NCBI GenBank assembly: GCA_041671365.1
Contig: JBAZBP010000001.1
Coordinates: forward strand, 30,081-94,080
Direction of reading: 5' to 3'
DNA length: 64,000 nt
Source of the DNA: Patescibacteria group bacterium
GTDB lineage: Bacteria; Patescibacteriota; Patescibacteriia; Patescibacteriales; UBA12465
Part shown: positions 1-64,000 of the stretch, one piece after another
Layout of the letters: each line of letters begins with the position of its first letter
How positions within the stretch are numbered: the first letter of the stretch is position 1
Notes under the pieces: generated by a model
The model's database searches: none
What the model was told of the DNA's origin: nothing
Seen by the model: only the letters and a program-made list of their open reading frames with translations
Translations under genes and position numbers: made by a program

Positions 1-202
1 CGACAATGCCGAGAATCCATTTAGAAACATTGATAGCTAAGACTAGGAAGTCGTCGACGCCGTAATTGCCGCAATTGCCTTGATATCCGTCCGGACAGCC
101 ACCGACACTAGCCGGAATAATTTCGCCATGGACCAAGGCAGGAGAAAGCAACAATAAACTCAGCGTGAATAAAAGCGAAACTAATATTTTTTTTTTGAAC
201 AT
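1..202 (-). CDS. N-terminal fragment of a small secreted or membrane protein; the gene runs off the left edge of the window
   Basis: ATG at 202-200 on the minus strand. Translation MFKKKILVSLLFTLSLLLLSPALVHG... is signal-peptide-like and stays open to position 1. Absent from the ORF track because it is truncated. Confidence 0.4.
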   Translation of the reverse strand, partial: MFKKKILVSLLFTLSLLLLSPALVHGEIIPASVGGCPDGYQGNCGNYGVDDFLVLAINVSKWILGIV

Positions 203-222
203 AAAATCGATATTTATATAGA

Positions 223-1605
223 CTAATTAATGGTTTGTTGAATTTTAGAAGCGGTGGTGCTAATAATTGATTCAAAGTCTTCCGTTAGATTTTTTTTTGC
301 TTCATTTATCATTTCTTTTATGGCGTCTTCGGCAGCTTGTTCGTTTTTACCCTTATACCAGCTTTTAGCGGTTAAAACCTCATCGACAAAAACACTAATT
401 TCATTGTTTTGTTTCTTTTGCCAATCTATCAGCGCACGTAAGGCGGTAGGATGGTTGGTTTTTTGTAAATAGCCCTTAACGCTTTCTGCCTTGGTCATAA
501 ATTGGATAAAATCCCAGGCCTCATTTTGGTTAGTGCTTTTTTTAGAAACTCCTTCGATCCAGTAATTGGCAAAATTTATATTAGTTGGCGGATTACCTTC
601 GATTTGCGGCAATTTGACGATAGAAAAATTTAATTTTGGCGCTCGCGCTCGGATAGTCGCTAAATTATAGGAATAATCGAACATAATTGCTAAATTGCCG
701 TTGATAAACATGTCCAGAGAGTTGGGCAGACTATCGTTCCAAGAATATGATTCTTTGGCTGAGTTGGAAAAATCAGTATAAAAACGTAGAGCTTCGATGC
801 CGGGATTGTAACCGTTATTGGCTTGACCGGCCGCAGGTAAGTTAAATTGAACTCGACCAGCATCATCCATCATAATTGCTCCGTTTTGGATCATTAATAC
901 GGAAAGAATGTCACTGAAACGATTAATATTAGTACTACCGCCTAAAGCTACCCCCGCCTGGATTAAACCGTTTTTTGGATCTTGAATTGTTAATTTTTTA
1001 ACATCTTGTAAAAATTCATTATTCCAGTATTGCGGAATCTGACTAATGCCGGCATTATTTAATAAATCTTTATTATAGAACATAGCCAGAGTGTCTAATG
1101 ATAACGGTAGGCCATATATTTTTCCATCGTCTAAAATTACATCGTGGCCGACCACGTCGACAAAATTATCTTTCAAATCTTTAACCGTTAGACTATTATT
1201 GGTACGCAGTTGATAAGTTGTGCTTTTTTGGATCGTCCCGGTGGTTACCGGGTAAACCATAGTTACGGTTGCCGGCATGGGCGCTAATTTGCTTTGATAT
1301 TTTTTAACCCAGGTATTTTGAATAGAAAAAATATCCGGTCCGCGATCCTCGGCTAGAGCATTTAGTAGTTGGTTTTCATATTCTTCATAACGGAATTTAT
1401 GATATTCGATGGTAATATTGGGATGAATAGCTTTATATTGGGCAATAATATCTTGGAAGGCATCAGAATCGTCGAAGACGCGCCAGTAAACCAGAGTAAT
1501 CGGTTTCATGGCATTCTGAGTCTCTTGGCTGGCAATTTTACAGCCAAAACCGGAAGTCATTAAAAAAATGGTTAATAAAGATAAAATTGTTATTTTTTTA
1601 AACAT
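223..1605 (-). CDS. ABC transporter extracellular solute-binding lipoprotein (family-1 sugar-binding type)
   Basis: 460-aa ORF. N-terminal lipoprotein signal with lipobox (MTSGFGC). Length and sequence pattern fit sugar ABC substrate-binding proteins. Confidence 0.75.
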   Translation of the reverse strand: MFKKITILSLLTIFLMTSGFGCKIASQETQNAMKPITLVYWRVFDDSDAFQDIIAQYKAIHPNITIEYHKFRYEEYENQLLNALAEDRGPDIFSIQNTWVKKYQSKLAPMPATVTMVYPVTTGTIQKSTTYQLRTNNSLTVKDLKDNFVDVVGHDVILDDGKIYGLPLSLDTLAMFYNKDLLNNAGISQIPQYWNNEFLQDVKKLTIQDPKNGLIQAGVALGGSTNINRFSDILSVLMIQNGAIMMDDAGRVQFNLPAAGQANNGYNPGIEALRFYTDFSNSAKESYSWNDSLPNSLDMFINGNLAIMFDYSYNLATIRARAPKLNFSIVKLPQIEGNPPTNINFANYWIEGVSKKSTNQNEAWDFIQFMTKAESVKGYLQKTNHPTALRALIDWQKKQNNEISVFVDEVLTAKSWYKGKNEQAAEDAIKEMINEAKKNLTEDFESIISTTASKIQQTIN

Positions 1606-1694
1606 ATATTAGATTCCTGTTAGGGCAGGAATAACAGATTATTTTCAATTTTATTATAGCAAAAGAGACAAGAATATTCCAATTTTTTCATGAG

Positions 1695-3209
1695 TTATAA
1701 TAGTTTGGGGCGATATTGCAGGGCTTCAGCCAGATGTCCCGGTAAAATATTTTTTTCATCCGCCAGATCGGCAATTGTCCTGGATAATTTTAAAACCCGA
1801 AAATATGATCGGGCCGATAAATTTATTTTTTCACCGGCCATGCTCAGAAGTTGGTACCCGGAGCTGTCCAGAGAACAAAAGGTTTTAATATCGGAGTTAG
1901 TCATTTCCGCATTAGTCAAAAATGATAATTTTTTAAATCTGGCCACTTGTCGAGCTCGAGCCATTTCTACTCTTTGGCGAACATTCCGAGAAGATTCGCT
2001 AGCGTTTTCTTCTTGTATTTTCTCTAAATTTACTCGTGGAACTTCAACGTGCAAATCAATGCGATCTATTATTGGACCAGATAAGCGATGGCGATAATTA
2101 ATTATTTGATGCGGCGAACAACGGCATTCTTGTTTTTTATCGCCTAGATATCCGCACGGGCAAGGATTCATAGCCGCCAGCAGCATAAATTTAGCGGGAA
2201 ATTTGAGACAACCGGAAGCACGATTAATATTAATTACCCCTTCTTCCAATGGTTGGCGCAAATTTTCTAAAGATGAACGAGAAAATTCGGGAAATTCATC
2301 CAGAAATAATACTCCGCGATGGGCCAGAGATATTTCTCCGGGATGCGGCCAAGCTCCACCCCCAACCAGGGAAACGCCGGAAGCACTGTGATGTGGCGAT
2401 CTGAATGGTCGAACAGAAATTAAAGCTTGGTTATTTTTTAATTCTCCGGCGGCACTATAAATTTTTGTTATTTCCAGTTTTTCATGAAAACTTAGAGATG
2501 GCAGGATGCTCGGTAGAGCTTTGGCTAAAAGAGTTTTTCCCGATCCCGGAGAACCAAATAGCAGGAGGTTGTGTCCGCCGGCCGCGGTTATTTCTAAAGC
2601 CCGTTTAGCTTTTTCTTGTCCTTGAATTTCCGCTAAATCAAAATCAGTCTTTTTAATTAATGGTTTATATCTTGTTATTGCCGCTGGAGTCAGCAACTCT
2701 TTTTTTTGAAGATGTTTAATTAATTGCGATAGATTATCCAGAGGAAAAATAGTTAATCCTTTGACGAGTTGAGCTTCGGCTACATTGGCGGCAGGAATGA
2801 ATAAAGTGGTAATCTGTGCCTGTTGTGCCGCGAGGGCCATAGATAACAGGCCGTTGACCGGTTGAATTTCTCCGTTTAACGACAGTTCGCCGACCAACAG
2901 ACAGTTATTAAAATTAATTTTGAAATTATTTTTTAAAGCTAGAATACTGATAGCAATCGGCAAATCATAAGCCGGACCGCGTTTTTTTAAATCTGCCGGA
3001 GCGAGGTTAACCGTAATTTTACGACGCGGAAATTGTAGCCCGCAATTGCGTAAGGCGCTTTTTACTCTTTCTTTTGATTCCGACACGGCGGCATCCGGTA
3101 AACCGACGATTGTAATTTGGCCGAAATCCCCGCCGCCGGAATCGGCTTCGACGGCGACGGTTACCGCCTCTAAGCCGTTTAAAGCGGCGGACCATATTTT
3201 TGTGGGCAT
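1695..3209 (-). CDS. comM: YifB/ComM family Mg-chelatase-like AAA ATPase
   Basis: N-terminal Lon-like domain (YDLPIAISILA), Walker A GSPGSGKT and a C-terminal ChlI/MCM-like region. Start moved to MPTKIW (ATG 3209) inside track ORF 1695..3227. Confidence 0.85.
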   Translation of the reverse strand: MPTKIWSAALNGLEAVTVAVEADSGGGDFGQITIVGLPDAAVSESKERVKSALRNCGLQFPRRKITVNLAPADLKKRGPAYDLPIAISILALKNNFKINFNNCLLVGELSLNGEIQPVNGLLSMALAAQQAQITTLFIPAANVAEAQLVKGLTIFPLDNLSQLIKHLQKKELLTPAAITRYKPLIKKTDFDLAEIQGQEKAKRALEITAAGGHNLLLFGSPGSGKTLLAKALPSILPSLSFHEKLEITKIYSAAGELKNNQALISVRPFRSPHHSASGVSLVGGGAWPHPGEISLAHRGVLFLDEFPEFSRSSLENLRQPLEEGVININRASGCLKFPAKFMLLAAMNPCPCGYLGDKKQECRCSPHQIINYRHRLSGPIIDRIDLHVEVPRVNLEKIQEENASESSRNVRQRVEMARARQVARFKKLSFLTNAEMTNSDIKTFCSLDSSGYQLLSMAGEKINLSARSYFRVLKLSRTIADLADEKNILPGHLAEALQYRPKLL

Positions 3210-3263
3210 AAAATTTATTATTATCAAAAGGATATTATTTTAAAAATATAAAATAAGGATTTC

Positions 3264-3294
3264 AAAAAATCACCCGTTCCCAGGGTGATTTTAT
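3264..3294 (-). terminator. Rho-independent terminator downstream of smc
   Basis: Hairpin aaaatcaccc / gggtgatttt with a 7-nt loop, flanked by A and T runs, about 50 nt after the smc stop. Confidence 0.6.
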
Positions 3295-3344
3295 TATATA
3301 GAAATAGAGATGAAATTAAATTAAATTTTTTATAAAAAAATATT

Positions 3345-6300
3345 TTATTTTTTTAAATCATCTAGTTTAACGCTTAATAATTTGCTAACGCCATCGGCCT
3401 CCATAGTCACGCCGTATAAAATGCTAGCGCGCCGCATGCAGGCGCGATTGTGAGTGATAACAATAAATTGAGTTTTATTGGATAAATCATCGAGAATTTT
3501 GGCCAAGCGCTCCGAATTAGATTCGTCGAGCGCAGCGTCGACTTCATCTAAAACCACAAAAGGAGAAGGGTTAGCGCTAATAATGGCGCAAATTAAAGCG
3601 ATAGCGGTTAAAGCGCGTTCTCCTCCCGAGAGCATGGTAACCGCTTGAATTTTTTTACCAGGTGGCGTAGCCTGAATCTCAACTCCGGCTAAACCGACCG
3701 CATTGTGTTTTTTGAGAAATTTTATAGTTTTTAGTTTTTCGTCCACTTCATTTTTTATTGCTGTTTCTACTGGTGTTAGACCGGCGGCTAAATTAAGATT
3801 AGTATTAAAATTAGCGCTCGTCGGATTATTTTTGTTTTCTTCTTTTTCTAAATCAGCAATCATTAATTTAAAGATTTTGGCGGTACCGCCGTTAAATAAT
3901 ATTTTAAAATATTCATTAAATTTTTCGGCAATAACTTTAAATTCAGAATCAAAACGATTTTTAATATTTTTATCTAATTCATAAATTACTTCTTCTAATG
4001 ATTTAATAGCATTTCCCAGATCGCTTGTCTGACCGCTTAAGAAATCATAACGCTTTTTAGTATCTTCATATTCTTTTTCGGCTTCCGGGTCGATTCCCCC
4101 GATAAGTTCTAGTTGGTTTTTATTGTTAGCGATGATTTTATGTAAATGTTCTGGGTCGTTTAATTCTTTTTGAAGAGGATGATTTTTAATAGCGGTTACC
4201 TCTAACCCGTCATTTCTTATATTGAGTTCTAAGTCTTCAAGTTTAGTTTCTTGACGGGTTGCCTCAATTTGAAAATTATTAAGTTCCGTAGAAATTGAAT
4301 TTATTTCTTGCTGGAGCGATTGAATACTTTTTTGATAGTCGAACATCTGGGTTTTCTCGGCTTCTTTTTGTTGATTGAGTATCTCTAATTTATTTTCTAA
4401 ATTTTTTATTTCTTCGTTTAAAGTAAGCAATTTTTCATTAATTTCTTTTTTTTCTTTTTCCTGACCGGCGGCGTCGACTTTAATTTGACTTTTTGCTATT
4501 TTGCTGTCGATATTATAAATTTCTTGAGTGATTTGCGTTTTTTTAGCCTGTAGCAAGCGCAGGCGCTCATTTAAAGATGAGGCCTTTAAACGTGAATTTT
4601 GGATTTTGTCTTCAATAATTTGTTTTTTTTCGTTTAATTCTTTGAAATTATCGTTTTTAATTAATTCGTTTATATTTTTTTCTAGAGAACTTATCTTTTT
4701 ATTGATAGCGGCCCTTTCTTCTTCTATTTTTTCAGCATCAAATTTAACCTGAGTTTTTTCCAGTTTAGTTTTAATGTCCTCGGTTTCCCGAGTTATCTGT
4801 TGGACTTTGTCTTCTAATAGATGCTGTCTTTCGTTGGCGGCCGCCAGACGCAAGCCTTCCTCATTTAAATCATTGTTTATGTTTTGGCGTTCCTCGGTCA
4901 AGGTTATTATTTCTTCTTGAATTGTTTTTATTTGTTGCAATTTATCATTGCTTTTATCAGCTAGAAATACTTTTATTTTAGTTTGAAAATCTTTTTTAGC
5001 GTTAGTGATTAATTCTTTAATCTTGATTAATTCGGTTTCGCCGTCGATAGTATCAAGTGTTTTAAGAAAATTATCGATTAGGCGACCAATTTCGACATGG
5101 TGGTTTTCGCTAGTGCCGGTTTTTTTTAGTTGTTGGTTGATTAGAATTATTTCTCCGTTCAAACGGTTAAGTTTTTCTTGTTGAGAATTTAATTTATTTT
5201 CTAAATTATTTTTTTTAGTCGGATTACTGGTTTGTTTTAAGTTTGTAATTTCTTGGTTAATTTTAATTAACTCTGTTTGTAATTCTTTATTTTTATTGTT
5301 AAGCCAGGAGACATCAAATTGTCCCTGAACCTCCAAATTAACCTCCAAGACCGCCTCAAGTTTGGATATTTGTTTTAAGTATTGGTTTTTTTCGGAGATT
5401 AAGTCGTTTATTTTAACCTGGTTGTCGTTAACTTTAATCAATTCGGCTTTAATATAATCAAGTTCGGCCTGTAAACGACTTTCTTCCGATTGAAAATTAT
5501 TTTTTTCTAAAGAGTTTATTTCCGCTTTCAGATTTTCTAGTTCGAGGGTCAACTCTGCTTGTTTGTTGTGGAGCCAAGAAACGTCAAATTTTCCCTGGGA
5601 TTCGAGTTTAACCTCTAGTTCTGCCTGTAGCCTGGCCAGTTGCTTAAGATATTGATTTTTTTGGTCGTTCAGTCCTTTAAGGCGCGGTTGCAGTTCGTTA
5701 ATTTCTTGAAAATTATTAGCCGAACGGACCCTATTTAATTCTTCATTAAATTTATTTAATTTCTTTTCTTGTTCCAATTTAATTTTTTCGTTGGACAGTA
5801 AGCTTTGGTTGGAATGATTTAATTTTTGGTTAATCTCTTGCCAAAGAAATCCATAATAGTTTAGTTGGTCGGTTCGCAAGGTGTTTTCAATTTCACTGCG
5901 GCGTTTTAGTTTTTCTACTTGGCGGGTTAAACTTTTAAGACGGGGTTTGATTTCGGTTAAAAGCATCTCAACTTGCTGGAGATTTTCGTAGCTATTTTCT
6001 AATTTATTTAGGGCCGAGTCGCGTTTAATCTGGAATTGTTTAACTCCGGTTGCTTCGTCGAAAAAATCTTTTCGTTCAGCCGCCGAAGAACTTAAAAAAT
6101 TTTCTACCATTCCCTGGCCGATGACGCTATAAGTTTTTTGACCGAAGTTCGCCTTAGCTAAAAGCATTTGAATGTCGGCAAGACGGACGCGATTGTTATT
6201 AAGCAAATATTCACTTTCTCCGTTGCGATATAATCGGCGAGTAATTACAATTTCATCACAACTTATTATTAATTGATCTAAGTCGCTCTCTTTTTCCAGA

Positions 6301-6617
6301 ACATCCGGTTGTTTTAATTTATTTTTAACGGCTTCAGAGTTGTTTAAATATAAAGACACCTCGGCTAAACTGAGTTGATTTTTTTGATCTGAACCGGAAA
6401 AAATAACATCTTCACTTTTTTTTCCTCGCAAGGTTTTTAAGCTTTGTTCTCCCAAGGCCCAGCGAATAGCATCAGCGACGTTAGATTTGCCGGAACCATT
6501 CGGACCAACAATGGCGGTTAAACCTCGTTTTTCATCGCTTACCAATCCGGAAAAAATAAGTTTATTTTTATTGGCGAAAGATTTAAATCCCTGAACCTCC
6601 AGTTTTTCTAGATACAT
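3345..6617 (-). CDS. smc: SMC-family chromosome segregation ATPase (atypical: no recognisable hinge)
   Basis: 1090-aa ORF. N-terminal head with Walker [10 protein letters not shown], very long heptad-rich coiled coils, and a C-terminal head with LSGGE signature and Walker [13 protein letters not shown]. Confidence 0.85.
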
Positions 6618-6696
6618 ATTGTAGCCGCTTTTTTATTTAAGTCGTTTAAGTTATAATAGTATCATAAACTTTTATTATTAAAAACACAACCACTAT

Positions 6697-7266
6697 ATGA
6701 TAGTTTCTTTGAGTGGAGCCCTGGGTTCCGGAAAAAGTACAATTGCTCAAATGTTGGCCGATAAATTAGGGTGGCCGCGATATTATATGGGTGGTTTAAG
6801 GCGGGCGGCAGCCGAAAAAAAAGGAATGACTTTAGCGGAATATAATAAATTAGGAGAGACTGATATCTATACTGATCAAGAAGTTGACGAATATCAAAAA
6901 AAATTGGGCCAAACACAGGATAATTTTATTATTGAGGGTCGAACTTCTTGGTATTTTATTCCTAATTCATTAAAAATTTATCTGGATGTTGATTCGGAAG
7001 AAGGGGCAAAAAGAATTTTTAGTAGTTTACAAAAGAAAAATAATCGTAATGAGGATCGAGGACTTGAGAGCGTAAAAGCAGTGCGAATTAGCGGGGAAAA
7101 TAGATTAGCTAGTGATCGCTTAAGATATCAAAAATATTATAATATAGATGTTAATGATAAAAATCATTACGATTTTTATCTCGATACTACGAATTTAAGT
7201 CCGGAGCAGGTTTTTACGACTGTTTATGATCAAATAAAGACCAGGCTTGACAATAAGAAATATTAA
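6697..7266 (+). CDS. Cytidylate kinase-like (NMP kinase family) protein
   Basis: 189-aa ORF with P-loop GALGSGKST at the N-terminus. Size and pattern fit short CMP-kinase-family proteins. Confidence 0.6.
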   Translation: MIVSLSGALGSGKSTIAQMLADKLGWPRYYMGGLRRAAAEKKGMTLAEYNKLGETDIYTDQEVDEYQKKLGQTQDNFIIEGRTSWYFIPNSLKIYLDVDSEEGAKRIFSSLQKKNNRNEDRGLESVKAVRISGENRLASDRLRYQKYYNIDVNDKNHYDFYLDTTNLSPEQVFTTVYDQIKTRLDNKKY

Positions 7267-7350
7267 TTATAATATTAGACAAGATTTGCCTTATTATTAA
7301 GCACTTAAAAACGAGACCCGATTAGTCTCGTTTATATAATTTTTAACCAT

Positions 7351-7677
7351 ATGGTTGAGACTAAATTAGATTTAAAGCCGGGAATGACTGTCAGAATTTT
7401 TCAAAAAATCAAAGACTTAAATTCCAAAGGTGAAGAGAAAGAAAGAATTCAGTATTTCGAAGGAATAATTATTGCTCGTAAGCATAATAAAGAAATAGGG
7501 GCGACAATTACCGTTCGTAAAGTATCTGAAGGAATTGGCGTCGAAAAGATTTTTCCGCTTAATTTGCCAACGATTACGAAAATTGAGATTAAAAAGCAGG
7601 CCAAAGTCAAACGAGCCAAACTTTATTATTTGCGCACTGGTTATAAGAAAAAATTAAAAGAAAAAGTCGTTAAATAA
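7351..7677 (+). CDS. rplS: 50S ribosomal protein L19
   Basis: 108-aa ORF with the typical L19 pattern (GMTVRIFQKI...RIQYFEGIIIARK...TVRKVSEGIGVEKIFPL). Confidence 0.9.
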   Translation: MVETKLDLKPGMTVRIFQKIKDLNSKGEEKERIQYFEGIIIARKHNKEIGATITVRKVSEGIGVEKIFPLNLPTITKIEIKKQAKVKRAKLYYLRTGYKKKLKEKVVK

Positions 7678-7697
7678 TATTACGACATTTTTCGTTA

Positions 7698-7784
7698 GGG
7701 CGGATGGTGAAACTGGTAGACACGCAAGCTTGAGGTGCTTGTGGCCGCAAGGCTGTGGAGGTTCGAGTCCTCTTTCGCCCACCA
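7698..7784 (+). tRNA. tRNA-Leu (anticodon GAG), CCA encoded
   Basis: Hand-folded cloverleaf: acceptor gggcgga/ttcgccc, anticodon stem caagc/gcttg with loop ttGAGgt, long variable arm, T-arm ggagg-ttcgagt-cctct, then A-CCA. Confidence 0.9.
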
Positions 7785-7794
7785 TTTGCAATAA

Positions 7795-7868
7795 GGGCAC
7801 ATAGCTCAGCTGGTTAGAGCACTTCGTTTACACCGAAGGGGTCCAGGGTTCGAATCCTTGTGTGCCCA
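7795..7868 (+). tRNA. tRNA-Val (anticodon TAC), no encoded CCA
   Basis: Acceptor gggcaca/tgtgccc, anticodon stem cttcg/cgaag with loop ttTACac, T-loop ggttcgaatcc. Confidence 0.9.
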
Positions 7869-7877
7869 CACAAGTAT

Positions 7878-7905
7878 AAAACAGGCATAAGGTCTGTTTT
7901 ATATT
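7878..7905 (+). terminator. Rho-independent terminator after the tRNA-Leu/tRNA-Val pair
   Basis: Hairpin aaaacaggc / gtctgtttt followed by T-rich sequence, 10 nt after tRNA-Val. Confidence 0.6.
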
Positions 7906-8002
7906 TATGCAGACACAAAAAGATAAATAAGTTTTGGTTTGGTTTAAAAATATCAGTTCTTTTTAATTAAATATATCTTTGAATAAAAAATTGGAGAAAA
8001 AA

Positions 8003-8278
8003 ATGAAAAAGCCTGTACGTAGGTTGTGGAGGGTTTTGTTAGCCCTGTTTGTAGGGTTCTTTGTTAGTTTGATTGTGTTTCTAGTTAGTCGTCATCTCGG
8101 CGCAGCCCCATTGATTAGTTATGTTGTTTGTCTCCCGATAGGCCTCATGGTAGGAGTTATCGCCGGATTGACGACAATTCGGGGAGTTCGAATAGTTTTT
8201 AGGTTAGATGTTTTTAAAAATATATTTAATTTTGTTGGGGATGCTTGGTATTTAATCAAGCAAATGTTTCAAACTTAG
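8003..8278 (+). CDS. Small integral membrane protein, unknown function
   Basis: ATG at 8003 preceded by GGAG. Two predicted hydrophobic helices. Followed by a hairpin plus T-run at 8283-8316. Confidence 0.5.
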   Translation: MKKPVRRLWRVLLALFVGFFVSLIVFLVSRHLGAAPLISYVVCLPIGLMVGVIAGLTTIRGVRIVFRLDVFKNIFNFVGDAWYLIKQMFQT

Positions 8279-8366
8279 GATTAGAGCGTTCAATGATGAG
8301 CGCTCTTATTTTTTTAACGTTGTTTGATATCTTTATTTTTTAGAAAAAGTATTTTAGACTATAAGC

Positions 8367-8789
8367 ATGAAGATCATAATTACTAAAAATGAAAAAGCTA
8401 CTTTTAACTTCGGTTTGGCCCTAGGAAAAAAATGTCGAGGGGGTGAGGTTTTTGCGCTCTGCGGCAATCTCGGGGCGGGTAAAACTAAATTGTTACAAGG
8501 TTTGGCTGCCGGCCTGAGAATTAAAAAACAGGTTAACAGTCCAACTTTTAATATTCTAAAAATTTATAAATCAGCCGGAAAAGTTAAATATTTTTGTCAC
8601 ATTGACGCTTATCGTCTAAGATCCGGACAAGATTTAATTGCTTTGGGAGTTGAAGAATTTTTAAATTCGCAAGAAACCGTAACGGCGATTGAGTGGGCGG
8701 AAAAAGTTGAAGAAATTTGGCCGAAAGAAATAAGGGTTGTCAGTATTAAGCAACTATCTATAAATAATCGAGCTATTACTATTAACTAA
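8367..8789 (+). CDS. tsaE: tRNA t6A37 biosynthesis ATPase TsaE (YjeE family)
   Basis: 140-aa ORF with P-loop GNLGAGKT followed by SPTFNI and HIDAYRL, the TsaE hallmark motifs. Confidence 0.8.
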   Translation: MKIIITKNEKATFNFGLALGKKCRGGEVFALCGNLGAGKTKLLQGLAAGLRIKKQVNSPTFNILKIYKSAGKVKYFCHIDAYRLRSGQDLIALGVEEFLNSQETVTAIEWAEKVEEIWPKEIRVVSIKQLSINNRAITIN

Positions 8790-9264
8790 TAGTTTCTTTA
8801 TTTTTGAGGTTTTTTAAAATTAAAATAATGGCTCCGCCGCTGATCATCACATCCGCCAGATTAAAAACAGTAAAATATTTTAATTCTAAATAATCAATGA
8901 CATAGCCATATATTAAGCGATCAAATATATTACTTAAAGCGCCAGTGAAAATGATACTTAGTAAAATTATTTCTAATTTACGGTCGTCTTTATAAAAAAT
9001 TAGATATATTATGTAAATCAATAGTAGGACTATTACTACTATGATTAAAGTGTTAAGAAGTAACCCTCCTAGCGGCAGAGAAAAAGCCATGTAGGAATTA
9101 GCGGTAAATTGAAAAGAAAGAATGTCTCCAATAAGTTGAAACGGTTGAATTGTTTTAAAATTTAGAGCCAACGCTTTTAAAGTCCGATCGACACTAAAAA
9201 ATATAGCTATTGCTAAAGCAATAGCTATATAGTAAAAATTATTTTTGTTTAAAAATTTATTCAT
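8782..9264 (-). CDS. lspA: Lipoprotein signal peptidase II
   Basis: 160-aa four-helix membrane ORF with DR...K and FNLADVMISGG motifs typical of LspA. Confidence 0.8.
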   Translation of the reverse strand: MNKFLNKNNFYYIAIALAIAIFFSVDRTLKALALNFKTIQPFQLIGDILSFQFTANSYMAFSLPLGGLLLNTLIIVVIVLLLIYIIYLIFYKDDRKLEIILLSIIFTGALSNIFDRLIYGYVIDYLELKYFTVFNLADVMISGGAIILILKNLKNKETIS

Positions 9265-9640
9265 TCTCTTGTAATTCAGTCTTGCAGCTAACGCAAGAAT
9301 TAGCCGTCGGTCGCGCTAATAATCTTTTTTTAGCGATAGGTTTGCCGCAATATTTGCAGATACCATAAGTACCTTTTTTTATTCGATCTAGGGTTTTATC
9401 GATATCGGCTAAGCTTTTCTCTAAAACCTTTTCGGTAACGATGTCGGTCGAATAATCGTTTATTTCTTGAGCATTCTCGTCCGGTTTGTCGCCGTATTCC
9501 GGAAATTTAGTAGTTCGATCATCGGCTTCATGATTATCTTCACGCGACAAATCTCCCAGATCAATCATAATCTGTTTTTTTTGGTCTTTAAGTTGTTTTT
9601 CAATTTCTTTGATTGTTTGTTGGTCTAACTCCTGGTTCAT
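9257..9640 (-). CDS. DksA/TraR-family C4 zinc-finger protein
   Basis: C-terminal CKYCGKPI...CVSC four-cysteine finger after an acidic coiled region. Start set at MNQELD (ATG 9640). Overlaps the lspA start by 8 nt. Confidence 0.75.
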   Translation of the reverse strand: MNQELDQQTIKEIEKQLKDQKKQIMIDLGDLSREDNHEADDRTTKFPEYGDKPDENAQEINDYSTDIVTEKVLEKSLADIDKTLDRIKKGTYGICKYCGKPIAKKRLLARPTANSCVSCKTELQENE

Positions 9641-9746
9641 ATTAGTAAAAATTAAAAAAACCATTTAGTGATTTTATTATTTAAATTATAGAGTATAAAT
9701 CGATTTTTGGCAAGATTTTCGGGATCAATATAAATGTCTAGGCGTT

Positions 9747-9775
9747 TTGACAAGATAAAATATTTTTGCTATGAT
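9747..9775 (+). promoter_or_regulatory. Sigma-70-like promoter upstream of tRNA-Asp
   Basis: TTGACA (9747-9752), 17-nt spacer, TATGAT (9770-9775), about 90 nt upstream of the tRNA. Confidence 0.45.
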
Positions 9776-9863
9776 TTTTTTGTGGCTAGGGATAGAATGG
9801 CCATTTTTTAAGACCTATTGAAATAGCTGCTGGGGTCTAGGGTTGTGAATTTGTTATTTATTT

Positions 9864-9937
9864 GGAGTGGTAGCTCAGTTGGTTAGAGCGCCTGCCTGTC
9901 ACGCAGGAGGTCGCGGGTTCGACCCCCGTCCATTCCG
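9864..9937 (+). tRNA. tRNA-Asp (anticodon GTC), no encoded CCA
   Basis: Acceptor ggagtgg/ccattcc, anticodon stem cctgc/gcagg with loop ctGTCac, T-arm gcggg-ttcgacc-cccgt. Confidence 0.9.
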
Positions 9938-9981
9938 CTAATAAAAATATCCTAACTTTGTTAGGATATTTTTATTATTGT
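9922..9981 (+). repeat. Direct repeat copy 1 (60 bp): tRNA-Asp from mid T-loop to its 3' end, plus the terminator
   Basis: Identical base for base to 10134-10193 by direct comparison of the two strings. Confidence 0.95.
9943..9978. terminator. Bidirectional hairpin terminator (copy 1)
   Basis: 13-bp perfect stem aaaaatatcctaa / ttaggatattttt with loop ctttg. A-run on one side and T-run on the other. Confidence 0.75.
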
Positions 9982-10133
9982 ACGAGTTAGGGGGTCGAAC
10001 AGGTCAGAAGCGAGACACGAGACGAGGCGGAAGCCGAGGCGAGTAGACGAGCGATCGCAAAGTATCCGGGGGATACTTTGCGCTGACCCCGGACAAGTGA
10101 GCTCGCCGCAAAATGGCGGCGAGCGAGCGCGAA
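9982..10133 (-). repeat. GC-rich tRNA-trailer module, copy A (tRNA-Asp associated)
   Basis: 152-nt GC-rich island in AT-rich DNA. It starts with gggggtcgaac (9990-10000), the reverse complement of the tRNA-Asp T-loop/T-stem gttcgaccccc. Perfect hairpins at 10057-10081 and 10102-10123. Shares blocks (gaacaggtcagaagcgag, cgagcg repeats) with copies B-E. Strand is given as the one on which the GTTCGA motif reads forward; this choice is arbitrary. Confidence 0.8.
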
Positions 10134-10193
10134 ACCCCCGTCCATTCCGCTAATAAAAATATCCTAACTTTGTTAGGATATTTTTATTATTGT
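10134..10193 (+). repeat. Direct repeat copy 2 (60 bp): partial tRNA-Asp 3' end plus terminator
   Basis: Identical to 9922-9981. It ends exactly at the base opposite the discriminator of the convergent tRNA-Arg. Confidence 0.95.
10155..10190. terminator. Bidirectional hairpin terminator (copy 2), shared with tRNA-Arg
   Basis: Same 13-bp stem hairpin as 9943-9978. It abuts the 3' end of tRNA-Arg on the minus strand. Confidence 0.75.
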
Positions 10194-10264
10194 GCCTCCA
10201 GGGGGAATCGAACCCTCATCTTGAGTTCCGGAAACTCACGTTCTATCCATTGAACTATGGAGAC
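10193..10264 (-). tRNA. tRNA-Arg (anticodon CCG), no encoded CCA
   Basis: Minus-strand cloverleaf: acceptor gtctcca/tggaggc, anticodon stem tgagt/actca with loop ttCCGga, T-arm gaggg-ttcgatt-ccccc. Confidence 0.85.
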
Positions 10265-10336
10265 TTATTAAGCTGATTATTGAATAATTATTTAATAAAA
10301 TCAAGCGGGGATAAAGAAAATGATTATTAGATTTAA

Positions 10337-10730
10337 TTAAATGTCGTCGTTGTACGATGAATAATTTATAGTCAGTTCCTCACCTTTTTTAATATTTTTT
10401 AACGCGAAAAAGTCATATTCCCGGTCAAACCTAACGTTTGGTTTTTTTGAGTCATTTAGATACCAAGCGACCGTTAAATTATTGAAATTATCCGGACAAC
10501 CATATTTATTGCCTTTAATAACGCAAAAATCATTATATAATTTTTTAATTTCCGGAGTTAATTTTTTAACTACAGATCTATCTAGCCAGATCATTTCCGT
10601 TGTATCGCCTAGAAAAATATTTTTATCTTTAGGAATATTTTTAATAGCAAAAACACCTACCCCGTGTATTTTAGACGGACTTAATTTTGTATAAACGTTG
10701 TTGTGTGGAGATTTTAGATTTTTTTTTCAT
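10337..10730 (-). pseudogene. SET-domain protein gene, frame broken at an A9 run directly after the start codon
   Basis: Track ORF 10337..10594 ends ...GEELTINY (SET C-terminal motif). The same frame continues upstream as KLSPSKIHGVGVFAIKNIPKDKNIF (SET N-terminal strand) with no ATG/GTG/TTG. An ATG at 10730-10728, in an ATGA overlap with the upstream gene stop, is one frame off; A9 lies at 10719-10727. Confidence 0.6.
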
Positions 10731-11800
10731 AAAATCTTTTTTATTTTCTTTAAAACAGAGCGGCCCAACTTATGATTGAAGTTTTCAAAAACTAGAGCTA
10801 AAAAATTATAATCTGATTGATAACCGACTAATTCCATAAAACCGACCCCCTTGATTTTTTTATTTTTTACAGTCCCGCTAATATCTAGTGGTCCTTCCCA
10901 ATAATTAATTGCCCCAAAAACCATTTCTTGATCCCGCAGCATCGCTTTTAGTTTGAGCTTTATTTTTTTATTAGGAATTTCAATCTCCCATTCTAACGGG
11001 TACTTGGCTTTCGTTTTTAAACTTGTAAAAATTTTTTTACTCGGTTTTAAAATAAAATAATTATAATGTTCAGTATTACCTCGCTTATCAATAATATCGA
11101 CTAAATAGTCTCGTTGTTCTCCAATTCGGTATTCAATACACATTATATCTGTGCCATCTGATAATTTTAAAGAAAACCAGGACCAGGCATCGCGGTTATA
11201 GGCAACATCGGCCCACTGATGATCCATCCAGGCGTGGCCGGTTACTTCTAATGGCTTATTATCGATATTAATTGTTCCTTTAACCGCCAAATCAGTTAAA
11301 GAATAATAATAACTTTTTCGCTGGCAGACGTTGATGAATCCTTGACCGCCTTCAAAAAGCGGTTTTTTTCTGGCGCTTAGAGATAAATCTAATTTGGAAT
11401 TTTTTAGATGGAACTTCGAGGCTTTTGTCTCCGCAATTTCACAATTAATATAGCCGCTGGATAAAAGCAAAGGATCAAAATAATTAGCATAAAGCAGGGG
11501 GCGCTTGAAACTATCACCGGACATTATCGAAATATTTTGGATATCTTTATAGGTTTTTTGTTTGGTAATATCGGAAACGACTGAATGCGCAAAATAAATA
11601 TAGGGAGTGTTTAATGTTTTTTCCAAAAGTATTTTTAAGTACGGAATTTTTGCTCTTTTTAAATCCGCTTTAAATAAACAATCCATGAAAGTATAACGTC
11701 GACCGGCCGAATCATTTAAATAACCATTAAAATACCACCATTCAATGATGCTTTTGTGGGATTTTTCGTCCTGAGGTAAATGAATTGGTTTGTAATGCAT
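10727..11800 (-). CDS. AttH/CrtC-like lipocalin-fold protein (hydroxyneurosporene-synthase-like)
   Basis: 357-aa ORF with EWWYFNGYL near the N-terminus, YYYSLTDL...GHAWMDHQW, WSWFSLKLSDG and INYWEG motifs characteristic of the CrtC/AttH family. Confidence 0.65.
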   Translation of the reverse strand: MHYKPIHLPQDEKSHKSIIEWWYFNGYLNDSAGRRYTFMDCLFKADLKRAKIPYLKILLEKTLNTPYIYFAHSVVSDITKQKTYKDIQNISIMSGDSFKRPLLYANYFDPLLLSSGYINCEIAETKASKFHLKNSKLDLSLSARKKPLFEGGQGFINVCQRKSYYYSLTDLAVKGTINIDNKPLEVTGHAWMDHQWADVAYNRDAWSWFSLKLSDGTDIMCIEYRIGEQRDYLVDIIDKRGNTEHYNYFILKPSKKIFTSLKTKAKYPLEWEIEIPNKKIKLKLKAMLRDQEMVFGAINYWEGPLDISGTVKNKKIKGVGFMELVGYQSDYNFLALVFENFNHKLGRSVLKKIKKIL

Positions 11801-11872
11801 ATTTTTATTAGAAAATTATGTCTCTTGTTTTTTGCGCACCGTGGTCATCAATAACAAGCACGATGTTTTTGT

Positions 11873-12442
11873 CTATTTCTTAATTAAATTTTGGAATTCT
11901 TCAATCAACACTGGAGCCTCAGTAAAACCATCTTCTTTAGTGATATGTCCCGCATTTCTGAGTATAACAATTTTTGATCCTAATTCAGTAAATTTCTGTT
12001 TGTTTTCTTTAAAAGCTCCAAAAGGATCATTATCAGAAATTAATAGAGTTGATTTTAAAAGAATCATTTTTATTTTTTCAATGTTGATAGGATTTTCAAT
12101 CCAGGGTTTGGCAATTTTTTCTGTTTCTTCATCTTCAAGATTTTCAAGATTAAACCAGCCAGCAACAAAGAGAGCGCCGCCAACGACGGTGTCGATTGTC
12201 TCTAAGTATCTTAAAATCGTTTGACAGCCAATTGAATGTCCAATGAAATAAGTATTAGAATCGGGAGTACCAACAACTTCAGCGAGTTTCTCAACCCATT
12301 TTTTTATAACAGGAGTATCAATGTCCGGCATGTCTGGTAATAGGATTTGATACCCCAACTTTTCCAATTCTATTTTAAGCCAAGGCCTCCAATCACCTTG
12401 TGCTCCAGCCATCCATTGATGAACAATAATTATTCTTTTCAT
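11873..12442 (-). CDS. Alpha/beta serine hydrolase (YdeN/RBBP9-like)
   Basis: About 189 aa from MKRIIIVHQW (ATG 12442). Nucleophile elbow GHSIG. Size and pattern fit the small Ser_hydrolase family. Confidence 0.65.
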   Translation of the reverse strand: MKRIIIVHQWMAGAQGDWRPWLKIELEKLGYQILLPDMPDIDTPVIKKWVEKLAEVVGTPDSNTYFIGHSIGCQTILRYLETIDTVVGGALFVAGWFNLENLEDEETEKIAKPWIENPINIEKIKMILLKSTLLISDNDPFGAFKENKQKFTELGSKIVILRNAGHITKEDGFTEAPVLIEEFQNLIKK

Positions 12443-12584
12443 ATTTTGTTGCGTCAGTAAGATCGAGCGCACTTTCTCTTTTACATCAGATTATGCACCG
12501 ACCTAAATAGCTCTGATTTTCATGAATATAAATAGACCAGTATTTATAATCTTTTATTAAAGATTTTGAATAATCTTTTTCCAT
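12430..12584 (-). pseudogene. Possible remnant of a HIT-like gene (N-terminal part only, in-frame TGA)
   Basis: The minus-strand reading from ATG 12584 gives MEKDYSKSLIKDYKYWSIYIHENQSYLGRCII, then TGA (12488-12486), then in-frame CKRESALDLTDATKYE. The W..l...Q.YLGRC...KR....L.dLT pattern recalls one HIT subfamily from memory. The reading runs into the hydrolase gene. Confidence 0.3.
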
Positions 12585-12906
12585 AAATAAAATATTTTAT
12601 TTTTTGCTGTTTTTTTACTTCTTATACGCTTATTATATCATACTGTTTCCGGAGTGGGAAAGATTATGGCCACCCAACGACCGAGCCTATTCAGGGATTT
12701 TTATCAAAAGAAATTATAAGAGGGCAAGACTAAAAATGTTTGTATAGTAGTCGTGATGAAAAAAATGATTCAGGTGATCTACGTGATACTAAAAAAATAA
12801 AGCCCCTTTGTGGAAAAAGAAGCTTGATGGCAACATAGATAGGTGGAAATTAATAAATCTAAACTTTATCAAATTTTTCTAAGATTTCTGGCTTAACTCG
12901 ACTAAT

Positions 12907-13554
12907 CTATTTCTCTGCCTCAGATAAAACTTTCTCAAAAATTAAATCGTAGGTGTTGTCCAAAAACTGATGAGACTTCTTAATGGTTCTCCTGTCTAGA
13001 TTGTTCTGAATTACTTTTGTAACAAAACCCATATTCTCGGCTGAGACTATATCTTCTTTGACGCCATCTTGCCAAATCAATAAGCCTTTGTCTTCTATAA
13101 CTCTAAATGCTTCCCTAATCGCTTCATCCACCAATTTTCTAAATTCAATTTTATTTAATTCGATAAATTTTTTAAATTCTTTCTTTCTTGCATCTCTTTT
13201 GTCCGACATAACCTTAATTCTTAATCGCTTAAATTCTTCCGAGGAATCGCCCTGAGAGCCACCCAGAGCAGAAACAAACAAAGCGCCGACGGAATTATCT
13301 TTAATGGGAAACTTTCTGATGTCACCCCTGAAGTCGATCTTTCCCCTCCTGGATGAATCGTGGAGATTAGAGATAAAAATTTTTTTATCCAAATTATTGA
13401 CATTAATTAATTCATAACCTCTAATAGTTGGGCCAGCTGCTTCAATTAACGGACCCTTTAATTCTTTCAGTTTTTCTTCCACATTAAAATTGGCCTCATG
13501 ATAATTTTCGAGAGCTTCTTTGTTTATCTTTGGTGGCATTTCTGCAAAATTCAT
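12907..13554 (-). CDS. Hypothetical protein, weakly class-I methyltransferase-like
   Basis: 215-aa ORF. LIEAAGPT and GDIRKFPIKDNSVGALFVSAL loosely resemble SAM-MTase motifs I and post-II. No firm family assignment. Confidence 0.45.
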   Translation of the reverse strand: MNFAEMPPKINKEALENYHEANFNVEEKLKELKGPLIEAAGPTIRGYELINVNNLDKKIFISNLHDSSRRGKIDFRGDIRKFPIKDNSVGALFVSALGGSQGDSSEEFKRLRIKVMSDKRDARKKEFKKFIELNKIEFRKLVDEAIREAFRVIEDKGLLIWQDGVKEDIVSAENMGFVTKVIQNNLDRRTIKKSHQFLDNTYDLIFEKVLSEAEK

Positions 13555-13587
13555 ATAATTTTATACTAAACATGGAAACAAATTGAA

Positions 13588-13629
13588 TGAGGAGGGGGTG
13601 GCACGCACTGGGAACGGCGTTATCTAGTA
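13588..13629 (-). repeat. tRNA-Ser-3'-end-like motif, copy F1
   Basis: tgaggagggggtggcacgcactgggaacggcgttatctagta aligns at roughly 85 percent by eye with 16602-16640. It lies directly after the stop of the radical SAM gene. Confidence 0.45.
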
Positions 13630-13658
13630 TTTTTATTAAATTAGCCTAGATTTTGATT

Positions 13659-14633
13659 TTAAATCTTTACTTTATTCCAATACTTTTCACGAGGGGGACA
13701 GCTGAAATACTTATTTGCTCTGAACTCTTTAGCTTTATTAGTTTTCCAAATATTAGTCAAAGAATATTTTTTAATGTTTCCTAATAGTACTCTGGAACCA
13801 GGACAGGCATAAACATTACCAAGAATATCGACAAATGAAGCATAATGCCATTGAGTACAAGGAAATCCGCCTATATAAGGAAGGGTGGCATTATATTTTA
13901 TTTTAAACTCTTTTACATCAATTTTTTGAGCCTTCTTATATAGTTCGATTAGGTCCTTTTTCGAAATTTCCCATTTTTTATATTGCAAAGCTCCGCCAGT
14001 AGGAATAAAAGTTTTAAATGATGGAAAAATATTATTTTTCCTACAGAATCTAATCATGTCTAAAATTTCATTCTTATTTTGCCTAACAATAATAGAGTCA
14101 AACCCCAATCTGGTTGGCTTAGATTTATTAAACCCCGTCTTCATTAATATTTGAAAAGCTTCATTCCTTGATTTGGCATACCCCCTTCTGCCGACTAACT
14201 TATCTTGAGTTGTTTCTTCTAATGAATTAAACTTAAGCATTATCGAGCAATTTAAATCATAAAGATTTTTTGCTTTTTCTTCAGTTAATAAGATTCCATT
14301 GGTATAAATTATAGGGATTATTTTTCGACTTGAAATATACTTTATTTGTTCAAAAAAATTTGGATCGGCCAATGGCTCTCCAGCCCCAACAATTTTGATT
14401 GTCTTACATCCTAATTTTTTTGCCTGATCAATAAGTTTCTTCCTTTGTTTTATGGTTAATTCATTACCTAAAACAATGTGCTTTTTGGAATATTCATCGC
14501 GATAGCAATAAGGACAGTTAAGATTGCAGATATTTGATGTTTCTGCATCAAGCATTAACATTAAATTATTCTTTTTTGCTTTTTGAATTTCTTTTTTCCT
14601 GAAATTCCATCCTCTTAACATCGGTATAGTCAT
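13659..14633 (-). CDS. Radical SAM enzyme with C-terminal twitch/SPASM-type cysteine motif
   Basis: CNLNCPYC (CxxxCxxC) near the N-terminus, a GAGEPL glycine-rich SAM motif, and C-terminal C-x12-G-x4-C (CTQWHYASFVDILGNVYAC). Confidence 0.8.
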   Translation of the reverse strand: MTIPMLRGWNFRKKEIQKAKKNNLMLMLDAETSNICNLNCPYCYRDEYSKKHIVLGNELTIKQRKKLIDQAKKLGCKTIKIVGAGEPLADPNFFEQIKYISSRKIIPIIYTNGILLTEEKAKNLYDLNCSIMLKFNSLEETTQDKLVGRRGYAKSRNEAFQILMKTGFNKSKPTRLGFDSIIVRQNKNEILDMIRFCRKNNIFPSFKTFIPTGGALQYKKWEISKKDLIELYKKAQKIDVKEFKIKYNATLPYIGGFPCTQWHYASFVDILGNVYACPGSRVLLGNIKKYSLTNIWKTNKAKEFRANKYFSCPPREKYWNKVKI

Positions 14634-14652
14634 AAATTACAGTTTTATTAAT

Positions 14653-15321
14653 TTATTTTGACGCTTTAAGCTCAGTCCAAAGCATTACCCTGTTTAAAAT
14701 TTTAGAATCAATGATTTTCAACCCAGATTCATAGGCCAATCTTTCCACGTCTTCAGAACTATATGCCTTTGATTTCAATCCGCTCTGAGAATAAAATATC
14801 TCATTTTTCTCGTCAATATGACGAATTTTTATGTCGACAGCCTTATACCAATTTTTTCTATTCTCCAACGTTCCTTTAAGATAGGTTGTAATAACTATGC
14901 TCTTTTCAGTCACCTTATTAAGTTCTTTTAAAACCATAACTTCATCTTCAACATTTCCTAATGTATTCCAGACACAGAGACTAAAATCAAAATATTTTTT
15001 TGAAAAAAATTTATTTAAATTTTTTAGGTCAACATTTTCTATTTTTACATTAGAAAAATTATCTGCAATCTTTATAGATTCTTCTAGCATGAGTCTGGCG
15101 GTATCAACTCCCATAAACTCAGAAACTAACGGAGCTATTTCTGGAATAAGTCGGCCAATACCGACACCGGCCTCTAAAACTCTCTTGGCGCTACGAACCT
15201 TTTCTTTTAATAATTTAGTTTCTTGACGAATATATTCTTGATATTCTAGCGGGTAATACTCCGGGATTAGAGCTTTAAAAGGAAAATTTTTAAAATCTTC
15301 TCCCTCAAAAAAATTGGACAT
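14653..15321 (-). CDS. Class I SAM-dependent methyltransferase
   Basis: Motif I VLEAGVGIGRL. About 222 aa from MSNFFEG (ATG 15321). 19-nt gap to the radical SAM gene. Confidence 0.75.
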   Translation of the reverse strand: MSNFFEGEDFKNFPFKALIPEYYPLEYQEYIRQETKLLKEKVRSAKRVLEAGVGIGRLIPEIAPLVSEFMGVDTARLMLEESIKIADNFSNVKIENVDLKNLNKFFSKKYFDFSLCVWNTLGNVEDEVMVLKELNKVTEKSIVITTYLKGTLENRKNWYKAVDIKIRHIDEKNEIFYSQSGLKSKAYSSEDVERLAYESGLKIIDSKILNRVMLWTELKASK

Positions 15322-15370
15322 ATGATAATTATTATCTATATAATTATACCACAAAAAATCATAAACTAAC

Positions 15371-15555
15371 CGCTAGTTCGCTGTCTCACTTATCCTCTGG
15401 CAAGTGGGTCTTCAGAATTTACTAAAAATCCTTGTATTTACGGGGTTCATGGGTTTATCCGATGCTAAATTGTCTTGGCGTGGAGGGGGGGGCTGCCTGC
15501 CGGCAGGCAAGGATTTCTCGCGCTCGCTCCCGACCTGTTCGAACCCCTTTTCGAT
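15371..15555 (+). repeat. GC-rich tRNA-trailer module, copy C (diverged, no intact tRNA neighbour)
   Basis: Ends ctcgcgctcgctcccgacctgttcgaacccc (GTTCGAACCCC at 15537-15547), like the other copies. Hairpin tgcctg-ccgg-caggca at 15494-15509. Upstream block ctcacttatcc resembles ctcacttgtcc in copy A. The 5' boundary is uncertain. Confidence 0.6.
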
Positions 15556-15559
15556 ATGC

Positions 15560-15593
15560 AAAATTAAAATACCCAATGGGTGTTTTAATTTTC
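15560..15593. terminator. Bidirectional hairpin terminator next to module C
   Basis: Stem aaattaaaataccc / gggtgttttaattt (with G-U pairs), loop aat, flanked by A and T runs. Confidence 0.6.
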
Positions 15594-15677
15594 TACGCGG
15601 AGTGTTATAGATGTTATCAGAACTGAGATGTTTAAAAACATCAGCAAACATTAAAATTTTTCGCTCGCCCGATATAA

Positions 15678-16334
15678 TTAATTTAATTCTAAAAATTGAC
15701 CCTCACTAATAATTTTCACATCACCGTTGTCAACCTTCACCGCTGACATATCATCCAGAACATAAATTTTCTTTTTAATATCCTTGGTTGCGCTTAAAAC
15801 ACCTTCTTTGTTTCTTAGATAAAAATGAGGACTATTATAATGAGGAAGCGCATAAAAATCAACAAAATTAAGCCCAGATAAATTTTCTGTTTTTTCTAAA
15901 TCTTCTTCATATAATTTCTGCAAAATATTTAATATTAAATCCGGACTAACAATCATACTCCCGGCACTAATACCGACATAAACTTTTGTTTTTAAAAATT
16001 CCGGCAACAAAGCAGCCAAACCGGATTTGCTCACCCATTCCATAAGATGAAAAGTGTTTCCACCCTCAAAAAATAAAATATCTGCCTTTTGCAATTGAGG
16101 CTCCCAAATATTTCTATCGACGGCGGAAATATCAACTATGCTTATAGACTGTAAATTTAATTCTTTGAGAGTTAAAAGATCTTTAATCACCCATCGTTTA
16201 TCTCCCTTTTCCACATTGGAAGCGGTGGGAATAAAAGCTAGAGATGTTTCCCTCGGCCTTTTACTGACTAAATCAAAAAGGGCTTTTTTAATAGAATCAT
16301 TGGAAATGCCGGCTGATGTTAATAATAATTTCAT
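15678..16334 (-). CDS. Peptidase E-like / S51 family (type-1 glutamine-amidotransferase-like fold)
   Basis: 218-aa ORF. MKLLLTSAGI start, FFEGGNTFHL and GISAGSMI (nucleophile Ser) motifs typical of dipeptidase E relatives. Confidence 0.7.
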   Translation of the reverse strand: MKLLLTSAGISNDSIKKALFDLVSKRPRETSLAFIPTASNVEKGDKRWVIKDLLTLKELNLQSISIVDISAVDRNIWEPQLQKADILFFEGGNTFHLMEWVSKSGLAALLPEFLKTKVYVGISAGSMIVSPDLILNILQKLYEEDLEKTENLSGLNFVDFYALPHYNSPHFYLRNKEGVLSATKDIKKKIYVLDDMSAVKVDNGDVKIISEGQFLELN

Positions 16335-16423
16335 ACAAAATTAATAAATATTGAATAATATAATTATAGCTAAAATTATCGAAAAAATCAATTTAATCTT
16401 AAATTAGGACCATAATATTTTAC

Positions 16424-16564
16424 CTACGCTCGCCGTCGCTCGCTCATTCGTTGTCCAGAACTTGCGTCCGACCTGCCCCCGGCAGGTCGTCAGACGCTCG
16501 CTGCAATATTCGCCTGCTGGCGAATATTTAGCTCGCTTCAAGTTTGTTCGAATCCCGTCGACGA
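16424..16564 (+). repeat. GC-rich tRNA-trailer module, copy D
   Basis: 109/113 identity between 16444-16556 and copy E 26090-26202 (counted by hand). Perfect hairpins at 16469-16489 and 16505-16528. GTTCGAATCCC at 16546-16556 differs at 1 of 11 positions from the tRNA-Ser T-loop/T-stem gttcaaatccc. Confidence 0.8.
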
Positions 16565-16566
16565 AT

Positions 16567-16601
16567 AAAAAAACAGCAGCATAAAATGCTGCTATTTTTT
16601 T
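16567..16601. terminator. Bidirectional hairpin terminator between module D and motif F2
   Basis: A7 run, stem agcagc / gctgct with loop ataaaat, then a T7 run. Confidence 0.65.
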
Positions 16602-16640
16602 ATGCGGAGAGGGTGGGACGCACTTGGAAAGGTTATCAAG
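16602..16640 (-). repeat. tRNA-Ser-3'-end-like motif, copy F2 (candidate att remnant)
   Basis: Plus-strand tgcggagagggtggga (16603-16619) matches the 3' end of the tRNA-Ser gene (18470-18486) at 16 of 17 positions, in the same orientation. The rest aligns with F1. Confidence 0.55.
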
Positions 16641-16645
16641 TAATC

Positions 16646-17527
16646 CTATTTTGAAAATTTGAATGTTGCCAGTATTCCATTACCAATTGCAATGGGATCA
16701 AAATTCTGGTCCTTGTTGGCTGGGCGCTCCATTATTTGTAACCAGGAAGCATCAAAAAATACTGCGATAATCTGGCCAGCACTATCGCCCTCAAAACCGC
16801 CAATATCAGTTCCCTTGATAGCAAGGAATGATGAACCATCAACAACGATTTGTGATTCCTGCCAATTCTTTAACGATTTTTTATATGAAGCTATTATACT
16901 TTCACGAGTATTACGTTCGTCGTATCTATTTAGATAAAAAAATGAGTTATCACCTCCAATATCTGTCGTATAATATGGAGATTTTGCTATAAGAATATGA
17001 TTTTGAGCCTCCTTCACTTCAAACCCGGAAGGAACTTTAAACGACAGAGTAAAATAAGATGATTTAAATGGGAGCCAATCCGTAGAGAGTTGAGAAACTA
17101 ATATCATTTCTAGATTTTTATTGGTAATTCCTAGCCCTAGATTTCTCATAATATTAAAAGCGTCAGTAGGATTACCTAAAAAATACATCTTTAAATTAAC
17201 CGGATTAACATAATAGGCTTTTCCGCTATCTTCAACTTTTAATAGGATCTTACCTGATAATCTACTAGGGGCTAGTTCATTAAATAAATTAAAATCTTTA
17301 TTGGAAATACCCAGTCCCAATTCACGCATAACTTGAAAAGCATCGGCTGGTCTTCCTAAAAAATATCTCTGAGAATTATTAGGATTAACATACCAAGCTT
17401 CACCACGAGATTCTACTTGCAAGAGAATCCGTCCTTTTAATCGGCTAGATGTATCGCCGGCAAAACTATTATTAAAAGGGAAAAATAATAAGATAGCGGT
17501 TAGGACAAGGAAAATAATTTTTTTCAT
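16646..17527 (-). CDS. Secreted protein with two tandem ~55-aa repeats, unknown function
   Basis: Start at MKKIIFLVLTAILLFFPFNNSFAG (signal peptide, ATG 17527). The repeat SRLKGRILLQVESRGEAWYVNP...GLGISNKDF is followed by SRLSGKILLKVEDSGKAYYVNP...GLGITNKNL. Confidence 0.65.
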   Translation of the reverse strand: MKKIIFLVLTAILLFFPFNNSFAGDTSSRLKGRILLQVESRGEAWYVNPNNSQRYFLGRPADAFQVMRELGLGISNKDFNLFNELAPSRLSGKILLKVEDSGKAYYVNPVNLKMYFLGNPTDAFNIMRNLGLGITNKNLEMILVSQLSTDWLPFKSSYFTLSFKVPSGFEVKEAQNHILIAKSPYYTTDIGGDNSFFYLNRYDERNTRESIIASYKKSLKNWQESQIVVDGSSFLAIKGTDIGGFEGDSAGQIIAVFFDASWLQIMERPANKDQNFDPIAIGNGILATFKFSK

Positions 17528-17558
17528 AATGTTTATGGTATGATATTCTGATTTTGAA

Positions 17559-18242
17559 TTACCTAAATCGAAAACTCTTATAAAATTCTTCAAAATTATT
17601 AGATTTAACGGCCCCATTAGATAACACATAAGTTATCTGATTCCTTTCCACCACCACAATATTAAATTCCCACGTCGGAATATTTTTCTCTAGTTCACTA
17701 TTAGTTATAACTAATAATGTTCCAGCCAAACCATTAATTACCACTGGTAATTTCTTGATTATAGAATGCCCGGCACGATCTTTCTCCGTCAATTCTTGAT
17801 CAGAAATTACCCGCGCCGCAGATCTATTGGTATCAATGTTAATAAATAATTCCCCATCATTATTTGGGTCTTGATTATTTTTTCCAAAAGCTACTCCAGT
17901 CGATGTTGAGGAACCAAATATTTTCCAATCCGCTGGATATTTTACTTCATAACCGTATTTTTCGTTATGATAGGTTTGCCAATCCGTATTAGTTTGATTG
18001 GGAATAATTGAACTATTACTATTTTGATTAGCTGAGTTTGTTTTTATCGCCTCATTTTCTTTTAAAAGCTCACCATTCTGCTTTTTCAAATCTTGAACCT
18101 GGGCATTTAAGTTATTGGCCTGCTCTTGTGATAAAGAAACAGGTTGATTCGACGCCGAATTATCAACCACCGGCTTTTGCGTCAATGAACAGCCTGCTAT
18201 TAGCAGAGCCAAAATTGGAAACAAAATTAAAATCTTTTTCAT
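17559..18242 (-). CDS. Lipoprotein, unknown function
   Basis: Signal plus lipobox MKKILILFPILALLIAGC, a low-complexity Q/N-rich linker, then a globular C-terminal part. Confidence 0.65.
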   Translation of the reverse strand: MKKILILFPILALLIAGCSLTQKPVVDNSASNQPVSLSQEQANNLNAQVQDLKKQNGELLKENEAIKTNSANQNSNSSIIPNQTNTDWQTYHNEKYGYEVKYPADWKIFGSSTSTGVAFGKNNQDPNNDGELFINIDTNRSAARVISDQELTEKDRAGHSIIKKLPVVINGLAGTLLVITNSELEKNIPTWEFNIVVVERNQITYVLSNGAVKSNNFEEFYKSFRFR

Positions 18243-18436
18243 AAAATTACATCAAAATGATTAATCTAATTTAAAATTACCACAAAACCCTCAAAAAATC
18301 AATTTTAGTAAAGGTAAAAAAATATTAGACTAATGACTTTGGAACGCTAATTTTTTCTTAAACATTAAAAAAATACACTAATTTACTCCAGATTATTCGT
18401 AACTCCCTGCAACGCTTTGGAACTATATGGATATCA

Positions 18437-18462
18437 AAAAATAAGGCGTTAACCTTATTTTT
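18437..18462 (-). terminator. Rho-independent terminator of tRNA-Ser
   Basis: 10-bp stem aaaaataagg / ccttattttt with a 6-nt loop, 10 nt past the tRNA 3' end. Confidence 0.65.
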
Positions 18463-18471
18463 GACAATCTG

Positions 18472-18558
18472 CGGAGAGGGAGGGATTTGAACCCTCGATG
18501 CCCTTTCAGGCATACCGGTTTTCGAGACCAGCGCACTAAACCACTATGCGACCTCTCC
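18472..18558 (-). tRNA. tRNA-Ser (anticodon CGA), no encoded CCA
   Basis: Minus-strand cloverleaf: acceptor ggagagg/cctctcc, anticodon stem ctggt/accgg with loop ctCGAaa, long variable arm atgcctgaaagggcat, T-arm gaggg-ttcaaat-ccctc. Confidence 0.9.
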
Positions 18559-18564
18559 TTTATA

Positions 18565-18882
18565 TTATTTAGTTAAGAATAAAAACAAGAAAACGATTAA
18601 TAATAATATCAATAAATTCAAACCGGTGTAAAATAATAATTTTATGCTTTCTTTTTTTAGCCCGTCCAGATATAACATGATTGGTTTTCCTATAATTAGG
18701 AAACCGGTTATTAAAGCGGAAAAAACAAAAAGCATCAAGAAAATCATTGGCCCCAGTATGTTATTGGTTGTTGATCCGAAAATTTTTTGTCCGTTATTCA
18801 ATATGAGGGACACTAGACAGACATAAATGAAAACTCCTAGCGCGCTTAAGCCTGCGCGGCCAAATAGTTTGTTGTTGCTCAT
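18565..18882 (-). CDS. Small three-helix membrane protein, unknown function
   Basis: 105-aa hydrophobic ORF. ATGA start/stop overlap with the upstream pseudouridine synthase gene. Confidence 0.55.
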   Translation of the reverse strand: MSNNKLFGRAGLSALGVFIYVCLVSLILNNGQKIFGSTTNNILGPMIFLMLFVFSALITGFLIIGKPIMLYLDGLKKESIKLLFYTGLNLLILLLIVFLFLFLTK

Positions 18883-19583
18883 ATTTTTAATTTATTAATT
18901 TCTTCGGTTGTTAAATAGGCCCAACGTCCTTCTGGCAAATTTCCTATTTCTAGGCCGGCCAAATTTATACGCTTTAAGTCAATTACTTCAAGATTCATGA
19001 CTCCGAACATTCTACGAATTTGTCGTTTCTTTCCTTCGCTTAAGGTTATTATAAAAATTCGATTTTGTAAATATTCAATTTTTTTAGCACGACCGATACC
19101 ATCGGTATCACCAAGATCAATTCCTTTTAAAAAGTTAGTTTTTATTTTGTCGATATTAGTTATTTCACCATTTACTTCAACTTCGTAAATTTTTTCATGT
19201 TGAAATTTGGGGTGAGCTAAACGTTGAGTGAGATCGCCGTCATTAGTTAATAAAACCAGACCGCGGCTATCTTTATCTAAACGGCCTACAGCGAATACGC
19301 GCGCCGGTACGTTAATTAAATCAAAGATATTTTTTTCGTTTTTAAAACTTCGATTAGTGCAGGTATAGCCCAGTGGTTTGTTAAATTTAATATAGATCTT
19401 GGGGTCGGCCGGAGATAACAAGCGGTCGTTGATAGTTATTGTATCTCGATTTAAATCGGCCTGATCGCCGATAGTTGCCAGCTGGCCATTAATTTTAACC
19501 TGGCCCGCTCTAATTAAAGCATCGGCTTGGCGGCGGGAACAGTAACCATTATTAGAAATTATTTTTTGTAGAATCATTTTCAT
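18879..19583 (-). CDS. Pseudouridine synthase, RsuA/RluB/RluF family
   Basis: N-terminal S4 domain (LQKIISNNGYCSRRQADALI) and catalytic motif GRLDKDSRGLVLLTNDG. Confidence 0.85.
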   Translation of the reverse strand: MKMILQKIISNNGYCSRRQADALIRAGQVKINGQLATIGDQADLNRDTITINDRLLSPADPKIYIKFNKPLGYTCTNRSFKNEKNIFDLINVPARVFAVGRLDKDSRGLVLLTNDGDLTQRLAHPKFQHEKIYEVEVNGEITNIDKIKTNFLKGIDLGDTDGIGRAKKIEYLQNRIFIITLSEGKKRQIRRMFGVMNLEVIDLKRINLAGLEIGNLPEGRWAYLTTEEINKLKI

Positions 19584-19627
19584 AATTGTCTTCAGCTAAT
19601 TAGTATGTCATTCTGGGAAATATTTAA

Positions 19628-21028
19628 TTAATTTTTTAATTCTTTGTTTTGACGATAATTTAAGTTCAAAAAGCCTAATAAGGCAAAGAATATCCAGAAC
19701 ATTGTTGCTAAATCATTTTTAAAATAGGGAACATCTACCAGTCCATGAATAGTTATAGTAATCATCGCCGTCATTATCCCGAGAGTTAAATATTTATCAG
19801 GATTTGACGACCGACTAAGAGTTGACTCTAGTTTAAAAGATATAATTAAATATTTTATTATTAACCAAATAAAAAGTAGAGCACCAATTAAACCGAGTTC
19901 GCTCCAAAAATTAAGAAAAATATTATGCGGGTACATGTAAATTTCTACCGGTTGCCAATATTTTGTGCGTAGAGTCGAGCTAGCCCAGACCACGGCATCA
20001 AAATTAGGCAGATTGTCGCTGTTGAAAAAAATACCTTCTTGATGATAAGGCTTTATGGCGTTCTGATAATTATTTAGACCCGCGCCAGTAGAAATTCTGT
20101 CTGGAATTAACATAGAAAAAGTCTCTTTCCATTGTTGTTCGCGGATTTGTCCCGATAAATCGTGGAGGGTTAATTTAGTTATGACAAAATTATTAGTAGG
20201 GGCAAACCAGAACACTCCGCCAATGATAATTATCAGTAGAGTCAAAGTAACTATTTTTTGTTTTTTTCCGGCCAGGAGACCAAAAATAAATAATCCAGCG
20301 ACAACGCCAATCAGCGCTCCCTCCGAGCGGGCAGCATAAATTCCGAACAGGGAAATAATAACGGTTAAAAATATTACTATTTTTTGAGTTATTTGTTCAT
20401 AAATATTTTTCCAGGGGTATGAAAATAGCCAGCCGATAAAGATCATAATTAGCGGAGCCAAATATAAACCGACGGCATTGGGATAGCCGAAAAAAGAAAC
20501 AGCTCGTCTTGTCGGAGCGGCCGCCCAGAAAGGATTAGCAATAAATAAGCCGGTTATTTTTTGAAAGATTGCAAACAGGGAAATGGCCGCGGCTGAAATT
20601 AAAAAGGCCCATAAAATATTAAGGAGATCTTTTTTGTTTTTGAAGACATTAAAGATTAAGATAAAGAGCAGAATTGGTTCTAAAAAATAAGCTTTCCAGA
20701 TTCCCAGGGCGCTAAGACTGAATCCGGTAACGCCGGCAGCCGCTAAAGAAACTATTAAGACAAGAATCAATTCCCAAGAGAAAGGATAGTTAATTTTTTC
20801 TTTTTTATTTTTTAATAAATTTTTAAAGTTTGGTATATAAAATTTAAGCAGCCAAACAGTAAAGGTTATCAAGATCATTATTTCCAGCAAGGTTGTAGGT
20901 AGATTAAAAACCTGAAAACGAATTAAATATGTCGGCAACGCCGCAATCAGTAATAAAATCGCCCGATCAAGACGAAACAAGGCTAAGATGGTAAATAACA
21001 GACTAAAAGCTATAAGTTCAATAAGCAT
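19628..21028 (-). CDS. O-antigen ligase-like (Wzy_C domain) polytopic membrane protein
   Basis: 466-aa multi-helix ORF with a periplasmic-loop motif YPHNIFLNFWSELGLIG typical of the family. Confidence 0.65.
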   Translation of the reverse strand: MLIELIAFSLLFTILALFRLDRAILLLIAALPTYLIRFQVFNLPTTLLEIMILITFTVWLLKFYIPNFKNLLKNKKEKINYPFSWELILVLIVSLAAAGVTGFSLSALGIWKAYFLEPILLFILIFNVFKNKKDLLNILWAFLISAAAISLFAIFQKITGLFIANPFWAAAPTRRAVSFFGYPNAVGLYLAPLIMIFIGWLFSYPWKNIYEQITQKIVIFLTVIISLFGIYAARSEGALIGVVAGLFIFGLLAGKKQKIVTLTLLIIIIGGVFWFAPTNNFVITKLTLHDLSGQIREQQWKETFSMLIPDRISTGAGLNNYQNAIKPYHQEGIFFNSDNLPNFDAVVWASSTLRTKYWQPVEIYMYPHNIFLNFWSELGLIGALLFIWLIIKYLIISFKLESTLSRSSNPDKYLTLGIMTAMITITIHGLVDVPYFKNDLATMFWIFFALLGFLNLNYRQNKELKN

Positions 21029-21085
21029 AGATTTATATTATTGTCTGTAATCATTATATCATTAGGCTGTTAAACAGACAAAATA

Positions 21086-21123
21086 AAAACCGCCTCTCAT
21101 AAAATTAGCAAAGGGGCGGTTTT
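21086..21123 (-). terminator. Rho-independent terminator downstream of efp
   Basis: Stem aaaaccgcc / ggcggtttt followed on the minus strand by a T-rich run. Confidence 0.55.
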
Positions 21124-21128
21124 TAGAA

Positions 21129-21689
21129 TTAATTAGCTCTTTCGACATATTCACCGGTATCAGTATTTATCCTAATCATATCTCCCTCATCAATAAATAG
21201 CGGAACGTTAATTAAGGCCCCGGTTTCAATTTCTACTTGTTTATTAACATTACCGGCCGAGTTACCCTTTACGCTCGGTGGCGCGCTCACTACTTTAAAT
21301 TCCATTTTAATCGGTAAACTAACAGAGACTGGTTTTTCTTCGAAGTAAAAAACATCGACGTCAATTCCTTCTTTAAGAAATTTAACTGCTTCGCCGATTT
21401 CTTCTAGGGGCAAATTAAATTGTTCGTAGTTACTGTTATCCATGAAATAAGCCTCATCCTTGTCTTTGTACATGAAGTTGGCTTTTTTAGTTTCCGTTTC
21501 AGCTTCTTCCGCTTTTTCTGCACCTTGATAGGTTTGTTCCAAGACGTTTCCATTGATTAGATTGCGGCATTTAACCTTTAAGACTGCTCCGCCGCGACCC
21601 ATTTTATGATGATCGGTTTTAATTATAATAAACGGCTCGCCGTTAATTTTGATAATCCGACCAGTTTTTATTTCATTAAAATTTAGCAT
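21129..21689 (-). CDS. efp: Elongation factor P
   Basis: From MLNFNEIKTGRIIKINGEPF (ATG 21689), with KMGRGGA and a three-domain EF-P pattern. The track ORF's N-terminal extension overlaps rpsR and is rejected. Confidence 0.9.
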   Translation of the reverse strand: MLNFNEIKTGRIIKINGEPFIIIKTDHHKMGRGGAVLKVKCRNLINGNVLEQTYQGAEKAEEAETETKKANFMYKDKDEAYFMDNSNYEQFNLPLEEIGEAVKFLKEGIDVDVFYFEEKPVSVSLPIKMEFKVVSAPPSVKGNSAGNVNKQVEIETGALINVPLFIDEGDMIRINTDTGEYVERAN

Positions 21690-21705
21690 AAGTGAGACTT
21701 TAAAA

Positions 21706-21918
21706 TTATTTGTGGGTGGCCGACAAAAGGGCCATAACGCGAGAGCGCTTAATGGCGGATGATAATTTTCTCTGATGCCAAGAACAGACACCGGTACGCG
21801 CGCTCGGCAAAATTTTCATATAGAAATTAATAAAGCGACGCAGCGTGCGCGTGTCTTTATAATCAACATCTAAAGTGTTAACGCAGAAATAGCATTCTTT
21901 TGATTTTTTGTTAGTCAT
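21706..21918 (-). CDS. rpsR: 30S ribosomal protein S18
   Basis: 70-aa ORF with CYFC...DYKD...LRRFI...ILPSARTG, typical of S18. Confidence 0.9.
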   Translation of the reverse strand: MTNKKSKECYFCVNTLDVDYKDTRTLRRFINFYMKILPSARTGVCSWHQRKLSSAIKRSRVMALLSATHK

Positions 21919-21933
21919 AGTTTTATTTTTTTA

Positions 21934-22386
21934 TTAGAAAGGAATATTTTCAACGCGAATTTCTTCTTCGTCCATGGGTTCTTCGGGAATATTAATTACC
22001 GGTTCGTTATTGGCGTTGTTTGTTTTTTGATTTAGACCATCGTTCATTCCCGCTCCGCCTTTATTGTCGAGCATAATCATATTTTCAGTAACAATTTCTG
22101 TGCGGTAGCGTTTAACGCCGTCCTGGCCGGTCCAGTCGGTAGTTTGCAAGCGTCCTTCAACATATACTTTTGATCCTTTGTGCAGATATTTAGCGCATAT
22201 CTCCGCCAGTTTTCGCCAGGCAATGATATTATGGAATTCAGTTTTTTTCTGTTGCTGGCCGCCTTGATCGGTCCAAATTAAATTAGTCGCAACCGAGAAA
22301 GAAGCAACACTCTGGCCGGAGGCGGTATTTCTCAACTCCGGGTCACGGGTTAAATTTCCGATGACCATAGCTTTATTTAAATTCAT
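21934..22386 (-). CDS. ssb: Single-stranded DNA-binding protein
   Basis: From MNLNKAMVIGNLTRDPELR (ATG 22386). OB-fold pattern and an acidic C-terminal tail ending IPF. Confidence 0.9.
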   Translation of the reverse strand: MNLNKAMVIGNLTRDPELRNTASGQSVASFSVATNLIWTDQGGQQQKKTEFHNIIAWRKLAEICAKYLHKGSKVYVEGRLQTTDWTGQDGVKRYRTEIVTENMIMLDNKGGAGMNDGLNQKTNNANNEPVINIPEEPMDEEEIRVENIPF

Positions 22387-22437
22387 ATTTTTGGACAGGA
22401 TTTGGCTCCAGCATAAAGGAGCTAAATCCATTAATGA

Positions 22438-22950
22438 TTAGATTAAATCTTTGGCATTTAAAATACCTTCTAATTTTTCGTCCAAATCTTTTAAATCCAC
22501 TCGGTGATCGGCAACTTTAGAGGAAGCAGAAGACGGGGACGAAGTTTTAGTTTTTTCTTCTTGTTTTTTCTCGTCAACGGCTTTTTTAGAATCGATTTTG
22601 GCTCGGATTTTTTTCTCTCGAGCCAGTTCTTCGTCGGTTTTAAGTTTTTTTACCACAATTTGATGGCGTAAAACATCGGCCGATAAACGAAGATTTTGAT
22701 CGATTTTAGCCAGATTTGCTCCTTCTAGATCAAATTCAAATAAACCGTAATACCCAAAGGCGTTATGTTTTATCTCATATGCTAGGCGTTTTTTACCCCA
22801 ATATTCACGTAAAGTAATGTTCGCGCCGCCGGTAGTTAATATTTTTTCTACCTGACCGGCAACATTTTTGGCTTCGTCATCGGTAAATTTATTAGGGATG
22901 ATGAATAAAACCTCGTAATGAGTTGCTCCAGTTGTTTTTGTTTTTGACAT
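22438..22950 (-). CDS. rpsF: 30S ribosomal protein S6 with a C-terminal Lys/Glu-rich extension
   Basis: YEVLFII...WGKKRLAYEI...GYYGLFEF pattern. Conserved rpsF-ssb-rpsR gene order. Confidence 0.9.
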   Translation of the reverse strand: MSKTKTTGATHYEVLFIIPNKFTDDEAKNVAGQVEKILTTGGANITLREYWGKKRLAYEIKHNAFGYYGLFEFDLEGANLAKIDQNLRLSADVLRHQIVVKKLKTDEELAREKKIRAKIDSKKAVDEKKQEEKTKTSSPSSASSKVADHRVDLKDLDEKLEGILNAKDLI

Positions 22951-23213
22951 AGTTATTATAAATGATGGGACTTAAAGAATATTTAAATTTTTTCTAAAAA
23001 AAATCTTTAGATCCCGTCTGTTAAATAAAATCCCAAGTACTCTTAAGACTTGGGGTCAAAGAATACCTCTAATTTCGCTCTAATATTGGCGAAATTATCT
23101 TGAAAACAATCAAGATGTGGGAAAGATATTAGTAAATGTTAATTTGTAAATTTAATTTAGCATAAAGATTTAAAAATTGCAATACTCAAATGATTAGGAT
23201 ATTATAAGTTTGT

Positions 23214-24398
23214 ATGAAATATTTTTTTGTTTTAGGTACAAACACCGCTTTGTCGTTAGCCGAAATCTTTGCGGTTTTAAAAGGGAAAAGCCCATGTTTA
23301 TTAGCGCCTGATTTTTTAGTTGCAGAAAGTGAACAAGAAATAGACGTTAATAATTTAATTAAACGTTTAGGCGGGACGATTAAGATCGGTCAAATTGTTG
23401 AGGAAATTAGTGCCGCCGATGAATTAAAGTTAGGAGAGGGGATTAAAAAAATCGCCATTGCCCGGCAAGCGAACAGCGGTGGTGGAAAATTTAATTTTGG
23501 TTTATCGGATTATGGCCAGCGAACTTTTAATAAAAAAGATTTAGGTTTAAAGCTAAAAAAACATTTTACCGCCGAAAAAATTAGCGCTCGTCTGGTAGTT
23601 AGTCGAGAAAAGAATTTATCCAGCGTAGTCGTGGTCCAGAATAAACTATTAACGCGAGGAATTGAAATTATTTTAGCGGCCGATGGAGAACAAATTTTAA
23701 TTGGTGAGACCCTAGCGGTTCAAGCTTTTAAAGATTTGTCTTTGCGCGACTATGGTCGTCCGGCGCGCGATGATTTCTCCGGAATGTTGCCGCCGAAATT
23801 AGCGCAAATTATGATTAACTTAGCTCAAATTTTTAACGTCGATCAGGTAATCATTGATCCATTTTGCGGTTCGGGCACAATTTTAAGCGAAGCGATACTG
23901 TTGGGATACAAAAATTTATTCGGTTCGGATATATCTTTAAAAGCTATTGAAGATACGCGAAAAAATATTAGTTGGACGAAGGAGTTATACAAGGTAACGG
24001 ATTATAAATTAAAATTATTAGTAAAAAATGTTGTAGATTTATCTAAGTTTATTAAAAGTAAATCGGTTGACGCGATTATTACTGAACCATATTTAGGCCC
24101 GCAGCGCGGGCAGATTTTATTTTCAACGGTAATTAAAAACTTGGAAGAGCTATATTCCCAAGCTTTAGCAGAGTTTTTTAAAGTTTTAAAACCTGGCGGT
24201 CGCGTGGTAATGATTTGGCCACTTTATTATGGTGAACGGCCAATGTCCCCTGATTGTAAAGGATTTAAAATTTTAAATATGCTGCCGGAAAATTTACGTA
24301 ATAGTAAATTTATCAGAAAAAATAATCGAGCGACTATTATTTATGGGCGTCCCGGACAAAAGGTTTTTCGAGAAGTGGTTGTTTTAGAAAAAATTTAG
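23214..24398 (+). CDS. Putative RNA methyltransferase (UPF0020 / Trm11-RlmL-like)
   Basis: 394-aa ORF. SAM motif I DPFCGSGTIL and motif IV-like ITEPYLG after an N-terminal THUMP-like region. Confidence 0.6.
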   Translation: MKYFFVLGTNTALSLAEIFAVLKGKSPCLLAPDFLVAESEQEIDVNNLIKRLGGTIKIGQIVEEISAADELKLGEGIKKIAIARQANSGGGKFNFGLSDYGQRTFNKKDLGLKLKKHFTAEKISARLVVSREKNLSSVVVVQNKLLTRGIEIILAADGEQILIGETLAVQAFKDLSLRDYGRPARDDFSGMLPPKLAQIMINLAQIFNVDQVIIDPFCGSGTILSEAILLGYKNLFGSDISLKAIEDTRKNISWTKELYKVTDYKLKLLVKNVVDLSKFIKSKSVDAIITEPYLGPQRGQILFSTVIKNLEELYSQALAEFFKVLKPGGRVVMIWPLYYGERPMSPDCKGFKILNMLPENLRNSKFIRKNNRATIIYGRPGQKVFREVVVLEKI

Positions 24399-24413
24399 AA
24401 TTTATAATAAAAC

Positions 24414-24439
24414 AAAAAAGAGCTAAACAGCTCTTTTTT
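24414..24439. terminator. Bidirectional terminator between the methyltransferase gene and ychF
   Basis: aaaaaagagct-aaac-agctctttttt: a perfect small hairpin flanked by A6 and T6 runs. Confidence 0.65.
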
Positions 24440-24452
24440 AGTAAAATTGTGA

Positions 24453-25517
24453 TTATTTATTAATTAAAAAATTAGCAACATCGCCGTCTTGAAAAGTATA
24501 GTCTTTCCCTTCGGTACGGATCAGGCCAAGCTCTTTAGCTTTAGTTTCGCTGCCGCACTCGACAAATTTTTGCCAATTTATTACTTCTGCTCGCACAAAA
24601 CCTTTAATAAAATCCGTATGAATCTCCCCGGCTGCTTGCGGCGCCTTTGTTCCAGTTTTAATAGTCCAGGCACGAGTTTCGTCGGCTCCAGTAGTAAAGA
24701 ATGTTTCTAGTCCTAAAATTTTATAAGCACTTTGGATTAATCTATCTAAACCGCTTTGTTCTAAGCCTAACTCTTTAATGTATTCAGCTTGTTCGTTTTC
24801 TGGTAAATTAGCGATCTCTTCTTCTAATTTTACGTTAATTTTAATAATTAGATCTTTTGTTCCTGGCAGAGCATCGCCTGTGTGTTTTTCGTCGATATTT
24901 AGTAAATAAATAATCGGTTTAACTGTTAATAAATTTAAAGTTTTTACAAATAGCGTTTCCTCTTCGTTAAAACTAAGATCACGAACGGCTTGGCCGCCCG
25001 CTAAATGTTTGTATATTTTCTCTAATATTACATTATTATAGATTATTTCCTTGTTTCCACTTTTCGCTTCTCGGCGAGACTTATCTAACCTTTTTTCGAT
25101 AGTTTCCAAATCGGCAAAAATAAGCTCCATATTAATAGTTTCTTTGTCGCTAGCTGGGTCAATTTTACCTTCGACATGAATAACGTTAATATCTTTAAAA
25201 TCCCTAATTACTTCACATATAGCGTTACACTCTCTAATATTAGCTAGAAATTTATTGCCCAGACCTTCTCCCTGGTGAGCCCCAGCAACTAATCCGGCAA
25301 TATCGACAAATTCAACGGTTGTAGGAATAATTTTAGCGGGTTTGGAGACGGCAGCTAATTGATCCAAACGAAAATCAGGAACTTTAACGATACCGACATT
25401 AGGATCGATAGTGCAGAAAGGATAATTGGCCGCTTCTACCCCTTTTTTGGTTAGAATATTGAATAATGTTGATTTACCGACATTTGGCAAGCCAACAATT
25501 CCTATAGATAAAGACAT
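24453..25517 (-). CDS. ychF: Ribosome-binding ATPase YchF
   Basis: From MSLSIGIVGLPNVGKSTLFN (ATG 25517). G-domain motifs and a C-terminal TGS-like domain. Confidence 0.9.
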   Translation of the reverse strand: MSLSIGIVGLPNVGKSTLFNILTKKGVEAANYPFCTIDPNVGIVKVPDFRLDQLAAVSKPAKIIPTTVEFVDIAGLVAGAHQGEGLGNKFLANIRECNAICEVIRDFKDINVIHVEGKIDPASDKETINMELIFADLETIEKRLDKSRREAKSGNKEIIYNNVILEKIYKHLAGGQAVRDLSFNEEETLFVKTLNLLTVKPIIYLLNIDEKHTGDALPGTKDLIIKINVKLEEEIANLPENEQAEYIKELGLEQSGLDRLIQSAYKILGLETFFTTGADETRAWTIKTGTKAPQAAGEIHTDFIKGFVRAEVINWQKFVECGSETKAKELGLIRTEGKDYTFQDGDVANFLINK

Positions 25518-26047
25518 ATATTTGTGTGTGTTTTCGAGTATAACGGAGAATTTAGTTTTTGCCAAATTACAAAGTTAAATTTAGAAACAAAAAAGAGGCT
25601 CATAAAAGTCTTTTGTTATTATTTATAGACTGTTTTGAGCCTCCATTCCTGAATTTATCAGGATTAATTAAAGGGCATTTGCTAACTTAAATGCGTCGTT
25701 CTTACCAACTTTTAGCAAATTTATTTTATATTTTTTACTAATTTTAGATGAAATCTAGTAAAAGTTTCTTTTTGATTTTTATCAGATTTAATCTTAATTG
25801 ATTAGTTGTGTAATTTGCTCGGTTTAATTTCTTATTAAAATTCTTTGTCACGTTAGCATTGACAATGTTTTTATAAAAGTTAGTTAAAGAACTTATAATT
25901 ATTATAGCATCTAAAATAAATAAGGTCAAATATTGTAGACTTAAATAGATAATATTAAATTATTTATTTAATATTAGTAAAATTATTGAATTTTATATGA
26001 ATGTATTAGTATTTAAGTCCACGCCATTTTAGACTTAAAATTAATAT

Positions 26048-26056
26048 TTATACACA
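26048..26056 (+). promoter_or_regulatory. DnaA-box consensus match (TTATACACA)
   Basis: Fits TTATNCACA exactly. Confidence 0.35.
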
Positions 26057-26067
26057 AAAAACACAGG

Positions 26068-26076
26068 TTATCCACA
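26068..26076 (+). promoter_or_regulatory. DnaA-box perfect consensus (TTATCCACA)
   Basis: Exact match to the canonical 9-mer. Same orientation as the box at 26048 and 20 bp from it. Confidence 0.35.
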
Positions 26077-26085
26077 GATTTTAGT

Positions 26086-26210
26086 ACGGTCATTCGTTGT
26101 TCAGAACTTGCGTCCGACCTGCCCCCGGCAGGTCGTCAGACGCTCGCTGCAATATTCGCCTGCTGGCGAATATCTGGCTCGCTTCAAGTTTGTTCGACTC
26201 CCATTACAAT
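26086..26210 (+). repeat. GC-rich tRNA-trailer module, copy E (tRNA-Cys associated)
   Basis: Near-identical to copy D. Contains gttcgactccca (26192-26203), which is the T-loop/T-stem of the convergent tRNA-Cys in inverted orientation (12/12). Hairpin at 26115-26135. Confidence 0.8.
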
Positions 26211-26216
26211 AAATTT

Positions 26217-26254
26217 CAAACATAAAAGACAGCCGATGCTGTCTTTTATGTTTG
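26217..26254. terminator. Bidirectional hairpin terminator shared by tRNA-Cys and module E
   Basis: caaacataaaagacag-ccgatg-ctgtcttttatgtttg: a long perfect stem that directly abuts the tRNA-Cys 3' end. Confidence 0.7.
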
Positions 26255-26328
26255 AGGCTTGAGTGGGAGTCGAACCCACGAATGGCAGTTTTGCAAACTG
26301 CAGCGTTAGACCACTTCGCCATCAAGCC
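26255..26328 (-). tRNA. tRNA-Cys (anticodon GCA), no encoded CCA
   Basis: Minus-strand cloverleaf: acceptor ggcttga/tcaagcc, anticodon stem gcagt/actgc with loop ttGCAaa, T-arm gtggg-ttcgact-cccac. Only 26 nt downstream of the tsaD stop. Confidence 0.9.
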
Positions 26329-26354
26329 TTTTTATATTTAAATATTAACTTATA

Positions 26355-27425
26355 TTATTTGAGTTGTAAACTGGCATCTACGCGCAACTTATCAAAAGTT
26401 ATTAGTCTTTGTCTTTTTGTCTGATAGGCGGCCGCCGTCGCGATCATGGCGGCGTTATCGGTGGTGTATTCTTTATTAGGAACTAAGAAATTAGCATCGG
26501 GTATTTTATTTTTAATTGCTTCGGCCATTTGCGTACGTAGTTCTGTATTGGCACTTACACCGCCAGAAAGCATAATTGTTTTGGCTGTGAATTTTTCAGC
26601 AGCTTTTAGAGTTTTGTGAATTAGAGTATCAATAATTGCTTGTTGGTATTCAAAACAATATTCAGGAATTCTTTTTTTCCAATTTGGGTCTTTTTGAAGT
26701 TGATACAATAAAGAAGTTTTTAAGCCGGAAAAAGAAAAATTAAAATCAGTAGAATTTATCATGGGACGAGGTAAAATAATCTTTCGTTGTAAATCATATT
26801 TTTTTGTGATTTCTGGCTTTTTGTTAATGAATTTTTGGTATTCGGCGGCATAGCGGGATATAATCGGACCGCCCGGATAGCCTAAATTTAACATTTTAGC
26901 GGCTTTGTCATAAGCTTCTCCGGCGGCATCATCGCGCGTTTCGCCAATAATTTCTATTTTTCCATTTTTTTTCATTATTAATAGTATAGTATGTCCACCA
27001 GATACTGTTAAAATAACTGCGGGGAATCTAATTGGTGAGGTAGGACTAATAAAATTAGCATAAATATGGCCATTGATATGATTTACCTCGGTAATTGGTT
27101 TATTCCAAGCATAAGCTAAGGCCCTCACGGTTTCAATCCCGGTTATGAGAGAAGTAATTAATCCTGGTCCCTTAGTGATACCAATAATTTTTAATTTTTG
27201 AGGAGTTATTTGCGCTTTAGATAAAGCCTCGTCAATAACCGGCAAGATGTTTAAGACGTGCTCACGCGCCGCTACTTCTGGCACAACCCCTCCATATTTT
27301 TTATGAATTTCAATTTGCGAAGAAACAATATTAGATAATACCTGTACTTTTTTTGTTCTTTGGTTAAATCTAATTATGGAAGCGGCGGTTTCATCGCAGC
27401 TAGTTTCTATACCTAGTATATACAT
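26355..27425 (-). CDS. tsaD: tRNA N6-adenosine threonylcarbamoyltransferase TsaD
   Basis: MYILGIETSCDETAA start, HxxGH metal motif (HINGHIY) and a GGVSAN motif. Confidence 0.9.
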   Translation of the reverse strand: MYILGIETSCDETAASIIRFNQRTKKVQVLSNIVSSQIEIHKKYGGVVPEVAAREHVLNILPVIDEALSKAQITPQKLKIIGITKGPGLITSLITGIETVRALAYAWNKPITEVNHINGHIYANFISPTSPIRFPAVILTVSGGHTILLIMKKNGKIEIIGETRDDAAGEAYDKAAKMLNLGYPGGPIISRYAAEYQKFINKKPEITKKYDLQRKIILPRPMINSTDFNFSFSGLKTSLLYQLQKDPNWKKRIPEYCFEYQQAIIDTLIHKTLKAAEKFTAKTIMLSGGVSANTELRTQMAEAIKNKIPDANFLVPNKEYTTDNAAMIATAAAYQTKRQRLITFDKLRVDASLQLK

Positions 27426-27484
27426 ATATATGCATTGTAAGGGATTTTAGAAAAAAGACAAACTTTTTGGAATTATTTGTGAAT

Positions 27485-27513
27485 TTGACAGAAAGGAGTT
27501 TTGTCTATAAAAT
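27485..27513 (+). promoter_or_regulatory. Sigma-70-like promoter upstream of tRNA-Glu
   Basis: TTGACA (27485-27490), 17-nt spacer, TAAAAT (27508-27513), about 55 nt upstream of the tRNA. Confidence 0.45.
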
Positions 27514-27569
27514 AAAGCTAAATCTAGACATATAGATTTTTATTTTGAATAATTTAAGTTTAGTAAAAT

Positions 27570-27641
27570 GGTCCCTTCGTCTAGTGGTTAGGACGTCAGG
27601 TTTTCATCCTGTTAACAGGGGTTCGATTCCCCTAGGGACTA
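27570..27641 (+). tRNA. tRNA-Glu (anticodon TTC), no encoded CCA
   Basis: Acceptor ggtccct/agggact (G1-U72), anticodon loop ttTTCat, T-arm agggg-ttcgatt-cccct. Closely parallels the E. coli tRNA-Glu layout. Confidence 0.9.
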
Positions 27642-27647
27642 CTAACT

Positions 27648-27679
27648 AAAAAATACTCAGCGTATGTTGAGTATTTTTT
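27648..27679. terminator. Bidirectional hairpin terminator after tRNA-Glu
   Basis: aaaaaatactca-gcgtatgt-tgagtatttttt. Confidence 0.7.
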
Positions 27680-27690
27680 AGTTTATATTC

Positions 27691-27834
27691 AAGGTGGGGA
27701 ATCGAACAGGTCAGAAGCGAGCTTAACCGAAGGCCAGTAGGCCGAGGTGTAGCGAGCGTCGGACGAAGCTCCGGGGGAGCTTCGGACGCTGACCGCGACA
27801 ACGAACGAGCGGACTGGTCCGCGAGTGAGGCGAA
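27691..27834 (-). repeat. GC-rich tRNA-trailer module, copy B (tRNA-Glu associated)
   Basis: Starts with ggggaatcgaac (27696-27707), the reverse complement of the tRNA-Glu gttcgattcccc (12/12), then gaacaggtcagaagcgag as in copy A. Hairpins at 27764-27784 and 27809-27822. Ends ggcgaaa just before the repeated tRNA 3' end. Confidence 0.8.
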
Positions 27835-27851
27835 ATTCCCCTAGGGACTAC
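27835..27851 (+). repeat. 17-bp direct repeat of the tRNA-Glu 3' end (attcccctagggactac)
   Basis: Identical to 27626-27642 inside tRNA-Glu. Flanking bases differ on both sides. Confidence 0.85.
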
Positions 27852-27899
27852 GGATAAAAAATAGTTTTTATTAAAAATAAAAACCACTAATCAAAAAAA

Positions 27900-28169
27900 T
27901 TAGTGGTTCCGAAACTTTATTAGAAAATACAAATTATAGAGGGCGCCACCGTTTACCACAATTGCTCCAAATATTAAAGACCAGTCAATATAATACATGC
28001 CTTTAATAAATAGAATGCTTTGTGCGAAAATAACGGCTAACGGCAGATAAATTGAAACGTTTTTAGTGCTCCCATTTTTTCTAATTTTTTTTCCTTGAGC
28101 ATATTGCCCATATGCAACGACTATCCAACAAATAGCCAACGCGCAACTCCAAATCAATTGTTCTGTCAT
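27900..28169 (-). CDS. Three-helix membrane protein, SemiSWEET/PQ-loop-like
   Basis: 89 aa with three hydrophobic helices. YAQGKKIRKNGSTKNVS resembles the PQ-loop motif. A hairpin terminator overlaps its stop codon. Confidence 0.5.
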   Translation of the reverse strand: MTEQLIWSCALAICWIVVAYGQYAQGKKIRKNGSTKNVSIYLPLAVIFAQSILFIKGMYYIDWSLIFGAIVVNGGALYNLYFLIKFRNH

Positions 28170-28341
28170 TATTTAACCTTTTTTAATGAAAAAATATTTG
28201 TATTAATTATACAACTTTTTTAAAAATTTGTCAAATTTTTTAAATTAATTCTAAAATTTCCGCTTACTTCTCAATTTTTCCAATTTTTACTTTTTAGTCC
28301 TTATTTGTTAATATTATAAAAATAGATAAACCAGTAAAAAT

Positions 28342-28890
28342 ATGTTAGAGCTTTTAAATATTGTCGATGAGAACGACCAGATTATCGGTCAGGAAACCAG
28401 AGAAAATATTCATAAAAATGGTTTGCTCCATCGAGAAATCCATGTTTATTTTATTACTCCGAATAAAGAAATTATATTTCAACACCGAGCCGAAGATAAA
28501 GATACTTATCCCGATTTATTAGACGCAACTGTCGGCGGGCATGTAGAAATAGGTAATAGCTACGAACAGACTGCCGTCAAAGAAACCGAAGAAGAAACTG
28601 GCCTAAAAATTAAGTTTAGTGATTTAATTCTTATAAATAAGATAAAAAAATATTCCGAAGATAAAGCAACTAATAAAATTAATAATGTTTTCAATACTAG
28701 ATACGCCTATATTTATAAAGGGGATGTCAAAAATTTAAGGATTGAGTCTGGCAAGGCCTTGGGTTTCGAGATTTGGCCATTAGATAAGCTATTAAACTTA
28801 ACTGATAGCGATAAGGCTAGATTTATCCCCTATATTTTAGAATTTATTATTACCGAATTGTCTGGATTTATAAATAATAGAAAAATATAA
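28342..28890 (+). CDS. NUDIX hydrolase
   Basis: Nudix box GGHVEIGNSYEQTAVKETEEETGL. Confidence 0.85.
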   Translation: MLELLNIVDENDQIIGQETRENIHKNGLLHREIHVYFITPNKEIIFQHRAEDKDTYPDLLDATVGGHVEIGNSYEQTAVKETEEETGLKIKFSDLILINKIKKYSEDKATNKINNVFNTRYAYIYKGDVKNLRIESGKALGFEIWPLDKLLNLTDSDKARFIPYILEFIITELSGFINNRKI

Positions 28891-28892
28891 AT

Positions 28893-29357
28893 ATGAAAAT
28901 AACAATTTGCGGTAGCATCGCTTTTTATCAGAAAATGGAGGCGCTTAAAGTATCCCTCGAGGCTAAGGGCCATGAAGTGTATATACCACTTTTGAGTAAT
29001 GAGGCGCCGGCAGAGATGGGCGGAGGCAAGAAAATAAATTTTGGTAAATATGTTGAAGATAATGGAGGTATGGATAATTTTCCATTAGATCATGAACTCT
29101 GGAACTTAAAAGGAAAAGCGATTCGCGATCATTATGATAAAATTGAACGGTGCGATGCGATTGTCGTTTCTAATTATGAAAAGAATGGTATTCAGGGATA
29201 TGTCGGCGGCAACACCTTAATTGAGATAGGAGTTGCTTTCTATTTAAAGAAGCCTATTTATATATTGAATCCGATTTCTTCAGCACTTTCCTATAGACAG
29301 GAAATTTACGGGATGAAGCCGATTTTTCTTAACGGTGATGTAGTTAATTTTTTTTAA
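28893..29357 (+). CDS. Hypothetical protein, possibly nucleoside 2-deoxyribosyltransferase-like
   Basis: 154-aa ORF, 2 nt after the NUDIX gene. The MKITICGS start and a late GGNTLIEIG segment weakly recall the NDT-like fold. Confidence 0.35.
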   Translation: MKITICGSIAFYQKMEALKVSLEAKGHEVYIPLLSNEAPAEMGGGKKINFGKYVEDNGGMDNFPLDHELWNLKGKAIRDHYDKIERCDAIVVSNYEKNGIQGYVGGNTLIEIGVAFYLKKPIYILNPISSALSYRQEIYGMKPIFLNGDVVNFF

Positions 29358-29483
29358 TAATATATTTTTTGTACCGGAAATAACCTGATGTATTGTGAGT
29401 TAAATTAAGCCCTTAATTAAACATAACGGGCTTTTTTAATTTTCTCCATAAGATGCTATAATTTTATAATAATTAGCATTTTT

Positions 29484-30287
29484 ATGTCTATCCGTAAAAC
29501 CATCGGCCTCGCTTTAGGTTCTGGCGCTTATCGTGGCTTTGCTCATATCGGCGTTATTAAGTCTTTAGAAAAAAATAATATTCCGATAGATTATTTGAGT
29601 GGGTCGAGTATTGGTGCCTGGGTGGCCGCTTATTATGCCTCTTTCCAGGACACCGGTAAACTAGAAAAAGATTTAATTGATAATCAGAAAGAAAACATGT
29701 CTCTGCTTTTTGATTTTGATTGGAGTAATGGTCTAATTAGTGGACAAAAATTTATTTCGTATTTAGAAAAAAGACTAAATCATTGTAATTTTTCTGACTT
29801 AAAGATACCGCTTAGAATTGTGGCGACCGATCTAGTTAATGGGCAACCGCTTGTTTTAGAAGATGGGGAAGTAGCGTCGGCGGTTCGGGCTAGCACCTCT
29901 GTTCCCTTAGTATTTAAACCCTTTTCTTATAAAGATAAATTGTTGGTTGATGGTGGTTTGAGCAATCCGGTTCCCGGGGCGATAGTAAAAAAAATGGGCG
30001 CCGATGTTGTTATTGGTATAAATCTTTATCATCGAAACGATTTTGTTGCTAGTAAAATTACAGTGCCAAATATTTTTTTGCGCAGTACTATGATTACGAT
30101 TTATAATTTAGCCCAGGCTGATTTGCAAGGTTGTGATATTGTTATTGAGCCGGATACCTCGCAATTTGTTAAAAAAAATAGCTTAGCCAAGTATTTTACC
30201 AAAGAAGTAGCCGATGAGCTAATTTTAATTGGTGAACGCGCTACGGATAAAATGATTATGACTATAAAATCCAAATTAATGTTATAA
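29484..30287 (+). CDS. Patatin-like phospholipase
   Basis: GSGAYRG oxyanion motif, GSSIGA nucleophile elbow and DGG catalytic Asp motif. Confidence 0.85.
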   Translation: MSIRKTIGLALGSGAYRGFAHIGVIKSLEKNNIPIDYLSGSSIGAWVAAYYASFQDTGKLEKDLIDNQKENMSLLFDFDWSNGLISGQKFISYLEKRLNHCNFSDLKIPLRIVATDLVNGQPLVLEDGEVASAVRASTSVPLVFKPFSYKDKLLVDGGLSNPVPGAIVKKMGADVVIGINLYHRNDFVASKITVPNIFLRSTMITIYNLAQADLQGCDIVIEPDTSQFVKKNSLAKYFTKEVADELILIGERATDKMIMTIKSKLML

Positions 30288-30296
30288 TCTTATTGT

Positions 30297-31334
30297 ATGA
30301 AATATCAATTATATACTACCTCGCAATCGGCCTGGGATGGTATGTTTAAAGCCATGAGCGAGGCGACACGTTCTATTTATCTCGAGATGTATATTTTTTT
30401 GGATGATACTCAAACAACTCATAATTTTTTTAAATTGTTAAAGGACAAGGCTCGCGCTGGCTTAGAGGTGGTAATTATCGCGGATTCATACGGTAGTTCA
30501 ACCTTGCGAAAGGACACGGTAGAAGAAATGCGTTTGGCTGGGATAGAGTTTATTTATTTTAGCCATTGGCTTCGACATACTCATCGGAAAATTTTAATTA
30601 TTGACAATAAGATCGCTTTTACCGGCGGGGTGAATATTTATGAAAAAATAAGAATTTGGCAAGATTTGCAAATTAGGCTCCAAGGAAAAATTATCAGTCC
30701 TCTTTTACAATCATTCGCCTATGGTTATGAAATGGCGGGCGGAAAAAGGGAGTCAATTTTACAGTTTAGTCGCTTACCCTTGGTGCAAAAAATAAAATCT
30801 TGGATTACCGATAATTTTGCCGTTACTACCAAAGCCTATTATTTAAATAATTATTATAAAAAACAAATAATTGAAGCTAAGGCTTCAATTATTATTGTTA
30901 CCCCCTATCTTCTTCCGCCCCGTTGGTTGATAGCTTTATTGGACAACGCTTGTCATCGAGGAGTGAAGGTAGAAATTTTAATGCCCAACGACACTGACGT
31001 TAAGCCCCTAAATAAGGTTAATTATTTAAATGCTTGTCGTTTGTCGGCCCTGGGGGTTAAATTTTATTTAATGCCGGTGATGAATCACGCGAAGATCATG
31101 CTGATTGACGGGCTAGAAGGAGTAATCGGTTCGCAGAACATGGATGTTTTGTCTTTTAATTGGAATATCGAAGCCGGAGTTTTTTTTCGTCAAAAAGATT
31201 TGGTTAGTGATTTAGAAAAAATTATTAATCAGTGGAAAGCAAGCGGGGTTGTTCTTGAGGCATTGAAGCGAAAAGTTAAAGGAACCGATCGCCTTTGGAT
31301 GTTTATTTTAAAATTATTTTATCCGATATTTTAA
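30297..31334 (+). CDS. Phospholipase D / cardiolipin-synthase-like protein with two HKD motifs
   Basis: HRKILIIDNKIAFTGGVN and HAKIMLIDGLEGVIGSQN. Confidence 0.8.
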   Translation: MKYQLYTTSQSAWDGMFKAMSEATRSIYLEMYIFLDDTQTTHNFFKLLKDKARAGLEVVIIADSYGSSTLRKDTVEEMRLAGIEFIYFSHWLRHTHRKILIIDNKIAFTGGVNIYEKIRIWQDLQIRLQGKIISPLLQSFAYGYEMAGGKRESILQFSRLPLVQKIKSWITDNFAVTTKAYYLNNYYKKQIIEAKASIIIVTPYLLPPRWLIALLDNACHRGVKVEILMPNDTDVKPLNKVNYLNACRLSALGVKFYLMPVMNHAKIMLIDGLEGVIGSQNMDVLSFNWNIEAGVFFRQKDLVSDLEKIINQWKASGVVLEALKRKVKGTDRLWMFILKLFYPIF

Positions 31335-31476
31335 AGTTTATCTTTATCAAGTCCTGTTGTTCTGCCGGGCTTGTTTTTTTGAGTCTTTTCCTTTATAATA
31401 TCTGGGATATTAATTATGTTTATCGGATGATTAATAATTTCTATTAATTTATAGGATTGAGATTCCTTTGTTTTTT

Positions 31477-33972
31477 ATGGCCACTGCGGAAAAATTTATT
31501 AAGATTAGGGGAGCTAGAACTAATAATCTTAAAAATATTAATTTAGATATTCCTCGAGACCAACTGGTGGTTATTACCGGCTTGTCTGGTTCGGGCAAAT
31601 CTTCTTTAGCTTTTGATACAATTTATGCGGAAGGACAGCGACGCTATGTTGAGTCTTTATCTTCCTATGCTCGTCAATTTGTCGGTTTAATGGATAAGCC
31701 GGATGTAGATTTAATTGAAGGACTTTCTCCGGCTATTTCTATTGATCAGCGTACTGTTGGCCATAATCCGAGATCCACGGTTGGTACTATCACTGAGATT
31801 TATGATTATTTGAGACTATTATATGCGCGTTCGGGGACTCCTTATTGTCCGCATTGTCAAATAAAGTTAAAAAAAGAATCAGCCAAAGAAAGGACGGAAA
31901 AGATTAAAGGCGGTCGCAAGGTGAGTTCAGTTAGGTTGGAAAGATTTTTTGTCTGCCCAACTTGTAATTATCGCCGTTCAGATTTAGAACCGCGCGATTT
32001 TTCTTTTAATTCCGGACATGGCGCTTGTTCAATTTGCGGCGGTCTGGGCACTAAATCAGAAGTTGATCCGGAGTTGGTCTTCAATTCTAATTTGAGTATT
32101 TTAGAAGGGGCAATTAAACCCCTCTCTCATGCTAATTTAAACGGTAATGGCTTGTTTTTAGAATTAAGCGAACTAGCCACCCGTCATAATTTTAGTTTGC
32201 GGCCGGCAATTAAGGATTTAAATTCGGAACAAAAGAACCTAATTTTAAGAGGTGATAGTCAGTTTATCGGTTTACTTGCTAATTTAGAAGAAAAATATCA
32301 GGAAACAAAGTCCGGTTTTGTTAAGCAGGAAATTGAAAAAGTTATGCGTATTTTTCTTTGCCCAGGTTGTCAGGGAGCACGTCTAAAATCGGAAGCACTG
32401 GCTGTTAAAATAAATAATTTGTCTATTATCGAAGTCTCTAATCAGAGTATTAAAGAATTAGTGACTTTATTTAATGAGTGGCTAAAAAATCTTAATCTTT
32501 GGAACGGAAACGCAAAAATAATTGAACCGATTGCTCAGGAGGTAATTAAAAATTTAGAATTTTTAGTTGATGTCGGTTTAGATTATTTAACCTTAAACCG
32601 CGCTGCCGCGACTTTGTCCGGTGGCGAGGCCCAACGCATTCGCCTGGCTTCGCAAGTCGGATCGACTTTAAGTGGCGTGCTTTATGTTCTTGACGAACCA
32701 TCTATCGGTTTGCATCAGAGAGATAATGAAAAATTAATTATTACTTTGAAGAAATTGCGGGACAACGGGAATACCGTTATTGTTGTGGAGCACGATGCTT
32801 CGACAATGCTGGCTTCTGATTGGCTGATTGACATCGGTGTTGGTGCCGGAGATTTAGGCGGCAATGTTTTGTTCACCGGCCGGCCGCAAGAAATTAAGAA
32901 TTGTGTTGCTTCTTTAACCGGAGCTTATTTGTCCGGTAAAAAAGTTATAGAAAAACCCAAAGAATTTCGACGTGGCAACGGAAAGTTTATTAAAATTTTA
33001 GGGGCGACAGAACATAATTTAAAAAATATTAATGTCGAAATTCCCTTAGGGAAACTAGTGGCTCTCACCGGAGTGTCTGGTTCGGGCAAGTCAACTTTGA
33101 TGAGTGATATTTTAGCCAATGCCTTGAATCGTAAATTTTATCGGGCCAAAATTGAACCAGGAGCACATCGGGCTTTAAGTGGTTTAGAATTTATTGATAA
33201 AGTGATTGATATTGATCAGTCGCCGATTGGTCGGACGCCTCGGTCTAATCCGGCTACCTATACTGGTCTATTTACTTATATTCGTGATTTATTTGCCGAG
33301 TTGCCTGAAGCCCGGGTTAAGGGTTTGGGCGCGGGTCATTTCTCTTTTAATGTGCCTGGTGGTCGTTGTGAAAATTGCGCCGGTGACGGGGTTATTAAAG
33401 TTGAAATGCAATTTTTATCCGACATTTATTTAACTTGCGATGTTTGCGGCGGAAAAAAGTTCAAGCCTAAAGTTTTGGAAATTTTATATCAAGGCAAGGA
33501 TATCGCCGAGGTCCTAAATATGACTGTAACCGAGGCCAAAGAGTTCTTTAAAGATCAGTCGGCTATTAGTCAAAAATTAAAAACCCTGGATGATGTTGGT
33601 CTAGGTTATATTAAGCTCGGTCAAAGCGCTACAACCTTTTCCGGTGGCGAAGCGCAGCGTATTAAATTGTCCGCCGAGTTGTCACGGCGGGCTACGGGAA
33701 AAACTTTGTATATTTTAGATGAGCCGACGACCGGTTTGCATTTTGCCGATATTGACCGCCTTCTTAAGGTTCTCAATATGTTAGTTAATCAAGGAAATAC
33801 AGTTTTGATTATTGAGCATAATCTAGATGTTATTAAATCAGTGGATTGGATTATTGATTTAGGGCCAGAAGGCGGAGCAGCCGGCGGCTATTTAGTTGCC
33901 GTTGGAACGCCGCCCGAAGTAGCTAAAATAGCCAAAAGTTATACCGGACAATATTTAAAAAAATTATTATAA
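31477..33972 (+). CDS. uvrA: Excinuclease ABC subunit A
   Basis: Two ABC modules ([20 protein letters not shown]; LSGGEAQR twice) and zinc-finger cysteines. Start at MATAEKF (ATG 31477). Confidence 0.9.
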
Positions 33973-33981
33973 AGTAAAATA

Positions 33982-34029
33982 GAAATACAAAAAACTCTCT
34001 AATTAAAACAAGAGAGTTTTTTGTATTTC
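33982..34029. terminator. Bidirectional terminator between uvrA and the phosphoesterase gene
   Basis: gaaatacaaaaaactctct / agagagttttttgtatttc: a 19-bp stem. Confidence 0.7.
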
Positions 34030-34526
34030 TATAAATTAGTTAAAATTTTTAATTCTATTTTTCTGCTGACGGTTTCCAAAACAGCAAAAGTGGCCTGGTA
34101 GAAGGTGCCGGAGATATTCCCGGGATTAATTATTAGAATCTGTCCATTTTTCTCTAACCAGGGCTTATGGGTATGGCCATAAAAAATATAGTCCAAATTT
34201 CCGCCCGTTAGCTTTATAAGTTTTTTAATTTTTTGAGGTTCATGACAAAATCCAATTTTTAATTTATCAATATCTTTGACGGCGATTTCCTCGTAATAGT
34301 TTACGTGTTTGTATGTTTTTATTTTTTTAGTCGAAGATATTTCGATATTCCCGTTAATTATAAAAATCTCGCCGGAAAAATTGACTGCGAGATAGGCAAG
34401 CGTTTCTGTGGTTGTAGCGTCGCCGCAAAAAATAAGTTTTTTAATTTGGTGGTCACGACACCAGGTAAGGCATTTTTTCAGATTAGGCAAATTATCATGG
34501 ATATCGGAGATAATGGCGATAAGCAT
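34029..34526 (-). CDS. YfcE/MJ0936-family metallophosphoesterase
   Basis: MLIAIISDIHDN, GD...N and GHTH motifs. Confidence 0.8.
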   Translation of the reverse strand: MLIAIISDIHDNLPNLKKCLTWCRDHQIKKLIFCGDATTTETLAYLAVNFSGEIFIINGNIEISSTKKIKTYKHVNYYEEIAVKDIDKLKIGFCHEPQKIKKLIKLTGGNLDYIFYGHTHKPWLEKNGQILIINPGNISGTFYQATFAVLETVSRKIELKILTNL

Positions 34527-34543
34527 AAAAATTTTAAATGTCT

Positions 34544-35119
34544 TTATTTTTTATTCCGTAACTTTATTTCGTAGGCCATTTGTTCTAATTTTCGCAGATG
34601 GCCGCGCGCTTGATCGTATTTTGTTCGTAGATAGCCGGTTAAATCAAAATCAACTAGCTGTGTCATAATGTCGTCAGCTATTTTTTTTATTTTAGCGACT
34701 TCAGAAAATTTTCCGCTAGCCGCTTGATTAGTGGCAAAACGCACTAATTCGCCAATCAAGTCGCAGATACCCCCCAAGTAGCCTTCATAGTCTAAGTGTA
34801 ATTTTTTTGTCTCGGTAATTTTTTTATTTTTAATGATTAAATAAAAAGTTTTACCTTCCAGATATTCTTCAGCCGCCGCTTTATAAGCGCCTTCTCGCCG
34901 TAGTCGATCAACTCCAAAACGATTTTCTAAAGTCTCTAAAGACTTTTCTATTTCATTTAGTTTGGTTTCGGCGACTTGGAAGTCTTGGCGCTGCAGAGCA
35001 AAAATAGTTTTTTTAGCCTCGAAGAGAATACTGTTGGATGCACTAATAATCTGACGCCGCTCGGATTCGTTAGTTTGATAATTATTTTTTAAATTGCTCA
35101 AAAATTTAGGATCAATCAT
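34544..35119 (-). CDS. Translin-family-like protein
   Basis: 191-aa helical ORF. YLGGICDLIGELVR resembles the translin signature. Assignment is from memory only. Confidence 0.4.
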   Translation of the reverse strand: MIDPKFLSNLKNNYQTNESERRQIISASNSILFEAKKTIFALQRQDFQVAETKLNEIEKSLETLENRFGVDRLRREGAYKAAAEEYLEGKTFYLIIKNKKITETKKLHLDYEGYLGGICDLIGELVRFATNQAASGKFSEVAKIKKIADDIMTQLVDFDLTGYLRTKYDQARGHLRKLEQMAYEIKLRNKK

Positions 35120-35128
35120 AAATTAAAT

Positions 35129-38100
35129 TTAAATTACTCTAAATACTTCATCAATGCTAGTTTCTCCGTTTAACGCTTTTAGAACGCCGTCCTGTAGCAT
35201 AGTGATCATTCCGGTTTTAACAGCGGCAAGTTCAATGTCAAAATCCGTAACATTTTCAGTCTGGATTAATTTACGAATTTCGGAGTCCATAGTAATGGTT
35301 TCGTATAAACCCAGACGGCCCTTATAGCCTATTTGTCCACATTTATCGCAGCCAGATCCGGTATAAAATGTTAACTTATCGGGAATTTTTATTTTAGTAT
35401 TTTTTATGGTCGCTAAAATTTCTTTAACGCGTTCGAAGTCTTCCGGCTTTATCTCTGTTTCTTTTCGGCAAAAGGGGCAGATGCGACGAACCAGGCGTTG
35501 GCCAATAGTAAATTCGATGGCATTAGCCAGAGTCTGTCGATCTAAACCTAAACCGACAAAGCGAGAAATAGCGCCGGCGGCACTATTGGCGTGGATTGTG
35601 GAGAGAACTAAATGTCCGGTTAAAGAAGCTTCAATGGCTATTTTAGCGGTTTCGCTATCGCGGATTTCGCCGATCATCATGATATTAGGATTTTGACGGA
35701 GCAGTGAACGCATAGCCGAAGAAAAAGTATAGCCATGTTCTTCATCAATTTGAGTTTGCATAACGCCCGGAAGCTGATATTCGATTGGGTCTTCAACGGT
35801 AATAATTTTAACATCAGGTTTATTTAATTGATTTAAAATACTGTATAAAGTCGTAGTTTTTCCGCTACCCGTCGGGCCGGTAGTAATAATAATTCCGCGA
35901 GTTTTTTTCATGGCTAAATGCAAAGAATCCAGAGCAACGGAAGTTATGCCTAATTTGTTCATGTCTAAATTAGCGGCCGAGGAAGACAGCAGGCGAATAA
36001 CAATTGTTTCACCGTAGCCGCCGGCGATAATCGATAAACGGCAATCTATTTTGTTGGTCGGCAGATAAATAGCAAAGCGTCCGTCAAAAGTAGCGCGTTT
36101 GATATTGGTGGCTTCACCGGCTAGAATTTTTATTTCCGATAATAAAGGCAAGTAACTTGTTTTTGGTAAACTTAATATATCATGAAGAACACCGTCGATG
36201 CGGAAGCGTATTTTTACGTCCTTTTCCGTCGGTTCAATATGAATATCGCCGGCATCTCTAACAGCCCCCAAGACCATCACTAAATTAATTAATTCGCCGG
36301 TAGGAATTTCTTTAACAGCATCGGCTATTTTAGTAATATCGCTGCCCAGAGTTTCGGCTAATTGTACCTGAGCTGGCGTAATTCTGACGCCTCGTCCGAT
36401 GGTTTGAGAAATAACGACATCATATAAATCATTGATATAATCAAAATTACCGATAACCCTATAAACTTCTTCTAAAGAAGTGACCCCTTCCATAATTTTT
36501 AGAACTCCGTCCTGTAGCATAGTGATCATTCCATTTTCAATCGCCTGTTGCAATATTTTAAAAGAAGGAGCCTGGTCAATGGTTAATTGTTTTATTTTGT
36601 CGTCCAGAGTAAAAACCTCATAGATACCCATTCGTCCTTTATAACCGATAAAATTACAATCTTGGCAACCTTCCCCGACTTTGTAAATTTGCGGCAGTTT
36701 AGCTGGTACTTTCACGTTCGCTTTGGGAGAAATTACCGCCAAGATTTTATTTATTTGGTCAGCCTCTTCCGTGTTTAAGGTGTGCGGCTGACGGCAATGC
36801 GGACAAAGTTTTCTCACTAAGCGTTGGCCGATAATAATATTAATCGAGGGTACTAAAAAATAAGGTTTCACTCCCATATCCATTAAACGAGGAATAACGC
36901 CGGTAGCATCGTTGGTATGCAAAGACGATAATACTAAGTGCCCAGTAAGAGAGGCCTGAACCGATATTTCAGCAGTTTCTAGGTCGCGGATTTCGCCGAC
37001 CATTACGATATTAGGGTCTTGTCTTAAAATAGAGCGTAAACCGTCGGAAAAGGTATAACCGTGTTTTTCATTAACTTGGCTCTGGTTAATTCCCGCCAGT
37101 TGGTATTCAATTGGATCTTCCAGAGTAATTATTTTTGTTCCCGCTTGATTTAATTTATTTAGAATAGCGTATAAAGTAGTCGTTTTACCTGCTCCGGTCG
37201 GTCCTGCCGTAAGAACTAAACCATTAGGTTTGGCTAGTTCGCGGGTTAATATCGGCATGATTTCTGGTCTAATTCCTAAATCGCCGAACCCAAGTGCGGC
37301 CGAGGCCGGATCAAGTATGCGCATAACTACGCTTTCTCCATAAGCGGTTGGCAGGAAAGAACAACGAACATCAATTTTCTTATCTTTTAAATAGATAGTA
37401 TAACGTCCGTCCTGCGGCTGGTTGCTGATGTTAATTTTAACGCGCGCTAAAATTTTTAAGCGAGAAATAATTTTACTCCATTTTTCTCGACTAATGACCG
37501 CTGCCTCTTGCAGGACGCCGTCGATTCTGATTCTGACCGCTACGCCGTTTTCTCCCGCTTCGATATGAATATCGCTGCCGTTAACCTTTAAGGCGGTGGC
37601 CAGCATCAGGGTGACAATATCGGTAATATTGACTTCGTTAATTTTTTGATTGAGATTTTTATAATTACTGATTGCCTCTTGAAACTTTTTTAAATTGTCT
37701 TCATTTATTTCTACGCCGCTTTCATATTTTTTAATTTTTGGTAAAGCCTTGTAGGCTTTTAGAGCGGTCTCTAGGCTTAACTCGGAAATCAGGTAAAGTT
37801 TGGCCGTCGCGAAGTATTGATCGCTTAATCTGGTTACCTCTTCTTTGACTTCGGAACTAGGAGCTAAACAGCCAAAACGGATATTTTTTCCGTCGTAATA
37901 AAAACAAACCAGATTAATCTCTCTAGCTCGTTCTTCCTGGATTGAGACCAGAGCTTCGGGGCTAATAGGAAATCCGGCTAAATTTACATAATCCAGTCCA
38001 AGCTGTTGAGCGGTCTGTTTAGTCTGTTTTTCAATTTCTTTGATTTTTATTTCTGTTTGTTTTATAGCAAAACGACCGGCGACGCTTTCTTCGTCATCGG

Positions 38101-38140
38101 TCGGATGCATTAAATTTTGAATTGAGGAGAAGTCACTCAT
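35129..38140 (-). CDS. Tandem double GspE/PilB-type secretion ATPase (two complete ATPase units in one polypeptide)
   Basis: 1003-aa ORF with two Walker A motifs (GPTGAGKTTT, GPTGSGKTTT). Each is followed by Asp-box, Walker B and His-box regions and its own tetracysteine motif (CPHC...CQDC and CPFC...CDKC). Confidence 0.85.
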   Translation of the reverse strand: MSDFSSIQNLMHPTDDEESVAGRFAIKQTEIKIKEIEKQTKQTAQQLGLDYVNLAGFPISPEALVSIQEERAREINLVCFYYDGKNIRFGCLAPSSEVKEEVTRLSDQYFATAKLYLISELSLETALKAYKALPKIKKYESGVEINEDNLKKFQEAISNYKNLNQKINEVNITDIVTLMLATALKVNGSDIHIEAGENGVAVRIRIDGVLQEAAVISREKWSKIISRLKILARVKINISNQPQDGRYTIYLKDKKIDVRCSFLPTAYGESVVMRILDPASAALGFGDLGIRPEIMPILTRELAKPNGLVLTAGPTGAGKTTTLYAILNKLNQAGTKIITLEDPIEYQLAGINQSQVNEKHGYTFSDGLRSILRQDPNIVMVGEIRDLETAEISVQASLTGHLVLSSLHTNDATGVIPRLMDMGVKPYFLVPSINIIIGQRLVRKLCPHCRQPHTLNTEEADQINKILAVISPKANVKVPAKLPQIYKVGEGCQDCNFIGYKGRMGIYEVFTLDDKIKQLTIDQAPSFKILQQAIENGMITMLQDGVLKIMEGVTSLEEVYRVIGNFDYINDLYDVVISQTIGRGVRITPAQVQLAETLGSDITKIADAVKEIPTGELINLVMVLGAVRDAGDIHIEPTEKDVKIRFRIDGVLHDILSLPKTSYLPLLSEIKILAGEATNIKRATFDGRFAIYLPTNKIDCRLSIIAGGYGETIVIRLLSSSAANLDMNKLGITSVALDSLHLAMKKTRGIIITTGPTGSGKTTTLYSILNQLNKPDVKIITVEDPIEYQLPGVMQTQIDEEHGYTFSSAMRSLLRQNPNIMMIGEIRDSETAKIAIEASLTGHLVLSTIHANSAAGAISRFVGLGLDRQTLANAIEFTIGQRLVRRICPFCRKETEIKPEDFERVKEILATIKNTKIKIPDKLTFYTGSGCDKCGQIGYKGRLGLYETITMDSEIRKLIQTENVTDFDIELAAVKTGMITMLQDGVLKALNGETSIDEVFRVI

Positions 38141-38157
38141 AAAAGTACGGAATGGAG

Positions 38158-39138
38158 TTATTCTTGACGGTTAAAGAGTCTCTCTAATTTAGCGATGCCG
38201 CCTTTATCATTCAAACGTAAAAATAGGCTGGTCCAGGTTGCTATTTGGAAGGACGTTAGAGCTGAGCCGAAAATTACGATAATAATTAGAGCGAAAAATA
38301 TTATTAAGGTCGTCAACCAGGTCAGGTTTAATATTAGCCCCAGCAGCAATAAGGGGAGCAATAAAAGAGATAAGATTATCAAAATCAGGCCGCTGGCCAG
38401 GAAATTTATAATAAACAGAATAACCCCCATTTCCAGACTAATTAGCCAATTGTTTTTAAACAAGACAGCACCTTTTTCTAAAGAAACTATAAAAGAATAA
38501 TTATTCAAGACTCGATAGGCGATCACATAATTGATCATTAAAGATGAGCCCATCGATATTGGCACAAAAATTACAAATAAAATAGTATAAATGACCGCCA
38601 AAATTGACAGGTCTTTAATTGCTAAGAAAAGAAGCGGTAAGCTTATAATAAAGAAGATAAAAGCGGTTATGACCTTGATTGTTAAGTTTAGGCTTAAAAC
38701 TGACCAAAAATGATCGTGTCCGGCGGTCAGGCTGTCGCGTAAACTTAATTTTTGTTCCTTTTTTTTATTATTTAAGATTTTTTTGACGTCATAAATTAAT
38801 CCTGCCTGAGAAACGACCGCTAACCAGATAAAAAAACAAAGAATCGCGACTGTAATTAGCAGGGCGGAAAAAATATTGATGATCGTCAAAAAATCATATT
38901 GGAATAAATTTACAATTCCTAATAAAAAATTTTTTGCCAAATCACTAATTGCCAGAACGCTACTTAATTGATAATAAGAGCTGTTAATCAGGCCTTGATT
39001 TAAGCTTTGGCTCAACATCTGATATTCCCAGGCGCCGCCGCCGGTGACTAAGGCGGCAAATAACCCTAAAAACCAGAGATATTTATTTCGCCAAGTAATT
39101 ATCCAAGCTTGTTTTAATAAAGAGCGGTAAGAAAACAT
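38158..39138 (-). CDS. Polytopic membrane protein, unknown function
   Basis: 326-aa ORF with at least six hydrophobic helices, immediately downstream of the double ATPase. Confidence 0.55.
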   Translation of the reverse strand: MFSYRSLLKQAWIITWRNKYLWFLGLFAALVTGGGAWEYQMLSQSLNQGLINSSYYQLSSVLAISDLAKNFLLGIVNLFQYDFLTIINIFSALLITVAILCFFIWLAVVSQAGLIYDVKKILNNKKKEQKLSLRDSLTAGHDHFWSVLSLNLTIKVITAFIFFIISLPLLFLAIKDLSILAVIYTILFVIFVPISMGSSLMINYVIAYRVLNNYSFIVSLEKGAVLFKNNWLISLEMGVILFIINFLASGLILIILSLLLLPLLLLGLILNLTWLTTLIIFFALIIIVIFGSALTSFQIATWTSLFLRLNDKGGIAKLERLFNRQE

Positions 39139-39268
39139 ACATTTAAAAATTATTTTTTATTATTAACTTATTAAATTTTTATTATTTAAAATTTCTTGAA
39201 AAATCTAGTAAAGTCTGATAATATTATAACATAATTTTTTAATTAATACCAAGCATTAATACCTGTAT

Positions 39269-40495
39269 ATGTCTAAAGTTATTACGGACAAAAAACTAGT
39301 GGCGGAACTTTTAACCCGTGGAGTAGAAAGGGTTTATCCTAATTACCAAGAATTGGAAAAAAAATTGTTAAGCGGTGAGCGCCTGCGTTTATACTGTGGT
39401 TATGACCCGACGGCGCCCGCTTTACACGTCGGTAATGCTATTTCTATTAATAAATTAGGACAATTTCAAGCCTTAGGTCATGAGATAATATTTTTGATTG
39501 GTGATTTTACCGGGTTAATCGGTGATCCGACCGATAAAAAAGCGGCGCGGAAAAAAATGAGCCGAGAAGAAGTTTTGCGTAATGCCCGCGATTATCAGCA
39601 GCAAGCCTCCGCTTATTTAAAGTTTGATGGGGAGAATGCGGCTAAAATTATGTATAATAGCGCCTGGAATGATAAACTAAATTTTAAAAGTCTAATTGAA
39701 TTAGCTTCCAATTTTACGGTGCAGCAGATGATAACTCGCGATATGTTCCAGGAAAGATTAAAAGAGGAAAAACCGATTTATTTACATGAATTTTTGTATC
39801 CGTTGACTCAGGCTTATGACAGCGTCGTTATGGATGTAGATTTGGAAATTGGCGGCAACGATCAAATGTTTAATATGATGTGCGGCCGAGATTTATTAAA
39901 AATTTTGAAAAATAAAGAGAAATTTGTTTTGACCATGAAGTTGTTGGCGGATGAAGATGGTAAAAAAATGGGAAAAAGCGAAGGCAATGTAGTTTTTTTG
40001 AATGAAAGTCCGGATAATATGTACGGCCAAGTAATGTCTTGGCCGGACGGAGCAATCGGTTCGGCTTTTGAACTATGCACTAATGTGCCGCTGAGTGAAG
40101 TAACTAATATAGTTAAGAATTTAGCAACAGGCCAGGTTAATCCGCGTGATTTAAAAATGAAATTAGCTCTGGAGATTACCAGAATAAATCATGGAGAAAA
40201 ATTAGCCCAAGAAGCGCAGGAAAATTTTATTAAAACCATCCAGAAAAAAGAAATGCCGACGGACATCAAATCATGGCCGGTGACCAGAAATAAGTATAGT
40301 TTAGTTGATTTGCTGGTGGAAACAAAACTAGTTAATACCAAGAGTGAAGCGCGGCGCTTAATTGAACAGGGGGCGATTAAGTTGCAAGAAAACGGAGAAT
40401 TTATTGTGGTCAAAGACATTAAAAAAGAGGTTGTTATTAAATCAGAATTGATTATTTCTCGCGGTAAATTTCATTTTATTAAAGTAGTTTGCTAA
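39269..40495 (+). CDS. tyrS: Tyrosyl-tRNA synthetase
   Basis: HVGN (HIGH-type) and KMGKS motifs. C-terminal S4-like domain. Confidence 0.9.
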   Translation: MSKVITDKKLVAELLTRGVERVYPNYQELEKKLLSGERLRLYCGYDPTAPALHVGNAISINKLGQFQALGHEIIFLIGDFTGLIGDPTDKKAARKKMSREEVLRNARDYQQQASAYLKFDGENAAKIMYNSAWNDKLNFKSLIELASNFTVQQMITRDMFQERLKEEKPIYLHEFLYPLTQAYDSVVMDVDLEIGGNDQMFNMMCGRDLLKILKNKEKFVLTMKLLADEDGKKMGKSEGNVVFLNESPDNMYGQVMSWPDGAIGSAFELCTNVPLSEVTNIVKNLATGQVNPRDLKMKLALEITRINHGEKLAQEAQENFIKTIQKKEMPTDIKSWPVTRNKYSLVDLLVETKLVNTKSEARRLIEQGAIKLQENGEFIVVKDIKKEVVIKSELIISRGKFHFIKVVC

Positions 40496-40541
40496 GGTGA
40501 TTGGAAATAGTCATATCTATTTTCAAGATTATTAAGGTTAT

Positions 40542-42236
40542 ATGGTGTTAGAAGAATTAAAATTAAAAATTATAACTGCCCTAAAATTAGAATCGGCGGT
40601 TTTCTCTTATCCGCCCAGCTTAGACTTAGGGGATTTAAGTTTAGCTTGTTTTGATTTAGCTAAGATTCGTAAAATTAATCCAGTCATATTAGCTCAGGAG
40701 CTAAGCGTTAGTTTAAAAAATAATTTAGAATTAAAATCATATTTTTTAGATATTAAAGCCGTCGGCCCCTATTTGAATTTTTTTATTTCTCCCGAATATT
40801 TAGCGGTAGAAATTGTTGAGGCGGTTAAAAAAGAAAAAAATAATTATGGTATTAATAAAATTGGCCATGGCCAACGAGTGATGATTGAATATTCTAACGG
40901 TAATACTCATAAAGAATATCATGTCGGCCATTTGCGAAACATCTCTTATGGCGATGCCATTAATAATTTATTAAACGCCAACGGTTATTGTTCCGTGCCG
41001 GTTTCTTATATTAATGATTTTGGTATTCATGTCGCTAAAACTATTTGGAATTGGCGCCGTGATCCGGTTTATGCTGAGCGGCCGGAACCGCGGGGCTATT
41101 TATTGGGACGTTGCTATGCTAAGGCCAGTAAACTTTTAGAGGATAATCCTGATGGTAAATCCGAAGTCACGGCAATAATGAAAGAAATTGAAAATCGGCA
41201 GGGAGAAAATTATAAATTTTGGCAGATTTCCCGGCAATGGAGTATCGAATATTTCGATTCTATTTATAAAGAACTGGGAATTAAGTTTAAAAATATATTT
41301 TACGAGAGTGAAGCGGTCGATGCCGGATTGGCAATAGTCAAAGATTTAATTTCTCAAGGAATATTGAGAAAAAGTGAAGGAGCAATTATCGCCGATTTAG
41401 AAAAATATGATTTAGGCGTGTTGCCGGTTATTAGAACTAATGGCACGGCATTATATGCAGTAGCCGATTTAGCACTCGCTTCGGAAAAATTTAATAAATA
41501 TAATTTGGATCAGTCGATTTACGTTGTCGATGTTCGTCAAAGTTTATATTTTCAACAATTATTTAAAATTTTAGAGTTAATCGGTTATAATAAGCCGATG
41601 GTTCATTTAACCTATGACTTTGTGACCTTACCGGACGGGATGATGTCATCGCGGACCGGCAATGTTATTACTTATCAAGAACTGAAAGATCGAGTAGCGG
41701 CTAAACTATTAGAAGAAACCAAAAAACGGCATACTGACTGGAAAGACAAGCGGATTCAAGCCGTAGTTAATAATTTAACCCTAGCGACGATTAAATTTGA
41801 AATGCTTAAAGTTAGCGCCGATAAAATTATTACTTTTAACATCGAAGAAGCCGCCAAATTTGACGGTTATACCGCTTGCTATATACAATACAGTTACGCG
41901 CGGTTAAAAAGTATTGTTCGCAAGGGCGGTTTAAATATTTTATCGGGTAAATTAGATTTAACAGAATTAAAAGATTCTAAAGAAAGATCTTTGCTCTTAA
42001 AAATTGCCAAGTATCCGGAAATAGTAAAAATAGCAGCGATGAAATATAATCCCAGTGAGTTGACTAAGTATTTGTTTGAACTAGCACAACTGTCTAATGA
42101 TTATTATCATGAAGTGAATATTTTAAAGTCTGAAATGAAAATTAAAAAAGCTCGGCTAGCCCTGATCGAGGCCATTGCCCAGGTTTTAACCAATGGTTTT
42201 AGTATTTTAGGAATAAAAGTTTTAGAAGAAATGTAA
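40542..42236 (+). CDS. argS: Arginyl-tRNA synthetase
   Basis: 564 aa. SNGNTHKEYHVGHLRN (HIGH region) and a C-terminal DALR anticodon-binding pattern ending in M. Confidence 0.9.
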   Translation: MVLEELKLKIITALKLESAVFSYPPSLDLGDLSLACFDLAKIRKINPVILAQELSVSLKNNLELKSYFLDIKAVGPYLNFFISPEYLAVEIVEAVKKEKNNYGINKIGHGQRVMIEYSNGNTHKEYHVGHLRNISYGDAINNLLNANGYCSVPVSYINDFGIHVAKTIWNWRRDPVYAERPEPRGYLLGRCYAKASKLLEDNPDGKSEVTAIMKEIENRQGENYKFWQISRQWSIEYFDSIYKELGIKFKNIFYESEAVDAGLAIVKDLISQGILRKSEGAIIADLEKYDLGVLPVIRTNGTALYAVADLALASEKFNKYNLDQSIYVVDVRQSLYFQQLFKILELIGYNKPMVHLTYDFVTLPDGMMSSRTGNVITYQELKDRVAAKLLEETKKRHTDWKDKRIQAVVNNLTLATIKFEMLKVSADKIITFNIEEAAKFDGYTACYIQYSYARLKSIVRKGGLNILSGKLDLTELKDSKERSLLLKIAKYPEIVKIAAMKYNPSELTKYLFELAQLSNDYYHEVNILKSEMKIKKARLALIEAIAQVLTNGFSILGIKVLEEM

Positions 42237-42262
42237 TTCGCCGGTCGGCGGAATAAACACCT

Positions 42263-43678
42263 ATGAAAAAATCAGAAAACGACAATTCATTGGATAAAAT
42301 TGTTTCGCTGTGCAAGCGCCGCGGATTTGTTTTTCCGTCTTCGGAAATTTATGACGGCTTTACGGCCGTTTATGATCTCGGTCCGTATGGCGTGGAATTG
42401 GCTAATAATATTAAAACGGAATGGTGGAAGACTATGACCCAGCTGCGCGATGATGTTGTCGGTTTAGATTCCGCTATTTTTATGAGTCCTAAAATCTGGG
42501 AGGCTTCGGGACACGTTAAGGGTTTTTCTGATCCACTGACGGAATGCAAGAAATGCCACATGCGTTTGCGCCTGGATGCACTTTTGGAAGAGGCGGAAGT
42601 TTTTGCCGATGAAAAAATGACGGAAGAAGAAATTAATCAGATTTTTGAAAAAAATCGAGAAAAAATAAAATGTCCGACTTGCGGTTCTCAAGATTTTACT
42701 CCGGGAAAAAAATTTAATTTATTAGTCCAGTCTAATTTAGGAAATTTTACCGGCGACTGGACGAAAGAGCCAACCTATTTACGCGGTGAAACTTGCCAGG
42801 GTATTTATGTTAATTTTAAAAATGTTTTAGATTCGACACGTGTTAAGATTCCCTTTGGCATCGCGCAAATCGGTAAAGCTTTTCGAAATGAAATTACCGC
42901 CCGGCAATTTATTTTTCGAACGCGTGAATTTGAACAGATGGAATTGCAATATTTTATCAAACCGGGCGATGATCAAAAATATTTTGACTATTGGAAGGCA
43001 ACGCGCTGGCAGTTTTATTTGGATTTAGGAATTAAAGCCGAAAATTTAAAATGGCATAAACATGATAATTTAGTCTTTTATGCAAAAGACGCTTATGATA
43101 TTGAATATAATTATCCGTTTGGTTTTAAAGAGCTGGAAGGCATTCATGCTCGCGGTGATTATGATTTGACTCAGCATAGTAAATTTTCCGGGCAGGATTT
43201 GAATTATTTGGATCCGGTCACTAATCAAAAATTTATGCCGCATATTGTCGAAACATCGGTCGGTGTCGGGCGGACTTTTTTAGCGGTTTTATGCGAAGCA
43301 TATCGGGAAGAGGAGGTTTTGGCTGAAAACGGCAAATCGAAAGAACCAAAAGATAGCCGGATAGTTTTAAAATTAATTCCTAAGTTGGCCCCGATTAAAA
43401 TTGCGGTTTTCCCCCTTTTAAAAAATAAACCGGAGTTAGTGGAAAGGGCTCGGAGTATTTATGATAGCTTGAAATTGAAATGGCGTTGTGAATTCGATGA
43501 TAACGGAAATATTGGTAAGCGTTATCGCCGACAAGATGAAATCGGCACCCCGTATTGCTTAACGATTGATTTTGATACCTTAGAAAATAACCAAGTTACG
43601 GTGCGCGATCGCGATACTATGAAGCAGTCGAGAATTGATATAGCCGAACTGCAGAATTTTTTTCAGGACAAATTTTAA
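42263..43678 (+). CDS. glyQS: Glycyl-tRNA synthetase (dimeric class II, GlyQS type)
   Basis: KRRGFVFPSSEIYDG start region, class II motifs and a C-terminal anticodon-binding domain. Confidence 0.9.
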   Translation: MKKSENDNSLDKIVSLCKRRGFVFPSSEIYDGFTAVYDLGPYGVELANNIKTEWWKTMTQLRDDVVGLDSAIFMSPKIWEASGHVKGFSDPLTECKKCHMRLRLDALLEEAEVFADEKMTEEEINQIFEKNREKIKCPTCGSQDFTPGKKFNLLVQSNLGNFTGDWTKEPTYLRGETCQGIYVNFKNVLDSTRVKIPFGIAQIGKAFRNEITARQFIFRTREFEQMELQYFIKPGDDQKYFDYWKATRWQFYLDLGIKAENLKWHKHDNLVFYAKDAYDIEYNYPFGFKELEGIHARGDYDLTQHSKFSGQDLNYLDPVTNQKFMPHIVETSVGVGRTFLAVLCEAYREEEVLAENGKSKEPKDSRIVLKLIPKLAPIKIAVFPLLKNKPELVERARSIYDSLKLKWRCEFDDNGNIGKRYRRQDEIGTPYCLTIDFDTLENNQVTVRDRDTMKQSRIDIAELQNFFQDKF

Positions 43679-43715
43679 AATGATCTGAAAAAAATTTAAA
43701 GAAAAAAGAAAAAAT

Positions 43716-43757
43716 AAAAAATCCATTGCTCTCGGAATCGAGCAGTGGATTTTTTTA
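43716..43757 (+). terminator. Rho-independent terminator after glyQS
   Basis: 11-bp stem atccattgctc / gagcagtggat followed by T7. Confidence 0.7.
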
Positions 43758-43775
43758 TAAAAAATAAAAAAACTA

Positions 43776-43804
43776 TTGCTACTTATTTTAATTAGTTCTA
43801 TAAT
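43776..43804 (+). promoter_or_regulatory. Sigma-70-like promoter for the small basic protein gene
   Basis: TTGCTA, 17-nt spacer, TATAAT (43799-43804). Confidence 0.5.
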
Positions 43805-43885
43805 ATAAGCAAGAAGATAATTTTTTTAATTTAAAAAAATTAATCGTAAGAATTTAGAATTTATTTTAAGAGAGGGGGTGAATTT

Positions 43886-44008
43886 ATGAAAAAGAAAGCT
43901 GCAAAAAAAGCGGTGAAAAAAGTTGCCAAAAAAAAGGTGGCCAAAAAAGTAGTAAAAAAGGTGGTAAAAAAAGTTAAAAAGGCCGTCAAAAAAGGTAAAA
44001 AAAGATAA
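43886..44008 (+). CDS. 40-aa lysine/alanine/valine-rich basic protein (histone-H1-like repeats); not in the ORF track
   Basis: ATG at 43886, 7 nt after GGGGGTG. Hand translation: MKKKAAKKAVKKVAKKKVAKKVVKKVVKKVKKAVKKGKKR, stop. Own promoter and terminator. Confidence 0.6.
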   Translation: MKKKAAKKAVKKVAKKKVAKKVVKKVVKKVKKAVKKGKKR

Positions 44009-44032
44009 TGACTTTTTAAATTGTATAAAAAT

Positions 44033-44063
44033 CGCTCGGTTTTAGGCCGAGCGGTTTTTGTTT
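44033..44063 (+). terminator. Rho-independent terminator after the small basic protein gene
   Basis: Stem cgctcgg / ccgagcg followed by a T-run. Confidence 0.65.
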
Positions 44064-44125
44064 GGCTTTATTTTTTCTTCATCTCTGATTTTATATAATA
44101 AGTCAAGATTTTATCCGGTAAATCT

Positions 44126-44965
44126 ATGCTTAAATCAGGCCAAAAAAAATTTCTAAATAAAAATGGCTGTTTAGCGATTATTAGTTTTTGTTTTTTATTT
44201 TTAATAATCATTTTTTATTTTTATTATCGGTCCCGAAAATTAACACTTAATTTTTTTGATGTCGGTCAAGGAGACTCGGCTTTAATTACCACACCCGGCG
44301 GCCTGGTAATTTTAATCGATGGCGGACCGGACAATACAATTCTGCGCCGCCTCGGAGACAGCTTGCCTTTTTATCGACGACGAATTGATTTAATTATTTT
44401 CAGTCATTACCATGATGACCACATAACGGGTTTAGTCGAAGTTCTCAAGAGATACCAAATTAAACAAATAATTTATGCTTCCGGTGTTTTTGAGTCTCCA
44501 GTTTTAGAAACGTTATTGCGGGTTGCGCAAGAACAAAAAATTAAGCTGAGCTCGATAGTCTCCACCTCACAACTGAATTTAGGAACTGATTGTTTATTAA
44601 ATTTTTTAAATCCCCGGTTTTTGGGAGTAAAAGAGGATCAGAATAATTCATTGGTGGTTAAATTAGCTTGTGTCGGTAAAAATTTTTTGTTTACTGGTGA
44701 TAATAGCGCGGCCGTAGAAAAAGCCTTAATTAGTTTTCATTGGGATTTAAAGGCTTTAGTTTTTAAAGCGGCCCATCATGCCTCTAACAGCGCGAATAGT
44801 GAAGAATTTTTGCGGGCCGTCAATCCTCAATTAATTATTATATCCGTCGGGGTAGACAATAGATTCGGGCACCCTAGCCCAATTATTCTAGCGCGTTTAA
44901 CCGAACTAGGAATAAAATTTAAACGAACTGATCAATCCGGTAGCCTTAAAATTATTACACCTTAA
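44126..44965 (+). CDS. ComEC/Rec2-related metallo-beta-lactamase domain protein
   Basis: N-terminal membrane anchor, FFDVGQGDSALI and HYHDDH motifs of the ComEC C-terminal MBL domain. Confidence 0.7.
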   Translation: MLKSGQKKFLNKNGCLAIISFCFLFLIIIFYFYYRSRKLTLNFFDVGQGDSALITTPGGLVILIDGGPDNTILRRLGDSLPFYRRRIDLIIFSHYHDDHITGLVEVLKRYQIKQIIYASGVFESPVLETLLRVAQEQKIKLSSIVSTSQLNLGTDCLLNFLNPRFLGVKEDQNNSLVVKLACVGKNFLFTGDNSAAVEKALISFHWDLKALVFKAAHHASNSANSEEFLRAVNPQLIIISVGVDNRFGHPSPIILARLTELGIKFKRTDQSGSLKIITP

Positions 44966-45090
44966 GGATAAACCGAGTTTTAAAATAGGTTTTTTCTGAT
45001 TTTTTGGTTAATTTTTCAGGTTGACCGTCGAGCCTAAGTTTGTTATTATAAATATAAGGTTTATTGACCTATTTTTATTGTTAAAGATAT

Positions 45091-45735
45091 ATGATTATTA
45101 CTTGGCAGGGTCATTCTTGCTTTAAAATTCAAGATAAAATCGGACCGGACGGCGTGACGCTGGTCACTGATCCCTTTGATAAAGCCGTTGGTCTGAAAGT
45201 GCCTAATTTTGAAGCGAACATTGTTACCGTTTCTCATCAGCACCACGATCATAATAATGTCGGTGCCTTGCGCGGAGCGCCTTTTGTTATTGATTGTGCC
45301 GGGGAATATGATTTTAAAGGAGTTCTTATTGAAGGCATAGATTCTTATCATGATGATAAAAATGGAACAGAGCGGGGTGGCAATGTTATTTATAGAATCG
45401 AAATTGACGATATTTCAATAGTGCATTTGGGTGATTTGGGACAGATTTTGGACAATGCTCAGCTGGAAAAATTAGTGGGAACCGATATTTTATTGATACC
45501 GGTTGGAGGAAAATATACTATTGACGCTAAAAAAGCGGTTGAAGTAATTTCGCAGATTGAACCGCGTATTGTTATTCCTATGCATTATAAAACCAAAGAT
45601 TCGCAGGTAGACGTTGACGGTGTTGATAAATTTATTAAGGAATTGGGTTTAACCCCGACCTATGAAGAAAAATTAAAAATTTCTAAAAAAGATCTTCCTC
45701 AGGAAGATAGAGAGTTAATAATATTAAGCTTATAA
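45091..45735 (+). CDS. MBL-fold metal-dependent hydrolase (UPF0173-like)
   Basis: MIITWQGHSCFKI start and SHQHHDH metal motif. Confidence 0.7.
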   Translation: MIITWQGHSCFKIQDKIGPDGVTLVTDPFDKAVGLKVPNFEANIVTVSHQHHDHNNVGALRGAPFVIDCAGEYDFKGVLIEGIDSYHDDKNGTERGGNVIYRIEIDDISIVHLGDLGQILDNAQLEKLVGTDILLIPVGGKYTIDAKKAVEVISQIEPRIVIPMHYKTKDSQVDVDGVDKFIKELGLTPTYEEKLKISKKDLPQEDRELIILSL

Positions 45736-45738
45736 TAT

Positions 45739-46341
45739 ATGATTCATCCGAAGAAAGAACAGACATTGGTTATTCTTAAACCTGATGCGGTGCAGCGCGG
45801 GTTGGTTGGGGAAATTATTAAAAGAATCGAAAACACGGGTTTGAAATTAGTGGCTTTAAAAATAACCATGGCTACCGAGGAACAACTTTGGAAACATTAT
45901 AATAAGGATGATGAATGGTTTTTGAAGAAGGGGCAGAGAACAATCGAAGAGAAACAAGCGGCCGGATTAGCGATTGAAAAGGAAGCGATTGAATATGGTA
46001 AAGATATTATTCGAGCTCTGGTCAAATTTATGAGTTGCGGTCCGATTGTGCCGATGGTTTGGGAGGGCAATCAAGCCGTCGGGATTGTTAAAAAAATAGT
46101 CGGTTCGACCGAGCCCTTATCTTCCGATGGTGGGACAATCCGCGGCGATTATACTTTAGATTCCTATGCTTTGTCCAGTATTGATAATCGAGCAGTTCGT
46201 AATCTTGTCCATTGTTCCGATCCGTTATCAGAGGCGGCAAGAGAGATGCCTATTTGGTTTACGTCAGAAGAAATCTTGAAATATCGCCTAGTATCAGAGC
46301 AAATTCTTTATGACGTCAATCTTGATGGCATTAAGGAGTAA
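45739..46341 (+). CDS. ndk: Nucleoside-diphosphate kinase (long form with an internal insertion)
   Basis: TLVILKPDAVQRGLVGEII, GPIVPMVWEG and catalytic-His region NLVHCSD. About 200 aa. Confidence 0.8.
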   Translation: MIHPKKEQTLVILKPDAVQRGLVGEIIKRIENTGLKLVALKITMATEEQLWKHYNKDDEWFLKKGQRTIEEKQAAGLAIEKEAIEYGKDIIRALVKFMSCGPIVPMVWEGNQAVGIVKKIVGSTEPLSSDGGTIRGDYTLDSYALSSIDNRAVRNLVHCSDPLSEAAREMPIWFTSEEILKYRLVSEQILYDVNLDGIKE

Positions 46342-46345
46342 TATT

Positions 46346-46864
46346 ATGGAAGAAAATCGACCCAAAAAAATATTATTAATGCAAATAACGGTAACTATTT
46401 TAGCGATTTTTATTTTATTAATTTGGGTTTTTAATTTAAAAAATATTTGGCGCAATAATCAACAAACGTCAGCGACCAGCGATCAAGAGTCTTGGGTAAA
46501 ATTAAAGACTGATTTAAATAAAACTTTGGCGGATATACAAGGACAACTTGGTAAAATTAATAAAGTTGCCGTTCCTCAGGCATCAACCAGCAGCACTGAT
46601 TTTTTAGTAAATTTATTAAAAAACACCAAGAGTTCTACCTCGCCTTCTGCGGTTGATATTGTTATGGCCACTACAACCGTCGCTACAAGCTCTATTGTAT
46701 CTACAAGTTCCATTGCTACTACTACATTCGAGGCTGAAACTCCATTGCCTGTCGATAAACAGAATAATTGTCCTAAATATATAAACTGTATGCCAACTAT
46801 CGGATCGGCTCCTGTTTGTCAGATTCCTGTCGGTTGCGAGGGCATAACAGCACTTGTTTATTAA
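46346..46864 (+). CDS. Membrane-anchored protein with Ser/Thr-rich linker and Cys-rich C-terminus, unknown function
   Basis: Start at MEENRPKK (ATG 46346). One N-terminal helix. C-terminal [23 protein letters not shown]. Confidence 0.5.
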
Positions 46865-46869
46865 TTTTT

Positions 46870-49407
46870 ATGTCTAAACCAGATAAAAATAAATTAGAAG
46901 ATTCATCGTCGGAATCAATTGATTCTTCCTCGGAGTTTACGACCAATTTACGTAAAAAAACCGCTTACGGTCTAGTAGAAGAACAGCCGATTGTCGATGA
47001 AATGAGTAAATCTTATTTGGAATACGCCATGAGCGTTATTGTTTCGCGCGCCCTGCCGGACGTTCGCGACGGCTTAAAGCCGGTGCATCGTCGTATTTTA
47101 TATGCCATGTGGGATATTGGTCTAAAGGCTAACGCTAAGTTTCGTAAATCAGCTACGGTAGTCGGTGAAGTTTTAGGTAAATATCATCCTCATGGAGATT
47201 CGGCCGTTTATGAATCCATGGTGCGCATGGCTCAGGAATTTTCTTTGCGCTATCCTTTAGTGCGCGGACAAGGAAACTTTGGATCAATGGACGGAGACAA
47301 TGCGGCAGCGATGCGTTATACTGAAGCAAAACTTTCGGCCGTCGCCGAAGAAATGCTTTTTGATATTGATAAAGATACGGTAGATTTTATTCCGAACTAT
47401 GACGGTAGTCATAAGGAACCGCGTTTATTGCCGGCCAAGCTGCCTAATTTATTATTAAACGGGACGATGGGAATCGCCGTTGGCATGTCGACTAATATAC
47501 CCCCTCATAATTTAAGGGAATTGGCCGAGGCGATTGATTATTTGATTGTTAATCCGGAAGCGAGCGTTGAAGATTTAATGCAGTTTGTGAAGGGTCCAGA
47601 CTTTCCTACCGGTGGAATTATTTATGATAAAAAAGAAATTTTAGCCGCTTATGCTACCGGTAAAGGCGGCGTTGTCGTTCGTGGCCGAGCTAATGTGGAA
47701 GAAGAAAAATCTGGTGGATTTAAAATTGTTATTTCCGAAATACCTTATCAAGTTAATAAGGCGGATTTGGTGGAAAAAATCGCCGATTTGGTTAAAGATA
47801 AAAAAATAGAAGGAATTAAGGCCTTGCGAGATGAATCGGATAAAGATGGCGTTCGTGTGGTTATGGAATTAAAGAAAGACTCATATCCTAAGAAAATTTT
47901 AAATAGTCTTTATAAACATACCTCTCTGCAAACCACTTTCCATCTTAATATGTTGGCTTTAGTCGACGGTATTCAACCTAAAGTTCTTACTTTAAAGATG
48001 ATTTTAGAGGAATATATCAAACATCGAGAAGAAGTCGTTCGCCGTAGAACGCAGTTTGATTTAAATAGAGCTCAAGATCGCGCTCATATTTTAGAAGGCC
48101 TAATGATTGCCTTAAAGCATATTGACGAGGTCATCAAGACGATTAAAGCTTCTAAAGACAAAGAAGTAGCGAAAGTTAATTTAATTAAAAAATTTAAACT
48201 GTCGGAGAGACAAGCGATTGCTATTTTAGAGATGCGTTTGCAGAATTTAGCGAACCTCGAGCAACTGAGAGTAGAGGAAGAATTGAAAGAAAAATTGAAG
48301 TTGATTAAAGAATTAGAAGCAATTTTAAGATCAGTTGCTAAAATTCGTAGTATTGTTAAAGAAGAATTAAAGATTTTAGCTGATAAATATGGCGATGAAC
48401 GACGAACTGAGGTTGTCGCCCATGGTATTAAAGAATTTAGTATGGAGGATTTGGTGCCCAATGAAGAAACGGTAGTTATGATGACCCGTGATGGTTACAT
48501 TAAAAGAATAGAGCCGGATACCTTTAAGGTCCAAGCGCGCGGGGGAAAAGGCGTAATGGGGCTAACCACTAAGGAAGAGGATATGGTTGAATTTATGTTT
48601 AGTTCCCAGACTCATAATGATATTTTATTTTTTACTACCAAGGGCCGGGCTTTTCAATTGAAGGTTTATGAAATACCGGCAGCGTCACGAATTGCTAAGG
48701 GCACTCCGGTTGTAAATTTTTTACAACTTATCGGCAGTGAACAAGTTTCATCTATTTTGCCTTTAGATAAGGCAGTTTTCAGTAAATATTTATTTTTTGC
48801 GACTGAAAAAGGATTAGTGAAAAAAGTAGAGTTGAGCGCTTTTTCTAATGTCCGCCGCAGCGGCCTGATTGCTATTAAAATCAAAGAGGATGATAAATTA
48901 ATTTGGGTTAAGCCCACTTCCGGGACTGATCATATTCAGTTAATAACTGCTAAAGGTCAGGCTGTTAGATTTAAAGAAACGGATGTTCGAGATATGGGAC
49001 GAGGAGCGGCCGGTGTCCATGGAATTAGGCTGCACAAAGATGACTTGGTTATTGGTATGGGAGTCGCCAAAACCGATAAAGACAAAAAAAGGAATTATCA
49101 AATTTTAACGATTATGGCGCATGGTTTTGGAAAACGAACAGAACTTAATGCCTATAAGATTCAAGGACGCGGTGGCAGTGGCATTAAAACCGCTAAAGTA
49201 ACGACTAAAACCGGGGATATTACTAATGCTTTTTTAGTTAATGCCGATAATATGGAAGGAAGGGATATAATTATTATTTCCGAACAGGGGCAGGTTATTA
49301 GAACGCCATTCAAGTCGGTTAGTGTTTTAGGGCGAGATACGCAAGGAGTGCGGATTATGCGTTTTAAAGAAGAGAGCGATAAAATTGCCGGTGTTACTTG
49401 GGTTTAA
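46870..49407 (+). CDS. gyrA: DNA gyrase subunit A
   Basis: Start at MSKPDKN (ATG 46870). [23 protein letters not shown], the catalytic-Tyr region AAMRYTE, and C-terminal beta-pinwheel repeats. Confidence 0.9.
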
Positions 49408-49408
49408 T

Positions 49409-49846
49409 ATGGTCAAATTTTTTAAAGAATTTAAAGATTTTTCCGTGAAAGGAAACGCCATTGATCTCGCTGTCGGCGTTATCATTGGTGGCGCTTTCGG
49501 GAAAATCGTTTCTTCTTTGGTGGCGGATATAATTACGCCACCGTTGGGGGTTATAATGGGTGGAGCTAATTTCGCCGATTTTAAAATTACTTTAAAACAA
49601 GCAATAATCGGGGCGAACGGAGCGGTTATGAAGCCGGCGATTAATTTAAATCTTGGTATTTTTTTACAGAATGTTTTAGATTTTTTAATAATCGCTGTGG
49701 TAATTTTTATCATGGTTAAGGCTGTCACGCGCCTGAAAAAGCAATTGAAATTAACCAACGACGAAGCGACTCGTTTTTCTTTAACGAAAGATCAAAATTT
49801 GTTGACGGAAATAAGAGATTTATTAAAAGAGCAAATTAAAAAGTGA
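49409..49846 (+). CDS. mscL: Large-conductance mechanosensitive channel
   Basis: MVKFFKEFKDFSVKGNAIDLAVGVIIGGAFGKIV. Confidence 0.9.
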   Translation: MVKFFKEFKDFSVKGNAIDLAVGVIIGGAFGKIVSSLVADIITPPLGVIMGGANFADFKITLKQAIIGANGAVMKPAINLNLGIFLQNVLDFLIIAVVIFIMVKAVTRLKKQLKLTNDEATRFSLTKDQNLLTEIRDLLKEQIKK

Positions 49847-49867
49847 TTTAAATAAAGATATTTTTAT

Positions 49868-50977
49868 ATGGAGAATTTGCTTATAATATTTTTATTAATA
49901 ATTTTGATAATCGGTTTAATTTCCGTGATTTTTTTGTTGTTGCGGAAAAAAGAAGGTGTTAATGATCAGAAAATCGATGCCGTGACCGAACGTTTAATTC
50001 AGCAATCGGAAAAATTAACGCAACTCTCTAATCAGAACAATGAGTTGCGTCTGGAGTTGGATCGTAAATTATCGGAAACCCATCGAACCAATCAAGAACA
50101 ATTCGGCCAAAACGCCAAGATTGTTCAAAATATTACTTCTCAATCGGCTAAGTTAATCGCCGATGTAACCGAGAAGTTAACTAAATTAGACGAGACCAAT
50201 AAACAGGTCGTTAATTTTTCGGCGCAATTGCAAAACTTACAAGATATTTTAAAAAATCCTAAACAGCGCGGAGTTTTGGGGGAATATTTTTTGGAAGAGA
50301 CTTTAAAAAATGTTTTACCGCCGAAGTCGTATCAGATGCAATATCCGTTTAAGGATGGGACAATTGTCGATGCCGTAGTGTTTGTTAAAGATAAAGTTAT
50401 TCCGATTGATGCTAAATTTTCCTTGGAAAATTATGAGAAATTGATTAATTGTTCTGATTCTGATTCTCGGAAAAAATTAGAAATTCAGTTTAAGCAGGAT
50501 TTAAAGAATCGTATCGATGAAACAGCTAAATACGTCAAACCGGGCGAGAATACTCTAGAATTCGCTTTTATGTTTATTCCCTCGGAGGCAATTTATTATG
50601 ATTTATTGGTTAATTCGGTGGGTGCGGTAAAAGTTAATACGCGTGATTTAATTGAATATGCTTTTCGTGATAAAAAGGTAATTATTGTTTCTCCGACTTC
50701 TTTCTTGGCTTATTTACAGACTGTTTTACAGGGATTGAAAGCTATGCAAATCGAAGAAAAGGCTAAAGAAATTCGAGCGAATATTGAAAAACTTCAGAGA
50801 CATATGAATAGCTATGATGATTTTATGAAAAAGCTGGGAGTATCAATGTCTACTACGGTAAATCATTATAATAATGCTTATATCGAATTTAAAAAAATAG
50901 ATAAAGACGTGACCAAGATTACCGACTCCGAAAGCAAAATTGAAGTTTTAAAAATTGAGCGTCCTAAAAACAATTAA
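49868..50977 (+). CDS. rmuC: DNA recombination protein RmuC
   Basis: N-terminal anchor, coiled coil, then the RmuC nuclease-like domain (KQRGVLGEYFLEETL..., FMFIPSEAIY). Confidence 0.8.
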   Translation: MENLLIIFLLIILIIGLISVIFLLLRKKEGVNDQKIDAVTERLIQQSEKLTQLSNQNNELRLELDRKLSETHRTNQEQFGQNAKIVQNITSQSAKLIADVTEKLTKLDETNKQVVNFSAQLQNLQDILKNPKQRGVLGEYFLEETLKNVLPPKSYQMQYPFKDGTIVDAVVFVKDKVIPIDAKFSLENYEKLINCSDSDSRKKLEIQFKQDLKNRIDETAKYVKPGENTLEFAFMFIPSEAIYYDLLVNSVGAVKVNTRDLIEYAFRDKKVIIVSPTSFLAYLQTVLQGLKAMQIEEKAKEIRANIEKLQRHMNSYDDFMKKLGVSMSTTVNHYNNAYIEFKKIDKDVTKITDSESKIEVLKIERPKNN

Positions 50978-50984
50978 TAAATCC

Positions 50985-51911
50985 ATGTCTGAAGATGGTT
51001 TAAAAGATTTTGATCGGTCGCTGAGAGCAATCATTTCGGTGGTTGCTTTCTTTGATATGTTCGAATATCCGTTAACGGCTTATGAAATTTGGGAAAATTT
51101 GGACAAATCGATAGAATTAGAAAAAATTTATAAAATTTTAGAACCAGTGACAAATAATTTTATTTTTAGCGACGGCCAAAATAATAACGCTTATCGGCTG
51201 ATTATCCAACAAAAGAACGGGTTTTATTTTTTAAATGGTCGAGCCGAGATAGTGGTCACTCGACAAAAACGATATAATTATTTTTGTCGTAAAGTTAAAA
51301 TCGCCCGAAGGTTTACTTATTTATTTAGTTTTTTCCCATTTGTTCGAGTTGTGGCTCTTGCCAATATTATTGGTGCCTATAATTTACACGACGGCAGCGA
51401 TATTGATTTTTTTATTATTACCGAGCCGCGGCGAATTTGGCTGAGCCGTTTATATTGTACCGGTTTAGCTAAAATTTTAAACAGTCGGCCGAATATTCGG
51501 ACCAAAAAGGATAAGATTTGTTTAAGTTTTTATTTAACTCAGGATTATTCTAATTTAACTAATTTACGTCTTAGCGGCGAAGATCCTTATTTTGATTATT
51601 GGCGTCGGGGTTTAGTTTTGTTATATAATAAAAATAAGTCTTATGAACATTTTTTAAATAATAATAGTGCAGCTATTGATTTAAAAACAATTTATCCAGT
51701 AGTTAAAAAAAATTGCTTAGACTGGCTAGAAAGACAGGCGAAAGCATGGCAATTAAAAATTATGCCGCCAATATTAAAAGCGGCGATAAATAATTCGGCC
51801 GGTGTCGTCGTTAATGATCAGGTGTTAAAATTTTATCAGCACGATCGCCGCCGAGAATATGCCCAAAAATATGGAAACAAGATTCATGAAATTTTTAAAG
51901 AAAACTATTGA
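50985..51911 (+). CDS. Hypothetical protein with a possible nucleotidyltransferase-like core
   Basis: Start at MSEDGLK (ATG 50985). The GSDIDFFIIT segment recalls the minimal nucleotidyltransferase fold. Confidence 0.45.
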   Translation: MSEDGLKDFDRSLRAIISVVAFFDMFEYPLTAYEIWENLDKSIELEKIYKILEPVTNNFIFSDGQNNNAYRLIIQQKNGFYFLNGRAEIVVTRQKRYNYFCRKVKIARRFTYLFSFFPFVRVVALANIIGAYNLHDGSDIDFFIITEPRRIWLSRLYCTGLAKILNSRPNIRTKKDKICLSFYLTQDYSNLTNLRLSGEDPYFDYWRRGLVLLYNKNKSYEHFLNNNSAAIDLKTIYPVVKKNCLDWLERQAKAWQLKIMPPILKAAINNSAGVVVNDQVLKFYQHDRRREYAQKYGNKIHEIFKENY

Positions 51912-53169
51912 GTATTCGTTTTATCTCTTTATTTTTCTCTTTCCCTGGCAAACTAAAATAGTTTTGCGAGCGGCGGCTACTAACTTTACGGAGATTAGTT
52001 TATACCTTAGCCATTTATTGCTGCTGGTGATTTTAATTGTTTTTTTTAGTTACAAACTTCGACGCCCGGGTCAAGAGGAAAAAATTACTTGGCTCTGGGG
52101 AGCTTTGATTGGTTTAGAATTAATGATTTTAGCTTCATTTTTTTTCGCGCCCGATCAGACACTGGCTTTTTATCACTATATTTTATTTTTAACCGGCATT
52201 AGTTTGTTTTATTTATTGCGCGAAGGACAAGCGGTTGCTGGATATGAAGACGGTTTATTAGATCAAGTTAAGATTATTTATAGCTTATTGGCTAGCCTAT
52301 TTTTGCAAGCAGTTTTAGGAATTTATCAGTTTTTACAACAGTTTACGCCGGTTTTTAAATATTTAGGTTTAGCATCGCATGATTCGAGTTCGGTTGGAAC
52401 AGCCGTTGTTGAGACTGCTTCCGGGCGCTGGCTGAGGGCTTATGGCGGGATGGACCACCCTAATATTTTCGGCGGGGCTTTGGCTATTTCTTTAATTTTG
52501 GCGGCTTATTTGCTGGCTAAGAAAAAAGTAATCCGTTCAAATAGAGAAATTATTGAATCACTTTTTTTATTTATTTTTTATTTTGTAGCTTTATTTGCTT
52601 TATTTTTTACTTTTTCTCGAGCTGCTTGGCTAGCTCTCGTATTGGGTCTACTTGTTCTTTTGTTAACTTTAATTATAAAAAAAGATTATTGGGTCCTTGG
52701 CCGTTTTATAGTTTTATTGTGTTTTTCTCTAGTGATGATTTTTGCCGTCGCTTTTCCTTACAGAGATTTAGTGGCGGTGAGAGTCAGTGATGATACTCGT
52801 TTAGAGCAAAAATCACTTCAAGAGCGTCAAGATTATTTAATTCAAGCTCGAGATTTAATTAAAAATAATTGGCTGTTCGGTGTCGGGGTTGGCAATTATA
52901 CGGTTGCCTTGGCCGAACAAGAGTCGACGTCTCGAAATATCTGGGCTTATCAGCCGGTTCATAATGTTTTTTTGCTGTTGTGGGCACAAAGCGGCACGCT
53001 CGCCTTGATTTTTTTCTGTTTTTTTCTTTTTCTGCTAAAAAAAGATCGTCGGACGATCTTAGCCTGGACGATTTTTATAGTTCTTTTGGTTCTAATGCTG
53101 GCTGATCATTGGTTGTTAAGCTTACCGTTTGGTTTATTATTTTTATTTTTAGTTTTAGGCCTGCTCTGA
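51886..53169 (+). CDS. O-antigen ligase-like (Wzy_C domain) membrane protein
   Basis: Polytopic ORF. The loop motif YQPVHNVFLLLWAQSGTLA parallels the one in 19628..21028. The exact start is uncertain (51871 or 51886). Confidence 0.6.
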   Translation: MKFLKKTIEYSFYLFIFLFPWQTKIVLRAAATNFTEISLYLSHLLLLVILIVFFSYKLRRPGQEEKITWLWGALIGLELMILASFFFAPDQTLAFYHYILFLTGISLFYLLREGQAVAGYEDGLLDQVKIIYSLLASLFLQAVLGIYQFLQQFTPVFKYLGLASHDSSSVGTAVVETASGRWLRAYGGMDHPNIFGGALAISLILAAYLLAKKKVIRSNREIIESLFLFIFYFVALFALFFTFSRAAWLALVLGLLVLLLTLIIKKDYWVLGRFIVLLCFSLVMIFAVAFPYRDLVAVRVSDDTRLEQKSLQERQDYLIQARDLIKNNWLFGVGVGNYTVALAEQESTSRNIWAYQPVHNVFLLLWAQSGTLALIFFCFFLFLLKKDRRTILAWTIFIVLLVLMLADHWLLSLPFGLLFLFLVLGLL

Positions 53170-53405
53170 GTTCGATTATTAATTTGATAATTATTTTGGA
53201 GAAACAGAAAATCGTTTTCTAAATTTAAAAAAGTTTTTTGAAGAAGATCATAATTTTCCGTGTCGTTTTTGGTTATTTGCTGTTTAAGCAGGCTTAAAAC
53301 TGTCGCGATTGTACCGAAATAATCATTATTGGCTACATGAAACTTAGTACTCGACTCATCTTTGACAAGTCTTGGCAGAGAATTTATTTTGTATCTTTTA
53401 GGCAT
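53106..53405 (-). CDS. Small hypothetical protein downstream of radC
   Basis: 99-aa ORF, 27 nt after the radC stop. Its last 64 nt overlap the convergent ligase-like gene. Confidence 0.35.
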   Translation of the reverse strand: MPKRYKINSLPRLVKDESSTKFHVANNDYFGTIATVLSLLKQQITKNDTENYDLLQKTFLNLENDFLFLQNNYQINNRTQSRPKTKNKNNKPNGKLNNQ

Positions 53406-53432
53406 AGATAATAAACCTTAATTCATCCCTGG

Positions 53433-54149
53433 CTAGATGATGCTCACAAAGCGATTTTTGCCAATAATGAGATGATCTAAAATTTCAATATCTAAAATTT
53501 TACTAGCTTCGATTAATTTATTGGTAATTTCGACGTCGGCTTTGGTTGCCTTTAAAACGCCGGAGGGATGATTGTGAGCGATAATCAAAGCCGCGGCGGA
53601 ATATTGTAGAGCCGGACTAAACACTTCACGCGGCTGGACTAAGGTTGCGTCCAGCGTTCCCAGAGAAATTACTTCATCGTGAATTAGCTGATAATGAGTA
53701 TTTAAGTAGAGGCCGCGAAACTGTTCTTTATTTAAATTACCCATATCTTTGAGATAATTAAAAGCTTGAGCGGCCGTCCGAATAGTTATAGAGCCTCCCG
53801 GTTTTTTTTGATAAAAACGGCGTCCTAATTCAAAACAGGCGACTATTTGGCAGGCTTTGGCTAGGGGAATTTTTAAATCTTTTTCGATTAGCGCCGGATT
53901 TTTTTGGTAGGCTATTCCTTTTTCGCCGTATTCACGCAATAAACGGCTGGACATAGAAAAAACTTCCTCTTTTTTAGTGCCGACACCTAAAATAACCGCC
54001 AATAGTTCGGCGGAGCTTAGAGAGCCAACGCCATTTTTAATTATTTTTTCTCGCGGTTTTTCTTCGTCAGGCAAATCCTTAACTCCCAATATTTTATATT
54101 GTTTGCCGTGATTAAGAACAAAATTATGATCGCTAATTTTATAAGACAT
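53433..54149 (-). CDS. radC: RadC-family JAB-domain protein
   Basis: The ELLAVILGVGTK helix-hairpin-helix region and the JAMM motif HNHPSG. Confidence 0.85.
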   Translation of the reverse strand: MSYKISDHNFVLNHGKQYKILGVKDLPDEEKPREKIIKNGVGSLSSAELLAVILGVGTKKEEVFSMSSRLLREYGEKGIAYQKNPALIEKDLKIPLAKACQIVACFELGRRFYQKKPGGSITIRTAAQAFNYLKDMGNLNKEQFRGLYLNTHYQLIHDEVISLGTLDATLVQPREVFSPALQYSAAALIIAHNHPSGVLKATKADVEITNKLIEASKILDIEILDHLIIGKNRFVSII

Positions 54150-54265
54150 AACCTATCTCTAATTAAATAAAATTAAATATTTAACGCTACTTTAAATTAT
54201 ATCAGAGATGTGGTAAATTTAGAATACGCTAGGCAAGCGTTAATCTCTATTTTAAAGGAGATAGC

Positions 54266-55552
54266 TTGAATAGTAATAATAAAAAAATGCATAAATATAA
54301 AATTGATATTTTGTCAAATAAAATTCCTCTGATTACAGTACCCGTAAAAGGAGCAGCCACAACCACCGCTTTGATTATTATTAAAACTGGTTCTAAATAT
54401 GAAAATCGTCAAAACAATGGTTTGTCGCATTTTTTAGAGCATATGTTTTTTAAGGGAACAACTCGTTATCCTAATACTTTGGCTTTATCTAGCGAATTAG
54501 ACTCGCTTGGCGGCGAGTATAATGCTTTTACTTCCAAGGAATATACAGGCTATTGGATCAAGGTAGCGGCTTCGAAACTGAAAGTAGCCTTGAGCATTAT
54601 CAGCGATATGCTTCTGAATTCTAAATTTGAGGCGGAAGAAATTGAGCGGGAGAAAGGAGTGATTATTGAAGAATTAAATATGTATGAAGATAATCCGCTG
54701 ATGCACGTGGAGGATGTTTTTGAATCTTGCCTCTATGGCGATACTCCAGCCGGCTGGGAAACCATCGGAACAAAGGCTAATATTCAAAGTTTTAAGCGGG
54801 AAGATTTTGTCAGCTATTTGCAGACACAATATGGAACTAAGAGTATGTATATTGTTTTGGCCGGTGGAGTTAAATCGGAAGATAAACAAAAAGTGGCCTC
54901 ATTATTTGCGGATTTTAAAGATAATCGCTGGCGGAATAAAATAGCGGTTAAAGAAAAACAGACTAAGCCGCAATTAAAAATTGTCGATAAAAAAACTGAT
55001 CAAGTCAATTTATCTCTCGGCGTGCGCGCTTACCGGATTGGCCATGCTCAAGAACTTAAGGTTAAGCTACTTTCCATAATTCTGGGCGGGTCAATGAGTT
55101 CCCGTCTGTTTATTAATTTGCGCGAACGTAACGGTTTAGCGTATTATGTGCGGACTCTGGCGGAAACTTATTCCGATTCCGGATATTTAACGACTCAGGC
55201 CGGCGTACCGATTGCCAAAACAGAGGCAGCCATTAAAATTATTTTAGCGGAGTATCGAAAGATGACTCAGACTCTGGTTAGTGAATCCGAATTAAACAAG
55301 GCTAAAGACATGTTGCAGGGCAAGTCTTTAATACAAATGGAGGCGACGGATAATTTAGCGGTTTGGTATGCGCGGCAAGCGGTATTGCGAAAAAAACTGG
55401 TAACGCCGGAAGAATTTTTAATTCAGATCAAGAAAATTACGGCGGCGGAATTGAGAACGACCGCTCAAAATATTTTTATTAATGGCGGTTTGAATTTAGC
55501 GTTGATTGGTCAGGTTAAAGCGGATAAATTTAAGAAGATTTTAAAGTTTTAA
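54266..55552 (+). CDS. M16-family (pitrilysin/insulinase-like) zinc peptidase
   Basis: HFLEHMFFKGT inverted zinc motif. TTG start 5 nt after AAGGAG (alternative ATG at 54287). Confidence 0.8.
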   Translation: MNSNNKKMHKYKIDILSNKIPLITVPVKGAATTTALIIIKTGSKYENRQNNGLSHFLEHMFFKGTTRYPNTLALSSELDSLGGEYNAFTSKEYTGYWIKVAASKLKVALSIISDMLLNSKFEAEEIEREKGVIIEELNMYEDNPLMHVEDVFESCLYGDTPAGWETIGTKANIQSFKREDFVSYLQTQYGTKSMYIVLAGGVKSEDKQKVASLFADFKDNRWRNKIAVKEKQTKPQLKIVDKKTDQVNLSLGVRAYRIGHAQELKVKLLSIILGGSMSSRLFINLRERNGLAYYVRTLAETYSDSGYLTTQAGVPIAKTEAAIKIILAEYRKMTQTLVSESELNKAKDMLQGKSLIQMEATDNLAVWYARQAVLRKKLVTPEEFLIQIKKITAAELRTTAQNIFINGGLNLALIGQVKADKFKKILKF

Positions 55553-55553
55553 G

Positions 55554-58500
55554 ATGGCCGCCATGTTGCATAATCTATTGGAACAACTGAATAAGGCGCA
55601 ATCAGAAGCGGTAACTCATAATCAGGGGCCGCTTTTAATAGTGGCCGGCGCCGGCACCGGGAAGACGACGGTTTTAATTAATCGTTTAGCTTATTTAATC
55701 ACGGAAAAGAATATTAAGACGGACGAAATTCTACTTTTAACTTTTACGGAAAAAGCGGCCGAAGAAATGACTGAGCGGGCGGACAAGATTTTGCCCTATG
55801 GTTATGTCGATTTATGGATAAATACTTTTCATAGTTTTGGTGAGCGGATTTTAAGAGAATTTGGGCTGGACATCGGTTTAAGTTCCAGTTTTAAATTATT
55901 AACCCAGACCGATCAATGGGTTTTAATTAAAAAAAATTTAGAACGTTTCGATTTAACTTATTATCGGCCGTTAGGAAACCCCACAAAATTTATTTCTGAA
56001 TTAATCCGTCATTTTTCTCGTCTCAAGGATGAAAATATTTCCGCTGAAGAATATTTAAAGTATGCCGAAGAATTGGAGTCCAATCAGGATAATAGATTAG
56101 GGGCTAACGATGAAGAGAGTTTAGAAGTCGAGCGTATTAAGGAATTGGCTAACGCTTATCATTTTTATAATCAGTTATTGCTCCAAAATAATTTTTTGGA
56201 CTTCGGCGATTTAATTGTTTATACTTTAAAATTGTTACGTGAACGTCCGAATATTTTAAAATTTTATCGCGCCAAATTTAAGTATATTATGGTTGATGAA
56301 TTTCAGGATACGAATTGGGCGCAGTATGAATTAATTAAGATATTGGCCGCTCCTAAAAACAATTTAGTGGTCGTGGGCGACGATGATCAGGCAATTTATA
56401 AGTTTCGTGGCGCCTCTTTGTCCAATATCATGCAATTTAAGGATGATTACGAGGATGCTAAGGAAATTATTTTGACGGAAAATTACCGTTCAAAACAAGA
56501 AATTTTAGATCAGGCTTATAAATTAATTCAAAATAATAACCCCAATCGTTTGGAGGTGAAATTAAAGATTAATAAAAAATTAATTGCCCGCCGAGCGACC
56601 GTCGGAAAGTCTCTCCCGGGACCGGTAGTTAATTTTTTTAATTTTAGTTCGGCCGAAGACGAGCTTGGATATGTCGCTCAAAAAATTAAAGAATTATACG
56701 TAGCGGGAGAGGGAACGGTTGCTTGGTCGGATTTTGCTATTTTAGTGCGAGCCAATGATACGGCCGAGTCTTACGTTAAAGAGTTGAGCCGTCAAAACGT
56801 TCCTAATCAGTTTATGTCTTGGCGGGGATTATATTATAAACCCTTAATTTTAGATATTTTAGCTTATTTTAGGTTATTGGATAATTATCACGAGTCGTCC
56901 GCCTTGTTTCGGGTACTGAACATGGAAACTTTTAAAGTTTCTCATTCTGACCTAATCAACATTAATAAAATGGCGACGCGGAAGGTTTGGTCATTGTATG
57001 AAGCTCTGAAGAATATTAATGCCATTATTGGAGTAAGCTCGGAGAGCGTCGCTAATATTAATAAGCTTTTAAATTTGATAACTAAACATTCTTTATTGGC
57101 GGCCACGCATAAACCGACTAAGATATTTTTACATTTTGCTTATGACTCCGGTTTACTAAGCAGCTTAGATCGTGATCGGGATTTAGAATTATTTTCCTAC
57201 CTTAATCAATTTTATCAAAAAATTAAAAAATTGGAAGAAACTGAGCCGGATTTGCGACTTAAAGACTTCTTGACGGCGATTAATTTAGAATTAGAGGCCG
57301 GAGAAACCGGGGCTTTAAAGTTGGATTTTACTGATAGCGAAACCGTAAAGATTATGACGGTACACGGTGCTAAGGGTTTAGAGTTTAAATATGTATTTAT
57401 TGTTAATTTGGTGGATAAAAAATTTCCGACTATTTCTCGCAGTGAAAAGATTTCTTTGCCGGACGCTCTAGTGCGCGAACAGGCGGCGATTAGTTCCGAT
57501 ATCCACTTAGAAGAGGAGCGGCGATTATTTTATGTAGCGGCGACGCGTGCCAAAGACAAGCTATATTTAAGCGGAGCCAAAGATTATGGCGGCGCTCGTG
57601 AAAAAAAACCGTCGCGTTTTATCGCGGAGATGGACTTAGCGAGTGCAGAGATCCCGGAAATTAGTTTAAGCGTTAAAAATAATTTTTTACGCGATCTTCA
57701 TTATTTAAACGCCCGCGAAACGACGTTTAGTATTAAACCGGCGGCCGCAGACAGTTATTCTTTGCCGGCTAAATTTTCTTTTTCGCAGTTAGCCGCTTAT
57801 TCCACTTGCCCGTTGCAATATAAGTTTGCTTTTATTTTAAAGATTCCGGTTTCGACCGATAAAGCTTCGTTAATTTTTGGCCGGGTTATTCATAATACTT
57901 TATATAATTTTTTATTGCCGATTTTAAATGACCGGCAAAAGACCCAAGGAGATTTATTCGCCGGCTCCGAACGAGAGCGGAAAAATAATAGCGAGGAGAA
58001 TATAAAAAAATTATTAAGCGAGAAAAGATTGTTGGCGCTCTACGCGGAGTTTTGGCAGGCTGACGGTTATAAGGATAAAAATGAACGGGAGAAATATAAG
58101 ATTAAAGGAAGAGAAGCTTTAAAAAAATTTTTTATCAGCCAAACTGCTCGTCTTTCTTCGTCTATTTTATTTTTGGAAAAGAAATTTTCTTTTAAAGTTG
58201 GTGATGACATAATCAAGGGGACGATTGACCGAGTCGACCAGCTTAGCGACGGTACTTTAGAAATTATTGATTATAAAACCGGTGGCGGTAAGACTAAATT
58301 AGAATTTAAAGATAAGCGTCAGTTAATTCTTTATCAGTTATTTTTAGAAGAATTTTTACGGGTTAAAGTAAGCGCCTTAAGCTATTATTATTTAGAAAGC
58401 GGAGAAAAAATTTCATTTACTGCCAGCGCGAAAGATCTTGGTAAATTACAATTGGAAGTGATTCAAGGGATTGCCGCGATCAAGAAGCGTAACTTTATTC

Positions 58501-58565
58501 CGACGCCCTCGCCAATGTGCGGATTTTGCGATTTTCGAGATATTTGTGAATTTCGTCAGGTTTGA
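55554..58565 (+). CDS. UvrD/PcrA-type helicase fused to a C-terminal PD-(D/E)XK (Cas4/AddB-like) nuclease with cysteine cluster
   Basis: AGAGTGKT Walker A, DEFQDT, helicase motifs through VAATRAK. The C-terminal part has IDRVD...IIDYKTG and CPLQY...[10 protein letters not shown]. Confidence 0.8.
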
Positions 58566-58578
58566 GTACAATTATTAT

Positions 58579-59601
58579 ATGTCTGATATCAAAGATCGAT
58601 TAATTAGTCCGATAGAACGCCAAGGCGATGAAGCGCTGGATTTATCGTTGCGCCCCAAAATTTTAAGTGAATATATCGGGCAAGAAAAAGTTAAACAAAA
58701 TTTAGCCATAACAATTGCGGCGGCCAAAAAGCGCAGTGAACCGATTGAGCACGTCTTGTTATATGGAGCTCCCGGTTTAGGCAAAACGACTTTAGCGCAT
58801 GTGATTGCTAATGAAATCGGGGCGAATATTAGAATTACTTCCGGTCCGGCCATTGAAAAAAGTGGCGATTTAGCCGCTATTTTAACTAATTTGGAGGCGG
58901 GCGATATTTTATTTATTGATGAAATTCACCGACTAAATAAAACCGTGGAAGAGATTTTATATCCGGCGATGGAAGACTATGCTTTGGATATTATTATGGG
59001 CAAGGGTCCGAGTGCTCGAACCTTACGTCTGGATTTGCCGAAATTCACGATTATCGGAGCAACTACTTTAGCGAGTTTATTGTCCGCACCGTTACGTGAC
59101 CGTTTTGGCATCACTCATCATTTAAATTTTTATGAAACTGGCGATATTGAGCGTATTATTAAACGAAGTGCTAGTATTTTAGGAATTAAAGTTGATATTG
59201 AGGCCGAACGGGAAATTGCCAAGCGCAGCCGCCGAACACCGCGTATCGCTAACCGTCTCTTAAAACGGGTTCGCGATTACTGCGAAGTAAAGGGAGACGG
59301 CCAAGTATCGCTAAAAGACAGCCTAAATGCTTTTGATTTATTGGAAGTTGATGAATTGGGTTTAGATTTAATCGACCGACGAATTTTAGAAACTATAATC
59401 CATAAATTCAAGGGCGGACCGGTAGGACTTAATACTTTAGCGGCGGCCACTGGCGAGGAAATGGAAACGATTGAGAATATTTATGAACCATACTTAATGC
59501 AGTTAGGGTTTTTGGATCGTTCGCCGCGCGGCCGCGTTGTGACTGCTCGCGGCTATCAACATTTAGGACTAAAAGAACCTGGAACAGGCAGTTTAATTTA
59601 A
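58579..59601 (+). CDS. ruvB: Holliday junction branch migration helicase RuvB
   Basis: Start at MSDIKDRL (ATG 58579). [24 protein letters not shown]-type P-loop (GAPGLGKTT) and FIDEIHRL. Confidence 0.9.
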
Positions 59602-59607
59602 CGGTTT

Positions 59608-60699
59608 ATGACTTATAAGGTTGAAGATTTTAATTATTATTTGCCGCCGGAACTTATCGCTCAAAAGCCAATCAGACCGCGAGACCACTCGCGGCTTTTG
59701 TTGTTAGATAGAACAAAAGAAGAAATATTTCATCGGTATTTTTATAATATTGTTGATTATTTGCGGCCAGGAGATTTGCTTGTCCTGAATAATTCTAAAG
59801 TTTTTCCGGCTCGTTTATTAGGTAAAAAAGCAGAAACCGGCGGAAGCGTAGAAATATTTTTACATAAAAAAATTATTAGTGGAGAAAAACAAAACAATGG
59901 GCAGATGGAAAAAAATAATATTTGGGAGTGTTTAGTCGGCGGACGAGTTAAAATCGGATTAGTAATAAATTTTTCTCAAAAACTGCAAGCCCTAATTTTG
60001 AAAAATAATTCTGATGGCACTTGGCTTATTAAATTTAATTTGAGTGGTGAAAATTTTTGGCAGCTCGTTAATAAGATTGGTGAAGTTCCTTTGCCGCCCT
60101 ATATTAAGAGATTAAAAAAAGAGGTTAGCGATAAAAATAATTATCAAACCGTGTTTGCTGATAATTATAAAATTGGTTCAGTGGCCGCGCCGACGGCCGG
60201 CTTGCATTTTACTAAAGCACTACTGAAGAAAATTAAAGCCAGAGGCGTAAAAATAGAATATATTACTTTGCATGTCGGTTTAGGCACTTTCGCGCCGATG
60301 AAAACAGAAAACATTACTGATCATCGGATGCATAGCGAATTCGCGGAAGTGAGCGCTAGGACCAGTCAAGCGGTTTTAGCGACTAAAAAAAAGGGCGGAC
60401 GAGTAATCGCCGTTGGCACCACCACCTGTCGAACCCTGGAATCAATTAATTGGCCGGAAATTAATAGAGGAAGAAATAAATCTATTCAGCCGAGTTTTTG
60501 GACCGGCATTTTTATTTATCCGGGTTATCATTTTAAAATAATTGATGCGTTAATTACTAATTTTCATTTACCGAAATCCACTCTATTATTGTTGGTTAGC
60601 GCTCTGGCCGGTAAAAATAAGATTGATCGAGCCTATCAGGAGGCAATAGATAAAAAATACCGTTTTTTTAGTTATGGAGATGCAATGTTTATTTATTAA
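59608..60699 (+). CDS. queA: S-adenosylmethionine:tRNA ribosyltransferase-isomerase
   Basis: FNYYLPPELIAQKP start, PLPPYI, GLHFT and FFSYGDAMFI motifs. Confidence 0.9.
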   Translation: MTYKVEDFNYYLPPELIAQKPIRPRDHSRLLLLDRTKEEIFHRYFYNIVDYLRPGDLLVLNNSKVFPARLLGKKAETGGSVEIFLHKKIISGEKQNNGQMEKNNIWECLVGGRVKIGLVINFSQKLQALILKNNSDGTWLIKFNLSGENFWQLVNKIGEVPLPPYIKRLKKEVSDKNNYQTVFADNYKIGSVAAPTAGLHFTKALLKKIKARGVKIEYITLHVGLGTFAPMKTENITDHRMHSEFAEVSARTSQAVLATKKKGGRVIAVGTTTCRTLESINWPEINRGRNKSIQPSFWTGIFIYPGYHFKIIDALITNFHLPKSTLLLLVSALAGKNKIDRAYQEAIDKKYRFFSYGDAMFIY

Positions 60700-60770
60700 A
60701 TATTAGTTTAATTAGACTATTTGATTAATTTACTTTTTTCTGGTATAGTAAGAGTTAATTATTATTTTTT

Positions 60771-61340
60771 ATGAAGAAATTTTTTTTGTTTGTTTTAGAA
60801 ATTACTAAGGTTGTCGCTATTTCTTTGGCGATTATTTTGCCGGTTCGTTATTATTTAATTCAACCTTTTTACGTGAAGGGGGCATCGATGGAACCAAATT
60901 TTCAGGATAGCCAGTATTTAATCGTGGATGAAATAAGTTATCGTCTCGCTTCGCCCGAGCGCGGGCAAGTCATAGTCTTCCGTTATCCGCTCGATCCGCA
61001 AGAATATTTTATTAAGAGAGTAATCGGTTTGCCCGGTGAACAAATTAAATTTAAAAATGGACGCGTTATCATTTTTAATAAGGATTATCCCAACGGCTTT
61101 ACTTTAGAAGAGACGTATTTACCGGTAAATTTAACCACTTTTAATCAGAACGAAGAGAAGATTGATATTGGTCCCAATGAATATTTTGTTCTAGGCGATA
61201 ATCGTAATTCTTCTAAAGATTCGCGTAGTTTTGGTCCGGTTAATTCTAGTTTTATTGTCGGTAAGATTTTGTTCCGTGGCTGGCCGGTTTCTAAAATTAA
61301 ATTTTTTGATTCCTCTTCTTGGCCTAAATATAATAATTAA
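60771..61340 (+). CDS. lepB: Signal peptidase I
   Basis: N-terminal anchor, catalytic GASMEPNF (Ser), KRVIGLPGE (Lys) and GDNRNSSKDSR. Confidence 0.85.
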   Translation: MKKFFLFVLEITKVVAISLAIILPVRYYLIQPFYVKGASMEPNFQDSQYLIVDEISYRLASPERGQVIVFRYPLDPQEYFIKRVIGLPGEQIKFKNGRVIIFNKDYPNGFTLEETYLPVNLTTFNQNEEKIDIGPNEYFVLGDNRNSSKDSRSFGPVNSSFIVGKILFRGWPVSKIKFFDSSSWPKYNN

Positions 61341-61345
61341 TTGTT

Positions 61346-62728
61346 ATGCCCAGACGAAAAAAAAATATAGCTGAGCCTTTAAAGATTTCAGAAAAAATAA
61401 ACGAAAAAATTCCGCCACGCCTTTTGGGGATGAAGGATTCAGTGGGGATAGATTGTAAATATTATGATTATGTAGTGGCTAAAGCCTGGGAGTTCGCAAA
61501 AATCTATAATTTTTCCCCGATTAAAACTCCAATTTTAGAAAGCTATGATTTGTATAAGAAATCTACTCGTAAAAGTACCGGAAAGGAATTTTATTTTGTG
61601 GAAGGAGAAAAAAATGAGAAAATTACTTTGCGTCCCGAAATCACGCAAGGCGTGGTTCGCGCTTATTTGGAAAATAATTTAGTCGAAAACGGTTTGCCGG
61701 CTCGATTATTTTCGTTAGGTCCGATTTTTCGTCATGATAAACTGCAGACTGGACATTATCGAGAGTCGACCCAAGTTAACTTTGAAATTATCGGTGAAAA
61801 TAAGCCGCTCGCCGAAGCCCTGCTTATTGCCGTGGCGCATAATTTTTTTTCGGAACTGAAAATTAAAATTCAGGTACAAATTAACAGTATTGGTACGGCG
61901 GAATGTCGGCGTGAATATTGCGGTAAGCTATTAAATTTTTATAAAGAGAGAGGTCGGCGCTCGAAATTATGTCATTATTGTAAAAATAATTTGGGTAAGA
62001 ATTGTTTGAGTTTATTGGATTGCAAAGAAGAAGCTTGTCTTAAATTATACGAAGAAGCGCCGCAAATCGCCGACTATTTATCACCGGAAAGTCGGGAACA
62101 CTTCACCAAAACTCTGGAATTTTTGGATGAGCTCCATATTGATTATAATTTTAATCCTTATTTGGTGCGAGGTTTAAATTATTATAATGATATAGTTTTT
62201 GAATTTTGGCCGGTTAACGATGACGGCGTTCCTCTGGGTCGCCTATCTCTGGGAGGCGGCGGACGTTATGATTCGTTAGTGGAGAGTATGGGTGGTCCGG
62301 CCACTCCAGCCTTTGGCTTGGCTATTGGATTAGAGAGAACAATAGCCCGTGTCAAGGATAAAACGGGCTTGATAAATAAACCGGAAGAGGATATAGTATT
62401 TATTGCTCAATTAGGCGATCAAGCCAAAATTAAATCATTACAGTTATTCTCTGATCTGCGACAAGCCGGTTTTAAGGTGTGTCAATCTTTTGCTTCTGAT
62501 AGTTTAAAGATTCAATTAGAAGAAGCAGTGGCCATGCAGGCTAAAACTAGCCTAATTTTAGGAAAAAAGGAAATTATGGACGGTACGATTCTAATGCGTG
62601 ATATGGATTCTGGTGCGCAAGAAACGGTCGTTTATAAGAAAATTAAAGAACGTTTAGCTAAAAAAGATAAATTAATTGAAAAAAAAGTTAATAATAGAAA
62701 GGAAGGTGGATTATATGGCGGATTTTAA
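61346..62728 (+). CDS. hisS: Histidyl-tRNA synthetase
   Basis: Class II motifs (LRPEITQGVVRAY, FRHDKLQTGHYRE, GGGGRYD) and a C-terminal anticodon-binding domain. Confidence 0.9.
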   Translation: MPRRKKNIAEPLKISEKINEKIPPRLLGMKDSVGIDCKYYDYVVAKAWEFAKIYNFSPIKTPILESYDLYKKSTRKSTGKEFYFVEGEKNEKITLRPEITQGVVRAYLENNLVENGLPARLFSLGPIFRHDKLQTGHYRESTQVNFEIIGENKPLAEALLIAVAHNFFSELKIKIQVQINSIGTAECRREYCGKLLNFYKERGRRSKLCHYCKNNLGKNCLSLLDCKEEACLKLYEEAPQIADYLSPESREHFTKTLEFLDELHIDYNFNPYLVRGLNYYNDIVFEFWPVNDDGVPLGRLSLGGGGRYDSLVESMGGPATPAFGLAIGLERTIARVKDKTGLINKPEEDIVFIAQLGDQAKIKSLQLFSDLRQAGFKVCQSFASDSLKIQLEEAVAMQAKTSLILGKKEIMDGTILMRDMDSGAQETVVYKKIKERLAKKDKLIEKKVNNRKEGGLYGGF

Positions 62729-62948
62729 AAGAAAACCAGGTGAAAGTTTTGAAAGTTTTTTACGTAAATTTAAGAAAGGCTTAAAAAACAGTAAGCGCTT
62801 AGAAAAAGCGCGCTCCAAACAACACCTAGAACAGAAAAATACTAAACAGCTCCAGAAGAAGCACGCGTTAATCGGGCTAGATTTACGTAAGAAAAATGAA
62901 TATTTACGTAAAACCGGTAAATTGCCAGAGAGCACTATGCGTTCGTAG
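62715..62948 (+). CDS. rpsU: 30S ribosomal protein S21 (probable)
   Basis: From MADFKRKPGESFESFLRKFKKG (ATG 62715, preceded by GGAAGGTGG). A small, very basic protein. Overlaps the hisS end by 14 nt. Confidence 0.6.
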   Translation: MADFKRKPGESFESFLRKFKKGLKNSKRLEKARSKQHLEQKNTKQLQKKHALIGLDLRKKNEYLRKTGKLPESTMRS

Positions 62949-63018
62949 GGTTTGATTAAATATTTGGGAGACAATTGAAAGATAAGCAAAAAATCATTCG
63001 CCCAGGGCGGATGATTTT

Positions 63019-64000
63019 TTATTTTTTTATACCGGGTATGAATCTTTTTATATTTTCTAGTGTTGATTTTTTGGCGAATTGTTTAATTCGGTCACGGGCT
63101 CTTTTGGTTTTAACAAATTTTAACCAATCGCGATTCGGGTAAGGACGTTTTTTTTCTATTAAAATATCGACGAAATCGCCATTTTTTAATTCTTGATCAA
63201 GTCTCCCGACTTTATCATTAACAATAACTCCCGCGGCTTTATTGCCGATATTAGTATGAACAGCGTAAGCAAAATCTATTGGCGTGGCCTGTCCGGGTAA
63301 TTCAAAAACATCACCGCGAGGAGAAAAAACGAAGATGCGATCACTAAAAATATTTAACTTTATTTTCTTGACTAATTCGCTGGTCGTAGTGATTTCTTTT
63401 TGAATATCAATAATTTCTTCGACCCAGGCGGGGGTTTTGTATGTTTCTGTGCCGCGCTGAATCTTATAATACCAGTGAGCGGCTAATCCATAAATGCTTT
63501 CTTCGTGCATTTCCCAGGTTCGAATTTGAAATTCCGTAGTTTTTCCCTCCGGACCAAAAATTGTGGTATGGAGCGAACGATAGCCGTTAGGTTTGGGAAC
63601 GGCAATATAATCTTTAAAGCGATTAGGTTTGGGCTTCCAGAGATTATGAACAACCCCTAAGCTTTTATAGCAGTCATCAATTGTCGAAACAATAAGACGG
63701 AGAGCGAAAACATCATAGATTTCGTCAAAACGGCGGTCTTTTTTCTGCATTTTTAGATAGATGCTGTATAAGTGTTTGAAACGCACCTCAATTGTACATT
63801 TAATATTCGCTTCTGCTAATTTAGGTTCTAAAATATTTTTAACTTTTTGAAAAAAACGATTGCGTTCTACTTTTTTTTCAACTTCATATTTATATTCTAA
63901 TTCATGATATTCATCGGGATAAAGAAATTTAAAGCAAATATCTTCCATCTGCCACTTTAGACGACTGATACCCAGCAGGCCGGCAATGGGCGCATAAATT
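63019..64000 (-). CDS. RelA/SpoT-family (p)ppGpp synthetase/hydrolase, C-terminal part; the gene continues right of the window
   Basis: The frame stays open upstream of the track ORF to position 64000 (...APIAGLLGISRLKWQMEDICFKFLYPDEY). It covers the synthetase-domain motifs (YRSLHTTI) and a TGS domain (PRGDVFELPGQATPIDFAY). Confidence 0.8.
   Translation of the reverse strand, partial: IYAPIAGLLGISRLKWQMEDICFKFLYPDEYHELEYKYEVEKKVERNRFFQKVKNILEPKLAEANIKCTIEVRFKHLYSIYLKMQKKDRRFDEIYDVFALRLIVSTIDDCYKSLGVVHNLWKPKPNRFKDYIAVPKPNGYRSLHTTIFGPEGKTTEFQIRTWEMHEESIYGLAAHWYYKIQRGTETYKTPAWVEEIIDIQKEITTTSELVKKIKLNIFSDRIFVFSPRGDVFELPGQATPIDFAYAVHTNIGNKAAGVIVNDKVGRLDQELKNGDFVDILIEKKRPYPNRDWLKFVKTKRARDRIKQFAKKSTLENIKRFIPGIKK

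Follow-up and report, generated by a model that had tools for sequence, protein, structure and literature searches.

How do two nearly identical pieces of DNA come to stand behind two different tRNA genes, each with an end that fits its own neighbor? The question is raised by modules D and E in a 64,000-nt stretch of DNA from a Patescibacteria group bacterium (the window). A preliminary description of this DNA had proposed recent copying or gene conversion between the trailers of different tRNAs, with the terminus adapted to each target. The sequences support the view that D and E, though placed behind different types of tRNA, are copies from a single sub-family, and our best reading is that they are two dead, 3´-truncated copies of a protein-less, structure-dependent repeat element. 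The two loci are composed as follows (R1 is our covariance model; P1–P4 are elements of the predicted fold described below):

26254–26328, minus strand: tRNA-Cys(GCA), identified by ARAGORN and Rfam
26203–26253, minus strand: terminator hairpin (~26216–26255) and 14-nt spacer between tRNA-Cys and module E
26087–26202, minus strand: module E, nucleotides 1–116 of the D-type module (R1 90 bits, E=2.6e-17)
16603–16629, minus strand: decayed tRNA-Ser 3´ end, ttccaagtgcgTCCCACCCTCTCCGCA, with no tRNA body
16557–16602, minus strand: spacer (tcgtcgac) and terminator hairpin upstream of module D
16427–16556, minus strand: module D, with left end GGGATTCGAAC and P1–P4 (R1 106 bits, E=1.1e-20)

An ungapped comparison of 16444–16556 with 26090–26202 gives 109/113 identities, exactly as first reported, and over the longer span (D 16441–16556, E 26087–26202) 111/116 positions agree. 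The four differences within the 113 nt are 16455/26101 (C/T), 16528/26174 (T/C), 16530/26176 (A/G) and 16552/26198 (A/C). The last of these yields gttcgaAtccc in D and gttcgaCtccc in E, each complementary to the T-loop of its own tRNA. The homology begins precisely at the family-wide left boundary of the module, and the 60 nt flanking the two copies on either side share 15/60 and 20/60 positions, which is the random level. The flanks are therefore as different as had been claimed. A larger segmental duplication, which the preliminary description had set against its own reading, was looked for and is rejected, since the similarity does not run into these flanks. A diversity-generating retroelement was likewise rejected, because the differences are not confined to adenines and no reverse transcriptase lies close to either copy.

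The two modules are members of a larger family, apparently not described before, whose structured elements occupy tRNA trailers and match the T-loop at their ends. The window holds five copies, and ~60 are found in 45 Patescibacteria and metagenome loci. These loci were collected with a pattern of shared motifs, which returned 13 loci in species-representative genomes (mostly Patescibacteria or Falkowbacteria MAGs; two are labelled Gammaproteobacteria) and 32 metagenome loci; an nhmmer profile search of the window and the 45 loci gave 64 matches. Most matches lie 45–56 nt behind a same-strand tRNA (Gly-GCC/TCC, Gln-CTG/TTG, Glu-CTC/TTC, Ser-GCT/GGA, Cys or Asp), and tandem arrays of two to three modules occur at L004, L010, L020 and L025. 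The layout is a tRNA, a terminator hairpin, a purine-rich spacer of 8–19 nt, a GC-rich module of ~140–150 nt (~50–63% GC vs ~30–35% in the background) and a direct repeat of the tRNA sequence from A58 through the 3´ end, usually followed by a second, unrelated terminator. The distal copy is usually, not always, present, and the tail is only 7–10 nt long in L026, L030, L036 and L043. The unit is flanked by direct tRNA repeats starting at A58 in most loci, A and B among them, and not in D and E. The two intact copies in the window illustrate the complete arrangement:

9990–10133, plus strand: module A, intact, with a type-I tail, behind tRNA-Asp (9864–9938) (R1 65 bits)
10134–10193, plus strand: distal copy of the tRNA-Asp A58–3´ end together with the whole terminator, 60/60 identical to 9922–9981
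27697–27834, plus strand: module B, intact, with a type-II tail, behind tRNA-Glu (27570–27642) and its terminator (R1 162 bits)
27835–27851, plus strand: distal copy of the tRNA-Glu A58–3´ end, ATTCCCCTAGGGACTAC

The distal copy of A abuts a convergent tRNA-Arg (10192–10264, minus strand), and that of B is followed by a second, unrelated terminator (27880–27910).

Scans against Rfam 15, at the gathering score and by E-value, returned only tRNAs and nothing credible over the modules, three patterns found no copy in viral contigs, and nothing relevant turned up in the literature searched for tRNA-linked repeats in Patescibacteria/CPR. The element, which lives in tRNA trailers of a Patescibacteria clade, apparently has no earlier description. 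The unit itself contains no gene, the modules have no linked recombinase or transposase, and no protein turns up repeatedly next to the ~60 copies, whose neighbors are ftsE/X, tig, smpB, lysS and tsaD. An HNH gene between two modules (L017, L019) and the NYN, PMT_2, PsbP-like, peptidase S51 and methyltransferase genes were considered as machinery and are read as varied cargo. Several known classes were rejected. The module is too small for a group I or II intron and has no Rfam match. A retroelement with a tRNA primer-binding site does not fit, as the distal copy follows the gene sequence past position 73 and has no added CCA. A MITE does not fit either: the only inverted relation is between the left end and the distal tRNA copy (6–8 nt), and the direct repeat is parted from the left end by terminator and spacer. 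The ends, TTCGAAC and GGCGGAA-ATCC, are not the RYYYAAC/GTTRRRY consensus of an integron attC site, and there is no adjacent integrase.

RNAalifold, applied to 18 distinct type-II copies, predicts a closing stem P0, a stem P1 that encloses hairpins P2 and P3, and a further hairpin P4. In P0, the module's first 6–8 nt find their partners in the right end and the beginning of the distal tRNA copy. The fold comprises 43 predicted pairs, with 95.5% of cells paired and changes on both sides in 24 pairs; none of 500 column shuffles reaches these values, and sliding the partner column by 1–3 positions leaves 31–41% pairing. The recurring GCGAGC boxes pair together via tandem G.A mismatches, no variation occurs in the P3 loop (C-C-GGG-G-G), and GNRA-type GGAA loops occur alongside the tandem G.A motifs. 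Mismatches bear on the choice of strand. Counts of G-U vs A-C are weak (13 vs 7) and a comparison of minimum free energies for the whole module is ambiguous; G.A vs T.C is informative, with 46 G.A/A.G and 2 T.C/C.T in P2 and P3. One pair in P2 runs from A-T (D, L021) by way of G-T (E, L007) to G-C (L037). The excess of G.A and the path of this pair show the tRNA-sense strand to be the folding strand. The folding molecule may be RNA or single-stranded DNA, and the sequence fits either.

The adaptation of the terminus to its target, proposed from D and E, turns out to be a rule of the whole family. Of 25 distinct copies that immediately follow an intact tRNA, 23 begin with 11 nt that are the reverse complement of positions 53–63 of the adjacent tRNA and the other two match at 10/11, vs a mean run of 7.7 (maximum 9.2) in 2000 trials with shuffled partners. 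P0 is Watson-Crick at 176/180 positions and occurs in six co-varying versions that track the tRNA (GGGAAT/ATTCCC, GGGATT/AATCCC, TGGATT/AATCCA, AGGATT/AATCCT, GGGAGT/ACTCCC and GGGGGT/ACCCCC). Immediately 5´ of the matched tail, ahead of the junction, stands a constant TTCGA. Module E is the sole D-type copy with GGGAGT; the other D-type copies, behind Ser-type ends, have GGGATT.

D and E share with the family the left end GGGNNTCGAAC, P1, GAAGCGAG, P2, GCGAGCG and P3 with its CCGGGGG loop, and the exact motif TCGAACANNNNNGAAGCGAG is found in A, B, D and E. Hairpins P2 and P3 are retained in both copies, and the right part of the complete element (P4, right end GAGGCGGAA or GCGCGATAA, distal A58 tRNA copy) is incomplete in both. 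Module E consists of the left end GGGAGTCGAAC, the P1 5´ arm, P2, P3 with the CCGGGGG loop, the P1 3´ arm and ACAACGAATGA; it breaks off inside ACAACGAATGA, before P4, and has neither a right end nor a distal tRNA copy. Module D stops right after the P4 3´ arm (~16427), without the right end GAGGCGGAA and the distal tRNA copy; beyond this point the copy in L007 continues with AATGAGGCGGAAATCCCACCCTCTCCGC. The preliminary description had both copies lacking the distal tRNA 3´-end repeat and a hairpin block. The distal repeat is indeed absent from both, but D keeps P4, which (to ~16427) falls outside 16444–16556, and only E is without it. Nor do the two represent a distinct design; both are 3´-truncated relics.

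The tRNA to which D belonged can be traced in the surrounding array, which contains three further features:

18471–18558, minus strand: tRNA-Ser(CGA), head of the array tRNA – cargo – remnant with D – cargo – remnant with C
16646–18242, minus strand: cargo between tRNA-Ser(CGA) and the displaced trailer, namely a 327-aa ORF (no Pfam hit) and a PsbP-like ORF
~15477–15547, minus strand: module C, internally deleted, with left end GGGGTTCGAACAGGTCGGGAGCGAG fused to right end CGCGAGAA (R1 16 bits, E=0.1)

On the minus strand, tRNA-Ser(CGA) and a terminator are followed by the PsbP-like and 327-aa ORFs, the Ser remnant, a terminator and D, and past D by a peptidase S51 gene, a CTCCGCG remnant, a terminator, C, and methyltransferase and radical-SAM genes. 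The position of D behind the remnant at 16603–16629 and its terminator matches the family layout, and the unit of remnant, terminator, spacer and module is 85–88% identical over 205–217 nt in L007, L021 and L037. Module C has a terminator and the CTCCGCG remnant ahead of it and, behind it, a tRNA-like distal copy split by a palindrome, GCCTGCCGGCAGGC. We read 16603–16629 as a former tRNA-Ser 3´ end that was pushed off by a 1.85-kb insertion, which leaves the trailer with D 1.9 kb away from its tRNA. Units of remnant and module lie behind inserted DNA at other loci too. In L023, a 2.6-kb island with a large serine recombinase sits in tRNA-Ser, so that a T-loop-targeting recombinase is present among these genomes, and L003 and L035 are the same locus with and without a restriction-modification island. 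Copies without a tRNA are therefore old trailers displaced by later T-loop integrations. In the window, intact A and B stand directly behind live tRNAs with a distal copy, and the displaced C and D are decayed.

Module E has a different history. It sits 50 nt behind the same-strand tRNA-Cys, after the terminator, and its first 11–12 nt mirror the T-loop (GTTCGACTCCCA) in inverted orientation; on the plus strand this end of E reads gttcgaCtccca. No distal tRNA-Cys copy was found downstream of E at up to 5 mismatches. The tsaD–tRNA-Cys–ychF neighborhood is kept in relatives located via TsaD homologues (L046–L052, TsaD 72–75% identical), where tRNA-Cys is followed by a short terminator or none and then by a conserved block starting aaaatCTGTGGATAAC. 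Relative to these loci, the window has ~170 extra nt (26084–26253) made up of terminator, spacer and E, and E directly abuts the conserved block. An R1 search of these loci found nothing, and the module is missing from four related tRNA-Cys loci. Modules behind tRNA-Cys are also present in L028 (TsaD 72%) and L034 (69%), where they are of a different sub-type from E; the second copy in L034 ends after 25 nt and adjoins the same block. The TsaD distance is similar (69–75%) among loci with the module (window, L028, L034) and without. Presence and absence at an orthologous tRNA, as is seen with tRNA-integrating islands or CIMEs, thus characterizes this neighborhood; the module is patchy here, and E is a gain in the window's lineage. 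The comparison of orthologous tRNA-Cys loci, which had been suggested as a check on the copying proposal, comes out in favor of such a gain. In this lineage, D-type sequence would have come to lie behind tRNA-Cys; the nucleotides at its start would have stayed or turned Cys-specific, and the 3´ third would have been lost afterwards. A perfect DnaA box lies at 26068–26076; it is a single box in a region without enrichment, and an origin of replication near E was rejected.

The claim of copying between the trailers of different tRNAs holds, but the recency attached to it is not supported. Three further genomes or metagenomes contain D-type copies that match D and E at 105–113/116 positions (91–97%), and D is nearer to the copy in L007 (113/116) than to E (111/116). 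The 96% identity of D and E is therefore the normal level within the sub-family. The PsbP-like gene shared by the same genomes shows 72.7% DNA identity vs 85–88% for the trailer unit, and the D-type sub-family may either evolve very slowly or move between genomes. Patchy exchange between copies can be seen directly when sequences are compared. L009 and L031 have flanks that are 98–100% identical and tRNA and first terminator that are 100% identical, and yet the spacer is wholly different, P2 has been swapped for a variant common elsewhere, and P4 carries a compensatory change from G-C to A-T. L008 and L011, behind tRNA-Glu-CTC and tRNA-Glu-TTC of one genome, have modules matching at 139/140 positions and unrelated terminators and spacers. 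Across the copies, variants of P1, P2, P3 and the tail combine in many ways. Other copies persist in place: modules are found at orthologous ftsX–tRNA-Gln(TTG) loci with compensatory changes, and in L022 and L044 the distal tRNA copy is better preserved than the younger, displaced 3´ end.

We lean, with a confidence just short of even, towards homing: a non-autonomous element would target tRNA 3´ ends, and gene conversion would reshuffle its copies. The unit would enter a tRNA gene at the T-loop, at ~G57|A58, by site-specific recombination with an enzyme encoded elsewhere. It would supply a replacement 3´ end and terminator, so that the tRNA stays intact, and the original 3´ end would come to lie past the module, forming the distal repeat; the tandem arrays would result from successive entries. 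A folded single strand may show a duplex like the T-arm (P0) and read its target by base pairing, which would account for the constant match between left end and adjacent tRNA. Resident copies would trade patches by ectopic gene conversion, giving rise to mosaics and to near-identical modules behind different tRNAs. This reading builds on the observed anatomy, fold, strand asymmetry, tailored ends, presence and absence, arrays and mosaicism; the integration chemistry, the single-stranded intermediate and the enzyme are what we infer. As the module has neither a gene of its own nor a constant neighbor, any enzyme would have to act in trans. Insertion fits the locus L020, where a new unit with its own terminator lies between the tRNA and terminators also found in L006, the array in L010, in which the copy farthest from the tRNA is most decayed, and the recombinase islands at the same site. 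A folded strand that mimics the target is suggested by the fold on one strand, the T-arm-like stem with a mismatched center and the constant TTCGA. Against homing speak the absence of a linked recombinase or transposase and of any circular junction or freshly emptied site among the sequences seen, the persistence at the orthologous tRNA-Gln loci, and the 60-nt perfect repeat of A, which includes the terminator and would not be predicted by simple integration. Module E has no distal pairing partner and its left end is still Cys-specific, which also counts against homing. If the whole unit is mobile, the unrelated terminators of D and E and of L008 and L011 call for a second process, gene conversion. 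Finally, D-type copies at 91–97% beside a protein gene at ~73%, and the well-kept distal copies of L022 and L044, sit at least as well with purifying selection for a host function as with selfish spread.

That host function might be a structured trailer RNA, made by terminator read-through or by processing of a long tRNA transcript and inherited mostly vertically, an explanation that we consider possible though on balance doubtful. Its 5´ end would have two possible pairing partners, the precursor tRNA's T-loop and the RNA's own tRNA-like 3´ tail; copies behind different tRNAs would be duplications kept alike by concerted evolution, and D and E would have decayed after loss of their transcription context or function. 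Strong covariation with invariant unpaired nucleotides, the GNRA-type loops and tandem G.A motifs, and a folding strand that is the transcribed sense strand all speak for such an RNA. The fixed position and orientation to the tRNA, the terminator directly after the distal copy, a module more conserved than the neighboring gene, the retention at tRNA-Gln and the distal copies that outlast younger 3´ ends point the same way, as does the contrast in the window between A and B, intact behind live tRNAs, and the displaced and decayed C and D. There is also a precedent in the E. coli tyrV trailer, with 178-bp repeats that each hold ~19 nt of the tRNA 3´ end and an annotated sRNA, RttR. Transcription is harder to reconcile with the strong two-way terminators on both sides of the module and with promoter scans near E and B, which found no site placed to drive it, including none between terminator and module; G-U pairs are few for an RNA, 13 vs roughly 500 Watson-Crick pairs in P2 and P3. 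Also against a trailer RNA speak the patchy presence at an orthologous locus, the tandem arrays, truncated copies of which one, E, stands directly behind a live tRNA, and the many intact copies that lie behind cargo, far from any tRNA.

The geometry of the module, a ~150-nt scaffold with a 17–19-nt tail identical to the tRNA from A58, would also suit a guide RNA or guide strand serving some nuclease or recombinase whose gene lies elsewhere, like TnpB omega-RNA, IS110 bridge RNA or TIGR. Of its two segments, one has the sequence of the tRNA-sense strand and the other is complementary to that strand; together they would direct homing to the tRNA T-loop or its protection, and the role of adjacent motif could fall to the constant TTCGA 5´ of the matched tail. 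For TIGR and IS110, guide logic that uses both strands is documented (PMC12045711), a comparison that is conceptual here. We regard this reading as unlikely, given that none of the ~60 copies has an effector gene beside it, no Rfam family matches, the tail is more simply a displaced tRNA 3´ end and shrinks to 7–10 nt at four loci, and the two "guides", in contrast to those of bridge or TIGR RNAs, overlap and form a duplex together in P0. Still more remote is plain local duplication, in which the tRNA 3´ end and a copy further downstream would undergo unequal crossing-over, with D and E explained by segmental duplication or chance. Tandem arrays and the perfect 60-nt repeat of A do resemble products of unequal exchange, and the E. 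coli tyrT/tyrV 178-bp repeat is a confirmed analogue. For D and E this explanation is already largely refuted by an identity that stops sharply at the module edges, with random flanks, and by E being an insertion relative to related genomes; one module family with tailored ends behind six tRNA types is likewise difficult to obtain in this way. Returning to homing, a more far-reaching form of it, which we offer as speculative and rather improbable, is a gene-free mobile nucleic acid. Its folded sense strand (RNA or ssDNA) would read the T-loop with an 11-nt guide, its fold would splint its own 3´ end to A58, and a host enzyme or one acting in trans would insert it, so that a few changes of guide bases would retarget it, as in D (Ser) vs E (Cys).

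Several known systems share parts of this anatomy. Genomic islands and CIMEs in the 3´ part of tRNA genes have the same insertion point in the T-loop, supply a replacement tRNA 3´ end, leave the original as a direct repeat of ~17–19 nt and form arrays by repeated integration; islands of this kind occupy the same sites here (L023 with its large serine recombinase, L003 vs L035). Our unit of only ~200 nt in total contains no gene, an integrase included, and has no recurring protein beside it. Also unlike such islands, the body of the module is a conserved four-helix fold in place of arm sites, an inverted T-loop copy pairs with the repeat, and conservation across genomes is high. IS200/IS605 elements and their gene-less derivatives (PATEs, REP/BIME) resemble the module in having one active strand, hairpins, no classical inverted ends and abundant non-autonomous copies. 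They insert by a fixed short sequence, which is read by internal guide pairing and can be retargeted by a guide change; in our family there is strand asymmetry, and a constant TTCGA stands before the junction. The differences are a guide-like match of 11 nt vs 4–5 nt, a tRNA 3´-end repeat where IS200/IS605 makes no duplication, and no Y1 transposase identified in the 64-kb window.

Integron attC sites and CTX-phage attP(+) conserve structure over sequence, show strand asymmetry and mimic a double-stranded target by a stem with a mismatched center, to be compared with GGGATTCG vs CGGAAATCCC in the module and the T-arm of the tRNA. Like them, the module separates accessory genes in arrays (the tRNA-Ser array at 14.6–18.6 kb; L014; L019). 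Unlike them, it has no R´/R´´ boxes, no nearby integron integrase, a tRNA gene as target and much invariant sequence. The E. coli tyrT/tyrV loci (rtT/RttR, tpr) are similar in their trailer repeats with ~19 nt of tRNA 3´ end at a spacing of 178 bp and in the annotated small RNA, but they represent a single locus and a single tRNA, have no inverted T-loop segment, are unrelated in sequence and, unlike the module family, give no evidence of spread to other tRNAs. Short GC-rich hairpin repeats are also scattered in other AT-rich genomes, as the GC clusters of yeast mitochondria and the palindromic elements of Rickettsia. The module differs from these in its strict association with tRNA trailers, single orientation, multi-helix fold and tRNA-matched ends.

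If the homing model is true, bacteria with tiny genomes carry gene-less structured elements that recognize tRNA genes by base pairing, repair the interrupted tRNA and recombine with one another, a compact and natural form of programmable, structure-guided targeting. The modules also mark tRNA trailers as hot spots where small cassettes of accessory genes pile up in Patescibacteria. Mobile element or trailer RNA alike, they constitute a conserved non-coding family that is new to Rfam and of which the literature searched held no description, and the covariance model R1 is a ready tool for annotating it in Patescibacteria genomes.

In the window, an array on the minus strand (14653-18558) is attached to tRNA-Ser(CGA). 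Its accessory genes encode a PsbP-like protein, a 327-aa ORF without a Pfam match, a peptidase S51, a methyltransferase and a radical SAM/SPASM protein, and they are divided by decayed tRNA-Ser 3´ ends. Behind each of these ends come a terminator and a module (D, C), the GC-rich folded repeat found behind tRNA genes. The array looks as if small gene cassettes had entered the T-loop of the tRNA gene step by step. No recombinase gene is found within 14653-18558. Cassettes and islands also occur at loci from other genomes and metagenomes (L-numbers):

L019 9323-10057 and L017 9016-9750: 135-aa HNH-endonuclease-like ORF and 104-aa ORF, behind tRNA-Gly
L023 1288-2802: large serine recombinase, 504 aa, with Resolvase, Recombinase and Zn_ribbon_recom domains
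L037 2167-3391: four-helix-bundle (Avd-like) ORF and reverse-transcriptase-like ORF, recognized by eye from sequence

The cassette of L017 and L019 is flanked by two direct copies of the terminator-spacer-module-distal repeat unit, and L018 and L035 represent the same tRNA-Gly locus without it. L023 is a bona fide island at the same T-loop site: the 3´ end of the recombinase gene overlaps tRNA-Ser(GGA), and a displaced Ser 3´ end with terminator and module is located 2.6 kb downstream. In L037, the ORF pair lies directly upstream of a displaced module of the D-type (the sub-family of D and E) and, judged by eye only, may be cargo in the form of a diversity-generating retroelement.

Displaced tRNA 3´ ends are found upstream of modules in L005, L007, L013, L021, L022, L032, L037 and L044, and at 16603-16629 of the window. 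They are preceded by AT-rich non-tRNA DNA and share a common form, GTTC(C/G)AA followed by 4-5 extra nt and TCCC, that is, a T-loop-like half-site carrying a small insertion compared to a real T-arm. These are probably hybrid attachment sites remaining from island integration.

Module A is bracketed by a perfect 60-nt direct repeat (window 9922-9981 and 10134-10193) comprising tRNA-Asp from A58 and a complete two-way terminator, the second copy of which serves the convergent tRNA-Arg(CCG). Since the two terminators around a module are unrelated at other loci, module A is either a very recent insertion or has had its terminator copied across by gene conversion.

Module E is separated from ychF by a non-coding block:

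25600-26083, minus: AT-rich non-coding block, ~480 nt
24453-25565: ychF
25929-25901, minus: promoter, TTGACC-17-TATAAT
near 25600: terminator
26068-26076: perfect DnaA-box-like TTATCCACA

The block is conserved across at least five related genomes. RNAalifold predicts 71 pairs from five sequences, and at 32 of these pairs more than one pair type occurs. The block has no match in Rfam; it could encode an unknown small RNA or act as a ychF leader.

Two loci with typical modules, L004 (CAYYDR010000001.1) and L010 (CAYPAS010000007.1), among which is a triple module array behind tRNA-Glu, derive from MAGs that carry the label “uncultured Gammaproteobacteria”. Every other source with a name belongs to the Patescibacteria, so these two MAGs seem to be mis-binned or mislabelled.

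Several different positions within or beside modules carry the same small palindrome, GCCTGCCGGCAGGC:

window 15493-15510: inside the distal tRNA copy of module C
L005 937-950: inside the distal tRNA copy
L015 4144-4157
L020 566-579
L028 about 7215-7245: inside helix P4 of the tRNA-Cys module

It may represent a second, tinier insertion element.

Follow-up and report, generated by a model that had tools for sequence, protein, structure and literature searches.

The window analysed here is a stretch of 64 kb, in which an intact tRNA-Glu(ttc) gene is followed by a small unit that ends in a second copy of the tRNA 3' end. The features of this locus are as follows (plus denotes the forward strand).

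27570–27642, plus: intact tRNA-Glu(ttc) gene (ARAGORN; Rfam tRNA, 62.1 bits), behind which the unit sits
27626–27642, plus: left copy of the 17-bp direct repeat, from A58 through C74 of tRNA-Glu
27643–27684, plus: terminator hairpin of tRNA-Glu, palindromic and A/T-flanked (taactaaaaaatactcagc...gttgagtattttttagtt)
27685–27695, plus: spacer between terminator and module
27693–27848, plus: complete module (family covariance model, 139.1 bits)
27696–27707, plus: 5' (left) arm GGGGAATCGAAC, reverse complement of tRNA-Glu 53–64
27709–27794, plus: helix P2, in which GGTCAG (27709–27714) pairs with CTGACC (27789–27794) around a three-way junction with P3 and P4
27830–27834, plus: GCGAA, with which the conserved core ends on its 3' side, immediately followed by A58 of the copy
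27835–27851, plus: right arm, second copy of tRNA-Glu A58–C74, whose first 7 nt form the 3' strand of P1

As reported in the first-pass annotation of this DNA, the 17-mer ATTCCCCTAGGGACTAC occurs exactly twice in the window, at 27626–27642 and 27835–27851; 100 shuffles gave no match. The two copies are 209 bp apart, and the right junction consists of GAGGCGAA followed by ATTCCCC. In the minimum-free-energy fold the core ends GGGGAATCG...CGAAATTCCCC form the closing helix P1, the 5' strand of which is the GGGGAAT(CG) of the left arm. The terminator is possibly native to the tRNA gene. At an empty tRNA-Glu site (L106), the terminator and the bases that follow it look like the 3' tail of this hairpin, with the spacer included in the similarity, and the stem resembles the terminator of a module-bearing unit (L044a). 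The position of the spacer is occupied in some other family members by a small covarying hairpin (P0). A sigma-70 scan from tRNA-Glu to the module gave no promoter-like site, and an Rfam scan of 27560–27920 by E-value returned nothing relevant, only tRNA and noise.

In total, the 64 kb contain five module copies; of the seven tRNA genes, four have a module behind or downstream of them. Besides the copy at tRNA-Glu, these comprise:

9864–9938, plus: tRNA-Asp(gtc) gene, the sister locus
9986–10147, plus: module behind tRNA-Asp (covariance model, 138.7 bits)
15434–15551, minus: distalmost module of the tRNA-Ser array, with an internal deletion
16404–16560, minus: module about 1.9 kb downstream of tRNA-Ser(cga) (18471–18558, minus), with P2 AACTTG/CAAGTT
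26057–26206, minus: module behind tRNA-Cys (26254–26328, minus) and its terminator, with a left arm (GGGAG) that fits tRNA-Cys

The same architecture had been described at tRNA-Asp, and a repeat is indeed present there, with the claimed distance of 212 bp between its copies. Its length is 60 bp and not 17 bp, positions 9922–9981 being identical to 10134–10193, so that it flanks the module and covers the terminator as well as 3 nt of tRNA-Arg, a convergent gene. The right junction is GAGCGCGAA followed by ACCCCC, and the core ends GGGGGTCG...CGAAACCCCC again form the closing helix in the minimum-free-energy fold. Both right junctions had been read correctly. The statement that the TTCGA of the tRNA is replaced by GCGAAA is only approximate: what is kept across the family is GCG, 2–4 variable nucleotides and A58, with GCGAAA as one variant. 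The tRNA-Cys copy is devoid of the 3' domain and the right arm. The module at 16404–16560, which two cargo ORFs separate from tRNA-Ser(cga), also has no right arm and comes after a pseudo tRNA-Ser 3' end plus terminator; the one at 15434–15551 is followed by a degenerate tRNA-Ser 3' end broken by a GC-rich palindrome. By eye, the cores of the copies at 16.5 kb and 26.1 kb are near-identical, with the arms GGGAT (Ser) and GGGAG (Cys), respectively.

Distribution, unit geometry and fold of the module family

The covariance model yielded 88 matches in 68 sources, including the five in the window. About 70 distinct copies lie outside it, nearly all of them in Patescibacteria, where several lineages carry the family, and in pattern scans the module was almost confined to low-GC Patescibacteria contigs. 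A pattern scan of viral contigs and blastn searches against phage and plasmid collections gave no match to the module, Rfam 15 at the gathering threshold (window and nine loci) reported tRNAs only, and a literature search returned no description of such a module. The family is apparently undescribed.

There are 36 non-redundant tRNA-adjacent units, which are found at 11 isoacceptors for seven amino acids (Gln, Cys, Gly, Glu, Ser, Asp and Trp) and are without exception on the same strand as the tRNA. Together with the 88 matches, they bear out the earlier argument, made from two loci, for a defined mechanism instead of a random duplication. Each unit follows the order tRNA gene, terminator, short spacer and module; the final element of complete units is a copy of the tRNA 3' end that runs from A58 to the discriminator base or C74. 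The module itself is a conserved, GC- and purine-rich stretch of about 150 nt on the tRNA strand that encodes no protein. The period proposed for the two loci extends to the 25 non-redundant repeat-carrying units next to tRNA genes, in which it amounts to 213.8 ± 7.3 bp (range 200–238), with a modal exact repeat length of 17 bp. The refutation test proposed with the first observation therefore came out on the side of the observation. The distance from A58 to the module is 63–83 nt, mostly 70–80 nt. Minimal units measure about 210 bp and are free of ORFs. Longer duplications, covering everything from A58 to the insertion point, are seen at Asp (60 bp), in L093 (about 74 nt, diverged) and in L024 (37 nt). 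A terminator after the right arm is frequent across the family and missing from about half of the Glu units; in most units the terminators on either side are unrelated. Cores are 95–98% identical at Glu, Gln and Ser tRNAs with flanks that have no homology, and identity between copies ends exactly at the core borders, the left junction and the spacer being variable. Many copies are truncated, internally deleted or decayed.

As a single strand, the module is closed by helix P1; helix P2, of 6 bp, surrounds a three-way junction with P3 and P4, and P5 is a hairpin on the 3' side. Independent minimum-free-energy folds of 32 copies were concordant. Among 76 distinct sequences, 85.7% of the cells pair, compared with 27–41% when the partners are slid. 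Double changes occur at 35 of the 44 pairs, and the covariation score is 0.347 versus about 0.05, a value that none of 500 shuffles equalled. P2, for instance, reads GGTTGG/CCAACC, AACTTG/CAAGTT or GGATTG/CAATCC in other copies. The fold is backed by covariation, and the structure is under strong purifying selection. The sense strand is 61% purine, and G-U pairs outnumber A-C pairs (159 versus 69). In the suggested folding as both RNA and DNA, the window copies reached −69 kcal/mol (sense strand as RNA, z = −4.4) and −62 kcal/mol (z = −4.9), with weaker DNA folds (z of about −2.9 to −3.9).

The short inverted repeats that had been noticed at the core ends, with their tRNA-derived bases, proved to be the covarying helix P1, whose 5' arm tracks the neighbouring tRNA. 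This arm is complementary to positions 59–63/64 of that tRNA (T loop and 3' strand of the T stem), followed by a conserved TCGAAC complementary to G53–A58, whereas the 3' arm corresponds to the first 7 nt of the copied tRNA end. Counted from A58, the left arm pairs contiguously with 6–9 nt of the adjacent tRNA, and across the family its sequence follows the identity of this tRNA: at the informative positions within 59–64 it pairs with the tRNA version in five of five cases and with the right arm in two of five. Since one arm of P1 is a complement and the other a copy of the tRNA, the module when folded presents a base-paired copy of the 3' half of its tRNA's T arm. T-loop-like motifs border the core on both sides, in opposite orientation (TCGAAC; GCGRA-A58), and right arms never carry a non-encoded CCA.

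Occupied and empty sites, arrays and neighbouring genes

The orthologous tRNA-Glu and tRNA-Cys sites are empty in L102–L106 and L108 and filled in L109–L111; L107, which covers tRNA-Cys alone, is empty. In L104 and L105 the Asp/Arg pair is empty as well, its genes being 80 nt apart as opposed to 253 nt in the window. Relatives at 70–75% TsaD identity carry the same tRNAs entirely without the module. The empty Cys site of L109 has the same terminator as the filled sites of L036 and L081, while L109 and L044a have spacer and module in common and differ in the terminator. Some of these comparisons suggest that the proximal terminator is native, with entry of the unit downstream of it rather than at the T loop. 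If the entire tRNA region may also have been replaced by lateral homologous exchange, however, each of the cases (L109/L036/L081b, window/L106, L109/L044a and L053) fits either entry at the T loop with the unit's own terminator or entry behind the native one.

Tandem arrays in which the distal units are more decayed were found in L017, L034, L050, L061 and L099. Genes located between units encode NYN, HNH and EEP nucleases, a restriction-modification pair, glycosyltransferases and an S51 peptidase. In L058 an HNH cassette is bracketed by a repeat of about 250 bp comprising terminator, spacer, module and copy, with cores that are 99% identical.

A crude regex scan of about 480 kb of low-GC loci detected no motif of a tyrosine or serine recombinase, HUH enzyme or reverse transcriptase, no ORF with a YxDD motif in the flanks and no integrase beside the window's four tRNA arrays. 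Pfam searches with 30 selected neighbouring or cargo ORFs gave no mobility enzyme, and all-against-all clustering of 671 flanking ORFs showed that only syntenic housekeeping genes, NYN and a glycosyltransferase recur. Since none of these searches recognised an integrase, transposase, HUH enzyme or reverse transcriptase in the vicinity of the modules, any acting enzyme is hypothetical.

Candidate modes of insertion

The Glu copy is best explained as belonging to a family of small insertion units that encode no protein and settle in the tRNA 3' flanks of Patescibacteria. Our preferred reading, held tentatively and with less than even confidence, is that of a non-autonomous, integron-cassette-like insertion element whose folded module serves as a targeting or attachment site. 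The unit would be a miniature integrative cassette, and recombination between tRNA positions 58–73 and the module-linked copy would insert or excise the terminator, spacer and module, with or without cargo genes, leaving the tRNA undamaged. Catalysis could come from a trans-acting enzyme with specificity for the folded module or, after DNA uptake, from RecA, and repeated events would build arrays at the tRNA-proximal end. The repeat mostly ends at the tRNA end, at the modal length of 17 bp, and such an ending is the classical signature of tRNA-preserving insertion. Against this reading count the negative searches for an enzyme, the comparisons in which the proximal terminator looks native, the Glu units (about half) with no terminator after the right arm, and the occurrence of one core family at at least 11 isoacceptors; to our knowledge, no classical tRNA integrase serves so many. 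Arms that match the target, combined with a single core for many tRNA species, are hard to reconcile with classical tRNA integrases.

Tandem arrays of islands formed by tRNA/tmRNA-targeting elements are reported at ssrA of Dehalococcoides (PMC3146451). Units of the present family share with integrative elements of this type (T-loop sublocation class) the tandem polar insertions and the cargo trapped between repeats, and in both window loci the 3' part of the tRNA is directly repeated (17 bp at Glu, 60 bp at Asp) and the tRNA reconstituted. In contrast to such elements, no integrase was found in the units (regex; Pfam on a subset), the minimal unit measures only about 210 bp, one core is associated with at least 11 isoacceptors instead of one family with each tRNA, and this core is a covarying folded module with a 5' arm antisense to the T arm. 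Some units, moreover, seem to lie behind a native terminator, unlike elements of the T-loop class.

The likeness to integron cassettes and attC sites lies in arrays of promoterless accessory genes bounded by structured imperfect palindromes, in outer inverted boxes that pair with each other (R''/R' in integrons, P1 in the module), in strand-specific folding and in new units that appear to enter proximally. The single-strand fold typical of attC has its counterpart in the covarying closing helix P1/P1b and the excess of G-U over A-C pairs. However, the anchor is a tRNA gene and not an attI site beside intI, no IntI was found, and the module has no RYYYAAC/GTTRRRY boxes, its arms varying with the tRNA; its interior is conserved and its outer boxes change with the target, the reverse of attC. 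As in integrative elements of the CTX-phi type (IMEX), which use a folded single-stranded attP, a folded single strand rebuilds a duplex mimic of the chromosomal target on which a host recombinase could act, but the target is the T arm rather than dif and phage genes are absent. MITEs and REP/BIME elements (e.g. those mobilised by RAYT) are likewise short, non-coding, multicopy, hairpin-rich and intergenic, lie behind terminators and have no transposase in cis. The module departs from both in its strict orientation and association with tRNA 3' flanks, in inverted repeats that change with the target tRNA, in the lack of a short flanking target-site duplication and, with respect to MITEs, in a repeat that is the tRNA 3' end, one copy of which is located about 70 nt from the left end of the module.

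A more far-reaching proposal, which we consider somewhat unlikely, is that the module is the RNA or folded-ssDNA part of a programmable tRNA-homing insertion system with a putative trans-acting enzyme. Its two arms would read both strands of the T arm, and cassettes would be placed behind or at the tRNA 3' end without harm to the tRNA. If true, this would amount to an integron-like, RNA- or structure-guided cassette platform spanning many tRNA genes of Patescibacteria.

It is unlikely that the module is transcribed and serves to guide, in a programmable manner, a recombinase or transposase whose gene lies elsewhere. Such a guide would pair through its 5' arm with the top strand of the tRNA gene (53–64) and through its 3' arm with the bottom strand (58–73), and the 17-bp 'repeat' would be a spacer-like guide rather than a product of insertion; spacer, module and 17-nt guide would be delivered about 65–75 bp downstream, behind the native terminator, and the tRNA would never be cut. 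Judged from base complementarity, guide-type segments are conceivable in the 5' arm, complementary to the top strand at 53–64, and the 3' arm, identical to 58–73. As in the omega RNAs of TnpB and IscB (IS200/IS605), the bridge RNA of IS110 and the homing guides of type V-K systems, a scaffold of about 130–150 nt at the element end is followed by about 17 target-identical nucleotides beside a fixed motif, here the invariant T-loop motif, and V-K CRISPR-associated transposons likewise target tRNA genes, with insertion tens of bp downstream. Further support comes from a left arm that tracks the tRNA and not the right arm, from near-identical cores that differ only in their arms at different tRNAs, from the RNA-like fold and G-U bias of the sense strand, from the terminator that often follows the right arm, and from the comparisons in which the proximal terminator looks native, including the spacer and module shared by L109 and L044a. 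The narrow range of A58-to-module distances (63–83 nt) points the same way but may merely mirror the usual terminator length. On the other hand, the flanks scanned at about 70 loci contained no candidate effector, no TnpB, IscB, IS110 or Cas12k/Tns gene was found nearby, no Rfam family matched, and no promoter-like site was found upstream of the module. Tandem insertions are common, the opposite of the target immunity of Tn7-like systems; the first 7 nt of the supposed guide are sequestered in P1 by pairing with the 5' arm; and a fixed guide length is at odds with the 60 bp repeated at Asp and with the diverged duplication of the terminator in L093.

Quite unlikely, in our estimation, is a useful host RNA in the 3' trailer of the tRNA transcript, which might serve to insulate or stabilise transcripts where the AT-rich terminators are weak, or might use its antisense 5' arm to act on the cognate tRNA, and whose spread and similarity would be due to homologous recombination and gene conversion instead of transposition. 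The orientation, which is always that of the tRNA, and the negative scan for a separate promoter make read-through transcription plausible; the strong purifying selection on structure, the high density (four of seven window tRNA genes), the presence of the family in several Patescibacteria lineages and the stop of identity at the core borders, as expected of gene-conversion tracts, also agree with such a role. Yet relatives at 70–75% TsaD identity do without the module at the same tRNAs, many copies are truncated, internally deleted or decayed, tandem arrays with trapped accessory genes look selfish or insertional, and the copied acceptor strand is given no role.

Template switching that writes units beside tRNA genes and needs no dedicated recombinase is very improbable. 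It could take place at the replication fork, at terminator and T-arm hairpins via T-loop-like microhomologies (TCGAAC; GCGRA-A58), or during reverse transcription jumping between pre-tRNA and module RNA. The oppositely oriented T-loop-like motifs at the two core borders, the variable left junction and spacer, the 2–4 variable junction nucleotides that resemble filler and the copies in which everything from A58 to the insertion point is duplicated (Asp, L093 and L024) would suit this origin, but the terminators on the two sides are unrelated in most units, mature tRNA cannot have been the template, given that right arms carry no non-encoded CCA, the regex scan of the flanks gave no reverse transcriptase, and selection for an elaborate conserved fold is left unexplained. 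Class C group II introns resemble the module in being structured RNAs directly behind terminator hairpins; the module, however, comprises 150 nt, starts with GGGRWUCGAAC, unlike group II introns with their GUGYG...AY ends and domains I–VI, and has no domain V/VI, reverse transcriptase or Rfam intron match. The topology of P1 is similar to that of a1/a2 in retron msr-msd, from which the family differs in that no YxDD ORF was found in the flanks.

Least probable is that the units are leftover attL/attR scars of prophages or genomic islands and the GC-rich block a decaying, functionless att arm: the textbook scar of tRNA-targeted integration is a directly repeated tRNA 3' end that begins within the T loop, and cargo genes do lie between units, but the conservation and covariation of the block over about 70 copies and 11 isoacceptors argue strongly against this origin, minimal units of about 210 bp contain no phage or island genes, phage, plasmid and viral collections gave no matches, and no integrase was recognised in the flanks.

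Several other candidates were considered and rejected. A tRNA-like minihelix or substrate of RNase P or Z is incompatible with the 7 nt before the left arm, which are not complementary to the acceptor 3' strand, and a hammerhead or other known self-cleaving ribozyme with the spacing of CUGA...GAAA and the absence of an Rfam match. The left arm corresponds to 53–64 and not, as in a retroviral-type primer-binding site, to 59–76; a copy of mature tRNA would have contributed a non-encoded CCA to the right arms; and a classical staggered-cut target-site duplication does not agree with the mostly unrelated terminators on the two sides. In P-nucleotide-like opening of a flank hairpin, the arms would adjoin each other and not surround the core. 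A molecular ruler for the offset was discarded, the negative correlation between hairpin length and spacer length being partly an artefact of hairpin calling.

Little is known of the mobile DNA and non-coding RNAs of Patescibacteria, whose genomes are tiny. The module adds an abundant structured family that is absent from Rfam. It also delimits small cassettes of accessory genes, some with a defence-like content (restriction-modification, HNH and NYN nucleases). In metagenome-assembled genomes, the family model is already of use for spotting insertion hot spots and partial tRNA fragments. Target-matched arms around one core for many tRNA species suggest either that homing to tRNA genes is guided by structure or RNA, or that the cassette is selfish and driven purely by recombination, and either outcome would change the annotation of tRNA-linked genome plasticity in Patescibacteria. 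An effector, if one exists, could provide a compact programmable insertion system, and the module may point to a new way of targeting DNA to tRNA genes.

The tRNA-Glu and tRNA-Asp units and the family they belong to

The first-pass annotation had reported a 17-bp sequence in tRNA-Glu that recurs behind the following module. Both positions were confirmed, and ATTCCCCTAGGGACTAC occurred exactly twice in the 64-kb window and had no match in 100 dinucleotide-preserving shuffles (up to two mismatches tolerated). The second copy closes a unit of terminator, 11-nt spacer and GC-rich block (the module), which starts with GGGGAATCGAACAGGTCAGAAGCGAG and ends with GAGTGAGGCGAA.

Units and modules in the window (module scores in bits, covariance model)
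27570–27642, + strand: tRNA-Glu(ttc) (ARAGORN; Rfam tRNA, 62.1 bits)
27626–27642, + strand: 17-bp repeat, left copy, A58 (T loop) to C74 of tRNA-Glu, ATTCCCCTAGGGACTAC
27643–27684: A/T-flanked palindromic terminator hairpin behind tRNA-Glu
27693–27848, + strand: module behind tRNA-Glu, 139.1 bits
27835–27851, + strand: 17-bp repeat, right copy, ATTCCCCTAGGGACTAC
9864–9938: tRNA-Asp, sister locus
9986–10147, + strand: module behind tRNA-Asp, 138.7 bits
16404–16560, - strand: module downstream of tRNA-Ser, 59.5 bits
26057–26206, - strand: truncated module behind tRNA-Cys, 48.6 bits
15434–15551, - strand: internally deleted module at the end of the Ser array, 14.6 bits

The tRNA-Asp locus has the same layout (tRNA, terminator, 8 nt, homologous block and copy of the tRNA end), and the repeat-to-repeat distances measured 209 bp (Glu) and 212 bp (Asp), as annotated before. 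The claim of a common architecture thus held for layout and period, but not for repeat length, which is 60 bp at tRNA-Asp rather than 17 bp (9922–9981, identical to 10134–10193). This repeat takes in the entire bidirectional terminator plus 3 nt from the end of the convergent tRNA-Arg, and is the sole perfect long repeat among the 25 units that carry a right arm (the tRNA 3' end copied from A58 onwards).

A covariance model (R1) built from 32 complete copies (alignment A2) gave 88 matches in 68 sources. Five lie in the window, so that modules are found behind or downstream of four of its seven tRNA genes; the last three listed had been absent from the first-pass annotation. The conserved block start has a third window occurrence at 15523–15542 (minus strand). 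An exact-pattern scan with one genome per species returned 43 stretches, whose high-GC members were rejected as chance matches within genes. The low-GC stretches showed the architecture of the window loci and were mostly labelled Patescibacteria (Falkowbacteria, Buchananbacteria and unnamed groups), with three labelled Gammaproteobacteria. These three (loci L030, L034 and L038) carry typical units and are labelled 'uncultured Gammaproteobacteria', yet have 38–47% GC and a Patescibacteria-like context; the labels probably reflect a binning or labelling error. A metagenome scan added 58 loci, for a total of about 70 non-redundant copies.

Rfam recognised only tRNAs and had no family for the module, searches of viral contigs, phage records and plasmids gave no module match, and no description of the element was found in the literature searched; it appears to be an undescribed family. 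Divergent variants with differing P2 sequences or interiors occupy distal array positions at four loci (L050 4147–4296; L060 ~345–480; L061 1052–1210; L030 ~5050–5130, locus minus strand) and suggest a superfamily wider than R1 captures.

Fold of the module

Independent minimum-free-energy folding of the 32 copies yielded one common architecture. A closing helix with a 2–3 bp extension (P1) is followed by a 6-bp helix, GGUCAG/CUGACC (P2), which encloses a three-way junction containing P3 (GA/GA internal loops between short helices, plus a GNRA-like loop) and P4 (hairpin, 9–12 bp); P5 is a 3' hairpin. The short inverted core ends with tRNA-derived bases that had been annotated earlier are real and correspond to P1.

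In a model-guided alignment of 76 distinct sequences, standard pairs filled 85.7% of cells, compared with 27–41% when the 3' partners were slid by 1–3 columns, two-sided changes affected 35 of 44 pairs, and the covariation score was 0.347 versus ~0.05, observed values that none of 500 shuffles reached; these pairing and covariation figures are somewhat inflated because the alignment was fitted to the model. The fold is also backed by the independent foldings and by clear exchanges of P2 (GGUUGG/CCAACC, AACUUG/CAAGUU and GGAUUG/CAAUCC). The tRNA's strand is the one that folds: it is 61% purine, and on it G-U outnumber A-C pairs by 159 to 69. The folding check proposed earlier was run for both RNA and single-stranded DNA: as RNA, the window copies reach -69 kcal/mol (z = -4.4) and -62 kcal/mol (z = -4.9), and as DNA of the same strand z = -3.3 and -2.9, a comparison that is silent on which molecule acts in the cell.

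Unit geometry, arms and junctions

Geometry was determined for 36 non-redundant tRNA-adjacent units representing 11 isoacceptors (Gln x2, Cys, Gly x2, Glu x2, Ser x2, Asp and Trp), to which the window tRNA-Ser(cga) array would add a twelfth. All 36 lie on the tRNA's strand, and 25 have a right arm. In the latter, the period proved conserved (213.8 ± 7.3 bp, range 200–238), and the modal exact repeat, which stops where the tRNA stops, is 17 bp; A58 and the module are 63–83 nt apart. CCA that is not encoded by the gene is absent from all right arms, which rules out mature tRNA as their source and leaves DNA or precursor RNA as the template.

Read together, the 5' arm and the invariant TCGAAC form the reverse complement of tRNA positions 53–63/64, and the 3' arm of P1 is the beginning of the copied tRNA end. 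The left arm follows the adjacent tRNA: it reads GGGGAA at Glu, GGGGG at Asp, TGGAT at Gln, GGGAT at Ser and GGGAG at Cys, with GGGGC at another Asp, and pairs contiguously with that tRNA over 6–9 nt from A58. Where tRNA and right arm differ, all five informative positions within 59–64 of the tRNA can pair with the left arm, compared with only two of five in the right arm. At L053 (1139–1425), the right arm AATCCCTATCCCCGAGCA is unlike the adjacent tRNA-Gln 3' end AATCCTTGTCCCCGAGCC; the T stem of this tRNA is self-consistent, and the left arm matches the tRNA, not the right arm.

The core ends in GCG plus 2–4 variable nt, immediately followed by A58; of the GCGAAA junction annotated earlier, GCG is therefore conserved but the exact hexamer is not. 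Cores are 95–98% identical behind Glu, Gln and Ser tRNAs, with homology ending exactly at the core borders. The window copies at 16.5 and 26.1 kb have cores near-identical by eye and arms that are Ser- and Cys-specific, respectively. In L040 (~2400–2430, locus minus strand), 29 inserted nt, ggagactaaaaaagagtcgcgaggcta, lie between GCGA at the core end and the right arm; the core of this copy is otherwise 99% identical to that of L027. A GC-rich palindrome of ~18–20 nt, cc(t)tgcctgccggcaggcag(g), recurs inside module copies or right arms of unrelated contigs and looks like a separate tiny insert.

Occurrences of the GC-rich palindrome
15483–15502, - strand: window
~935–955: L012
inside P5: L067
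~4125–4145: L050

Insertion, cargo and candidate mechanisms

TsaD of the window is 100% identical to an NCBI protein labelled Patescibacteria, from a metagenome-assembled genome. Orthologous loci were collected via TsaD homologues (70–75% identity). In L102–L106 and L108, tRNA-Glu and tRNA-Cys are intact and lack the module; L107 covers tRNA-Cys only and is also empty, whereas L109, L110 and L111 are filled. The Asp/Arg pair is empty in L104 and L105, where the genes are 80 nt apart versus 253 nt in the window. Tandem arrays with more degenerate distal members occur in L017, L034, L050, L060, L061 and L099. Some arrays enclose genes for an NYN-domain protein, an HNH endonuclease, an EEP-family nuclease, a methylase and R.Pab1 restriction pair, glycosyltransferases, a peptide deformylase and a TrmB regulator, and in the window a PsbP-like protein, an ORF of no assigned function and an S51 peptidase. 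In L058, a ~250-bp terminator-spacer-module-copy repeat brackets an HNH cassette, with cores 99% identical. Where genes separate unit and tRNA, the terminator follows a copy of the cognate tRNA's 3' end that is AT-rich and has diverged (GTTCnAA + 5 nt + TCCnn + 7 nt + AGCA, with a constant 5-nt insertion after the T loop).

Cargo array and 'pseudo' tRNA 3' ends
18471–18558, - strand: tRNA-Ser(cga), from which the window cargo array extends to the module copies at 16.5 and 15.5 kb
16605–16640, - strand: 'pseudo' tRNA 3' end
15603–15632, - strand: 'pseudo' tRNA 3' end
further 'pseudo' ends: L012, L020, L024, L038, L047, L064, L076, L077 and L080

A ~240-aa NYN-domain (PIN-like nuclease) ORF recurs between tRNA-Glu and module (L081 2602–3384; L036, L042, L062), and remnants of its 3' end precede the terminator in L044 and L082. 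Right after the truncated tRNA-Cys module, at 25930–26060 (minus-strand reading), lies a DnaA-box-like cluster (ctgtggataacctgtgtttt...) with repeated ttaagtc/gacttaa motifs, which also adjoins tRNA-Cys in L102, L104, L106, L108–L111, L036 and L081; it is probably a replication origin region, with modules inserted between it and tRNA-Cys.

A repeat from T loop to tRNA end, an intact tRNA, polar arrays and trapped cargo together make up the classical hallmark, established for T-loop-class integrases, of integration at a tRNA gene that is rebuilt in the process. The tandem ssrA islands (PMC3146451) are one such case. The present units differ in their size of ~210 bp, the absence of an enzyme gene, a single core for many tRNA species, and a fold under strong selection, closed by a helix that copies, in base-paired form, the target T arm's 3' half. 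This combination favours, if tentatively, a cassette-like element that is non-autonomous and uses its folded module as attachment or targeting site; integron attC sites and the folded attP of CTX-phi are the nearest analogues. ORF clustering, Pfam searches of 30 ORFs and crude motif scans of ~480 kb of low-GC loci revealed no recognisable recombinase, transposase or reverse transcriptase.

In three comparisons, the proximal terminator seems to be native, with the unit behind it: the terminator at the empty tRNA-Cys site of L109 recurs at the filled sites of L036 and L081, the window Glu terminator tail and spacer resemble the empty L106 site, and L109 and L044a share spacer and module with differing terminators. 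Lateral replacement of an entire tRNA region, of which L053 is an example, would also account for each of them. A guide-RNA-like element inserting at a fixed distance, with the 17-mer as spacer, is favoured by these comparisons, by the lack of a terminator after the right arm in about half of the Glu units, by the narrow A58-to-module offset and by arms that track the target tRNA; it is nevertheless rather improbable: no effector was found in the scanned loci, a promoter was looked for and not found, and part of the 'guide' is sequestered in P1. Somewhat less probable still is a host RNA in tRNA trailers, homogenised by gene conversion, and a copy-choice or retro origin is doubtful. Plain integration debris is very unlikely, given the covariation and the many target tRNAs.

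The favoured cassette-like element would enter and leave through recombination of tRNA positions 58–73 with the linked copy, catalysed by a putative trans-acting recombinase or by RecA following DNA uptake. At either end, a fragment from tRNA to right arm shares homology with an empty site; this would account for most of the observed terminator combinations. The earlier proposal of a defined mechanism rather than random duplication is supported by the 36 units, the conserved period and the covarying fold. We class the elements as non-autonomous insertion cassettes linked to tRNA genes, each with a structured module for recombination or targeting; there is a modest but real chance that they provide the nucleic-acid component of a programmable system that homes to tRNA genes.
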